DNA of 64,000 nt from Squalus acanthias (Eukaryota). Every line of letters starts with the position of its first letter. The stretch's first letter is position 1. Of this stretch, positions 1-64,000 are shown piece by piece. The notes below the pieces were generated by a model. The model ran no database searches. It was not told where the DNA came from and saw only the letters and a program-made list of their open reading frames with translations. The translations under genes and the position numbers were made by a program. The DNA lies in the NCBI GenBank assembly GCA_030390025.1, contig CM059446.1, positions 19,096,001 through 19,160,000 of the forward strand, in the 5' to 3' direction.

Positions 1-540
1 AAAGATTAGTTACAGCACAATTTATGTCATGTATTTGCCAGTAAAATAAGTTTGCCGATCACTCTTTCGTAAGGGGATACCTCTTTGAAGTGCCTGAGCC
101 TTGGACTGGTCAGATTACTATATAAATAAAGTGCATGAATACAGATAGGGAGAAAATCATTGCGAGAAGATTTCCTGTCTGGCGCAGAAAATGGAGCTGC
201 CTCCTGGGAGCTGCTCCCTTGCCTTTTCACGCTAACAGCTGCTTTAAATAGCCAGGTGGGCTGCATACATGTTCCAGCTGCATCACAGCAACAGTGAATC
301 ACAAGGCAAGGGGCCCTTCAGACCGCAAGCACGGCTAATACTTCTGCTCACTTCTCCGTTAACCGTTTCCCACCCTTTGGCAAATTCAGTCACTTGGCTG
401 GGAGTCTTCAGAGTCACTTTGGCCACAGTAGTTGGGAATTGGCCACCGTTAGTCACTTATAGAAGTCATTGTGGAAATCTGATTTTTTTGAATACAGCAA
501 TTACAACTGAGCTTAAGGAATAATAAGACGTTTTACAGCA

Positions 541-635
541 AAAGCAATATACTGCGGATGCTGGAAATCTGAAATAAAAACAGAAAATGCTGGAAAACAC
601 TCAGCAAGTCAGGAAGCAACTGTGGAGAGAAACAG
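541..635 (-). mobile_element. Penelope-like element 3' terminal fragment (family B)
   Basis: aaagcaatatactgcggatgctggaaatctgaaataaaaacagaaaatgctgg...ctgtggagagaaacag is the reverse complement of the terminus seen at 31375-31477 and 36540-36610. Confidence 0.65.
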
Positions 636-664
636 CAAAAGATGGCGTATTTTGTTATATAAGT

Positions 665-1147
665 TCAAGGCTGATACCTGGGATGGCAGGAATGACATAT
701 GAGGAGAGATTGGGTCGATTGGGCTTATACTCGCTGGAGTTTAGAAGAATGAGAGGGGATCTCATCGAAACATATCAAATTCTGACAGGTCTGGACAAAC
801 TAGATGCAGGAAGAATGTTCCCGATGGTCAGAGAGTCCAGAACCAGGGGTCATAATCTAAGGATAAGGGGTAAGCCATTTAGGACAGAAATGAGGAAGAA
901 TTTCTTCACCCAGAGAGTGGTGAACCTGTGGAATTCTCTACCACAGAAGGTAGTTGAGGCCAAGTCATTAAATATATTCAAGAATGAGTTAGATATATTT
1001 CTTAAAGCTAAAGGTATCAAGGGATATGGGGAGAAGGCAGGTACAGGGTACTGAGTTTGGATGATCAGCCATGATCTCATCGAATGGCGGAGCAGGCTCA
1101 AGGGGCCGAATGGCCTACTCCTGCTCCTATCTTCTATGTTTCTATGT
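665..1147 (+). mobile_element. CR1/HER1-type LINE, 5'-truncated (ORF2 C-terminus plus 3' UTR)
   Basis: Encodes [36 protein letters not shown]...[14 protein letters not shown]. Tail gggccgaatggcctactcctgctcct-(tctatgtt)n. Confidence 0.92.
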
Positions 1148-1376
1148 AACAAAGCAAAGTTTTATTTATTTTTACATATAAAAGAAACAACCTATCTGGT
1201 AATTGGTAGAGGCATCTGATTCCTAGATTGTGGGGAGGGGCAGTTTTCCTTAAGGGCGGTATGACGGCCAAAGGTGAATCGGGTGGGACCTCCTCCCTGG
1301 CGTGACCCTGACCGATTTGCCTAGTTGTTGGTCAATTGTGGATACAGGCCGGGCTTCCAGTGGTATCTCTGCTCTT

Positions 1377-1573
1377 CAACAACAACTTGCATTTGTATAG
1401 CACCTTTAATATATAGATCAGCATCCCGAGGCACTTCACAAGAGTATAAATCAGACAAACTCTGAGACCGAGCCAAAGAAGGAGACGTTAGGACAGGTGA
1501 CAAAACGTTTGGGACTTGGGAGCGCCTCGAGAGGTTTTACTACATTAAAGGCGCTATATAAATGCAAGTTGTG
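1377..1573. mobile_element. Two L2-type LINE 3' tails in opposite orientation
   Basis: caacaacaacttgcatttgtatagcaccttta (minus strand) and tactacattaaaggcgctatataaatgcaagttgt (plus strand). Confidence 0.6.
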
Positions 1574-1637
1574 GAGATCAGGAATTGCCGATCGCAGCGT
1601 GGAGCCAAATTCGATTCCTCAAACAAAGCAACGACAT

Positions 1638-1830
1638 TAGGAATACAGGAACACGAGGAGGCCATTCAGCCCCTCGAGCCTGTTCCGCCATTCAATTAGA
1701 TCATGGCGGATTTGTATCTTAACTCCATCCACCCTCCTTGGTTCCGTAAGCCTTAATAACCTTGCCTAACAAAAATCTATCCATTTTTAATTGAACCCCC
1801 AGCCTTAACAGCATTTTTGGGGAGAAAAAT
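1638..1830 (-). mobile_element. CR1 3' UTR fragment
   Basis: ggaggccattcagcccctcgagcctgttccgccattcaattagatcatggc is the reverse complement of the CR1 tail. Confidence 0.8.
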
Positions 1831-2442
1831 TGGCAGGACCTGGGAGAAGCAGCTAGGGGTGAATCGAGGAGCAGGATGACTAGTGGGGGAGTGTGGGACA
1901 GAATTTCACTCAGTAATTCTTCTTGCTCTGAAAGTATAAGGGAGGAATGTGTGTTATCCAATGTGCCTGCACGGAAGGACTGAACCACAGGGGCTTACAG
2001 GGTGACCTTAGAAAACTGCAGGAAGCTTTAATATGGCTGATTTGTTTTTTAGCCAATAATTGTAGTCAAATGGACAATACGTCTGAAATGTTGACTATCC
2101 AAAGGCTTGGCTTGTATATGTAAACAGGTACCTCAACCAATGGCAGGGGAGATTTCACCATCATGTGACTCCCAGGGATTAAAAGACTTGCTATAAATGG
2201 GCAGACACAGAGACTAACACTCCACTATTAATCTATAATTTAAGCATTAACAGGTATTATATTTATTTACTATTAAAATGACTAAACTATTGGTTCTTAG
2301 CAATATAATACAAAATAATAATTCAAGGTTTGGAATAACAAGCTGATTTGTTTCCTTAAGCTCATTGGTTTCAAAATATTTTACCTTCTTTTTAAATCCC
2401 TCCACAACCTCGCTCTTCCTCTGCAATCTCCTCCAACTCTAC

Positions 2443-3286
2443 GGGCTGGATTTTGTGAATGGGAAGCTTTTGGAGGCGGGACTGCTACTTGCCAGGTTTC
2501 AATCCCGCCTCAATCAGCTTCTGGCCAACCAGCGGGAATTTCCCCTGATTGATCTTGTTAAGCCCGCCCGGCGGGCTCAGCAGACCAATTAGGTGGAAGT
2601 CAGTGACAGAGCACGTCAACGTATGACGTGTTATCTGTCAAGAACTTTTGAAAGAAGAAATGTCATCGTTTGACAGCTCTGTGAAGCTGTCAAACACTGA
2701 CATTCTGTGTAGTTTGATGAGTCCTTGTGTTCAGGACTCATCAAACCTTTCTACTTTGCAGAAATCAGTGACTGTTGGATCGGTTGATGCAACAGCCAGT
2801 CTGTGATCTCTACAATGGAGATGTCGGGGGCTCCGGCTCCACAGCGGCTGAAGGCTGCAGGTAGAAACAAAGGTAAGTTAACATTTTCTAACACTTTCCA
2901 CTCACCTCACATACTTACCACTCCACACTTGCACCCATCACTCACCTCTACATCGCACTTTCAGACCCCTCCGACCCCCGCAGACCTCCTACTCACCTCC
3001 TACACCCCGGCGGGGTTCTCCCAGGTCGGAAAGCCTGCACTTCAGCACGAAAAATGGGGATAATCCTATTTTCTGCCTGTTAACTACCTTTTAACAGGCA
3101 GTTAATAGGCTTTAATCCCTTCCCGCCTCCAAGGAGACGGGACCCGGGGCCGGACGGCTTCCTGCCTCCTGGCAAGAGGGCACGGAGGCGGGTTGGGGGC
3201 GGATTTGCCACCCGCCCCAAATTCTGCAACTTTCCCAGCAGTCCCGCCTCCATACCCGCCTCCTCAGGGCTGAGAAAATCCAGCCC
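2443..3286. mobile_element. Non-autonomous TIR element (MITE-like, probably PIF/Harbinger) inserted in a degraded L2
   Basis: 12-bp TIR gggctggatttt (2443-2454) / aaaatccagccc (3275-3286). Subterminal IR ggaggcgggactgct / agcagtcccgcctcc. L2-like sequence continues on both sides. Confidence 0.72.
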
Positions 3287-4432
3287 ATAGTCTCCAGGTA
3301 TACCTTCAACTCTGGCCTTCTCTACATTTCCTCCCCATCCACTCCACTACCAAAGGTAGAATCTTCAGCCACCTTCCCCTCGCACTTGCAGAATCTCTTC
3401 CTGAACCTCTCTGACACGCAACATCTCTTTCCCATCTTCAAAATCCTTCTTACAACCCAACTTTAACTGGCCTGCCTACCTTAACTTTTTTTCCTACTTC
3501 TGCTCGGATCTAATCAACACTTCATGAAACGTGTTGGGACATAATTACTAGGTTAAAGGTTCCACATAAATGCAAGTTATTGATTTGAAATACCATTAAA
3601 TCTGGTATGTAGGTTACTCATTCAGATAGATGTTTATGGCCTGCAGATTCGGGGTGTGTGGCTTATGCATCAATGTGACTTAATTTGATTTCACTGTGGG
3701 GAAACATTAAATTACAAGTGTGGCTATATACAAGATGTTATAGCGCATGGAATACCACCAGACTACTGTACACAGGGTGGTAGAATCGAGCAGGAAATGA
3801 CAAAAAAACTCCGTGAGTAATAGTTCAAAATATTATACACAATTTCTTCCTTTAAATTTTCTTAAAATTTAAGAAAACTTATAGAAAACAAAAGTGTGCA
3901 TGGAGAGTAGAATATGTTACAGTAGCCAAAGGGATTATAACTTATTAATTATAACTTTAAACAATTGCGGTCAATATTAAATGCATTATGTGACCTTTGA
4001 CCTGGCTCCTATCCTATCATTGAGGCCCTTGACTTGTTAGGTTTTGGCCTTTTTTCTACCCCTTTCGCTCCATGTTTTTTGGCTCCAGTATCTTTGACCG
4101 CTGTAAAAGGTGTGTCCCAGCTCCCTGTGCCTTTGAGAATCCCTTCACTAGCCTTGCTATCCAGGAAAAATGTCAACAATGTGCCCAAGATAACGAGCAG
4201 AACAACTTTTCTGTTAATTACTTTAGCTGTTGGAATTGCCCAATGGCTCAACAGGGTCTCTCACCCAGTAGAGCATCACAACAGACCTCAAATTGGGTTT
4301 GAACTATTAAGTGGATTTATTTAACAAAAGGTGAGCAAGTGAATAAATAACAAATTATATGATACACATATAGAAATCCTTCTATCCAGCTCCTCAAAAG
4401 GAAAACCATAAAACAATAACCTATTCTTTTGT

Positions 4433-4645
4433 CATGATGCGGAGATGCCGGCGTTGGACTGGGGTGGACAAAAATTAGAAGTCGCACAACACCAGGTTAT
4501 AGTCCGACAGATTTATTTAAAATTACAAGCTTTCGGAGCTGTCGCCCCTTCCTCAGGTACCTGAGGAAGGGGCGACAGCTCCGAAACCTTATAATTTTAA
4601 ATAAATCTGTTGGACTATAACCTGGTGTTGTGCGACTTCTAATTT
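4433..4645 (-). mobile_element. Penelope-like fold-back insertion (family A) with hammerhead-like motif
   Basis: Palindrome 4472-4645 centred on ggt|acc, 87-bp arms, 3 mismatches. Unpaired tail 4433-4471. Flanked by the 12-bp direct repeat ctattcttttgt (4421-4432, 4646-4657). Confidence 0.85.
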
Positions 4646-5390
4646 CTATTCTTTTGTAGATAACTTTTCAGTCTTTCCTCTTTGTATTTCTTACCAGTGC
4701 AGGAATTTGAATGACTGTCGAACACGTTCAAAAATAATTGACTGCCGCATGCATCACTGAACTAAGCACAGAGTCTGTGTTCGTTCGAAAGTAGCTTGAT
4801 CTCTTCTCTCGTGCTTTGTCGGCAATTGTTCAAAACTTGCAACATTTGAATTGAGAATTGCTTGGGAAAGGATTCTAGCTGTCACTGATTTGCTTTAAAC
4901 TCCTTTTGACTCGCGATTGAATGAAAGGAACTTGTTGCTTGTTCGTCGCATCCCTCACTGGTGTACCTCGTCCAAGTGTCCAGTTGGTGAGTGCGTATCA
5001 GCAAGTTATCCGACTGTGGAGGCCATCACCGCCGATTCTGATTGGTGTCCACACATAAGCACTTCCAATAGGGGCTGCTCTACAACCATCAGCAGCACAA
5101 ACCACAGGAGAATTTATCTTTCCTAAACTGGGCTACTGAGGCCAGTTGTCATACTTTTACCACTGGCTTGAGGTCACCAACTTAGTACAGACCAGGAATA
5201 GAAAGGAAATATTTTTGACTATTTCTGTGAGTCCTTTATGCTTCGTGCTGTAAAGTGGGGTTTGATCTGATGGCCATGATATCAGAAACCTGTTGTCTGA
5301 GATCAATAACAAATGTTCAAACTTCTCTTGGCCCTTCAATTGATATTTACGGAAACATATTCCACTGACGCAGCTCTTCATTTCAATGTA

Positions 5391-5800
5391 TAGGCCGAGA
5401 AATTTGACTTGGGCCCGATACGTGTGCAAAGCGGGCACGCTGGCCCATACCGGCCTAAGGCCTGAGCCAAATTCGGCTTCGGGCCTGATTTAAGTGTCCC
5501 CCCGCACCCCCCCCCCCCCGGAGAGCTGTGGGTGCCAAACTGCTGCAGCTCGCCTGTTGGGGAGGGCGGGAAACCGGTCGGGTTACACGCTGGGCCGGCC
5601 AGCCGGCAGCTCGCGTCAGGGAGAGGGGCGGAGAAGCGATCCCAGGGGGACATGGGTGGCGGGCTGTGTGGTTTTTTTGTGGGCCCAGGAGGAGCACTCT
5701 TGCTCTTGCTGAGCTGGACAAAAGCAGAACCTGAAAATTTCATGGGCCTTTTTTTTTGGCGTGCCCTGAGCCAAGGAGATGTCCGGCACGGTTGAGGCAT
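5391..5800. mobile_element. GC-rich non-autonomous transposon fragment
   Basis: Abrupt GC/CpG-rich island starting taggccgagaaattt, similar in style to the other TIR elements. The second terminus was not identified. Confidence 0.4.
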
Positions 5801-6719
5801 GACGCAAAATTCAGAAGTCTAACGCTGATTTTCCACTTGGAAACGAATGGCTGTGGGTTGGATTCTTTCCCCCCCTCCCCTGCCTCCACCCCATAGTTTT
5901 GATCATTATAGTCTGTCTTGTATCTTGTTTTAAATAAATGAGTTTTTCCCATGGGAAAATTATTTTTGCAACCTTTATACAGAGATGGAGTTTTGATTCA
6001 GAGTGCAAGACACATTTGTTATGCTAACATAGAGAGCCTGTTTATCCAGTAACGCTAACACTGAGATTACAAAACTGCCGAATAATTTATATTGACAGCT
6101 TGAAAGTTAAGAAAATGTTGAAGTTGAACTAAGTTCTGAGAAGCATTTAAATATATTGTAATTACTGACTATTCTAATGGGATCCTTCAAAGCACCAGCC
6201 TACAATGTAACAAAGACTGATTATAATGCTGTGATAACTTTCTACAAAATTTGAAGATGCGTGATAATACAGATGGCATGTCATTCTTTTGTGTGTGTTC
6301 ATCAATGAGGGGGGCATTAATCCTGGGAATGGAATACCTTCCCATTCTCAGCACCAAGGGGCAGATTTCTATGTTGGCGGGATTAGTTCTGATTGGTTCT
6401 GGTGGCATGGAGTGAGCCTGTGAGAGCCAGGAGATCAGGCAGGGATCCATTCTGCAGGAGCTAACCCAGTTTACACCACTGGCCTAAGTGGCCTTGCACA
6501 ATGAGCAAGAGTGTGGGCATCAAATGGAGATTGACCGAGTGCCCCCACCCCCTCCATTGCCTGATGTTTTTGGCCTTTGCTCCCTCCATCCATCTGGAGT
6601 AGGTTTGAAGAAAAGCTTCACGTGCAAAGAAGCATTAACAGGAGCAGAGGCTTTTGCTGAGGATTTTTTTCCCCCAATGGTTTTTAAGAATTGGCAACTT
6701 TTCCTGGCGTTTTGGGATC

Positions 6720-7322
6720 AGAACATAAGAACATAAGAAATAGGAGCAGGAGTCGGCCATTCGGCCCCTCGAGCCTGCTCCATCATTCAATGAGATCATG
6801 GCTGATCTTCTGCCTCAACTCCATTCACCGGCCCTATCGCCATATCCCTTGATGCCCTTACTAGTCAGAAACCTATCGACTTCTGTTTTGAATATACCCA
6901 ATGACTGAGCCTCCACAGCCCTCTGGGGTAGAGAATTCCAAAGATTCACCACCCTCTGTGTGAAGAAATTTCTTCTCATCTCAGTCCTGAATGGCCTACC
7001 CTTTATCCTGAGCCTGGTTCAAAACTCCCCGGCCAAGGGAAACATTCTCCCAGCATCCATCCTATCAAGCCCTGTAATAATTTTGTATGCTTCAATGATA
7101 TCCCCGCTCATTCTTCTGAATTCAAGAGAATACAGGCCTAGTTTACTCAATCTCTTCTCATACGACAGTCCCGCCATCCCAGGAATCAATCTCGTGAACC
7201 TTTGTTGCACTCCCTCTAAGGCAAGTATATCCTTCCTTAGGTAAGGAGACCAAAATTGTACACAGTACTCCAGGTTTGGTCTCACCAAGACCCTATATAA
7301 TTGGAGTAAGACTTCTTTACTC
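6720..7322 (-). mobile_element. CR1 LINE 3' fragment
   Basis: Minus-strand ORF VRPNLEYCVQFWSPYLRKDILALEGVQQRFTRLIPG... and (agaacata)n tail at 6720. Confidence 0.92.
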
Positions 7323-7705
7323 CATGGAGGGAATGAAACAAAAAAGAAGCCAAAAGTTGTCTACAATAACCGGAGAGTTGATTGTAATTGAAGAGTTCAA
7401 CGCAACAGAAAGATCATTGCAGAAGAGGGGTAATGAAAGGAAGGTTCTTTCAACACAACCTTTCACTGGAGCTCAGAGAGTGACAAGGTTATCTAACTGC
7501 AAGCTACAGACTGACATGTCTGTTGGCAAGTCAGTGTAAAATGAATGATCCAAGCGGCGTTTATAGTGCCCCAAATACATGCCAAGGAGATGACCTGGCA
7601 TCAGAGCTCAACTATCCCCACTCACCGTTATGCCACCAACTGTACCTGTAGGCTCTGTTGCACCTACTTGGAATTGACTATGTAAAATTCCCAAGTGCCA
7701 GCTCC

Positions 7706-7861
7706 AAGCTGCTGGAAGGACACTTGCAGCCAACCTGCAACATACGAAGGGCACTGTCAATGGCAGTCAAGGTCACCACTGTTTTCAACTTTCTTGCCTA
7801 TGGCTCCTTCCAGACTGGCGTAGGGATTATCTGCAATAACAGCCAATGTGCTGCTCATTAA
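7706..7861 (+). pseudogene. Degenerate Harbinger/HARBI1-like transposase fragment
   Basis: LLEGHLQPTCNIRRALSMAVKVTTVFNFLAYGSFQTGVGIICNNSQCAAH matches the Harbinger HTH pattern L.P...AL....KV..AL.F.A.GSFQ...G....SQ..H, then stops. Confidence 0.7.
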
Positions 7862-10075
7862 GGTAACGGATGGATATTGCACCGCTCAGTATGGCCACTG
7901 ACGTAAGTAAACTACTAGGCACTTGGTCTAAGCGTTAAACAAAGCTTTAATCAACTGTTTTTCAACATGGAGGTCCAGTTGTGTCCTTCACTAGTTCCTG
8001 CTAAAGAATGTCCTGAGCAAGCTGGGCCCATGCCCGAGTATTTTTACTCTCCCTGGACAGCGCCACCCAGTATTATTTCATAAGTCATTTCCACATGAAT
8101 GACAAGATTCATGTCAGCCACCACTTCCCCACTGAATTGCAACAGGAGCATGGCTCAATGATCCAATTACAATCCACTGCTGCATTTCCCAAAGCCTTGG
8201 GATCTTTCATTGCAGCCATGTGGCTACTCTGGGCAGCGAGTGCCTGTTTCTCCTCTGCCTCCACCACTTGCTTCTCCTGACTTGTGCACTGTGACTTACT
8301 CACTGCTGCCTCCTACTCACTGCATCGTCTGTGGGGCGTGTTGCTGTGCTGCTTCTTGCCGATGTTAGTGAGAGGGACGCGGGGAGCTCTGTTGTTTTTG
8401 GTCGCCAGAGTGCTGGTAAACTGCTCATCTCAGTCTGTGATGTTAAAAAAGGAACAAACATTGGAATTCTGTGTCCAACAGTCACCTTCAAACAGAGTTT
8501 GCATTGCAAGTTACTGTGTATAATGTTTGTGTATATGCCTGTGTTGTGTGAGTGAGAAGGACAAGACAGAGCAGAAGCAGGATGCTTTGAATCCTGAGCT
8601 TGGAGGAAGTCTGGGACTTCATCTACCCATACTCCGTTAAGACCCTCATGGGCAAGGATATCCAGGGTGACCTCCTCAAACTAGCTAAGGACGTAGTTTC
8701 TGGTACCTTCACCAGTTTCAGTGGATAATCTTACAAGCCCGGCCGTTTGTCCTACACTTTTATACTCAGTTCTTTAAATACCATCGAATGTCATCTTATG
8801 CTGGGCTCCTGTTATATTGTTATCAATGACAAATCAATACTGAAGTTCAAGTAGGTCCTCAATTATGTAGTGGGTGAATGTTGGCAACTTGAGTTGATAA
8901 GCGACACTTAACCCACCTTGTGATCCCCTTGTAAGTGGGCTGGCTGGCTGCACGGTTTCATTGACAAGTTGTTGTGATTCTGGTGACCCCAGATCTCCTT
9001 GGGCTATGCATTGTAAGAGCCTTGCTTGTGAGTCTGCCCCACCTCAAACTGTGGTGTCTGACGGGCACGCTTATCTTTCAGCTAACTCCTCCAGTGCCTG
9101 ATGCACCAGTCGCTTCTTTGGGAGGAGAGCATCAGTCCCCATAAATTTAGTGCAGCCTCTCCTTTAGTCCTTGCAGTAGGGTTTGCAGCACCTGACCTGG
9201 AAGGCCGCTGTTCCTCACTACACCACACCCAACGCTAGAGCAGTTTTGCCTTAGACATCCCGGCTGCATCACTGTCTCATAATCTCAGCCAATTAAGAGG
9301 AGTGATGCTTCTCCCTCTTCATTGGCTGACCTGGTGTGTGGGACCTTTGACCCACAGACTAAAAGTGGTCAAGTTGTGAGTAAGCCAGCAGAAATAAATC
9401 CTCCCCCCCCCCAAAATAAATAAAAGAAATGTAACCCTTGAATCACACATTAACAGTAATGTCTCGGCCTCTTTAACTTTTTCTCCCATTCAAGGAGACG
9501 ATTCTGTTTCCGTTACAGATCAAAGTGATGTTCAAATCAAGCTTACAATCTATTATACAAACAAAGAAACTATTTGAAAGAAAACGCCATCAACCACTTC
9601 AGAAAAGAAAATTACATGGTGAAGAAAATGAAAGTGGAACCTAAGAGCCAAGTATTGGATCTCACAGCAGGTGGAAATGCAAATTTGGACTGAATCCTGA
9701 AACTATGTTGTTGAGACAGGATAGAGCAAGTGGTTGATGTAATTGTAACTTGAGGACATCTTCATCACATGCTATTGAGTAAGTGGTGGCCATATAAAAG
9801 AAACGTTGCCAGTGTTTCTAAACTCAAGATCAAAGGAGTATCTCATTCAGCATCATCTCTCTGATGATCCTACATGGGAACACTGCTAAATTATTTTCCT
9901 GCTTCAGTTCATGAGCTAGTAGGGTCACCTTAGTTAAACAATATTCTCGTTAAACAATATTCTCATTACACGTCAAGATAATGCTGATTATGATCATCAA
10001 GGCAAGGGATGTCAGCGCTGGAGAGGCTAACGCATTTCCAATTGGGGCATCCACTGTCAATATAAAACATCCTAG

Positions 10076-10403
10076 GTCATGTCTTTCGGACGAGACTTTA
10101 AACCGAGTCTGCCCTCTCAGGTGGACATAAAAGATCCCACGGCACTATTTCGAAGAAGAGCAGAGGAGTTCGCTCCGGTGTCCTGGCCAATATTTATCCC
10201 TCCACCAACATCACTAAAATAAGTTACCTGGTCATCGTCGCATTGCTGTTTGTGGGATCTTGCTGTGCGCAAATTGGCTGCCGCGTTCCCTAAATTTCAA
10301 CAGTGACTCCACTTCAAAAAAGGACTTCATTGGCTGTAAAGTGCTTTGGAATGTCCTGAGGTCATGAAAGGCGCTATATAAATGCAAATCTTTCCTTCTT
10401 TTC
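10076..10403 (+). mobile_element. DeuSINE (SacSINE1-like), 5'-truncated
   Basis: Deu domain aaagatcccacggcactatttcgaagaagagcag...cctggccaatatttatccc, plus L2-type tail gaaaggcgctatataaatgcaa. Confidence 0.88.
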
Positions 10404-10606
10404 TATAACACAAACAAGATGTAGAATAAAGTTTGCTACACTCTGCCTGAACAATGTTGAGACTGCTTCCAACTCATTTCACATTGAACCCTTGTAGACC
10501 ATAGTGTACTGTAGAGTGTAGGTTATACATAGCACTTCTAATTTTAGGGTGAAATCTGATAATTACCTCCCAAAGGATAGGCTTTATATTTTGGTTTAAA
10601 CCCAAT

Positions 10607-10938
10607 GAAAGAAAGAAGGAAAGAAAGACTTGCATTTCTATAGCGCCTTTCATGACCTCAGGATGTCCCAAAGCGCTTTACAGCCAATGAAGTACATTTT
10701 GAAGTGTAGTCGCTGTTGTAATGTAGGAAACGTGGCAGCCAATTTGCGCACAGCAAGCTCCCACAAACAGCAATGTGATAATGACCAGATAATGTTTTAG
10801 TGATGTTGACTGAGGGATAAATATTGGCCAGGACACTGGGGAGAACTCCCCTGCTCTTCTTCGAAATAGTGCCATGGGATCTTTTATGTCCACCTGAGAG
10901 AGCAGACGGGGCCTCGGTTTAACGTCTCATCTGAATGA
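10607..10938 (-). mobile_element. DeuSINE (SacSINE1-like), 5'-truncated
   Basis: Reverse complement of the Deu domain with a (gaaa)n tail. Confidence 0.88.
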
Positions 10939-10957
10939 AGCCCAACATCACCTTTCT

Positions 10958-11187
10958 AGAATAACAGGAAATGTTGGAAACGCTCAGCAGGTCAGGCAGC
11001 ATCTGCGGAGAAAGCAGAGGAGTTGTTTTGGGGTGTGAACCCTTTGCCAAAAGTTTTGACAAAAGGTCCACACTGAAAACGTTAGCACATCTGTCCTCCC
11101 CATAGATGTTGCCTGTCCTGCTGAGCGTTTCGAGCATTTTTTGTTTTTGTTTCAGATTTCCAGCATCTGCATTTTGTTTTGCTTTTC
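10958..11187 (+). mobile_element. Older Penelope-like fold-back copy (family B)
   Basis: ggaaacgctcagcaggtcaggcagcatctg pairs imperfectly with agatgttgcctgtcctgctgagcgtttc, followed by the tail cagatttccagcatctgcattttg. Confidence 0.65.
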
Positions 11188-11627
11188 GTCACCAGACTAC
11201 AGTTCCAGTGTGCTGCACACAAACATTTTCCCTATTTTTACTTCATCTTCTCTTTGTATGGACGGGCAGTATGGATGTGACTTGTACAGCTGACTGAACG
11301 ATGGTCCATAAGGGAAGAGTCACCGAGTGTGCAGTTAACGATGCAAGCGAACTTCTAGTCTTACATACATTAGTAAGAGCTTAAGCATATATTTTTAAAC
11401 TTAGTTTATTTCTTCCATTCAAAATTATTTTGCAAATTAAACCAAAATGTTCTAATTACAAATATGTTGTTTTACTTTTGATCTGAAAAAGCACTGAGTT
11501 GCCTCATGATCCCTGCACAGGAACATGAAGCCTTCCTGACACAAATATTAAAAATCTTACATCTGCGAGCACTTTTTCCACGATAAATTCCTATGTACAT
11601 ATTTATATTGGAAAGTACGTATGTAAA

Positions 11628-11708
11628 CTTGTCACACGGTAATTACACCCTCTTCCTACTACAACAGCGCCACCACTGCCAGGGGGGGTGTAATTACCGT
11701 GTGACAAG
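11628..11708. repeat. 81-bp mini inverted repeat with perfect 23-bp arms
   Basis: cttgtcacacggtaattacaccc (11628-11650) / gggtgtaattaccgtgtgacaag (11686-11708). Confidence 0.9.
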
Positions 11709-11724
11709 GCAATTTCCATTATTT

Positions 11725-11965
11725 ACTCTTCATAATTTTGAACACCTGTATTAAATCTCCCCTTAATCGTCTCTGTTCTAAGGAGAAAAATCCCAGTTTT
11801 CTCTAGTCTCTCCACATAACTGTAGTTACCATTCTAGTAAATCTCCTCTGCACCCGCCCCAAGGCCTCGACCTCCTTCCTAAAGTGTGGTGCCCAGAATT
11901 GGACACAATACTCCAGCTGAGGCCTAACCAGTGATTTATAAATGTTTAGCATAACTTCCTTGCTT
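11725..11965 (-). mobile_element. CR1 ORF2 fragment
   Basis: gtggtgcccagaattggacacaatactccagctgaggcctaacc is the reverse complement of VRPQLEYCVQFWAP. Confidence 0.8.
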
Positions 11966-12798
11966 GAGTGTCAGCTCTTCCAAAGCCAATTCTAAGCTTG
12001 GCTGAACTCTGGCCTGTTTGTACAGCTTTCCCTCCACTGCCTCAGGGTAAAATCAGTTAGAATGTTCCACTACCATGGCAACATCATCAGTATGGTCAAT
12101 TAAGCTCACCACACCTGTCCCTCGGCTGAAAGTGAACGACACCTAGTAACCAATTAGATTTCAGTATGCAAATATGCTACTGGATGACAAACGTTTTCTA
12201 CCAAGAGACTTTCACAGATATAAATATTTTAATGATTATTTTGGAAGGGCCATTCACAGCTACATTCAGATGTGGATTAATGTGGTTGCATTAAGCATAT
12301 CCATGGCAAAATACAGATACGAGAACATTTTCTCATCAGGTCCTGGATTGTTTCAGCCAGTTAGCACTGGTTAGCCATTCCTCTTTTGGACAAGTCTGAA
12401 TGTAAACTTTCCCTTAGCCTGTCCTGATTCCAGTCACAGGTCAGCGATTACCTTGAGTTATGTGGCTAGACTGGAGAAGCTGGGGTTGTTCTCCTACTGG
12501 AGCAGAGAAGGTTAAGTGGAGATTTGATAGAGGTGTTCAAAATCATGAACTGTTTTGTTAGAGTAAATAAGGAGAAACTGTTTCCAGTGGCAGAAGGTTC
12601 GATAACCAGCGGACACAGATTAAAGATGATTGGCAAAAAGAAGAGGCGACAGGAGGGAAAAAAAATGTTTTAAACACAGTGAGTTGTTGTGATTTAGAAT
12701 GCACTGCCTGAAAGGCTGGTGGAAGCAGATTCAATTGTAACTTTCAAAAGGGAATTGGATAAATACTTGAAGGGCATTTACAGGGCTATGGGGAAAGA

Positions 12799-13197
12799 AT
12801 TGAGAGGTCGCACAACACCAGGTTATAGTCCAACAGTTTTATTTGAAATCACAAGCTTTCGGAGCTATCGATTGCTCCTTCCTCAGGTGAAGTAAATTAG
12901 ATACAGAATCGCCAAAGCATATATAGATAGAAAACAAAGCATGTGTACTTTACAATTGCAGACCAATAAATTAAATCATCATAATTTAATTTATTGGTCT
13001 GCAATTGTAAAGTACACATGCTTTGTTTTCTATCTATATATGCTTTGGCGATTCTGTATCTAATTTACTTCACCTGAGGAAGGAGCAATCGATAGCTCCG
13101 AAAGCTTGTGATTTCAAATAAAACTGTTGGACTATAACCTGGTGTTGTGCGACCTCTCAATTTTGTCCACCCCAGTCCAACACCGGCATCTCCGCAT
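12799..13197 (+). mobile_element. Penelope-like fold-back insertion (family A) with hammerhead-like motif
   Basis: Perfect 179-bp inverted arms 12798-12976 / 12984-13162, 7-nt loop catcata, 35-nt tail 13163-13197, 12-bp TSD tatggggaaaga (12787-12798, 13198-13209). Confidence 0.9.
13070..13111 (+). ncRNA. Minimal type-I hammerhead ribozyme motif (PLE-associated)
   Basis: UCAC-CUGAGGA-A-GGAGC(aaucgaua)GCUCC-GAA-AGCU-U-GUGA: core CUGANGA/GAAA, 5-bp stem II, palindromic stem III AGCU, 4-bp stem I. Activity not shown. Confidence 0.6.
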
Positions 13198-13939
13198 TAT
13201 GGGGAAAGAGCAGGGGACTTTTATACTAATTGGACAGCTCTACCAAAGAGCCGGCACAAACACGATGGGCCGAATGGCCTCCTTCTGTGCTGTGTCATTC
13301 TATGATGCTAACCTCCTAGTCGACAAAGAGTTAACAAATGTGTAGCTTACTGATTAATCTTCTATATTCAGAGAGGTGATGATGACTGGCAGCATGCCAG
13401 ATGGTTTCCCTTAGTTTCTTTGTGCTTATTATTAGTCACTCACTGATAAAACCTCAATAACTTCCTTCCAAAAAAGTTTTAACGACTTTTATTTTCATCG
13501 TATTGTCTTTTAACAACGCACTTATTTGGGATTGTGAAGGAAACTAGGGGAATTGTTCAATGTAGAATTACAACTGAAGAAAATTGAAGACCCGTCAGCC
13601 ACAGAATTATTCAAAACAAAAGCCTAAGTGCAAGTAGACAACCTGTCTGCAGGCTTGTGCCAATACTGCTCTCGAGCCAACTCTTGGGTGGCATGACCCT
13701 TTCTGGTCTCTGAAGTTGCAATCCCATCCTCTGGGGAAGCTCCTATCATCTGTGCGATATCGAGGAAGTGCTGCTGTGGTCGTGACATGATGGGGTCGAT
13801 TTTCTGACCTGTGCTTGCAGTGGTCCACGCACTTCACTGTGGGTGAACGTTTGAAAAACCTGCCCTTATGAATGAGTTCAAACAAAATTATATTTATGAT
13901 ATGCACAGAGACCAGAGCCAACGTTCCCCCATTATCTTC

Positions 13940-14228
13940 GAGATCTCTGCGCTCTTACACTTCTGGCCTGCTGCACATCCCCGATTTTCGCTCCACCACT
14001 GGCGGCCGTGCCTTCAGCTGCCTGGGCCCCAAGCTCTGGAATTTCCTCCCAGAACCTCTCCACCTCTCTCTTCTCCTATAGGACGCTCCTTAAAACCTAC
14101 CTCTTTGACCAACCTGTCCTAACATCTCCTCCAGGCTCCTGTCAAATTTTGTTCGATAACGTCCCTGTGAAGTGCCTTGGGGACGTTGTACTACATTAAA
14201 AGCGGCATACAAATGCAAGTTGTTGCTG
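13940..14228 (+). mobile_element. L2 LINE 3' end
   Basis: Encodes TGGRAFSCLGPKLWNFLP; tail gcggcatacaaatgcaagttgttg. Confidence 0.85.
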
Positions 14229-17049
14229 TGTCGTCTAAAGCGAATATACATGCATTGTTTAAAGGGGCACCATTTTCACGAGAATCCACAAGCGCAGAGT
14301 GACAAAAGAATGTGTTTCAATGTGATTTACATCATTGACGTGTATTTGCAAACCAAAAATAGTTTGTGAAATATTTCCCCCCGTGAAGGTGCCCCTTTAA
14401 GACACTTTCAGCTGTTGTGATCCGAACATCTATTTGTCATGTGGCACATGATGTCAAATGCTTGACCCCCCCTACCAGCTCTTGAGCTGTCAGAGAAACC
14501 TAATTCAATAAGGATAGGGTTTAAATCTACCACCACCCCCATTCCAACCCTGAGCAATATCAGGAAATAGAACAACAGAGAATTGCCCAGATCACAGCTA
14601 GTGGTGTATTCAAATGAATCAGAGATTTAATGTATAAAGTGTACTCCTTTTGCCAAGCCTCTTTCCAACAGTTTGTGTTTTAAGCTGTGAAAGGTAATAC
14701 TGTCTCTTTAAACACTTCACATTTGGAGACTGATTACTTTCCCATAGCAGCTCCTTTACTCTTTGAAGTCAGCTCCTACTTTCATGATGGAGTTCGGTTA
14801 GCCTGACCGCCCCTTCGCTCAGATTAACCAACAGAACAGGCAGGCAGCAACTGCAGCCCAGTGCTCAAGAATAGACACAGGCTCGTGATTACAGTAGAGA
14901 TATCGCGGCTGGGTTGGGCCAGTGGGGGGGGGATGCCTCTTGTCACAACTGCCCCCTTCACAGTGACCTGGACTTGGCTACTGTTTACAGCGACTGCTGT
15001 GCCGGAAATAACGCGGAGCAGGCAAGCTCATACCTGCCTGGCTCTGGTTTCTTTTTTTTTTCTGTACTGGCTCTGGTTTCTTCCAGGTTGGCGAGTGTCG
15101 TCAGTCAATCATACAATTAGCCCAGGCTGTCTTTAATGGGTGGTATCAGAGTTGCAATCACACATTCCTGGCGGTTGCAGTGACTGAGCAATACCTGACA
15201 CAGCCTCCGTCGAGTTTCTGCTAGTCTCACTCGCTGGGCTACAAGTCAAGGCTGCCAGAATCCATCTGGCTCTGATGCAAATGTGTCTCATGCCTGAACC
15301 CAAGACTTACTTTCTGTGTAGCCCATGTGCTCGGGCTCTGTCTGAATTCTGTCCACGGTCCTACAGCAGTTTCCAGCAATGCTTTGTTAACAGAAGAGGT
15401 AGGGCATGGACTATTTCTCATTGAATGTATGTCTGTTGAGTGACTGTGGCCGTCAGTGAGCCCCTTATCGCAGTCTGTTTTGATCATTAATCATTGTAAT
15501 TTCAACATGATCGACAGAAGCTGTTGTAAGACTGCATTTCTTACAATGCACCACAATCTTAGAAGCTCAGAATTGTTTATCGACCTATGCAGTGTCAAAT
15601 GTATTGTACAATGAGTTTTAATGTTGTATTGTACTTAACGGTGCATTTACTTCTCCTGGCTAACCCCGTTTAAGGACGATCATTGCATTTCTCCAGTTAA
15701 GATATTTGCAGTGACAGCAGGGGCTGATGTTCCTGCCCCTGGGGTTATGAGATCGCATGGGCGCAAGTCAATGCAGGAAAATCGGGCGGAGTTGGGGCGC
15801 ACGACCCTAACTGAGCTGGTCTGATTTTAAAGGTACATTTCCCCTTTCAGACAAGCGCTCCTCTTTCCTCCCCCACCCCACCAAAAAAAACCCCAACGAT
15901 TTCCCTGTGGATGTGGCTCCCAGCCGCAGAAACAGGAGAATCTGCCCCAGAAGGTGCTGATGCACCGGGGCAACTTGCAAACCGAGAATGCAAGGATTTC
16001 AGAAAAGAAATACTCAAATGGCTCATCACTCACCCGAACCCCTATGCAAACTTGCTACCTGCAGTCTGTCGCCCTTCCAGTGATTTTTCTGTGTTCTAAC
16101 CTAGTCTAAACTTCCGCCACTGCTAAATGGATGATCCCACAGACTGACCGAGGAGCCTCCCAGGATATCGGTTTCGTTCAGCCAATGATTGACACACAAA
16201 CTCGCCTTATTCTGCATAACTGAATCATTTTTCTCCTGCTTACTCAGAACTTGCCTCGAAATGAAAAGCATTCGGAGAACCTTCACTTTTTTTTTGCGGT
16301 TCCAAGTTAGAATTTTAGAAAAATGCTCAAATATTTGTTTATGTGAAAGGACAATTCAGCGCTGAAAGGGTTAAAGTGAGTTTGAGGAGGGGAAAAAAAC
16401 AATCCTGGTTCCCCCCTCAACCCACCAACTAACGCTGGGGACGGGTCTCCAGTTCCCATCTGACCTTATGTGCTGCAACAAGTAGGGTTTTAAAAAATAA
16501 TAAAGTGAATGTTTGCCTCCGATGGAAAATCAGCATTAGTTGGGCTTTGAGTTGAGCAGATTGAAACTGAAATCAGTCAACATAAATCAAATAGATAAAA
16601 GGGAGATCACAGCACCACCAATTGCTTGGATTGTTGCTTTTGGTTGGATATTGCTGCTGGGTAAATAGGAGGGATGATTGACAACAAAAGCAGGACTTTC
16701 ACTTCCTTTTACCTGGATTGGTACCAGTTTGTTGCTAATTAGGACTCCATGATACTAATATTCAAATAGAAAATAGTATTCATTCTATCGACAAGGATGC
16801 AGAAGTGGTGCAAAGTAATTCACATTTCTGATTGATAGTAGGGGTGATCATGCGATTCCAGGCTTCATGCAGATAGCTACACTCAATGGGAGTGCGGGTC
16901 AGAATTGGAATGACCCTGTTATAGTCTTTGACCTGTGCTCCATGCTGGGAACTTCGGGATCGGGGAATCTCCTCAATGAGCACCTCCCCCACCCTACTCC
17001 TTGAGAAACCTTGAAGAGCCACGGCACCAAGATTGAAAAGAATAAGGCA

Positions 17050-17505
17050 GGAAAAAGACTTGCATTTCTACAGCGCCTTTCACGACCTCAGGGCGTCCCA
17101 AAGCGCTTTACAGCCAATGAAGTACTTTTTGAAGTGCAGTCACTGTTGGAAACGCAGCAGCCAATTTGTGCACAGCAAGCTCCCACAAACAGCAATGCAA
17201 TAATCACCAGATAATCTGTTTTTAGTGATGTTGGTTGAGGGATAAATATTGGCCAGGACACCAGGGGATAACTCCCCTGCTCTTCTTCGAAATAGGGCCG
17301 TGGGATCTTTTACATCCACCTGAGAGGACAGGCGGGGCCTCAGTTTTAACGTCTCATCTGAATGACAGCACCTCCGACAGTGCAGCACTGCCTTGGTACT
17401 GCACCAGAGTGTCAGTCTGGGTTGTGTGCGCAAGGCTCTGGCATGGGGCTTGAACCCACAACCTTCTGACTCCGGCGAGGAGTGCTATCCACTGAGCCAA
17501 CTGAC
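17050..17505 (-). mobile_element. DeuSINE (SacSINE1-like), near full length
   Basis: tRNA-like head on the minus strand (tcagttggctcagtggatagcac...gggttcaagcccc), Deu domain and L2-type tail. Confidence 0.9.
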
Positions 17506-17573
17506 AACTAGGGGTTTAGCTAAATCAGGAAGTGGTGATTGGGCGATGCCAAGCTTGGGTTTGAAAAGTCTAA

Positions 17574-18020
17574 ACACGGTGGCATAGTGGTTAGCACTGG
17601 TGCCTCACAGCGCCAGGGACCCGGGTTCGAATCTGGCCTCGGGTGACTGTCTGTGTGGAGTTTGCACATTCTCCCCGTGTCTGCGTGGGTTTCCTCCGGG
17701 TGCTCCGGTTTCCTCCCACAGTCCAAAAATGTGCGGGTTAGGTTGATTTGGCTTTGATAAATTGACCCTTAGTGTTAGGGGGGGATTAAATATGTGGGGT
17801 TACGGGGATAGGATAGGAAGGGATATGTTAGGGGGAATTAAATACGTGGGGTTACGGGGATAGGGTGGGATATGTGTCGGTGCAGGCTCGATGGGGATTC
17901 TGTGTGAGGAAAGCAGGGACAGGGTACTGGATTTGGATGATCAGCCATGATCGTATTGAATGGTGGAGCAGGCTCGACGGGCCGAATGGCCTACTCCTGC
18001 TCCTAGTTTCTATGTTTCTA
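17574..18020 (+). mobile_element. HE1-type V-SINE with internal duplication and CR1 tail
   Basis: A/B boxes (tggcatagtgg; ggttcgaatc), V-domain gtttgcacattctccccgtgtctgcgtgggtttcctccggg, CR1-like tail ending tctatgtttcta. Confidence 0.9.
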
Positions 18021-18611
18021 AAGGTTGTAGGAGGAAGGAAAGAGGGAGGGGAGGAGTATGATGGTTGCGCTCTGCTGGGAAGAGTGTGATGGTTGCGCCC
18101 TGCTGAGCTGCACTTTGTCTTCTCTGCAACTGAATTCAAAAAAACATTTTACCAAACAGGCATTGCCAGGCAAAGGAATTTCAGACTTAATAACCAGACA
18201 CAGAACGTCGCAGGCAAAGGTCAGTGTCATCTGATAATATCATGCTAAATGTTGTCATTTTATAGATACAATAAAATCACACCTTTTAGTAAGATATTGT
18301 AACTCGAATGAATATAGTGGATGGTGAAGGTCAGCTAATCCTCATTGCCAAAAGCCAATGCAGGTGTGAATAAGTTATGTCTGAGCAAAGGAATGTGGGA
18401 TGATTCATCCGATGTGTGTTTAGTCCTGGTAATGTCTCCAGTAGGTATACCACAGGTAACCGGTTGCAACTGGTATCTACTTCACGCAATAGGGGGGCCA
18501 GCAGACTCCAGATATACCAACCAACTCTGCTTCATTGTCTGTTCAGGAGAAACCGGAGTCCTGCAGCTGCTTGTAAGCAATAATGCTTGTATTCCCTTGA
18601 ATATAGAAGAT

Positions 18612-19318
18612 TAAAGGGGTGATCGAATTGAGGTGTTTAAGATGATTAGAGGATTTGATAGGGTCGATAGAGAGAATCTATTTCATCTGGTGGGAGAGTC
18701 CAGCAACACGGTGGCATAGTGGTTAGCACTGTTGCCTCACAGCGCCAGAGACCCGGGTTCGAATCCGGCCTCGGGTGACTGTCTGTGTGGCGTTTGCACA
18801 TTCTCCCCGTGTCTGCGTGGGTTTCCTCCGGGTGCTCCGGTTTCCTCCCACAGTCCAAAGATGTGTGGGTTAGGTTGATTTGGCTATGATAAATTGACCC
18901 TTAGTGTTAGGGGGATTAAATACGTGGGGTTACGGGGATAGGGTGGGATATGTGTCGGTGCAGGCTCGATGGGCCGAAATGGCCTCTATCTGCACTGTGG
19001 GGATTCTGTGATTCTGTGAAGAGAGCGTAACCTTTACAATTAGAGCTAGGCCGTTCAGGGGTGATATCATGTCAAGAAGCACTTTGTCAGGAAACACAAA
19101 GGGTAGTGGAAATCTGGAAAATTCTTCCCCCAAAAAGCTATTGAGTCTGAGGGGTTAATTGAAAATTTCAAAACTGAGATTAGGCATGGGTATTAAGGGT
19201 TACAGAACCAAGGTGGGTAGATGGAGTTAAGATACAGATCAGCCATGATCTAATTGAATGGTGGAACAGGCACGAGGGGCCGAATGGCCTCCTCCTGTTC
19301 CTATGTTGCTATATTCCT
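18612..19318 (+). mobile_element. CR1 3' fragment interrupted by an HE1 SINE
   Basis: ggggtgatcgaattgaggtgtttaagatgatt...gagagtccag, resuming after 19019 and running to the CR1 tail ggcctcctcctgttcctatg. Confidence 0.8.
18704..19019 (+). mobile_element. HE1-type V-SINE with (attctgtg)n tail
   Basis: Same tRNA head and V-domain as 17574, a single internal unit, ending gggattctgtgattctgtga. Confidence 0.9.
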
Positions 19319-19379
19319 ATGCTGATGGGCCACACAATGCTGTAAATCACAGATGAAACTAGCACAGGACACCAACTCT

Positions 19380-20076
19380 TTCCCCCTAGAAAAATAAAGG
19401 GCGCGGAGGCCTCCGATCTGGAAAAATCTACGGACTTACCTGAGGGCTCCCGAGGTGCATATACTTCTGATCCTGGGCCTCTCCAAACTCCAAGTGCGCA
19501 GGGCCCACGTATCCCAGAGGCGCAGGCGGTTCGCAAGCGTCCCTGGGATCACGTGGGCCATGGGGAGCCAATAGGAGAAGGGAATCTCCCTTCATACACT
19601 TGACAGATAGACCTGTCAAATATATGAATGGAGATCACCCCAAAAACACTGTAAAACATTAAATAAATGTAAAAAAATAAATCACCTTTTTAAAATTAGT
19701 TGAAATTACAATAAATTAAATATTTTAAACAAAAATTTAATTTTTTGAAAAAAATAATTAAAGTTTTTTTACAGAGCTAAGAATAAACTTACCTTTATTT
19801 AAAAGTATTTTTAACTGATAAATGAGTGGTTTACCTTTTTCAACTCTTATCCTGGTAAGGCCTGCTTTTACCAGGCGTAAGAATTCTAAGGGTTTTCTGC
19901 GGGCGGAGGTTCTGCTTCTCCAGGGCAGGCGTCCGATCTGTCCAGAGCATTCTTGACAGATCAGAAATGCTGGTTTTCAGCGTATGCGCTGTGCATGCCT
20001 GAAACCGGCATTTCCGATGTCCCTATGGGTGTGTACACAGCGCGTACCCACCCGTAGGCATCGGAATATACGGCCC
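19380..20076. mobile_element. Non-autonomous transposon with GC-rich ends and an AT-rich core
   Basis: GC-rich flanks, AT-rich centre 19640-19830, three consecutive hairpins, terminus aatatacggccc. Confidence 0.5.
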
Positions 20077-21082
20077 AAAGAGTAAAGCCTATCTATTTTT
20101 TTCAGTACTTTTTTTTTTAACAGGCTATTTCACACAAGTAAAACAGAGTTTTGAATTTACACAGGAATAAAAGGGTGTCAGGAATCAGCGAAATAACCAA
20201 TTGTGTCCATAGAATAAAAGTTATTTTAGAAATTGGTATGTGCTGCGACCATTTATCAGGTGTAAAACGGGAGTAAAGCATACCAATTTATCAGTAGGAC
20301 GGCCCAATCTGTGCAGGCATTGGGTCCACTGCTAAATTTGTGTGGCCCATTTTTTTTTTTAAGGTGTCCCGGGCAGCCCCCTAAAACTGGTGGTAGACTC
20401 ATTGCATATATGTCCATTAGGAGCCTAATGCCTGTCGAAGGACCCCTTTTCAAATTTGTTACAGGATTCTTCAGAGGCCCCTGTGGCCGCCAAATACTGT
20501 AAGTTTTTTTTTTAAACCTTTTTCTGTGGAGCTGGGAGGAGCAGGCGTGCTACCCTCTCCCTTGTTGCCTGCTCCAATTCCCCCTCCCTGAACTTAACGG
20601 AGGGCCGCCAACTGTGAGGCAGGCGGCCCAAAGTAGACTTTTCTCCTGGGCTGCGCTCCCTGTGGAGGCAGCTCACCCTGACTACGTAGAGAAGGCCCGA
20701 GGACCAATTCCTGGTGGTTCTTGGGCCTCTTGATTTGGTCACGTGCTTTTGAAGCGCCAAGTTTGGGCCCAAACTCCCTTGCATGGTACAGTTCCTCGAG
20801 TGCCTTCCTGTAACCACTGTGTGAGCCCAGACAGTGACTCGGCTATTCAATCATGATGAGCACCACAGTCAAACCAGATTCTATCCTCGCCTGATGAGCA
20901 CACACGAACACTAATGTAGAGATCGGGAGCAGGAATCTTGGCATCTCCCACCCCGCTAACCCAGGAGCACTGAGATCAATGGCAGCCCCCCACCCCCACA
21001 CAGCGACCAGCTAACTCCGCACAGAGCAGGATAAAGCACAAGACCTTCGAAGGCACAGTTTTACAGTGAACAAGGCACTTGC

Positions 21083-21720
21083 ATAGAAATTACAGCAGAG
21101 ACAGACTATTCGGCCAGTGTTTATGCTTCACATGAGCCTCCTCGCTCGCACTCTTTACTTCATCTCTCACCCTATCAACATATCCTTTTATTCCTTCTCC
21201 CTCATGTACTTCCCCTTAAATGCATCTATGCTATTTGCCTCAACCACTCGGAAGTGATCGAGAGTTCCACATTCTCACCATTTTCTGGGGTAAAGAAGAT
21301 TCTCCTGAATTCCTTTATTCGGTTTATTCGTGACTATCTTGTATTTATGGCCTCTAGTTTTGGACTCCTCCACAAGTGGAAACATCTTCTTTACATCTAC
21401 CCTCTTGAACCCCTTCATCATTTTAAAGACCGCTATAAGGTCCCCTCTCAGTCTTCTCTTTTCCAGAGAAAAGAAGTCCAGACTGTTCAGTCTTTCCTGA
21501 GGTTGTATCCTCTCAGTTCTGGTATCGTCCTTGTAAATCATTTTTGCACTTTCTCCAGTGCCTCGTCTCCTTTTTGTAATATGGAGACCAGAACTGTGCA
21601 CAGCACTCGAGTGTGGTCTAACCAAGGTTCCATATAAGTTTAACATAACTGCTCTGCTTTTCAATTCTTTTCCTCCAGAAATGAACACCACTTTTTATGG
21701 CCTTGTTAACCTGCGTTGCT
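21083..21720 (-). mobile_element. CR1 LINE 3' fragment (degenerate)
   Basis: Minus-strand ORF LNLYGTLVRPH...LEKRRLRGDLIAVFKMMKG...RTRGHKYK-like. Confidence 0.85.
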
Positions 21721-23484
21721 ACTTGCCAACAAAGGCATCAGGGAGGCTAGAAAAGTGGTTTAGTGTTGTTACCACATGACTATCGAAAGTAAATGGACTA
21801 TTTAGTCCACATTTGAATAGACTGCAGTACATAGCAGTCATTAGCACAATGTGGACATGCTCCTTATTTAACATGGCTCATGGAATAAACTGTTTCATCC
21901 TACACTTTTCCTCAAAATATATCTTTCTACAATCCTAAGGACCTAAAATTGGAATGAGAAAAGGAGATACAACCCTCTTGGCATCTCCTGTCATTTAAGT
22001 CTACGTTCAGGGTGGATTTGGACCATTTTTCACTCCCTACTGATCACTGTTTATCTGAACAAGAAAGATTAAGCAAGTTTTTTTTCTTAAGTTATTTTCC
22101 CCATCAGCAATTTTCTCCACTCCTCTCCCAAGGCAGTGACCCCTGCTGGGATACAGTTTACACAGGTGCTGGATGCCCTCTCTGTACTTTGCCCCAATGG
22201 CCATTATTCAAAGTTTAGCCAAAATAATGAATTTGCTATTTGACTGGCGGGGGGTGGGGGTGCACCACTATCCAGCGTGACCGTGTCCTCAGTAGATGCC
22301 CACATGTGCACTCTCAGCAAAAGTCAGTGGATAGCAATCCGAAGCTGATTGTCCCCTCCCTAACCCAGGGTTACTGAAACTAATTAGAGCGCATCTATTA
22401 CCTCCCTGGTTGAGCTCGACTAACTCATCACAGGCCGGGGATCTTCCCAGCAAGTTTGAAGAACTGTATCAATGTTTTGAAGCAATGTTGATAATCAAAT
22501 ACTCGACTATTCCCCTGAAAAGGTCACTGAAGCTGTGTTGCATTTTGAAGTTCCTTCGAAACGTTGTATCTGATGCCTTGCAGGTTTGCTACTCTTCCAG
22601 GCCAATGGTTTTTGAAGTTTGAAGGCGCCATCTTGGTACAGTATAGGGCCTACGTTTTAAAGTGTGTTCAGTTGTGACGTCTTGCTGAATGGCATATCGA
22701 GCCCAAGCTGTTTTTATTTCACTGAGAAACCGTGAAGCAGTGCCGTGGGCCACAAGTGCAATGGAGCCCCAAAGTTTAAAAGAGAGGAGCCAAATCTGGA
22801 AGTGGTGATTAGCAGATGCCAGTTTTTGGGCTTTAAAGGCATTGTAGAAGGAAGGAAAGATTGATGGAAGCAAGCAGTTCTGAGGTCCTGCAAAAGAATG
22901 AGTTAGAGACCGCACTGGGTCTTAATTTCAACAAGGCAGGTGTGTAGGAATGGCACTGTGGAGCTTGGATGGTACAAGAGGGACAGTACAAGAGGAAAGA
23001 AGTTTCGAGAGCACTGGGCAGATCAGTATTGATAAAATAAAGGCGAGTAAAGTTGCGACAGGGTTGTAGGTTAGAGATGATTAACCACTCTCGGATGGTG
23101 TGGGTTTTTTCTCTTGTATCCTGGCCAGCTGCGCGAGAGACAGATTAGAAAAGCTTCCCCAGATATGGGAGCAGTGTTTTAAATCACGGATTCTACAGAG
23201 GGTTAAGAGTTGTTGAGTGGAAAGGAAATGTTTGAAGTAACCGTTTTAAAAACCACACAAAGCAAAACTATTTTTTTTCCAAAAAAAGGAGAGGAACCTG
23301 CGGCTTTTAAAATTGATCTGCAGCATTGTAATTAAAATGTTTTTAGTTGCCTCCGTTTTTTACTTTGATATTTAGTGTTTTGGTTCACTGCACCACCTTT
23401 CAAAGCAACATTATAAATCAGGACCAATTGTTATTGAAGTCCTTGTCGAGGGAAATCACAGCTGTAAATTCCGATTCTTTTCAG

Positions 23485-23692
23485 GTATATTTGGACAGCG
23501 TTTGGAGGACACTGTGCAGTACGAGCGGAAGTTTGGAAAGCGCTTGGCTCCCTTGCTAGTTGAACAGTGTGTGGACTTTATCAGAGAGCATGGCCTCAAT
23601 GAAGAAGGGTTATTCCGCATGCCTGGGCAAGCCAACCTGGTCAAAGAACTCCAGGATTCTTTTGATTGCGGAGAAAAGCCTCTGTTTGACAG
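23485..23692 (+). CDS. ARHGAP22: Rho GTPase-activating protein 22, internal exon starting the RhoGAP domain (contains the arginine finger)
   Basis: Acceptor ttcttttcag|GT, donor AG|gtaatg. Translates (G)[68 protein letters not shown](R). GLFR arginine codon at 23616-23618. 208 nt. Confidence 0.95.
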
Positions 23693-24144
23693 GTAATGTA
23701 TGCTGAAGGCGATTCTTAAATTTACATCGTCAAGCACTCGAGGCTTCTGATGTTTATTTAAAGGAAAAATTAAATTTGAAGCCAATGCTTTTACTGTGTC
23801 ACTCAATGGCTTGCCGACTGAATTGCTTGAGTTGTTTGGGTCTCTTGAAATAACACACAACTACTTTGTCAACTAAATACAATTGGCAAATGATGTAATT
23901 CAGAACTGATCCTTCCTATGCAATGTTGTGAGAAGGTTTTTGCAGCATTGAGATGCAATAAATCACCAATAGTTACAAATTTTATACAGGAAGTGCCAGT
24001 CCTGAATAACCTTAAACTCAACATATTGACTTCAAACAGAATTGTGTGTGTCCAGTGAGTCATCATCCTTTTTTGCTCTCCTGCTTCTTCTTCATTCTAT
24101 CCTTTATTTAACTAATTAATGCTCTCTGTTCTACTCATGTACAG

Positions 24145-24607
24145 GTCAGCTGTGGCTCAGTGGGCAGCACCCTCGCCTCTGAGTCAGAAGGTTGTGGGTT
24201 CAGAGTCCCACTCCAGAGACTTGAGCACAAAAATCTAGGCTGACACTCCAGTGCAGTGCTGAGGGAGTGCTGCACTGTCGGAGGTGCCGTCTTTCGGATG
24301 AGATGTTAAACCGAGGCCCCGTCTGCTCTCTCAGGTGGACGTAAAAGATCCCATGGCACTATTTTGAAGAAGAGCAGGGGAGTTCTCCCCGGTGTCCTGG
24401 CCAATATTTATCCCTCAATCAACATCACTAAAACAGATTATCTGGTCATTATCATGTTGCTGTTTGTGGGACCTTGCTGTGCGCAAATTGGCTGCCGCAT
24501 TTCCCACATTACAACAGTGACTACACCTCAAATAATACTTAATTGGCTGTAAAGTGCTTTGAGTGGTTGTGAAAGGCGCTATAGAAATGCAAGTTTTTCT
24601 TTCTTTC
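24145..24607 (+). mobile_element. DeuSINE (SacSINE1-like), full length
   Basis: gtcagctgtggctcagtgggcagcac (A box), ggttcagagtccc (B box), Deu domain, (ttct)n tail. Confidence 0.92.
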
Positions 24608-26125
24608 ATTGGAACTTTTTACCCTATTTTCATTTTCTAAATGTAAAAGCTTTCACTTATCTCTTTACTTCAGTCTCTCTGGTTCCACTGTCCATTTTGG
24701 TGTGAGCCATTTTACAAAATAAGCTGCCCTTTGGCTAGAAAACTAGCCAGTTTTTGGCCAATTGAAAACCAGATTCTGTAGCTTTCACATGGTTATATCT
24801 GATCGATCTTGTATGTGTAAAAATGAACCCAGATATGGAAGATATTAGATTTACCAGCATCCATTGGATCGAAGATGATCTGCTGGGTTCCTGCTTATGA
24901 CCACCACTTCTAGGATTTTCTGCTGGAAGGAACGGGATATATTTGGCATCATTCATGCCCTAGCAACATTGGCTGCATTGAGGGCACTCATTCTCCACCC
25001 ACCTGAAATATACAGATGTGCTTGGCCTCAGGGTCAGGATGGGAAGCTAGTGGTGGACGATGAGGACACCCTTCCAGGGGATTATACCCACATTATGTTC
25101 AAGCACATCTTCACTGCAACAACAAAGACTATTTAAAATGGGGATAATACTGCACCCAGATTGAGGGAGCTTTCTGAAATACCTCCGTACAAAGGACCAG
25201 AACTTGAGAAGTTTGGATGAAAACACAACAACTCAGAGCTGAAGTAGTCTATCCTTTTTTTGATAGATCAGCTCCATCTACCTGCCTTCTCACCAAATCT
25301 CTCTCTCCTTTCTCTCCAGGAATACATCCAATTGCCTCTTGAACCTACTAATACTGTCAGCTTCACTGGCCTTCCCTATTTTACTTTTTGGGTGAAAAAG
25401 GTTTTGCCTGACTTCCTAATTTTCAACCCCGTGCCCCTGAAACCGTCGCCACAGCACACCATTTACCCACATTGAATTTATCAGTTCCCTCAATACGTTC
25501 AACACCTTCTATTGGCTTTTATCATTTCCAAAGATAAGTCCATTCCTTAAACCCTCAAAACATAAATTCCTGGTACCCGGAAACCTCATTGTTGCTCATC
25601 CATGTGCCCTCTCGAGGGGAATAACCTTTCGACTGGATCATGTCAAAGCTTTTTCCCAAGCACCAGCATTCTAAAACCTGGATAACTGGTGGGGACTGTG
25701 TATGCAAAGCAAAATATCGAGTTACCCATTGGGAGGTATGGATGGGACAATAATCTGTCTGCTTTAAATGCTATTTGGGGCATGTCATAGCTTACATATT
25801 GCAAAACTTGACATTTTTAAATAAAATGTTAAGTCCATTCCTAACACTGAAATTGAATTATTCCGATGGTTTAACTTTGAGTCATTTTCTATAGCGATCA
25901 CTAAGGCTTTGTAGACACAATTAGTAGCAATTCTCATTATTCCCTGTCCACGATATTAAGTTAATGCCTTTTTATGTGGACCAGCAGGAAGGGCAATTCG
26001 CCCTTCACTGGGCCATTCGTGCCACTGAGCTACTTCCGTGGGTCTGACAGCAAATGTTAGTTAATTGTGGTAGCGTTCTACAACTCCATGAATTGAATGA
26101 TTCACAATATTTTTTTTTGTTGCAG

Positions 26126-26258
26126 GAACACCGATGTTCACACGGTTGCATCCCTGCTGAAGCTGTATCTGAGGGAGTTGCCAGAGCCAGTGATCCCGTT
26201 TGCCAAGTATGAGGACTTCCTCTCATGTGCACAACTACTGGCTAAGGATGAAGAGGAG
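26126..26258 (+). CDS. ARHGAP22: ARHGAP22 RhoGAP exon
   Basis: Acceptor ttttgttgcag|G, donor GAG|gtacac. [44 protein letters not shown] with the classic Rho[13 protein letters not shown] motif. 133 nt, phase fits the previous exon. Confidence 0.95.
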
Positions 26259-26363
26259 GTACACCATACTGTGTTTTGTCCGGAATGCATAATCTCCTCT
26301 TTGCCAACATTCCTAGAAATTGGGCCATTCCATATTCCTTTTAGTAGACCATTTTATACTACA

Positions 26364-26775
26364 CTGGAGTATAGAAGAATGAGAGGGGATCTCATCGAAA
26401 CATATAAAATTCTGACAGGTCTGGACAAACTAGATGCAGGAAGAATGTTCCCGATGGTCGGAGAGACCAGAACCAGGGGTCATAATCTAAGGATAAGGGG
26501 TAAGCCATTTAGGACTGAGGTGAGGAAGAATTTCTTCACCCAGAGAGTGGTGAACCTGTGGAATTCTCTACCACAGAAGGTAGTTGAGGCCAAGTCATTA
26601 AATATATTCAAGAATGAGTTAGATATATTTCTTAAAGCTAAAGGTATCAAGGGATATGGGGAGAAGGCAGGGACAGGGTACTGAGTTTGGATGATCAGCC
26701 ATGATCTCATCGAATGGCGGAGCAGGCTCGAGGGGCCGAATGGCCTACTCTTGCTCCTATCTTCTATGTTTCTAT
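26364..26775 (+). mobile_element. CR1/HER1-type LINE 3' fragment, young
   Basis: Nearly identical to 734-1147; encodes [17 protein letters not shown]...[10 protein letters not shown]. Confidence 0.92.
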
Positions 26776-27870
26776 ATTTACCTCAATCTGGAACAGTTTC
26801 GGGTTTGCGTTGATTGAAACTGTCCAGTGTGATTTGGATGCCAAGTCGTCCAAAATACATTGAAGCAAGAGGTGTGAGACTGCCTCCAGGAGGTAGTTGA
26901 GCTTAACACTATATGCAAAGCCTATTTTAAGAAGCTCCTATTTTAAGAAGCTCCCAAGTGCTCCTGCTTGGCGTACATTAGTGGAGAGTCCCAAACGTTG
27001 AGGACAGACATTCATGCAGAGAGCTCTCTTGCCTTTGAGCAGAAGGCAGTAGAGGAGCTGGCAGTATAACTTGTGTCTACAGACCCAGCGAGGCACCTTT
27101 TATTTCTAAGTACGAGTACATGTAGCATAACTGGGTCTTGGATAAAATATCACAATTATTGGATGGTGACTGGCTCCCATGACAACCACACAGCAAAAGT
27201 GCCAATGCCAGCACAATAGAAGAAAACTGGTGGGGTGGGGGGGGGGCGGGGGAAAGCACTGGGCAATTATTGCTGTAGCTGAGCCACTACTTAATTCGGG
27301 TTTGGAGAGAAGGATTGATAATTTAATCTAAATAAAATTACGTAATACAATTAACATCGCCCCAATCGTGTGTCAAGGCAGTTCTCTGATAATCCGTGCC
27401 TTTTTCTCACTTGCCTTTTCCTTCTCTTCCATACTGGCTCATGCTGACGTGACCCAGTCCCACTATGTATATCAGTAAATACCCCTGCACTAACACTGCT
27501 GATAACCTGCCATACACCATTATAACAAAGACTGACCAAACTGCAAGTCTCTCTCAATGCATCATTGGTAAGGATACATTTTGCCAACAAAAATGCAGAA
27601 CCTCCCTCTTAACACCTATGACCTGGATACTGCTCAAGACTTTAGTCCTTATTTAAGGGAAAGACCTTAAAAGGATTTAAACCCAATGAAAAGAACCTGG
27701 GCAGGACCCATTTTTTTTTCCTTAAATTTTGTTTGACTGAGCTGTCGAGAGAACTGAAATCCTTGACACTAAAGCTGGATTTGCGCGACAACTGTAGTGT
27801 CCGCGCAAAGCAGGTCCACCTTCCCACAAACATTGCAGTTAGAGTGTAAAAGGAGCCTGAATTTGGTGGT

Positions 27871-28423
27871 ACAACAACAACAACTTGTATTTATATAGCG
27901 CCTTTAACGTAGTAAAACGTCCCAAGGCGCTGCACAGGAGTATTTTATGACAAAAAATTTGACACTGATCCGCATAAGGATAAATTAGGGCAGGTGACCA
28001 AAAGCTTGGTCAAAGAGGTAGGTTTTAAGGAGCGTCTTAAAGGAGGAAAGAGAGGTAGCGAGGCGGAGAGGTTTAGGGAGGGAATTCCAGAGCTTAGGGC
28101 CCAGGCAACAGAAGGCACGGCCACCAATGGTTGAGCGATTATAATCAGAGATGCTCAAGAGGGCAGAATTAGAGGAGCGCAGATATCTCGGAGGGGGGGG
28201 GGGGGGCGGCGGGGGGTGGTTGTGGGGCTGAAGGAGATTACAGAGATAGGGAGGGGCGAGGCAATGGAGGGATTTGAAAACAAGGATGAGAATTTTGAAA
28301 TCGAGGCGCTGCTTAACCGGGAGCCAATGTAGGTCAGCGAGCACAGGGGTGATGGGCGAACGGGACTTGGTGCGAGTTAGGACACGGGCAGCCGAGATTT
28401 GGATGACCTCATGTTTACGTAGG
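27871..28423 (-). mobile_element. L2 LINE 3' end
   Basis: Minus-strand ORF AARVLTRTKSRSPITPVLADLHWLPVKQRLDFKIL...GGRAF..LGPKLWNSLP; (caa)n tail. Confidence 0.92.
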
Positions 28424-29459
28424 TACCCGAGCAGACGCCACAATGAAGTGGATGGAGGCTCCCTGGAGGTGGGAATCTTGCTCCAATTTACTTGGGAGTC
28501 ATTTTGGGCCTTCACTCCCGATGTACAGTCCGAGATTAGCAGCAAGGCCAAGCAGTTGTGGCCTCGCACTGATGCTCAACATGCCGAGTGTGGCTGCATT
28601 GTTAAAGTAATTGAGCCACATCACCAACTTAACTATTAATTGGATGACTGCTAAACCTCTTACCACGGTAGTGCAAGTATTTTAATCTGTTAGCTTTCAC
28701 TTGCCTGAGCTTTGATTTCTCTGAAAATGTGAGTAAAAACAAATTTTTATATCAGGACAGATTTAATTAGAGAACTGCAGCAACAATGAGTTAGTTGAAC
28801 CAGTGTAGGGAGCTTTAAGGTTGTCGGACTTCAATGGTTACAGCCTCAATCTGTGAACAACCCTATGAAAAATTATGAATGAGATGAGGTCTTTGCACCC
28901 ATCTCTCGAATACCCTAACTGCCCCTTTTACAGCATCCAGTCTTATTTAAACATCTCGAAGTCTTTTGCTTCTAGCGGGCTGCGTGGCAGATTGTTCCAA
29001 ACGCTTATCGTGCTCTAAACACATGGGGGTAGAATTTCCCCAGGGGTTCTCCTAATCTCCTGCCTTAACCTCTGCGGAAATCCCAGAGAAATAGTGTAAA
29101 CGGCTGACTATGTTGTTTCACCGAGTTTCCGACCAAAGTTATGTCAGGAGAATCCCTGGTTATGGGGCTGAGGGGAAAGAGCGGGGGAGCGTCACTAATT
29201 GGATAGATAGCTCTTTCAAAGACCTGGCACAGGCACGATGGGCCAAATGGCCTCCCGTGCCTCTCGTGCAGAAGTTCTACTCCATGGTATGGCAGGACCC
29301 GGTAAAGATGGGTATTGAAACAAATATAGACTTTTTTTTTGAATGGTGAAGTGATGCAATGTTTGGGTGTGGAAAGCCTGCCCACAGCGCCCTGTCTATT
29401 TGTGGCACATCAAGTGAGCCCCATGTCCGAATTTGGAACAGGTTTAATTCACAAGACTA

Positions 29460-30095
29460 CCGCCCCGATTTTAACGCTGGGCCAGTTTTCGGCGGGCGAG
29501 GAGCAGTGAGAGTTAGCTCATCCAGAAACGAGACCCCCCCACTTCCCCGGGGTACTTAAAACTCCCGGGCTTCATTTAAATCCCACCAACCTGTTTTAGG
29601 CAGGAAGTCGATGGGAAGCAGCGGAAAATTGCGTGGGCCAGAAGCCGCCCACTGAGACCAGGTAAGAGGCGGGATTGGCTTCCAGGGCCTTTCTGCAAGG
29701 GTCCAGCGATCAGGGGAGAAGCCATTGAAAGGGAGTCCCAAGCTTCCCTGTGGGGTCAGGAGGTGCATTTAAATCATTTTTTTAAAGAAATGTACCTCTT
29801 CTGGCCCAGCCTCGACCCGCTTCTCCAATAGGCTGGCCTGGCGGGAATCTCACTCCCGCTTCCCGTTCAGACCGCCGAGTTAAAATTGCAGTCGGATCCC
29901 GATGACATCATCAAGAACTGGCATACACATGTTTAAAAAGGACCCCGGCAGTTTTGGGCCGGTTCCCTAGCCGCCTGCTCAGTTGAGCAGGTTACAGTTG
30001 CGATCTGGTGGATCTGTGGCGGGTAAGTAACCTGGATGGACTTTAACTGCCCACTTATCTGGTGTCCATTGGGCTGGTAAGGTTAAAATTGCCCT
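29460..30095. mobile_element. Non-autonomous TIR element (MITE-like)
   Basis: Imperfect termini ccccgattttaac / ggttaaaattgccc around a GC-rich interior; ends about 70 bp upstream of the 30165 exon. Confidence 0.55.
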
Positions 30096-30164
30096 GTAAA
30101 TGCTTTTTGAGTCTTCTATCTGAACTATAATGAGAATTAATAATCTGGTCTTGTTTTTATCCAG

Positions 30165-30238
30165 GGTGTCCAGGAACTGATCAAACAGGTCACTAGTCTG
30201 CCTCAGGCCAATTACAATCTCCTCAAATATATCTGCAG
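30165..30238 (+). CDS. ARHGAP22: ARHGAP22 RhoGAP exon
   Basis: Acceptor ttttatccag|GGT, donor AG|gtgggt. [24 protein letters not shown](R). 74 nt; too short for the ORF track, translated by hand. Confidence 0.93.
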
Positions 30239-31065
30239 GTGGGTGTTTTTTTTGCTATGACGAGGTTGAATGGGTGGGTGGTGAAGCATCTAATCGGGGC
30301 TAATGGTCACTAAAGCCATCACTGATCTGTTTCTCACCTATTCTGTGTGCTGCTCTACAAAATTTAACATTGCTTTACCTCTTCAATACTGGAAACAGAA
30401 TTACAGAACTGAATTTTGTCCGATTTTTGTGTGGAGGTTGTGGCTAGACTTGGTTTTTCTAATACAAGAGATTGGCAAAGTCAGTAGTGTTTAAGAAATG
30501 GTTGGAACACCTAATTCCAAGACAGAAAGCCGAAAGTTTGAAATTCCAAAGCTGTTTGACTGCCATTGCACGGACTTTGTCTTAGCTTTGGGTAGATTTA
30601 GTCACATTTTTGTCATACTTTTAGATGGACAGTGATGTGAAATGGTGGAGTGGCAGCTTCTTGCTGTTTTATTAACAGCAGTCTTAATAGCTCACTCCTG
30701 GTAGTTTTTTTTCTATGCCCATTTTAGGGGTGGGGTGGGGAAGTCTTGCCAGACACTTGCCACATCTTCCTCCCTTGACTGTAACCCAGTCACCCCCTGA
30801 TGTCCAAGCATTGGTTTGGCAAGAATCTGATCGGGAAGAGTCTGTGATACTGTTGAACTGCAAAATTTTGATGGTGTGATATTTTGCATTTGGGCAGAAG
30901 AAGATACATTACCTCTCTGTGGGGGGGGGGTGAATGGCTGCCACCAAGTGCAGGTAAATGCAACCCAACCTGTCAAAGGCACAGATTTCTTTGTTCACAT
31001 CCAACAGATGAATAATCCAAGTGAACCAAGAAGCCTTTAATTGGACAAAATATGAAGAATTGTCA

Positions 31066-31087
31066 GTGTGTGTGTGTGTGTGTGTGT
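31066..31087. repeat. (GT)n microsatellite
   Basis: Run of about 11 gt units. Confidence 0.9.
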
Positions 31088-31221
31088 ATGTGCTCTAATT
31101 GGTGCATATTATATACCTTTGATGTGGAACTAAAAGACCATTTCAGCAAAATGCAGCAGATGGGGGTTATACTGTATTTTGACTGACTTGTCCCTTCTAA
31201 TATTGGCCATGTTATTTGTAG

Positions 31222-31343
31222 GTTCCTTGATGAAGTTCAGTCTTATTCAAGTGTTAATAAAATGAGTGTCCAAAACCTCGCAACTGTCTTTGGACCAAAT
31301 ATCTTGCGTCCAAAACTGGAAGACCCAGTGACTATTATGGAAG
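31222..31343 (+). CDS. ARHGAP22: ARHGAP22 RhoGAP exon
   Basis: Acceptor ttatttgtag|G, donor G|gtatgc. [40 protein letters not shown](G) with the NKM..NLA.VFGPN RhoGAP motif. 122 nt. Confidence 0.95.
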
Positions 31344-31374
31344 GTATGCAAATTTCACTCATCCAATTGTCTTA

Positions 31375-31477
31375 TTAACACTGTTTCTCTCCCCACAGAT
31401 GCTGCCTGACCTGCTGAGTATTTCCAGCATTTTCTGTTTTTATTTCAGATTTCCAGCATCTGCAGTATTTTGCTTTC
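31375..31477 (+). mobile_element. Penelope-like 3' terminal fragment (family B), followed by a CR1 tail
   Basis: ctgtttctctccccacagatgctgcctgacctgctgagtatttccagcattttctg...gcagtattttgctttc. Confidence 0.7.
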
Positions 31478-33526
31478 GTAGATAGATTTCTGTTAGGTAA
31501 GGGTATCCAGGGATATGGAACTGAGGTACAGATCAACCATGATCTAACTGAATGGCAGAGTAGGCTCGAGGGGCTGAATGAGCATAAGTCCCTATGCCTT
31601 ACGCCAATAGTGAACCTTAACTTTCAACCTCACAATATCGACTAGTGCACAACTGTAGCATTAATATCTTTCACCCCAACAATCCTGTGGGTTCTGTCGG
31701 AGAACTGCTAGATTTTAGGCAGTTGTGTAGCATAGACTGATGGCTACAAAATTGTCACCACCTAATCCAATCTCTGATCTGAAGCTGAGGTGTCCGTCTT
31801 TTTGGAGCAGGATCTACATGGCACAACCATTTGGCCACATTTGGCTATGAATCTTACAAAGTGTCCATGTTTTCCTATGCAGTAAAATCTATCCCCGTAA
31901 ATCAAAGAGCTTTTTGCTGGGCCTGGCTTGGTCTGCTCTGCTCCCCAAGTCCTCTTCCCTGTTGCTCATTCTGCTGTTTTCTTTGGTGCCCACTCTGCCT
32001 CCGCCACCATTGCCAGTCCTACCACTGTTGCCCTTCTCGCTGTTGTTGGGGTCAATGTATCTGTTGGTGGATCTGTTCCAAAGTTTGGGTGCTTCATTTA
32101 AAATTTTCCAGGCCCAAAAGCTGTGTGATTGGTCCAAAAATTCTGAGCCTTCATTGGTATAAATGCACCAATCAAGAAGCAACTTTGCTAATTCTCAAGG
32201 CCCAAGAATTTTAAGCTGTTCAATGAAGTCTTCTTTGTGCATAGTGTGCAAATAGATCAAAATAACTGCAGGTTGAGGGGAATTCATGACCCAAATCTGG
32301 TGTGTCTTTTACATACTGCTAACGCAAGGTATCTAGTTGGCATTTTAAGCTCTCAATGGTAGAACCGTCCTGTTCAAACTACAGGTTACAACACGGATAA
32401 TAAGTGACTAGAAAATGGAGAATGTGATTCCCATGAGAGGAAATGCAGTTTCTAATTAACTGCAACCTTCACCATTTTACATAAACATAGGAACATACAA
32501 AGAAAGGACCGGGAAAGACCAAGTGGTCCATCAAACCTGTTTCATCCACCATCTAACGCTCCCTCCCGCGCCCTGCCCCAACCAGTCAGCACCCACGCAA
32601 TCCCCTGGGAGGGACAAGAGAAAAACCTTCAGCCAATTTAGGGAAATAAATCTCTGGGAAATTCCTCTGATGCCTGTAGGCTATCAAGCTGCAGCAGATC
32701 ATAGTGACTGAGATCACTACCTTGTCGCCCATTGGACTACCTTGTCAACCCACCGACGCTCTATAATTGAGATGCCACCCAAACATTTTTACCCAATTAA
32801 TGTGATAAACACAAGAGTAGAGTTACATCAGCTCCCCTGCTGGCTTGATCAGTAGATGCACCATATAGTGTTATACTGAGCCGTACTGAGTGGGCGGTCC
32901 CAGCTGCGATTCCAGTGTTTCTGGTGACAAATACAAACAAAGGAGAACCATTCAGTTCATTTTAGAGCATCTGTTCAGAAAAATAAATCTGCAGTTTCCG
33001 CCCACCCCCTCACCAATCATAGTAACCAAATGGCTGACTTTAAGGCTCACTTGGCCTAGGTGTCTACTTGTGTGAAGAAATTCTTCCTGACATCTGATTT
33101 AAATTAATCTTTTACCAGTTTGAGGTGGTCCTCTTGTCCTGCCGTTGGAGCATCCAGATTTACCTCCCCTCTAGCTTTTTAACGATTGCGTATTTCTATC
33201 CGGTCCACTTCTTTCCCAATCTGACCAGTCTACCCTCAAAGGATCAGCCTCTGGATTGCCCCCTGTGTCACCAGGAGCATGTCACAAAATTACACAGTCC
33301 AAGCCCACCGTTTTTCATCCATTAACTGATACGACCCCAACATGTGCCGTGGAGCGCAGAATGTTTAACTCTCGAGTGAACAAACCTTGGGGTACTACAA
33401 TAGACCTCCGCACCCATGAAAGAGAGGGGCAAGATCAACCAGGATTCCTGCTTGTATGTGTTATCAAATGATACCGACTGGAAAATGTGTGTATAGACAT
33501 TGAGTGAGGGCAGGATTAGACTGGTC

Positions 33527-34240
33527 TAAGAACATAAGAAATAGGAGCAGGAATAGGCCACTTGGCCCCTCGAGCCTGCTCCGCCATTCAATAAGATCAT
33601 GGCTGATCTTGGGCTCAAAGCCACTTCCCCGCCCGCTCCCTATAACCCTTCACTCCCTTATCTTGTAAAAATCTGTCTATCTCCACCTTAAATGTATCCA
33701 ATGACCCAGCCTCCACGGCTCTCTGGGGCAGAGAATTCCACAGATTTACGACCCTCTGAGAGAAGAAATTCCTCATCTCAGTTCTAAAAGGGCGACCCTT
33801 TATTCTGAAACTATGCCCCCAAGTTCTAGATTTCCCCACGAGGGGAAACATCCTCTCTGCATCTACCTTGTCGAGCCCCCTCAGAATCTTATATGTTTCA
33901 ATAAGATCACCTCTCATTCTTCTAAATTCCAATGAGTATAAGCCCAACCTGCTCAACCTTTCTTCATAAGTCAAACCCCCTCATCTCAGGAATCAACTGT
34001 GTGAATCATCTCTGAACTGCCTCCAATGCAAGTATATCCTTCCTTAAATAAGGAGACCAAAATGGTACGCAGTACTCAAGGTGTGGTCTCACCAATACCC
34101 TGTACAGTTGTAGCAGGACTTCCCTGCTTTTATACTCCAACCCCCTTGCAATAAAGGCCAACATTCCATTTGCCTTTTTGATTACTTGCTGCAACCTGCA
34201 TGCTAACTTTTTGTGTTTCATGCACAAGGACCCCCTCTGC
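33527..34240 (-). mobile_element. CR1 LINE 3' fragment
   Basis: Two minus-strand ORFs, KKANGMLAFIARGLEYKSREVLLQLYRVLVRPHLEYC... and YEERLSRLGLYSLEFRRMRGDL...; (aagaacat)n tail. Confidence 0.93.
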
Positions 34241-36180
34241 CTAGCCCAAAGTAGCCGAGCCCAACACTCGCTAACAAAGGTCACACGTAGCCACTTGGGC
34301 AAGGGCTACCAGCATCTATGAAACCACATCCCCCCGCCCCCCCCCCCCCAGCCTAAGACGTGAGCTTCAGGAGAGGAGGAGGGATCATTCGGGGGAGTGG
34401 AGTAGAGGAACATTTTAAAAGAACTACCATGTTGGGGGGGAAAAAGATGACCAGATTCAGAAAGGAGCAGTTAAAGAGGTGACCAGAGTTGGGAACCATG
34501 GCATAATCTGGATAGCAGGTGTGTTCAGATTTCTGTACATCAGTAGCATTTTTTTTTAGGACGTTTTTGACCGGACTAATGTGTCGATGCTTTGATTTTC
34601 AGTCCGTCTGAAATATTCAACACCATAAGTAAACCCATATGTAAGAATACTGCAGTTTTGAATATGTGCTTGTCTTACTACTGTGTCTCTCTCCTATTCC
34701 TTGGACAACTTCCATTTAACTCTGAAATGTGCAGCGTCTGACATGTGCAGACTTTCTCATTCACTGCACAGACAGAGTAGTGACGGCAGAAACCCTAGAA
34801 TTGTTTAGGGAACAATTGGTTGCTACAATGGGGCGTTGTGATGCTCCTGGGTGGATGGACCGAATGGCCTTCCTCATCTGTAATGATCCTGTGAAGACAG
34901 GAGGAGACATTTGAGAGCGATTAATGGCAGTGCTACTTGAGGGACAGCATTATCCAGAGGGTGCAATTCAGATCAACTTTTTTGTTTCACTTATGATTTT
35001 TTTTTTCCTCCTGAAAATTTATTTTACGTAACATGTCTTGGTAACCAGAAACTATAAACTGATTTTTTAACAATGGTTTAAAAGTCATTTATAATATTTA
35101 TAAGTCAGAATATTAACTTTAGACCTTTAGGTCCACTCACTGGGGTAGATATCTCCCAATTTTAATTTTAATTGAAGTCAGTGGGAGAGATGTAGAACGG
35201 GCTGCTGACTCACTATTGCCCGTTTTACCCTATTTTTTCTGCTTGCTTGATGTTAGACTTTTAATGTAATTATTGGATATCTGAGAACTTGGTCATCAGT
35301 CTGACTCCCTGCAGTATCCTTGGCAATAGAACGAATTCTATTCCGAATGCTCTTGGATTACCAGAATTGACGTCGGCCACCTCGGCAGTGAGCACTTTTC
35401 AAACGTCGCTGGCTGTGAAAATTTGTATATTGTACAGAGAAGAAAACTTAATGATTAGCTAATTAGGAAGTATTCTGAGCAATGTACCCTCTGGATAATG
35501 CTTGCTCATTTAGTACTCCCATTAATCTGGTTCCCTTTGTATCCTGCTTACTGTCACTCTTTCTGACCTTTATTGCCTACCGCTGTCACTCTTTGTCTCT
35601 TTCTCCGGCTTTGCTTTCTACTCTCCTTTTCCTCGAGTCATTGCCTACTTCTCTTGTCCACTTTCCTTTTTAGTTTCCATATTTCCTCCATTGTTAAAGA
35701 AGCTCTCTTCCCTCTTTTGTGTCAAACATTTATTTGGCCCTCACCAACTCTCAACTCCCTATGAGGGCCAGGTGGGATTAGAGAGGATATATTATAAAGA
35801 AGACCAGGGAAAGTTGCACAAAGTCTATCCATATTCAACTATCCTAGCACAAGAAATGACACTTTGGGTAAACTGCTTGGGTTTGGTTCTCATCCGGCAT
35901 GGACTAGTTGGGCCGAATGGCCTGTTTCTGTGCTATGTAATCTTGTCACCATCTTTCAGGAGTACAATCAGTGGTTCTCAATGACTTTGTTTGCACTGTC
36001 CAGTGTTAACTGAGCAATCCAAACCAGGAAGACCTCTGCAGCAATCCCTGGTCCATTCTGTGGTGGCTGATCGCAGCAGGGCTGACAGTGAGGGAGCGAC
36101 GAGCATCCCTCATCTAGGGTGGAGTAAAATCAGCCAGGGTTCCCACTCCTGATTGCTTTCGAATGAGCACTACAGCTAAC

Positions 36181-36608
36181 TTTCGTTTAGGCACGCTACA
36201 GCCCTCTGGACTCAATATCGAGTTCAACAATTTTAGATCATAACCTTAGCCCCAATCACATTTATATTTTATTTTTTCATCCACCCTTTTATTTGCCCTC
36301 CCCCCCTTTTTTTTCCCTCCTAGAAGCTGGCAGCTGTCCTTCATTCTGCCAGTGTACTTCACACTTCTTTCAGCCTTAACCTGTCACATTAACACCACCT
36401 CTTGCCTTGAATATCTCTTAATGTCTCTTAATCTCTCCTTTTGTTCTTTCATCCCTTCCCCCTTTTCCCAGCTTTATCCTTGCCTTAACTGTTTGATTTC
36501 CTGCTGTTTCCAGTTCTGATGAAAGGTCTCGACCTGAAACGTTAACTCTGTTTCTCTCTCCACGGATGCTGCCTCGCCTGCTGAGTTTTTCCAGCGTTTT
36601 CTGTTGTT
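36181..36608 (+). mobile_element. Penelope-like element 3' fragment (family B): ORF end, 3' UTR and hammerhead motif
   Basis: 36181-36243 encodes FRLGTLQPSGLNIEFNNFRS*, the L.T..P.GLN GIY-YIG C-terminal motif of PLEs. Pyrimidine-rich UTR. 13-bp flanking direct repeat actacagctaact (36169-36181, 36609-36621). Confidence 0.85.
36512..36547 (+). ncRNA. Minimal type-I hammerhead ribozyme motif (PLE-associated)
   Basis: AGUU-CUGAUGA-A-AGGUC(uc)GACCU-GAA-ACGU-U-AACU. Confidence 0.62.
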
Positions 36609-37136
36609 ACTACAGCTAACTGCTAGTTTGTGGATGTTGGATAAGGACAGGAACTGACACAGTTGCGATCTACTGCCCTCACCCCCATAGTACAATAGCC
36701 TGCCACTGTTGAGGCTTACGTAGCACACACGGAACTGTATGCCACTAAGAGCCAGCATCTTCGAGCGAAATAGTGGGAAAGTGCTTAAAAGGTATAATCA
36801 ATACAATGGATGGTTGCTAATGGTGGTTTCGAAATTACTGTGTGACATTTACAGAACTCATCATCAACCTCCTTTTAAAGTTCAAACCACTTTAAAGAAT
36901 TAGCACTAATACCCTACCATCCTTTGTTTTTATCTGTGCATTTTTAAGAACAGCAAGAGCTGACAACACAAGTGTAGGAACTGGCTAGGATTTAGAGCCT
37001 AACACTGTGTGAGCAAGCCTGAATTCACCTGCAGTTTCACCCGAGGCATCCCAGTGAGATGAATGCTTAATGCATGCATACGAAATTCCTTTGTTTGCTA
37101 TTTTAGTCGCGTTCTTTATTCATTTATTTTAAACAA

Positions 37137-37725
37137 TGGCCTGGAGTTTCTGCTAGGGGCGCAATCCGTAGAATGTGCCCAGAATGCGCTGGACACTGAG
37201 CTGGTTTTGCCGGGGTGGAGTTACGCCCAAGTTTCCGCTCACTTATGCCTGAACATAAAATCTCCCATGAATTAGTGCGATCAAGCAGTGTTATCGATCA
37301 TAATCGATTATTGACTGGAACATGGCCAATGGGGCCTGGATGACTGAATTAAGTAAGTGCTGCAGCTGAATAAACAGGCCAATCAAGGATTTCAATTGAC
37401 TGCATGTCCCAGGTCTTGTGTACCAAGGGCAGATCAATTGACTGAATTTGAACGAAGTTAAACTGAATTTAAAGTTAATGCAGCATCAGTATGCAAAACA
37501 GACCTGAGTGCGGCTTCAATTGACTTCTGGTCATTAACGATGGATTAATGTGACTACGGGTGCACGTGCGCCCGAGATTCTGGGCGCAGTGTGATTAACG
37601 CCCCCGATCGGATGCAATTGGCAGAAACTCGCCTTTCCGACCAAGGGTGCGGGCAGTTTTGTGGGCGAGGACTATTCTGGCGACGGGACATTTGAAACAG
37701 TGTAAGAGATTGCGGAAACTCCAGC
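37137..37725. mobile_element. Non-autonomous TIR element
   Basis: Termini ctggagtttc / gaaactccag; three internal tcaattgact repeats. Confidence 0.55.
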
Positions 37726-38212
37726 ATAAAGTGGTTATGAGCGCAACTCACTGGTGCTTAAAATTCCACAATCTTTTGTGCTATTTCATTTCATTCCTTT
37801 CCTTCCAGATTCTGCAGTTATCATGTGGAAACTCCAGGCCTTAATGTTTTCATATGCTAATATTGCACAGTGTGATATCTATCTACTGATGTTAACTTCC
37901 TTCTCACTGTCAATTTCTGAAACTCGATCATGTCAGTTTCATGAATGTCAATCCTGCTCACTGTTTCCAATTAGGTGTGAAAACTGACATCAGTGCCCTT
38001 GAGTGTGGGGGGGGGGGGGGAAGAAAAGTAAACTCAGCTAGAAGTCCTGCTTCTGAACATTTTTCAATAATGTCTGCTGAAAAGGGGAGGGTTGGGTTGA
38101 GTGGCAATACCCTCCATGGTCAATAGCCTGTTGGCATTCATTGTCCAGGCTGGCAAAGAATGGCAAGTTGGGTTAGATACTGTAGAGCTGCCAAAACCAG
38201 TGGAACTATACT

Positions 38213-38653
38213 CAACAACAACAATTGTATTTATATAACGCCTTTAACGTAGTAAAACGTCCCAAGGCGCTGCACAGGAGTATTTTAAGACAAAAAATTT
38301 GACACCGATCCACATAAGGATAAATTAGAGCAGGTGATCAAAAGCTTGGTCAAAGAGGTAGGTTTTAAGGAGCGTCTTAAAGGAGGAAAGAGAGGTAGAG
38401 AGGCGGAGAGGTTTAGGCAGGGAATTCCAGAGCTTAGGGCCTAGGCAACAGAAGGCACGGCCACCAATGGTTGAGCGATTATAATCAGGATGCTCAAGAG
38501 GGCAGAATTAGAGGAGCGCAGATATCTCGGGTGGGGGGGGGGGGGGGGGGGGGAGGGGTTTGTGGGGCTGAAGGAGATTACAGAGATAGGAAGGGATGAG
38601 GCCATGGAGGGATTTGAAAACAAGGATGAGAATTTTGAAATCGAGGCGCTGCT
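38213..38653 (-). mobile_element. L2 LINE 3' end
   Basis: Near-identical to 27871-28312, including a G-run at the same position. Confidence 0.92.
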
Positions 38654-39106
38654 GAGCAGCGTACTCTCAGCATAAGTTAGCTTCGGGAAAGAAAGGGAGG
38701 AAATATGTTTCTGTTTAAAGGTTCCTCCTGGTTAATAAAGTTTAGCGATGGGTTTTCATATCTATTTGGAATAGGGTAGTAGAGATGGTGTTAATGCGCA
38801 CCAAATGAGCTGCATAAAGTATTCAAACATTTCCTGCACTCCCAGCGGGGAAGTAATGCTTGAAGATGGATAAAGCTACAACGTTGTAGCCCCAATTCAC
38901 CAACCCAAATGCCCTGTGAGGATACTCCCATTGGGAGCATGGAATTAACCCTTGTATCACTTTTGAACAAAGTCTCAGGAATGCTCTCGTTAGCTTTTGT
39001 GATAAAGAGCCCTTGTTAATCATGAATTAAACTTGCAAACCCCTTTCAATTCTATTGTGTATAGTCCAGTAAAAATAAGTCACCTTCTTTTTCCCTCTAC
39101 AAACAG

Positions 39107-40016
39107 GTACCTCCCTGGTGCAGCACTTAATGACCGTGTTGATCAGTGAACATGATAGACTGTTCCCCATTAGTCACAGTGACATACTGATCCCACAGTC
39201 TGAAGTGAGACCGATGAGCAAGCGCTGCCTGGTGGAGTGGGTGTCTGAAGAAGAGTGTGAAGAAACGAAGACTGACAATCAAGTGGGCAGCTTCTGCAAC
39301 AGCGCAACCTCCCTGGATGTGAACGTTAGCACCCCCGTGACCGTTTCGAAAAATGCATCACAGGAGCGAGCCGACAAACCGGTTCCCAGCAACATCAGCC
39401 CAAGCAGAAGACTGCAGACACTCCCCGGGTGGAAATACTCATTTAAACAGACTGGAGGAAGGGCTAGCAATGTCAAACTAGGTGGCTCCACTTTAGATAT
39501 TCCACATTTAACAGCCAGTGGGAATTGGCTGATGAACGGCTTGTCTTCACTCCGAGGACACAGAAGGACTTCATCCGGGGACAGGGTCAAAGAAACAGGG
39601 TCATCCCGCCTGTCCACTTATGACAATGTCCCATCATCCAGTCTTTCCTTGAGCGTTGGGGACAGGCAGAGCATTGCTAGTACCACGTGGTCAACTTCAT
39701 CCTGTGAGATTTCAGTGGTTGACTCTAGTAGTTCCGCCGTTTGCCACGAGAGTGACTCTTCGGTGCTCAACTGCACGAAAGTGGACTGGCCGGTGCAGAT
39801 CACCCAGCCACAGGGTGAGCCGCAGAGGGCCGAGAATGGCAATAGGATTGAGCAGTTTGATGTGTGCATCAGTAGCATGAGCTGTAGCGAGAACAGCGAC
39901 TTGGTTACTGCATCGAATGACTCTGCCACATGTTCGAAAGCACTTCAGAGTCTGGTCACAGAGCTCAAGTCAGAACTGACCAAACAAAGGGCAGAGTACG
40001 AAACCAGGATTAAAAG
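39107..40016 (+). CDS. ARHGAP22: ARHGAP22 large exon (end of GAP domain, Ser-rich linker, start of coiled coil)
   Basis: Acceptor ctctacaaacag|GT, donor AG|gtgata. Begins (G)TSLVQHLMTVLI and contains GNWLMNGLSSLRGHRRTSSGDR and RLSTYDNVP, which I recognise as ARHGAP22 rather than ARHGAP24/25. 910 nt. Confidence 0.93.
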
Positions 40017-41050
40017 GTGATAACAAGCCCCGTAACTCTCGCGTTACAGGCATAACTGCTTTGCGAGAAACCAGGTTAGAGTTCAGCATCAGAATTAGGC
40101 GTAAGTGGAACTGCGCAGGAACCAATTTAGTTAAAAATGTGACCTTGCATTTCAAGGAATTGTTTAATTAGGATGCACAAAATCGAAACGTGCTCCAGGC
40201 TATGGCAAAATGGTTTGGTATAAAATCATTTGCCTGCACATTTGAAACCACATGCACTGTTGCCAAAAAACATATCCATCTGGTGTGATTCCAATGTGGG
40301 TTTTCTCATCCCTAATTGGAATTACACAATGTGTAATGGAACAAACTTACTGACGGGTGTGGGGTGGGGGGTTCCAGACTGGTCCTTCCAGTGACGGTAC
40401 CACGGCTTTGTATGGGTCAATAATGTATATAGATTATATTGCAACGGTGGGTTTATTTATTATTTTCTTAACACTTGGCTAACTGCAGCAGCCCTGTGCT
40501 CAGAACAAATGCAATGCTTAAGCGATAATGTGTGCATGTGCTGTACCAGGGGAAACGGGGAGGGAAGGAAGGCCTCCATGCCCAGTCCTGCACTGGATCT
40601 GCCTAACCTCAGTTCCTCATTAGAGAGCAGAGACCTTGCACTGCTGTTTCAATCACACAGTATCTTTAAAGATGTCTTCTCCGATAATTTTATTTAAAAA
40701 TATTTGAAACCTTAATATTGATGACCATTTTAAATGAGTGCAGCATTCACCCAATCAGAACTCTGCTCTTCATGAATAGATTATGCTGTGCATGGTTTCT
40801 GAAAGTGAAGGTAGATTGTGGATTTAGCATTTAAAAACTGCAGCATGAACCTAAACTTATCACCTATTCTTATTCCTACCCTCCCCATGAGTTCCTGTCG
40901 TCACCTCCAGACTAAACTGCTCAAACATACTCCTTCCAGGCCTCCCTAGTTCCACCTTTCACAATTGCAATTTGCCGAAATCTCCACTGTCCATATCCTA
41001 CCCCACACCACAACCTGCTCCCCAGAAACCCTATCCTTACCCACCTTCAA

Positions 41051-41632
41051 TAAGAACATAAGAAATAGGAGCAGGAGTAGGCCATTCGGCCCCTCGAGCC
41101 TGCTCCGCCATTCAATAAGATCTTGGCTGATCTGATCTCGGCCTCAACTGCACTTCCCTGCCCGCTCCCCATACCCCTTGACTCCCCTGTAGCTCAAATG
41201 TCTGTCTATCTCAGCCTTAATATATTCAATGACTCCGCCGCCACAGCTCCCTGGGGTAGAGAATTCCAAAGATTCACGACCCTCAGAGAAGAAATTCCTC
41301 CTCCATCTCCGTTTTAAATGGGCGACCCCTTATTCTGAAACTGTGCCCCCTAGTTCTGGATTCCCCCACGAGGGGAAACATCCTCTCTGCATCGACCCTG
41401 TCAAGCCCCCTCAGAATCTTATATGTTTCAATAAGATCCCCTCTCATTCTTCTAAACTCCAATGAGTATAGGCACAACCTGCTCAACCTTTCTTCATAAG
41501 ACAACACTTTCATCTCCGGAATCAACCTAGTGAACCTTCTCTGAACTGCCTCCAATGCAATTATATCCTTCCTTAAATAAGGAGACCAAAACTGTACGCA
41601 GTACTCCAGGTGTGGTCTCACCAACACCCTGT
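41051..41632 (-). mobile_element. CR1 LINE 3' fragment
   Basis: Minus-strand ORF LVRPHLEYCVQFWSPYLRKDIIALEAVQRRFTRLIP...; (aagaacat)n tail. Confidence 0.93.
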
Positions 41633-42539
41633 GAGACCACAGCTAGAGTAATACTGTCCCATCCCCCAATACATCAGTTTCAAAATCCTGGTTTAAAAAT
41701 TGGCTGAAGAGGTTTCACCTAGGATCTAGCAAGGCTTCCTCATAGCGGGTTTCATGTACATTTGCCTCGGTGAGTGTCACTAATCCAGACAAACAAAACA
41801 CGGGCAGCATCTTCGACCAATTTAACAGGCAGGTGTTATCAGGCATTTCTACTTTGCAACCAGACCACTTTCTGTTGTCAAGCATTCAGAACGCACGGTT
41901 CCAGCTTGTTGATAGAGCAGCTTGTTTAGTGATAGCAAACAAAGCAGCTGAGCGATTGATCAGCCAAGGTGCTCGGAGCAATCTAAACAGCAGGATCTTC
42001 AAATAAGTGTGTTTCTCGGAAGAGCGCAGTGTTAAATTTTCGTGGACTCGAGTTAGTTGCAGTCGCGTCTGTTTCATGGGCAGCTGTTAAAGGCTGTCTT
42101 AATTAAGTTTCTTTGTGGTTGGTACAGTGAGGGAGTGTTTATACTGTAACTTCAGCACCGTAGCTAAGGAGACACTAAGGTGGCAGTATAACAGCAAAGG
42201 CAGATCGGCCAGCTAATTCCATAGTGCATTAAGTGAAACCCCTAACTGCACACCGGATATGGAAATTGCTTGATGCAGTATAACTCTGGTTTTGGAAGTT
42301 GGGTGCCCACAACATTGATCCAATGCTGAAGCAAGGACCCAGTGGGGACATCCAAGTCTGGAGTATAGTGGGCATGCCAGTCCATCTCCACTAAATATGC
42401 AAATTACTCCCACATCCCGAGAAGAAATAAGAGGGTTGTGCGTCATTTTATTCACACAAAATATGTACTGATGCTATTTGGCCCAAGTCATTCAAAGGAT
42501 GGCATCTCTGACAGTGCAGCACTCCCTCAGTAGTACGAT

Positions 42540-42772
42540 AGCAAAATACTGCGGATGCTGGAAATCCGAAATAACAACAGAAAACGCTGGAAAACTCAGC
42601 AGGCCAGGCAGCATCCGTGGAGAGAGAAACAGAGTTAACGTTTCAGGTCGAAGACCTTTCGTCAGAACTGGAAAAAAGCAGGAAATGAAATAGATTTAAA
42701 GCAAGTATAATGCTGGGAAAAGGGGGAGGGGATGAAAGAACAAAAGGGAAGGTCAGTGGTGGTATAGAAGGC
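42540..42772 (-). mobile_element. Penelope-like 3' fragment (family B) nested in a DeuSINE head; hammerhead motif at 42633-42669
   Basis: Minus strand reads AGUU-CUGACGA-A-AGGUC(uuc)GACCU-GAA-ACGU-U-AACU. SINE head sequence flanks it (42495-42536 and 42775-42840). Confidence 0.8.
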
Positions 42773-45700
42773 AGTAGTGTCAGATTAGATTATGGCTCAA
42801 GTCTCTGGCGTGGGGCTTGAACACACAACCTTCTGACTCCAAGCATAAATCTGTTTCTACAAAGCTATAATAAAACACACAGTGGTACATATCCTAAAGG
42901 ACAACCTCCTTTCCCCAGGTTACACATTTTACTGCATTTATCGGTCCCGTTGCACAGTCGCTTTCTGCATGACTTGTCATATTTATACAACAAACTGCAG
43001 CAAAGTCAAAGCAAAAATCTTGAACTAAATGTTGATTATTGCATTCCTATTTAAAGGAAGTTAGCAAAATTAGACGGTGGAAAAAGCAAATACTTAACTG
43101 TAAATTACTAAAAAGGGGAATTGGGTCATTCATGTAGTCTATACTGACCGTCCTATAGAAGCTGCTCTGTAAACAGCAATGTAATGAAAGCTTAGTCAAC
43201 AGGAATTTCTTGCTTGCAACCAAACAAAAACACTTATGCCACACTTTACTTGCATTGTTGTAACTCAAGGTTTTGGAATTGAGGGATCTATAACGGGTCA
43301 TGGTGGCAGAAGTTACTTGGGGAAACGCTTGCTGCCCAGTCACAATCTCATGGGGGGGGCCATGACTATCAGATTGAGAGAAGCATGGACTGTACTTACT
43401 GAGATGAGCAATAGAAACACTGAGAGTTGACTGCTTTTTGATACACTTTTGAAATTAATTTGCCATATTTCTCTGCAAATCCTGCCTTTTGCCCTTTTTG
43501 AACATTGGGAAATGAATGGAATGGAGCATAGAACCATAGAAGTCTACAGCACACAAGGAGGCCATTCAGTCCTTTGTGTCTGTGCTATCTCTTTGCTACA
43601 ACAGTCAAAAACTAATCAAACTGTCCTCCATTCTCCCTATGGCCCCTGTATCTTGCCCAACTTCAAATGTTTACCTGCTTTTTTTCCTTAAAACACAAAT
43701 GGTCTCTTGCCATCTTTTGTTGTCAGGCAAAACTGTTGCCCCACCACACCTCTTTTATAAAAGGGCTTATAATGTACTTAATGTATCATTCCCATCATTC
43801 TCTAATTTGGAGTCTTGCTTAATGGCTCATTGAGTTTATCGAGTCACGGGCACACTGGCCAGGAATGCCCCAGGTTCAATCCTCGGACTGCGCCAAGTAA
43901 GCTGATCTCAGTTCAAGATGGCAACGGGGGTGCTAAAATTGGCCTTGGATGTCCCGGAGTTGGGGAGGGGAAAGTCAGCTAGGGTCCCCCACACCTAATT
44001 GTTAGCCAATAATCCCTGCTCAAAGTAAAAGTGTGTGGATGTCAGGTGAAGACTGGGTTTTCTTGGGTGGGCCATGGGGTCCCTCAAAATTCAGATCAAA
44101 AGTTTAAAAGAAAAGTGATTTTCTTTGGCTGGATGACTGTTCCCTATTCAACTGCGTTTAATATCTAGAATTGACCAAAAGAAGCAAAGATTGTTTCTGC
44201 CTGAACATGTATCAGCTAGGTCTACGTAGACCAAGGTCATTTTCCCAGTATGCGAAGTTCTCGCTATTTTAATTATCAGAGTGCAGGCAACCAGCTGTCC
44301 TCTCCCACCTCTATGAACAACGTTTGTCTCTGTCAGAACTGTGCACGTTATCAGGGACTGAAGGCAAAAACCTTAACGTTCTGCCAATTGAGGCTCATTG
44401 CTTTATGTGTCCAACATTAGTGAAGGCTAAAGGCAGTTTTCTTAAAAGAAGTCTATCACATCTTTTGATTTCTTGTTATTTCTCTCCCACCCTGCTTCAG
44501 CTCAGAGTGCAGACCAATGGGTCTTTTGTTAGTGATTCTCTTCCCCTACGTCCTTCATGACTACCATTGCCAGTACCTTACTGAGGTAAATAGACACGAG
44601 TCATGATCAGTGGGATACAAGAGGGTCAATGTCCGCTTTCCTACGGAAGGTCCATTTCCATGAGTAGCCCCATCTAGTGGTGCCAAGGCATCAGCTGCTT
44701 CATTTTTTATATTTTTCACAAAATTCTATTTCCCATGTGTTTCTTTTTGCAGTACCTTGAAGCACCTGGCCTGCATTCTTCAGTATTACCTTTGATTGAC
44801 CATTTTGATTTATTCACAATTTGCTTTTAGTTCTGCTTCACCTAGTGATGTAAATGTGGTTTCCTACTTTAAAAATCCAGTGATAACTTGTTACGTCTCT
44901 GGTTGCAAAACTGCTGGGGACAAAGGTTGATCCAATCAGATGGTCCAATTCAGATGGAATGAAGCCAAATTTGAATCTAAACTTTTAAGAACAATTAAAA
45001 TTGAAACCTCAATCCTAAAAGCTCAGCCCTGCAAGATATATGATCTGTCAGAATGCTTATCTAATCAGGGGATTGTTTTATTGCGAGACTGATTGAAGGG
45101 CCAAGGTCCGTAATGCAGGACACCACCAAGACTGGAAAAGAGCAGATGAGGTAAATCAGGAAATGGTGTTCAGGTGACACGTTTGTGTTTTAAAAGCTTG
45201 AAGGGTTTAGAAAAAGGAAAGAATGAAGGTGGTATGAAGCTGGCTGAGAAAGTTCAAAATAATTTTAAGGAGGCGATTGAGGGAACTGATGGGTGAGGGG
45301 GAAAGACTGTGGCAAACACTTTGGTATCTTCTCAATTATGTAGAGGAAAATAAGTAATCTATTAAGAATTGCAAATATGCACACTTCCTGTAAGTGTTCT
45401 ATTTTGTTATAAAATGCTGTTTTTTTGACTCGCCATAGGCAACGCCATATCTGCTAGTGTTTACACTATAGTGTGTGTGTGTGTATATACATAGAGATAC
45501 TAACTAAGGCAATTCATAATCTTAGTACTTTTACAAAATTGATACAGATTTGGTTCTTTACTTTTCTTAAGTCAAAGTTTTGACTTTGACAGATGTTCAA
45601 TTTAGTATCCACCTCTACCTCAGCCCATCCACTAAATCCTCCCAACAGTGAAGCGCCTTGGGGCATTTTACCACGTTAAAGGCGTTATATAAATGCAAGT

Positions 45701-46716
45701 TGATGTTGTTGCTCTTCTTGCCAGCCTCCTATCCACTACCCTCCAGAAACTTTGGTTCATCCAAAACTCTGCTGCTCTTGATCCTATCCCGCATGAACTC
45801 TTGGTTCCTATGATTCCAGCCACTTGTGCATCCTCTCTCCCTCCCTTCGCCCAGCCATTGACAGGTGTTTCTTCAGCCACCTAGGTCCAACTCTCTGGAA
45901 ACCCTTCCCAAAGCCAATCCACCGCCCTCTCTTCCTCAAAACTCACCCCATTGACCAAAGGCTTGGCCATCCTTTCTAATCTTTCCTTTGGCTCTGCATT
46001 TATTTCGCCCTACACCCGGTGAGGTACCTTTTGGACATTTTTTGTGTTAAAGGTGCTTATATGAATGCAAGTTATTGTTTTTGGGGGAATGGGTAGATAA
46101 GGAGAGACAGTTGTATGTTGGCCTTTGGTAGCCTGAATCAGTGAGATAAATGCACTGTAATACCAGCCAAAGGTTTCAGACTTTGGTTCCCATTCAAATA
46201 TACAAGGTGAGTTATGCTGGACTGTTAGTGTTGTTGTTCTGCAGAGTGGGGCTTTATCTCTTTGGGGTGGGGGGGGTGGAGAAAGAGAACATCAGATCAG
46301 ATTTATTTTGCCCTATAGTGCACACAAACCCCAAGGTTGGCAATCGAAGAGTTGGCGTGGGCTGTGAAAAGTCAAAGTAGCCTGGACAAAATTTAAGAAA
46401 TTGGTAGTTAAAAATGAGAACATGATTTCAGCAACAGATAATGTAAATTTAATTATACATGTAGGGTTAAGAGCTTTCAGTAAAAAGATCAAAGATCCTG
46501 TTTAAAGATGGTACAGATTCCCCATCTGTCCTCATCTCAGTGCTTTACAGGGTCAAAGTGTGAGGCCTATTCTCCAATCACCGATCAGAATTTTCTTAAT
46601 TCTCTCCAATGTGGTAACATTGCTGAAATGCTGCTTGACACACATTAGGTTACAGTAACCAAAAGACTGATGAGAAAGTAGGAGAGAAGCCAAGTTAATT
46701 GTATCCCTTTCCTCAG

Positions 46717-46942
46717 GCTTGAAGAGTCTAGCACAGAGCTGCGATTGCAAGTGAACAGACTGGAAGAAGAGTTGGACCAAGGGAAAAAGAAATACGCCAT
46801 GCTTGAAATAAAAATGCGAAACACAGAACGGGCACGCGAAGATGCAGAGAAGAGAAACCAACTTCTGCAGAAGGAGATGGAGGACTTCTTTGCCACATTA
46901 GGAGACTTGACACTGGAAGCCAGGGAAACCAAAACCAAATAG
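46717..46942 (+). CDS. ARHGAP22: ARHGAP22 last coding exon (coiled coil, stop TAG)
   Basis: Acceptor ccctttcctcag|[75 protein letters not shown]. The six exons total 1673 nt; with 1 nt from the upstream exon this is 558 codons including the stop. Confidence 0.94.
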
Positions 46943-49900
46943 CAAAATCTGCTTTCCGTTCTTAAAACTGCAACATGCAAGACCATGAAGACACGTTTAC
47001 ATACTTCATTGACATTTTATAAGAAGTGTATGCATTTATTTTTAATGTTATGAATTAATGTGGTATGAGTATTAATAGACAATTCCATTTTGTACTACCT
47101 GCGTTTCGTTGTTGTTGAAAAGTCTCTTGTAGCTCCCACAGGCTGTTTACACATTGATCTTCCAAAGAAAAACTTTGGGAATTGCTTTGTTTTGTCTTCT
47201 GGTTTATCTTCACTCCAAAGCGTTCCGCACACTCTGCTTCTCCTACTTGAGAAGCAACAGTGCAGCGTGTGATGGGGTGAGGCCCATCTCCTCTCTGCTC
47301 CAACAGTCTTGGCATTGTGATCTATTGGGTGGGCTTGAAATGACTCATGCGTCTATGATATTTACGCACCAGAAGATCAGACTGGGGAAGGTTGAATGCA
47401 AGGCTAATTTTTTTAATGCCTATGTCAGTCAGTACTTCACCTCACACACCATTTCAGAGCCAAATTGTCCATTTTAAAAAATATATAATTGAGGTTTTTT
47501 AAAAAAATATTACAGGTACCAGTTTAAGACCTGCTGGACTAACAGTGCCAGCAAACCGGAGTTATACTGCCAGTTCCAGGTCACACCCTGGCCAGAGATA
47601 GTGAAACTTGAGTGTATGTATGCATATATGCAAAAACCTCCATTTACTGCCACCTGAATGCCAAGTTGAAGTGGCTGTTAGCAGCTCTTCGTTGGCAATA
47701 CAAAATTAATTTTTTTTTTTTAAAGTGCTGAAGCTGTCCAGTGGACTGTATGGGAATTTTGTTAGATACATTTTGCACAAGTTATACTGTGTAGCAGGTG
47801 TTAAGCCATCCTCGGTTCCGAGGGACTGCCTAAGAGAAGAGAGAGCAGGTGTGCACCCAAAACTGTGCAAGACTGCCTCCTGGAGGTGCTGCCTCACCAC
47901 TTCAACTACATTTGATTCTGGTGAGATTGCGACTGAATTACAGTTTGCATCAATAAGAAGCTGACTCCCTTGCTTGACATGGTCACGAACTGTCTAGTAA
48001 GACTGGCCTGTATGAGAAACCTGGAGATTTAGCAGTCTGTAGATGCCGAGGCAAAAATTTGGAGGAAGGACAGCAATGAGAAGACGTGTAGAATGGGGGT
48101 AAGAACTATCCTCAGTAAATCACCAGGATGCCTCTGTGAAATGATGCATGAATTCAAAGTTGCAATGATGCACAATTAAGGGACACTCCTCTCAAATTGG
48201 CCCACCTTTTTTCCCCCTCTCGGATTTGTTTACACAGAGTAATCTTGCTGGGTTTGTGCCTCCCTCCCCTAATCAGAGCTGCAGGTATGTCAGTGCAAAT
48301 CGGCAGCTTATCAAAACAAATCCAGGTTATGCAGTTAGGAATGAGCTGATTCTCTTCAAGCCACGTAGAAATTGAAAATAAAAGAAATGTGGGATTTTGG
48401 AACCAAAGCAAAAAATAATTCGCAGATTAATATTCCCCATCACTGTTGGGCATTGAAAATTCAATCTTTAATGATTGCTTGTTAATTTAACATTTTCAGG
48501 CTGTACAGAGGTGAAAAGCACAAGATAACTGTTGATGTTTTGTAATGAGGACCATCATCTGTCAAGTTCCCCCGTCCCCTTTATCTGACCCACCAAACTG
48601 GCTGGATCTAAGCAAATTGAATGATCGCACCATCACAGACTGCAGATCTGAAGGGATGGGGCATAAGTCTGTATTTATACTATCAATTGCAAACTGGAGC
48701 ACAACAAATTGGTGGCATCCCATTTGTAAATGACAATGCAGATAATGTAAAGTGAAAGAATACTTAACTGAACCCCCGAGTCTAGTACGGGTGTGGGGTC
48801 ACTGGTCAATGCCGGTGCACCCAGCTTTGGTGATCATTGTCCGAGACACACTGTGGAGTAGCTCAGCTTACAAAGGAAGGACATTAATTAACTTATGCTA
48901 AACTAGGGTTGCCATTACTTTCTCCTGGGTAGGTTGCGGGATTGTGTGTTCAAAATATAAACTAAAACCTATTTAGAATTAAAGTTACTTCGACATGGAC
49001 AGATGTTTTAACATGCCCTGTGCTGGCCCATTGGCTGTCTTTTTGATCTCTCCAGATGCAGCGACTCTTCCCTAAAGTGCAATCCTTTAACTGACGTGTT
49101 GATCTGAGCCCCAATCCTCACACCTTTCACCCCATTCTAAATATTTAACTCTTGTCACTCAACGATTAGATTTTTTAAAAAACGGATTTCACTGCCTGCC
49201 CCTGTACGGAAAGCACTTCACTACCACTCCACAGGACTCCCCGGCAGAATCAAAGTGCTTCAGATCGTGAGCTTACATCAGTATGGTCATCGGACAGAAT
49301 ACATCTATGCCACGATTTCTTTTATTTCATGGCAGTCTTAGTTTTACTGTTTGCAACAAAGTTTCACATCAGTGAAAGCAAACCATATGTCAATCACTGA
49401 AAGATCAGCCAGAGTTTTAGACCCCAGCTCCTCAGTGGCCATAGAACGTGGCATCAGGTAGACTATCCACCTCTTCACTCAGGAGAAAATGCCCTTTGAC
49501 TCATTCCCGCTTGCATAACCTGCGTGCTCCAAGTCACTTGCACCATAGTGATATGGTGAGGCTGTATATTCTTATTAATTACCCTGATGATTAATGGATC
49601 AGTACAGTTACAATAAAACAAGACTCCACAAATGGATTGAGGTCACGCCACTGCTATTCAACAACCATGTCAAGATAGTTTATTTATTGTTGCAGTCCCT
49701 AACTTATTTACAGGAATGAAATATGTTGGGAGGTGCAGATGTGAGTGGATTAAAGTGCCTGTTATTCTGTACATGTGAGGTCTCAATTTTATAAAGATGT
49801 CTCACGCGCTGTCAATTAAACAAAATCAAGTCCTCACCTACAGTCTTAAGTGAACTTTCAGGCCAATCTGCTGCTCGGGAAAGGACGGGGGCAGGCAGGG

Positions 49901-50477
49901 ATGTGTTTTAAAGGTACGTATTGTAAAGTGAGATTTTGTTTCTGACAATACAGTTGTACAAATGTTTGGACTAACTTACCAAGAAATTTTTTAATCTATG
50001 AGGATGTCAGAATCTTTGGTTAAGGGAAAAGGAATGGAAATGGAATATGGGAACGGAAATAGAATACTAGAAGTCTTCTTGGATATCGAATAGGTTCACG
50101 AGGACTTGAGTTTGTTTATTCCAGTATTTGGTGGAAAATCCACTGCACCTTGTTATGTTCCACAAGGTTTCCCTCTCTCGCTCAGTTTGCATGTAGCTGC
50201 ATCATTGTAATGTAGTAAGATACCAGACACCCCACAGCCTTACCATCAATTGCAAATGGTGAAAAAAAATCCACCAATAGCAGTGTGTTCCCTATATTGT
50301 AGATCGGTAACTTGCAGTGTTCACTGTCCCAACAAGACCTTCTGAAAACCAACCGTAGCAAATTTCAACAACTGTATAACTCTACATTTACTGTTAGAGA
50401 GATTAACTCTTACTTTATTTTGTCTTGCTTCCCTTCACCTCCTCTCACACAGACCATCACTCATGTGGCTATCCTTT

Positions 50478-50498
50478 GAGAGAGAGAGAGAGAGAGAG
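50478..50498. repeat. (GA)n microsatellite
   Basis: Run of about 10 ga units. Confidence 0.9.
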
Positions 50499-50911
50499 CC
50501 TGGACAGAGTGCATTTACAGGCTATTCAACTGCATAGTGACCAAGTCCGATGCTGTTCACCCCCAATTCTAGACATTTTCCAGCAGGGGTCATTGGACAG
50601 CATCGAGACAGGGATTCCTGATTATTTGCCTTCTTAGTCCAGAGGTGCTGAGGCTAACTGCAGCCCCCAGCTGAAAACAACTAGCTCAGCTCGGACTGGG
50701 AAGTCAGCAACGTTGCTGTCCTATCTTTAAAAAAAAAACCAGAACCATTCCTTCTGAAAGTGGGCTAAGGGTAAGGCCTGTTCTACCAAATAAAGCCATG
50801 GTAAATTGGAGAGGCAGGGTGAGGTTAGCAGTGAGGAATGCCCATATATTGCAACACCACGAAAGGCTCAAAAAATGGAGCCATGTATAATCATTACTTT
50901 GGACGACAATT

Positions 50912-51090
50912 TTTTTAAATTCGTTCCTGGGATGTGGGCGTCTCTGGCAAGGACAGCATTTATTGCCCATCCCTAATTGCCCTTGAGAAGATGGTAGCCG
51001 CCTTCTTGAACGGCTGCAGTCCATGTGGTGAAAGTACTCCCACAGTGCTGTTAGGGAGGGAGTTCCAGGATTTTGACCCAGCGACGATGA
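50912..51090 (-). mobile_element. LINE 3' end of a different CR1-group family
   Basis: Minus strand encodes GSKSWNSLPNSTVGV...FKKAA; 3' UTR gggcaattagggatgggcaataaatgc...gacgcccacatccc. Confidence 0.75.
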
Positions 51091-52770
51091 CTAGCGGCAG
51101 TGGGAGGGGGGCCTTGGTTAAGTCTCAACTATATTCTCCTCTGAACCTGACACAAACAGCCTGTAGGAGCTTACAATATCAGATGGTGTTACAAAAGAAA
51201 AACTGTGTGTTCACTGAGTACCAGTTATTTACATTCTGCTTGCGTTTGGAAACAGTTTGACAAGAATGCTGGATAACATTTAGCTTGAATCCGTGAGCAA
51301 TGCAGATTTCCTCTTGTGTTTTATGTTTGTGTATAAACTCAGGACAGTGGTGGTGCTGCGTCCTTGCTTTTTCTGGGCTGGCTGGCTGGCGAAACAGCAG
51401 CTGGCTGGCTGTGTGTCATGTTATCACAGTGACTCCAAGCAACTAAATAAAGCAGATTAGTTACCTGCTGATCCGAGATAGGACATATAACACAGATGTG
51501 GTGACAGCAGTATTAATATATATATGCCTTATTTTTAAAGATTAAATGACTAATCACAGTTCTGGGACAGCAAGATATCCAATTTTCTGTGCCTTGTGGA
51601 GCCATGTTTGCAGACTAGTTATGGGCTGTTCTCCACAGTCCATGCATTTACCTATTAAAATAGTAAATGGCGTTGTCTTTGAAAATAAGGCCTGTACCTT
51701 GTGACAATAAATTACTGCTTGAAACGTGAACCAATTTGCACATACAATTTGAGATCCGAGCATGTCTTTCGTGAGACGTTTAAGATTTTTAAATGTCCAA
51801 CCAATGTTATCGATGTATTTCATTGTTTTTTTGCACTATGTGAAAAGGAGCTTGTAAGTGAACGGGCTCTTTACTGTTCTTGTATTGAATATATTATGCT
51901 TTTTAAGAGAGAAAAAAAATTGACCAGTTTGTGGTTTTTACAAAGCTTTCAAGATGAAACTAGGTTGAAATCATTCAATGTTAACAAGCAGTGCTGTGCA
52001 ATCATATAAGCACAAAGGTAAAATCCCTGCCCCAAGTTCCCCACTGCTAGCTTGTTAATCAGCAAAGGCCCCTCCACCCCCACCCTCCCACTGAAGTCAT
52101 CTTCAAATCCTGAATAGGTAAAGGAGTTAAAAAAATCAAACAGTGAATGCCGGAAAACTGAAATAATGAAACATGCTGGAAAATGCACAGCAAGTGAGTC
52201 AGCATCTGAAAGAGTCGGGTTAAACACTTCATGTAGAAGCATTGATCAGATCCTCAGTTACATGTGAAATAAATCTCTTTCAAATGCTGCTCCAGCTGGT
52301 GTGTCGTCTCCCACAATTTATTTCAAATCCTAATGATAAATCTCGTCAAACTAAGCAATTATTCTCAGTGAAATATCCCATTGCTATTATTTTGCGATCA
52401 CCAGCTCATTCTTCGTACTGTTTTAACTCACATCGTCTCTGGAACAGTTCACACGAAAAGCAGAAAATAGTGACAATAAAATTGGGTACACGTTCGAGTG
52501 TGAACTGTGGTGCCCATCAGCTATTAGAATTTTACAATGGTCCAATTAAGGCAGGGATTTACTTTAAGAATGTAAAGGATCATTTGGTTTAATCTTTAAA
52601 CTCGCCGAGCGATTCCTCCCGAGATTCCATTTTTAGTTTTAATAATTTGCTATTAATCTGTTGAGAAACATGTTCGTACTAGTACTGCCCACAATAATAT
52701 AACTGAATTTCCCATTCATCTCACACAAGTTAAACTTGAAAGCACTTCACCTATTGGTGTGCTGCTACAT

Positions 52771-52784
52771 GCGCCCTCTACTGG
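52771..52784 (-). promoter_or_regulatory. CTCF-binding motif
   Basis: Minus strand CCAGTAGAGGGCGC matches the core CCASYAGRKGGCRS at all 14 positions, in AT-rich non-repeat DNA downstream of ARHGAP22. Confidence 0.6.
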
Positions 52785-54020
52785 TGTAAAATGGGCCACT
52801 AAGACTTAAAAAAAAACCTCACAGAATAAATTAACAGTTCAACCAAACATGCTTCAATGCAGCATTCTTTCACTCAATGTAAGAAAACCTACAAAATTCA
52901 TTCATGTTACAGCTCTTTCATACCCCTGAAAGAACTGTGACTTCAATAAATTAGTTCTCCACTTACACCAAGGCATGGTAATGCAAACTCGCGAATTTTG
53001 CTATTTCTTATCTGAATGAAATAGGTTATCTGTAATATCATCAGACCGGATATCTAGTAATATTCTCAAAAATGCAAACACAAAGAGCAAAACATTCATT
53101 TTTTTGAAAGAGGAAATTAATGAACTGAGAGACTGTGTCTCTCTCAAAGAACAATAACTTTTTTTTGAAAAGACTAGCTTTTAAGAAAGTTATATTTGAT
53201 GATCAAAGATTTGATGATAAATTTCGCAGCTCATCAAACTGTGGATCTACCCGAATCATCTTCGTTGCTGGTTTCGATCCCCTCACTGCTCCTTACCGTT
53301 GAGTCCCAACTTACCATCAGAAAGTGGGGCTAAGTTCTTACTGCAACAAAATAAACTGCGAAGCATTTGCTTTTGTTTAAAGAGCAGTATGTGTGTGTGT
53401 GTGTAACTTTACATGAAACTATTAAAATTATAGTATCCGTTTTCTTCAAAAGTTTTGGGTTTGTTTTCCAAATGTTTAGATCTTTAAAGGAATTCTGCGC
53501 TGCAAGTTCCGAATTCAACCCCTTCATGGATAATTGGCCTTTAACTATGACTGTATTCTAAAGTCTAATGGATGAACTACATAAATATTTGGACACTTTC
53601 AAGATCAGACAGAGTCAAGCTGGTGTGTATTGTACAAGATGTAGGATACAAAATAAGTCCCCAAACATTCAGATGCGTTACTGCGGCTCATCAATGTTGA
53701 TGGAAACAGAAATAAATATAATTTAAAGCATGAAATCAGGCCACTGCTATCAAGCTATGTTACCAGGACATACTTCAAAATGGCTAAATGGTGAGGGGGG
53801 CCTTGCCTACCAGTAGGGGATTATAAACTGTGGGCCATTGAAAAACTATACAGAATGGAAATGTTGAACTACCTCACAAGGTTTGAAAGTTATTCCTATT
53901 ATCTACATTCTAACAGTCTCCACTCTTAAAGTAAAGGAAAATCAGCAGTTCCAGTGTAGTTACAGTCTCTGAACTTAAGAGCACAGACGAAGAGTTAGTG
54001 CAAAAACGCGCTGCAGCATT

Positions 54021-54448
54021 CATAGAAACATAGAATCTAGGAGCAGGAGTAGGCCATTCGGCCCATCGAGCCTGCTCCACCATTCAATACGATCATGGCT
54101 GATCATCCAAATCCAGTACCCTGTCCCTGCTTTAATCCCCACAGTACACATATCCCACCCTACCCACGTAACCCCACATATTTAATTCCCCCTAACATAT
54201 CCCATCCTATCCCCATAACCCCACATATTTAATCCCCCCCTAACACTAAGGGTCAATTTATCATAGCCAAATCAACCTAACCCGCACATTTTTGGACTGT
54301 GGGAGGAAACCGGAGCACCCGGAGGAAACCCACGCAGACACGGGGAGAATGTGCAAACTCCACACAGACAGTCACCCGAGGTCAGATTTGAACCCGGGTC
54401 TCTGGTGCTGTGAGGCACCAGTGCTAACCACTATGCCACCGTGTTGCC
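54021..54448 (-). mobile_element. HE1-type V-SINE with internal duplication and CR1 tail
   Basis: Reverse complement closely matches 17574-18020. Confidence 0.9.
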
Positions 54449-54649
54449 AACAAGGTTTTTTTTTTTAAACTGAAAAAAGGGCAGAGAAATAGCTGAAAAG
54501 TAATTCGGAGGGGGAGGAGGAGGAAATTTATTCTGATCAAAATATGTGAATGGCATCATTATTAGAGCAAGATTTCCTCTGATCGCTATTTCTAGAGAAA
54601 TCAAACGCTTGTCATTTTAGAATCTTCTATGATTCCACTAGAAATGAGG

Positions 54650-55050
54650 ATAGAAACATAGAAAAATAGGTGCAGGAGTAGGCCATTCAATATGATCATG
54701 GCTGATCCTCTACCACAATACCATATTCCCGCTCTCTCCCCATACCCCTTGATGCCTTTTGTGTCTAGAAATCTATCTATCTCCTTCTTAAATATATTCA
54801 GTGACTTGGCCTCCACAGCCTTCTGTGGTAGAGAATTCCACAGGTTCACCACCCTCTGAGTGAAGAAATTTCTCCTCATCTCAGTCCTAAATGTCCTGCC
54901 CTGTATCCCGAGACTGTGACCCCCTTGTTCTAGACCCCCCCAGCCAGGGGAAACATCTTCCCTGCATCCAGTCTGTCTAGCTCTGTCAGAATTTTATATG
55001 TTTCAATGAGAATCTTCTAAATTCTAGTGAATACAGGCCTAGTCGACCCA
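54650..55050 (-). mobile_element. CR1 LINE 3' fragment
   Basis: Minus-strand [41 protein letters not shown]. Confidence 0.9.
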
Positions 55051-55468
55051 GGATAGGAAATCTCCCCCAACTGTGTGCTCTTTATGACTTTATTGTGTCA
55101 CAAGATCATCCAACATGTTTTACCAACATTCATCAAGCAGTGGTGCACCATAATCTAGCTCTATGATAAAAGCCGCCCATTGCATTTCATTGTAATTCCT
55201 ATGCCACACACTAACACATGCAAATGTCTGTTACACGTTCACTTGATTCACTCAAACTTCATATTCAGCAAAGAGACAAATAAGAACTCTGTAACCATGA
55301 GCAGCAAGGGAAAGACCCCCAAATATAAACAAACAGGAATTGAATCAACTCATAAATGTTTCAAAATGCCTTAGGCTGCCATTTTAATTATCACTAATTG
55401 AAATATCACAATGTTGAAAATAAGGTTGGGGACAAATAGATACTTATTTTACAATAAAACTTAGTTGC

Positions 55469-55931
55469 GTCAGCTGTGGCTCAGTGGGTAGCACCCTTGC
55501 CTCTGAGGCAGAAGGTTGTGGGTTCACAGTCCCACTCTAGAGACTTGAGCAGAAAGTCCAGGCTGACACTCCAGTGCAGTACTAAGGGAGCGCTGCACTG
55601 TTGGAGGTGCTGTCTTTCAGGTGAGATGTTAAACTGAGGCCCCGTCTGCTCTGTTGGGTGGACGTAAAAGATTCCATGGCACTATTCCGAAGAAGAGCAG
55701 AGGAATATTCCCCGGTGTCCTGGCCAATATTTATCTCTCAATCAACATCACTAAAACAGATTAGCTGGTCATTATCACATTGCTGTTTGTGGGAGCTTGC
55801 TGTGCACAAATTGGCTACCGCGTTGCCTACATTACAACAGTGACTACACTTCAAAAGTACTTAATTGGCTGTAAAGCTCTTTGGGACGGCAGGTGGTCGC
55901 GAAAGACTATATAAACGCAAGTCTTTCTTTT
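55469..55931 (+). mobile_element. DeuSINE (SacSINE1-like), full length
   Basis: Same head, Deu domain and tail as 24145-24607. Confidence 0.92.
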
Positions 55932-58744
55932 TTATCGACTAAACTCTATTTTGCATCTTTGAACACCTTCATTAACATTTTTTTCCTCAGATGTCTTGGT
56001 CTTACTAGATGTCATACGTAGATGTTTGAGTTCCTATTGTTCCCGGACCTGACAGCTGAAGAGATTGAAGAACTATACCTGTGTCTGCAAATTCTCAGGG
56101 TGCCACAGTCTAACATGAACACTGCGGAGAAATCCCAGCATGCATCTGTATGAATCACCTCAACAAGTCCTTCCTTAGGCTAGAACAATAATTATGCATT
56201 TGTTTTTCTAAATGATTTCAAAACCAGCTAGAAACTTTTTCGTGGCAAGCTTGGAAAGGAACATTATTTTCAAGTGCTTATTTTTTTTTTTAAGTGCAGG
56301 AACAGAGGCTGGCAGAAAGAAAAAAAGAAAATGAGAGAAAAAGAAAAACAATTTTATCAAAAAAAATGTTTGCTTCACTGACTCGAGCTAGAACTGTTAC
56401 AACATTATTTCCAAATTCTTTCACTTGAGATGTGCATCCAACCCCCTTTGGAACAAGCCCACTGTTTCGTACCAGCCACCATCTGCCCACTCCCCTTGGG
56501 CCTCATTTTCTCCCCCATCTCTGTGCCTTCCATTATCTCTAAAACAGCCTCTCCCTGCCCGATCCTAGTACCTATCCCAGTAATATGATGCACTGTAGTC
56601 TTTAGAAAGGATAAGAAATAAAAATTGAGTACATGGGTAAAGAAATGCATGAATAACCGTGGCTACTGATTTATAGTTTTTACAGAAAATTGGAGTTATG
56701 GAATTTGATCCTCAAAAACACCAGTAAAAATGCCACGATAACATGTAATAAATTTGACCTATTATTCAGTCACAACATCAAATTAATGTAATAATATATT
56801 ATGCATGGTGTAGCACCTCTATTTTAAAACAGTGCATCTTTTGACAGAGAGCAAAGTCACATATTAAAACAGGACATCTGGCCCGCGTTTTCTCTGTCAC
56901 ACTTCGTTCATCATAGGTGAATATTTCTTTCACTTTTTGGCTCAAATTTCAAATTCATAAAACAGCAAATCACAGCTGAACAAGTAACCAAAACACCAAT
57001 CAGCAAGTGCCAAGCAGCAATCAACATCAATCAAATTCAAACAAGCTACAATCAAAATGGGCAACTGGCAACAGCTAGCAATAAAATAAAGCCAAACCAA
57101 TCATATTACTCCAAATATCTTTTGAAAAATTCCTTTAGCCACCTTCTTGCTTTATCCGCTAATATGAACACTTATAACGGAGTAAAGTTTGCATAATAGA
57201 CTAAAAATAATTACACTTATCTACTGTAATTTGGTTCTCTTGTTAGAGGCCTGTACCTGTGTGAGCAGCCAGAAAGTTGAGCTCACGGAGGTTCCCAAAA
57301 CCAGCAGTTTGGTAAGGATACTCAAATTAGCAGGTTATAATTCCCACATGCACCTGTGCACACAACTGCAGAGTGTGCCAGGACTCACTGTCAGCCCTGC
57401 TTCCAGCAGTGACAACCTCCAAAAGAACAATCTTGTGACACTGAAGATAACTAGAGTGTGTTCCTTTCTTTGTATAAAATATTGAAAACAAAGCATTAAT
57501 TCTTCAAAATTCTCCTGTGAAAACACAGGTTAGATATAATCAAGCAAGTGCTAGCAGCACGTTGTGCCAGAGACAAATTAAACTTTAAACAATGGCAAAT
57601 TTCAAAGTGGAATCTTTATATAGAACCTAAAATGGTTACTTGTAACAGCTGCCTTTTAATTGTTTAAACTTGCAACTAAAAAAAAACTTATATGAAATGA
57701 TTAATTCTTACAATTCTTATATTTATTTATCTAACTGGGTAAGAAAAACACCATTTATTTTCCAGGAGCCAATCAGAACCACATACTTTAATGTCTCTGG
57801 GGAGTTCTCTTACAAATTATTTCCTTCGAGATATGCATCCCTCCCTACAGTCCCTCGCAACAGTATAATCTCCGACTTACCATTAAGCAATGGCAGAAGA
57901 TCTGTCTATATAAACCATTCTGTGATGCAACTCTCATGTTTCATATGTTGCAATTTCACATGCAGATTTCTGTGGCACCATTTTTTTTAAACTCCCACTT
58001 CCTGGCGGAGACAACACATTTCTACTTTAATTGTAGTGGTGGTGTCAACAAATGCAGCCTTTAAAAAAAAAAGTATTAAAAAAGAAAGTCAGTCATTTCC
58101 AATGTACACAAACTTCCCACCAAGAGAAAATACCTTCTAATTGATTTCAGGAGTTATACTTGAAAAACATTAAACAAAGCCAGCTTGACCTCTATTGCCT
58201 GAAAGTTCTTCCCAAGAACTAGCCTCTAATTGTCACAGGAAGGCGTCAACAACAGAATAATACATTGTGCTTTACATGGCATCATTCTCCTATCCTAATA
58301 AAGCAGCATGCCCTCCAACCTCCCATGAGTAGATCTGCTGGTATATTGAAAATCATTCAAGTCCTAATGTTTTAAGAAAACTTGGGATTCAATTCCTAAA
58401 CACTTGACTATTCCAAATTCCTATTGAACATGTTAGCAGATCTAGTCCTACTCCAATCATCTAATTTAACTCATTTATTTGAAACATGCATCCACATCCA
58501 GATGCCAAGTTAGAACAAACTTTTAAAGAAAAAGGTAGATTAGCACAGAGGCAGGTGATAATCTATGCAATGGCCGTTTAAATCAACTGAGCAAAGTATC
58601 AAGTCATAAAGAATTTAAGATCTGAAAGGCTTGTGCACCTAAAGCAAAACTATTGTACTGTCTTTGGCAGAACAACAATTCAGTAAGTGCAGCCTCTGCT
58701 TTAGAAACTCAACAGCATACTTGAAATAAATATTGTCAGACTTA

Positions 58745-59105
58745 TGGTGATCTAATTGAGATGTTTAAGATCATTAAAGGATTTGTTAGGGTAGAGAGAA
58801 ACTATTTCCTCTGGTGGGGGAGTCCAGAACACGGGGGCATAATCTTAAGATTAGAGATAGGCCGTTTAGGGGTGATGTCAGGAAGCACTTCTTCACACAA
58901 AGGGTAGTGGATATATGGAACTCTCTCCCCAAAAAAGCTGTTGAGGCTGGGGGGTCAATTGAAAATCTCAGGTTGTTAGGTAAAGGTATTATGGGTTATG
59001 GAACCAAGGCGGGTAAATGGAGTTGAGATACAGATCAGCCATGATCTAATTGAATGGCGGAACAGGCTCAAGGGGCTGAATGGCCTCCTCCTGTTCCTAT
59101 GTTCT
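58745..59105 (+). mobile_element. CR1 LINE 3' fragment
   Basis: GESRTRGHNLKIRDRPFRGDVRKHFFTQRVVDIWNSLP plus the CR1 tail. Confidence 0.9.
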
Positions 59106-59164
59106 TTCCAATGTTCCTACTTGCAGATCTGGTTGGAATCGCAGATCTTTACAGGCAAATGTCA

Positions 59165-60038
59165 CAGAGCAAGGCAGTCAAATCTTTGTATGCAACTCTA
59201 CGTTGGTAAATGCACCCATCGTAAAAGCCATCCCAATGTGATTTGCTAATATTAAGACTGTATTGGTGTGTAAATATATTTATCTGTGATCAAATCAAAT
59301 TTTCCTTAGATTGTGCACTATTGTATGCATACTGAAGTGCCAAGCAAGCCACTCAGTTGTCAGGGCAACTAGGGATGGACAATAAATGCAGCCTTGCCAG
59401 TGTCGCCCACATCCAGAGAACAGAAGGTTTCACATTTTGCCTTGCTTTCCTTGGGGAGAGGTGCAGAAAGGGGCACTCGTGCTCAACACACCTGCATTCT
59501 TCCGTTTTAAAAGAAAGACACGAGTACCAAAGTCATCATCAGAAATAAACAGAAGTCAGTAACTTTTTTTTTTTAAGATTTGATTTAATACTTCACCACA
59601 TTCTGGTAGTCTTCACATTTCACAATCATTTCATTTTAAAAATCCTCCTCCAAAACCTGTACAGATTACTCATGTGACTGAATATTAGTACATGACTTGA
59701 TCCAAGAAGCTTTAAAAAGGGACAGTAACACTTGCAAGTACTCTACATCCATTGCACTGGTCAGTGAATACAAAACACATACATCTCAGAGCAAGGCAGT
59801 CCAATTTTTGTATGCAATTCTACATTGGTAAAAGCACCCCATAGTAAAAGCCTTTTTAATGTGACTTGTTATTGTTAAGACTGTATTGGTGTGTAAATGT
59901 ATTTATCTATGCCCAAAACAACTTTTCCTATGATTGGGCACTACTTGGGGCTGCATGCATACTGAAATGGCCAAGCAAGCCACTCAGTTGTCAGGGCAAC
60001 TAAGGGACGGGCAGTAAAAGCAGCCTTGCCAGTGTCGC
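59165..60038. repeat. Local direct duplication of a unit of about 245 bp (59165-59406 and 59787-60038)
   Basis: Shared blocks cagagcaaggcagtc, ttaagactgtattggtgtgtaaat, gccaagcaagccactcagttgtcagggcaact, gcagccttgccagtgtcgc. Confidence 0.88.
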
Positions 60039-63000
60039 TGCGGTGAACTCAAATTGCAAAAGGTTTCCACTCCACACCAAATGTACTTTAGTTTTACTGG
60101 AGTCTGCTTAGCTGCAAACTCCAGGTGATTTATCCTTACAGATTTTAGCAGGATTGCTGCCCATATTATAGTTAGAATCATTCTAATATTTGTGACTCTC
60201 CACGAAAGCCAAGTAAAATGATAGCTTAGATTTTATAAGCCTCGTCACTGCAGTTTAGGACTGTACAACTGAAGCTATATTTGTGGCAAGTTAGCCATCT
60301 CGCAGGGAAGGCCTCCATTTCACCTGTGTACCTGCTCAGCACCAAGTCCAGATCTCATCGTGGAAGCTACAGTTCAACACAAAAAAAAAATGCTTGTTTG
60401 TTGAGTTTGAACCCAAAAGCCAAATGCTGCCTCACGTGCAGAGCCTGGATTGACATTCTCAGATCACCGAGAGGGCTGTCTGGCATGTAGCACCAATGAG
60501 AGTCGAAGCTGCATGCAATAATTTGGGTATGTCATTGATGGGGGTTTACATATCCATTATAAGGACCACAAAACAAATCTAGATGCAAGTCTGCTACATT
60601 TCTCATCGCTTCATTTTAAACACAACCCTTTGAGTTCGATTCTGTAATCACCCAATAAGGATAGTCAAGCCTAGTTACAAATTTATGGAACAAGCCTGAA
60701 TTTGGCCAGATTCAATAATATTACCAGTTTGTATTTAGAAACCCTTATATTGTAATCATAATAAATACAGGGTAGTCATGCAGAGAAACATTTTTTGTTT
60801 GATACTTGCAGATAGATAGGCGCATAGCACCAGTGTTAAGTTCACACGGTTAGCAGTAGACGCTCAGTATCAAACAGCACCATATAAAGGAACAGCTCCC
60901 TCGAGATGTGGGAGGTATGAAAATTACACCAATACCCTCTGCATCCTTAGAGTACATATTCCATAATGTTGTCAAACAGAAGGATTACTGTCCCTTAAGA
61001 AAATATCAACCAACAGCAGAATATAGTAGGCACTAGTAGAACATAGAAATGGAACTACCAGTTCAGTTTTGATTATAGTGATTCAGCCACAGAAACAAGT
61101 ACAAACCCTCCACTTCTCTCCAACCCCCTTCTGAATAAAGACAACAAATTTGGAACTCAGACCCATTAACCTTTACATACAGCATTAAGAACCTTTCACC
61201 ATATATTAGACAATTATATATACATTTCAAACAGAAATTCACCTTACAAGTTGCACTTAATAGCAAAAAGGTCGAGAAGAAAAATAAACATGGCAACTTG
61301 GCCAGGGAAACGTGTGTCTGTAAAATCGCAATGGCCGAGACGGTGAAGCAGTTAACTGGGCAGCGGTGTATAACCTGGTAAAGTGATGCCACTAGAAGAG
61401 TCATGGATGCCCCTTTGGTAGGCTGGTGTCTGTAAGAGCAAAGGGAAAAAACAGAGAAATACAACTGTCCAGGAACCAAAGAATATTTTGTTTTGGAAGG
61501 GTAAGCACAATTAAAAGAAACCAGGACTACATTCTTTTTCATAAATAGACCATCTTGATTTGTATCTTCTCAACTGTGAGACGTTCACAGAAGGACAAGG
61601 AAACCAACATTAGACTATTGCACTATTACAACTTTCCATACAGTGCTTTAACAGCCAAACGATGGCCAAACTATTTCTTTTTGTGAACCGAAATGGGAAA
61701 GAAATGCTTACTAGTAAGGAATGTGCTAGTCCACAAGCAGGAACCAGGTGCTAGCAGTTCCTGCATTCTACAGGACTTGAACCAAGAGTCAACAGTTTGC
61801 AGCACTTATTAACTGTCTTCTTACCAGCAAGTCCCAACACTAAGTTAGTTGCGTAAGCTCATTTACTGGTGCACGCCAGCTCTTTATCTTTCCAATTTCA
61901 AATTATAAATTAGCTATAGCGAAACGTTAATAGCTACGTAGAGAGTGCAGCACTGTTCAGGAGACAACTTGTTTCTGTGCCTACACACTGTGAACACCTT
62001 TCGATAATTTACATCAATCTTGTTTAAACAAGTCCCACACCCCAAACAAGTGTCAAATAACCCAACTGAAGTTGTACATATGCTTCAATTGCTATGGACA
62101 AGTGAGTTATGGCAGTTCCTTCATGAGTGAAAAGACAGAACTGGTGAGGGAGCTGGCACCCAACCACCCTGTGGAGGCCTGGCACCTGGCAGAATCTGTA
62201 ACACGTCAATTAATCCATCATGGGGCACCATGCACTGATGCAGATTTTTAAATGCTGCTATTCCACATGTGTAAATTAATTCTGTGGACACTGAAGTAAC
62301 TGAATATAAGTAAAGAATAAATGGGGCTAAGCTACAGTGCTCCACAGTTTATAACTCAACATCGTAAACACAATGAAGAGATTAAAAAGCAACAACAGCC
62401 CACTAAAAGGGTTCTTCCCAACGTCACTGGTTATAAAGTTATGCCTGCAGTAATGTCAGTAGCCAGATTTAGGTACTCATGTGGTGAACTGACAATGTGA
62501 CCCTGGGCTGCAACCAACACAAGCACAGGATCAAAGGTTGGAGGTCAGTACTAAGTTCACATCCTGTGCCTTGCTGAAATTTACCCTTCGCTTGTTCAGT
62601 AAATGTTATTCTTCAGCTATCCATCAATGTGTTTTGACAAGAGGCCACTGCAATTCTAATTACATCCATGTCTTTATGGAAGAAGGCAGACAAACATAAA
62701 GTAACCCTGTGCCATGATTTATTCATTTTAAACAAGGCGTTTTGTTGAAATGTACACTCCATTTTTAAAGCATGATTTCACCCATGAAGCAGTTAACTGT
62801 AAGAGAAAGCAAGTTTACTGTATCTAGGGAGCTATCCGTCAACTGACTGGAAGTACCCAATTACTGTAACTTTAGGACTATTGGAATGGTATAACGAACT
62901 CTTTTGAAAGAAATGGAATCACTTGATCATTTTCTCAAATTGTCTGTATCCCCTCCCCCCGCCCACAGATAAAACATGTCAGATAACAACCGAAAATGAC

Positions 63001-64000
63001 ACTTCCAACATTTATTTTTTCCGTATTGGAAGATTATGGAGCATTGACAAAGCATGAAATACAAATTCACAAAATGTAGCTTGACGTAAAAGGTCAGAAC
63101 TGTTCTCCGAGAGTCACTGCAGATATAGAAAAAAATGGCTTACTGGAGGAATTAGCCCAGAGAGGGTAATTTGCACGCGAGTGGCAAATTTTGTGAAAAC
63201 ATTACAGTTAACGGAAACTATTTCCCCCCACCCCCTTACAAATTTGGCACTAACAGCATAATTATTTGTATACGACACACACAAACAGTAAAAGTGTGTG
63301 AAAATGCAAACATAATTGGTGGAATTTTTTCTGGGGGAGGAGGAGAATAGAGAATAAGCACTGTGGAACTAAGGATGAGTGATTTTTTAAAATAGTAATT
63401 TAAATGTAAAATAGATTATTCAAAATGACAACGTATACACCAGCAGTGTGCAGTGATTTTGGTATTCCGGTGGTTTAAGACACTAAAAACAAGTTTTGCA
63501 ATTGAAGTAAAAACAAAAAATACTGCCAAATACAGGACAGTCCACATCTGTAAAGAGAAAAGACAGGTTTATAATTCTTGAACTGATTACTGGATGCTAC
63601 CACAAACTTTAACCCGTTTCTCTTTCAGCTGCTGTCTGCCTGTTGTGTATTTGCAGCATTTTCTGCGAAGATTTCCAGCCTTTATAGTCTTTCTTTTTTA
63701 TCTATCATTTAACTGGTGATTTCACTGCACGAGGAGGGGGTTTGGGGAATGTGAGATGTTAAGCTTCACATTAAAATAGTTAAGTACTAAAATCTAAAGA
63801 CTGAAAATAAAAAAACTATAAAGTTTACATCTAATTTTTAAGCTGGTTCACTTAATTTTAGAATGCAGTTAATTATGGGGGGGGGGGGGGGGGAATTCCA
63901 AATAGGATTTTCTACCCTGCATAAAATCCAAAATGTAATTTAACTCCTACTGTGTATCCTGTTATAATCAGTCTAATCAGACAGGCATTTAAATCATAGT

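Follow-up and report, generated by a model that had tools for sequence, protein, structure and literature searches.

A perfect hairpin in a Squalus acanthias intron is probably a dead-end Penelope-like insertion at a loosely palindromic target

The window analysed here is a 64,000-nucleotide stretch of Squalus acanthias DNA (contig CM059446.1, positions 19,096,001 to 19,160,000) that carries a hairpin insertion at 12787-13209. Because it is flanked by a PH-end exon, which precedes the window by about 4.4 kb, and by RhoGAP exons on the + strand (Table 1), the insertion lies within an intron of about 28 kb. The initial annotation had considered that it might lie in ARHGAP22 pre-mRNA: its position in an intron of a + strand RhoGAP gene holds, and the gene is putatively ARHGAP22. 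The insertion splits the 3' end of a LINE, presumably a CR1. The earlier description of a split CR1 3' UTR is correct as to a LINE 3' end; translations place the break at the end of the decayed ORF2, on the border to the 3' UTR.

Table 1. Features of the window at and around the hairpin insertion.
Feature	Position	Strand	Remark
Sister-subfamily hairpin in the same intron, 12-bp duplication	4437..4645	-	
Decayed LINE 3' end split by the insertion	12451..13310	+	Flanks collinear with other copies, 76-80% over about 450 nt
Left half of target motif, GGGC here (consensus TGGC)	12783..12786	+	
Left target-site duplication	12787..12798	+	Final base also counts as arm; 11 or 12 bp
Inverted, tail-less, 5'-truncated copy of 3' UTR and pLTR	12798..12980	-	L108 alignment
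Minimal type I hammerhead motif, mirror of 13070-13111	12849..12890	-	
Direct 5'-truncated copy of 3' UTR and pLTR	12981..13162	+	L108 alignment
Minimal type I hammerhead	13070..13111	+	Stem I 13070-13073/13108-13111, core CUGAGGA, predicted cut after 13107
35-nt tail; parent's equivalent ends at ORF start codon	13163..13197	+	
Right target-site duplication	13198..13209	+	
Right half of target motif, AGCAG (consensus GCCAG), 11-nt-spacer frame	13209..13213	+	10.9 bits; site is a training-set member
Three RhoGAP-domain exons of host gene	23550..31315	+	

A letter-level check of the window confirmed, base for base, the perfect 179-nt arms (12798-12976 and 12984-13162, exact reverse complements with CATCATA between them), the one-sided 35-nt tail, the duplication and the hammerhead motifs on both strands, where CTGAGGA-stem II-GAAAGCTT starts at 13074 (+) and 12886 (-). 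The duplicated sequence TATGGGGAAAGA is present on both sides and the match stops there, with no longer repeat. Base 12798 belongs to both the duplication and the left arm, and the duplication is accordingly 11 or 12 bp long; the 12 bp given initially counts this base twice. Alignment to L108, an intact element copy and the closest parent of the insertion, matches the left arm through 12980 with 1 mismatch in 183 nt and the right arm plus tail from 12981 with 2 mismatches in 217 nt; one substitution, at 12983, lies close to the hairpin tip. Because the two aligned arms meet at 12980/12981, the CATCATA first described as a 7-nt loop does separate the arms but is element sequence from two abutting truncated copies, not foreign DNA. 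On this alignment the insert consists of two 5'-truncated 3' ends, set head to head, of an abundant Penelope-like element (PLE) of the Neptune type, and the hairpin is almost certainly a PLE truncation product.

The 37-nt junction at the centre of the hairpin occurs once in the 3.7-Gb genome, and because it is unique the hairpin must have been built in place and never have spread. What had been called an ORF-less element is instead a one-off truncation product of an ORF-bearing parent: an ordinary, recent, dead-end insertion among thousands. Its short, ORF-less body, terminal inverted structure and duplication would also suit a non-autonomous hairpin, MITE-like or retrozyme-like, that moves as a unit, and PLE-derived non-autonomous retrozymes exist (bioRxiv 10.64898/2026.07.22.740005). 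However, with a single occurrence of the centre junction, arms of about 85 to 2,900 nt across the family, a tail on one end and no tandem array at the site, such an origin is extremely improbable. We rejected a MITE or other non-autonomous hairpin family on the unique junction, variable lengths and asymmetric ends, a non-LTR retrozyme on the head-to-head rather than head-to-tail arrangement with hammerheads on opposite strands, and a miRNA precursor because all Rfam matches were below gathering scores and reflect a generic hairpin.

Family copy counts were taken as exact pattern matches. A 34-nt stretch across the arm end and tail gave 8,671 in the 3.7-Gb genome (4,390 + 4,281), a 30-nt arm stretch 20,243, and the pLTR-ORF junction 318. 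A full element, L031, was located through a pair of matches 3.1 kb apart; it consists of a 141-nt direct repeat, ORF, 3' UTR and pLTR. This full-length copy (L031 2678-8855) is preceded by a 2.9-kb inverted arm at 99.3%, and its ORF is frameshifted within the endonuclease domain. Among 21 pLTR-ORF junctions in 16 fetched stretches, 13 were followed by an uninterrupted ORF of 891 or 892 aa, six by a broken one, and two ran off the stretch. The pLTR arises from a tandem or partial-tandem arrangement, seen as the 141-nt direct repeat in L031 and as a tandem period of 3138 on contig C2. On that contig, L102 (C2:211213565-211223019) is a tandem array in which the pLTR-ORF junction recurs four times at intervals of 3137-3138 bp; its ORFs are intact, and it is a candidate source locus.

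The 892-aa parent protein matches RVT_1 (Pfam, E 1.4e-8) and has DKG and YIDD motifs; its structural model (pLDDT 92) returned telomerase RTs as all of its top 10 fold matches. At the C terminus a GIY-YIG domain scores E 2.1e-4 and 22 bits, just under the curated Pfam cut-off of 22.6. The GIY-YIG/CCHH residues Y792, C796, C800, Y805, G807, R816 and H836 are kept in 69-70 of 72 aligned proteins and H842 of the CCHH in 56 of 72, while the linker between RT and endonuclease (EN), C753-x4-C758-x2-C761 (CX4CX2C), is kept in 66-69 of 72. The parent thus has the characters by which EN+ PLEs are recognised: a telomerase-like RT in a single ORF, GIY-YIG with CCHH, pLTR tandems, and an inverted copy with a tail. 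The PLE origin proposed initially is upheld by such parents, with intact RT and GIY-YIG ORFs, in the same genome. A CX2-5CxxC linker marks Neptune, that of Nematis is related, and Penelope and Poseidon are described without it (PMC8557442); linker and domain motifs mark the parent as a putative Neptune or Nematis element rather than Penelope or Poseidon. It shares with that clade an RT followed by a C-terminal GIY-YIG with CCHH and a CX2-5CxxC-type linker, and differs in that the sampled shark copies are not in microsatellites.

In a related organism whose flanks are about 95-97% alike, represented by a single run from a single study, two contigs part from the window sequence at 12798 and resume at 13210-13239 (29/30), a flank word that is unique in the shark genome. 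These contigs represent the empty site with one copy of the duplication. Together with the 99% match to L108, the empty site supports the proposal that the insertion is recent. Perfect palindromes are a recognised artefact of assembly and sequencing, and in the read runs compared no assembled contig spans the insertion; in two same-species samples, contigs break in repeats on both sides of it. A fold-back artefact would not, however, come with duplicated target DNA, the tail usual for the family, a target motif and an orthologous site that lacks the insert, and the same layout recurs in 69 of 90 copies. We give this explanation almost no credence; neither an assembly artefact nor a MITE without a PLE parent fits the findings.

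The hairpin could also have been recruited as, or be acting as, a double-stranded RNA (dsRNA) regulator of the host RhoGAP gene, a substrate for Dicer or ADAR. It is intronic, lies on a transcribed strand and is predicted to fold with -322.5 kcal/mol, and siRNAs from Penelope inverted repeats have been reported, mapping to inverted Penelope regions in transgenic flies (PMC3681739). Given that publication, the suggested Dicer or ADAR step is not new for Penelope. Against a regulatory role, the orthologous site of the related organism lacks the insertion, and nothing singles out the window copy: the surrounding 174 kb hold 9 inverted pairs and 3 single arms of this PLE family group, and there are thousands of pairs genome-wide. 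A regulator is very unlikely, and no host function is implied for the hairpin. Thousands of perfect intronic hairpins also lend themselves to the study of how a vertebrate deals with dsRNA from transposons.

The hammerhead motif consists of a 4-bp stem I, the core CUGAGGA, a bulged A, a 5-bp stem II and GAAA-GC-UU, with no stable stem III. When 24 of 73 variants were aligned, 97.7% of cells were paired versus 24-49% in slid controls, the rows being related and the shuffle counts not probabilities; in 8 of the 24 rows a C-G pair of stem I is changed to U-A. The minimal hammerhead annotated initially thus stands, as a putative ribozyme, on a conserved core, conserved stems and compensatory changes in stem I. 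An Rfam search returned no hammerhead match, only generic hairpin matches below the gathering score, and the stability of arm plus tail is ordinary outside the palindrome (fold z -0.16). As the host gene is transcribed, the antisense arm precedes the hammerhead and would base-pair to it, so that the motif is predicted to be masked or inactive. The sequestration of the ribozyme in dsRNA suggested earlier is in line with the fold energies, -322.5 kcal/mol for the hairpin versus -13 for the local fold. The hammerhead would be mere cargo that the pLTR carries along.

Published minimal hammerheads of metazoan PLEs occur as opposite-strand pairs 100-700 bp apart and do not cleave as monomers (PMC4209133). 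Those motifs and the shark motif have in common a short stem I, a bulged base before stem II, palindromic positions 15.2-16.2 and the lack of a stable stem III; the Schistosoma motifs have a stem II of 7-8 bp, compared with 5 bp here (PMC4209133). For an anole PLE, hammerhead cleavage is protein-assisted and dispensable in vitro (PMC11167929). Hammerhead cleavage as the source of the truncation points is not favoured: of 85 short truncation ends, 5 lie 91-94 nt from the 3' end, at the predicted cut, and 33 lie 129-134 nt from it, about 40 nt upstream. The latter hot spot, a short way upstream of the hammerhead, could mark where transcription from the pLTR begins, which is a guess.

To place the window copy within its family, we took the first 91 matches on contig C1, which is not a random draw; they yielded 89 insertions, to which the window copy was added. 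L010 was merged with L011, L082 (an internal junction) was dropped, L068 (nested in another copy) was kept out of the duplication set, and L031, L032, L041 and L075 were left out of the 65 arm pairs. An inverted arm adjoins the truncated 5' end in 69 of the 90 sampled copies, and of the 65 pairs that could be scored, 61 have its outer end 28-41 nt before the 3' end is reached. Duplications were detected in 73/90 copies, the commonest runs being 12 (27), 13 (20) and 14 (10) nt with microhomology included. The arms do not differ at all in 39 of the 65 sampled inverted pairs of the subfamily; the perfect identity of the window hairpin is far beyond chance yet unremarkable within its subfamily.

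Much of this architecture is known from EN+ PLEs, in which an inverted 5'-truncated copy with a one-sided tail of 30-40 bp has been illustrated (PMC8557442, Fig. 2 legend) and of which Pen2a_Av has an inverted pLTR, a 31-bp tail and a 9-bp target-site duplication (PMC3846280). The shark copies and those of PMC8557442/PMC3846280 have in common the inverted truncated copy, the tail at one end, a short duplication, a pLTR ending at the ORF start, and partial and full tandems. They differ in the target: the shark duplication centres on 12 bp within a palindromic motif, whereas a microsatellite bias is given there for Neptune, Naiad and Chlamys. The hairpin architecture, the opposite-strand hammerheads and siRNA from Penelope inverted repeats are all already published.

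Duplications had been called without use of flank sequence. At 23 non-redundant sites with a 12-nt run, the left side has T at -4 in 18, G at -3 in 22 and G at -2 in 18, and the right side C at +2 in 13, C at +3 in 21 and A at +4 in 20; TG..N12..CA is present in 17/23, versus 0.55% of background positions. A symmetric matrix was trained on these 23 sites, a site passing if it scored above 95% of its own flanks (p<0.05). Held-out sites with 13-17-nt runs passed in 16 of 20 cases, as did 6/6 inverted copies among 9 further loci. A spacer of 12 was best in 35 of 50 non-training sites; the window copy scores best with 11. Genome-wide, TGG stands at the predicted distance before an arm 544 times versus 46 for the control CCA, a count of 544 in which one LINE hot spot supplies a visible share of the listed TGG rows. 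The fit is weaker in relatives, with 4 of 11 sites of a sister subfamily and 2 of 6 older neighbours, and the window's second hairpin (Table 1) does not fit (p 0.375). The motif carries about 9 bits (2.5 sites per kb); it is a preference and not a homing site.

Young copies thus insert at a loose palindrome, TGG(C)-N12-(G)CCA, a family-level addition that is modest and testable. We found no report of a palindromic PLE target motif in a search of the main texts of freely accessible papers, and passages of bioRxiv 10.64898/2026.07.22.740005, PMC12910113 and PMC9977147 give no target motif beyond microsatellite targeting. Fourteen of 73 sites (L005, L016, L023 and 11 more) lie at one position of a LINE-like repeat with differing truncation points, which makes it a recurrent hot spot. 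Besides it there are five smaller clusters of 2-4 sites; the 70% clustering threshold may merge two related repeats.

On either strand of the insertion the flank is followed by the duplication and this by the element in antisense, an order that reverse transcription primed from both 3' ends would produce. The symmetry of the target motif favours two staggered nicks, each serving as such a primer. Our preferred reading, with a probability of roughly 0.7, is that the window hairpin is a dead-end insertion by a Neptune-type PLE with an intact parent, in which both strands were nicked 11-12 bp apart at a loose palindrome and each end served as a primer. The element's endonuclease would nick each strand just 5' of (G)CCA, 11-12 bp apart, leaving 3' overhangs, and both nicked 3' ends would prime reverse transcription of the element's 3' end, one starting at the tail end and the other about 35 nt inside. 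Both copies would stop early and be joined head to head, and gap filling would yield the duplication. By the geometry of the site, primer-template pairing would not explain the half-sites, because both are outside the duplicated bases; with each nick 5' of (G)CCA, the motif would lie beyond the nick and outside the primer.

The arm pairs bear on how the two copies were templated. Arm lengths are coupled (rho 0.74): 36 of 65 pairs agree within 20 nt, and among the 32 long pairs 11 differ by no more than 25 nt, where shuffling gives 2.0. Both arms carry the same stem II variant in 34 of 40 pairs, versus 5.7 when shuffled. Coupled lengths and shared variants suggest that the arms of a pair mostly derive from a single RNA or a single source, and in the two-primer mechanism one RNA, or two from one source, would usually template both ends. 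Where the arms are unequal (29 pairs), the longer one lacks the tail in 21 cases and has it in 8 (p 0.024). In one copy, L050, each arm carries a different stem II variant, both recurrent elsewhere.

With the same element and target, the inverted arm could instead arise by fold-back, a cDNA or antisense template priming itself at the truncation point, copying itself and joining the other cut end. Coupled arm lengths, short overlaps at the centre, the 34/40 pairs with identical stem II variants and the 39/65 difference-free pairs all agree with this, and self-priming has been proposed from junction palindromes (PMC3846280). However, either arm can exceed the other by hundreds of bases, more often the tail-less one, L050 arms carry two variants, and fold-back offers no reason for a fixed 28-41-nt tail, which fits the two RT starts of PMC11167929. 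The tail-less-arm excess (21 vs 8) and L050 count against strict fold-back, which we consider unlikely, and we regard two-primer insertion as probable. Its weak points are that L050 is a single case that could be gene conversion, and that the window copy deviates, with GGGC instead of TGGC and an 11-nt spacer.

In L1 twin priming, the second target strand primes a second cDNA and a 5' inversion results; annealing of the second primer is internal there, and the arms are free of overlap. In the shark copies, in contrast, the two starts lie no more than about 35 nt apart at one 3' end, which makes the product a palindrome. A further comparison is with PAc, a Poseidon element of Anolis carolinensis, for which both strands are cleaved and extended in vitro and two RT starts bound the tail (PMC11167929). 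A tail bounded by two start sites matches the two-primer reading of the shark copies. PAc, a predicted dimer, prefers ATT and starts 111-118 nt inside the ORF (PMC11167929), whereas the shark element has a tail reaching only to the start codon and a bipartite, GC-rich motif. The origin of PLE inverted arms and tails has been stated as open, with a guess that cleavage properties of the endonuclease decide it (PMC8557442).

We see an even chance that GIY-YIG reads the bipartite palindrome TGG(C)-N12-(G)CCA and that a dimer nicks both strands symmetrically, the 12-nt 3' overhangs priming so as to give duplication, inverted arm and tail together. If true, this would be a sequence-read, two-fold symmetric target in a class of retrotransposons for which descriptions to date give a bias to AT-rich DNA or microsatellites, and a defined substrate for working out PLE integration. 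A symmetric target of fixed stagger, a recently active and intact 892-aa protein and thousands of near-identical insertions open the PLE question to direct tests, both in vitro and on the genome itself. The window insertion itself is of little weight; the family-level result may matter to PLE specialists.

Several other repeats lie in the window. The sister-subfamily hairpin is 86-89% alike to the main copy and folded back just before the hammerhead. An 81-bp MITE-like element at 11628-11708 has perfect 23-bp terminal inverted repeats. Inverted pairs of the end of another short repeat lie at 10317-10700 and 1382-1572, 88-91% complementary. A second hammerhead-bearing repeat family (CUGAnGA...GAAAC) occurs at 36516 (+) and 42665 (-), and 10960-11148 looks like a decayed inverted pair of the CUGAnGA...GAAAC family.
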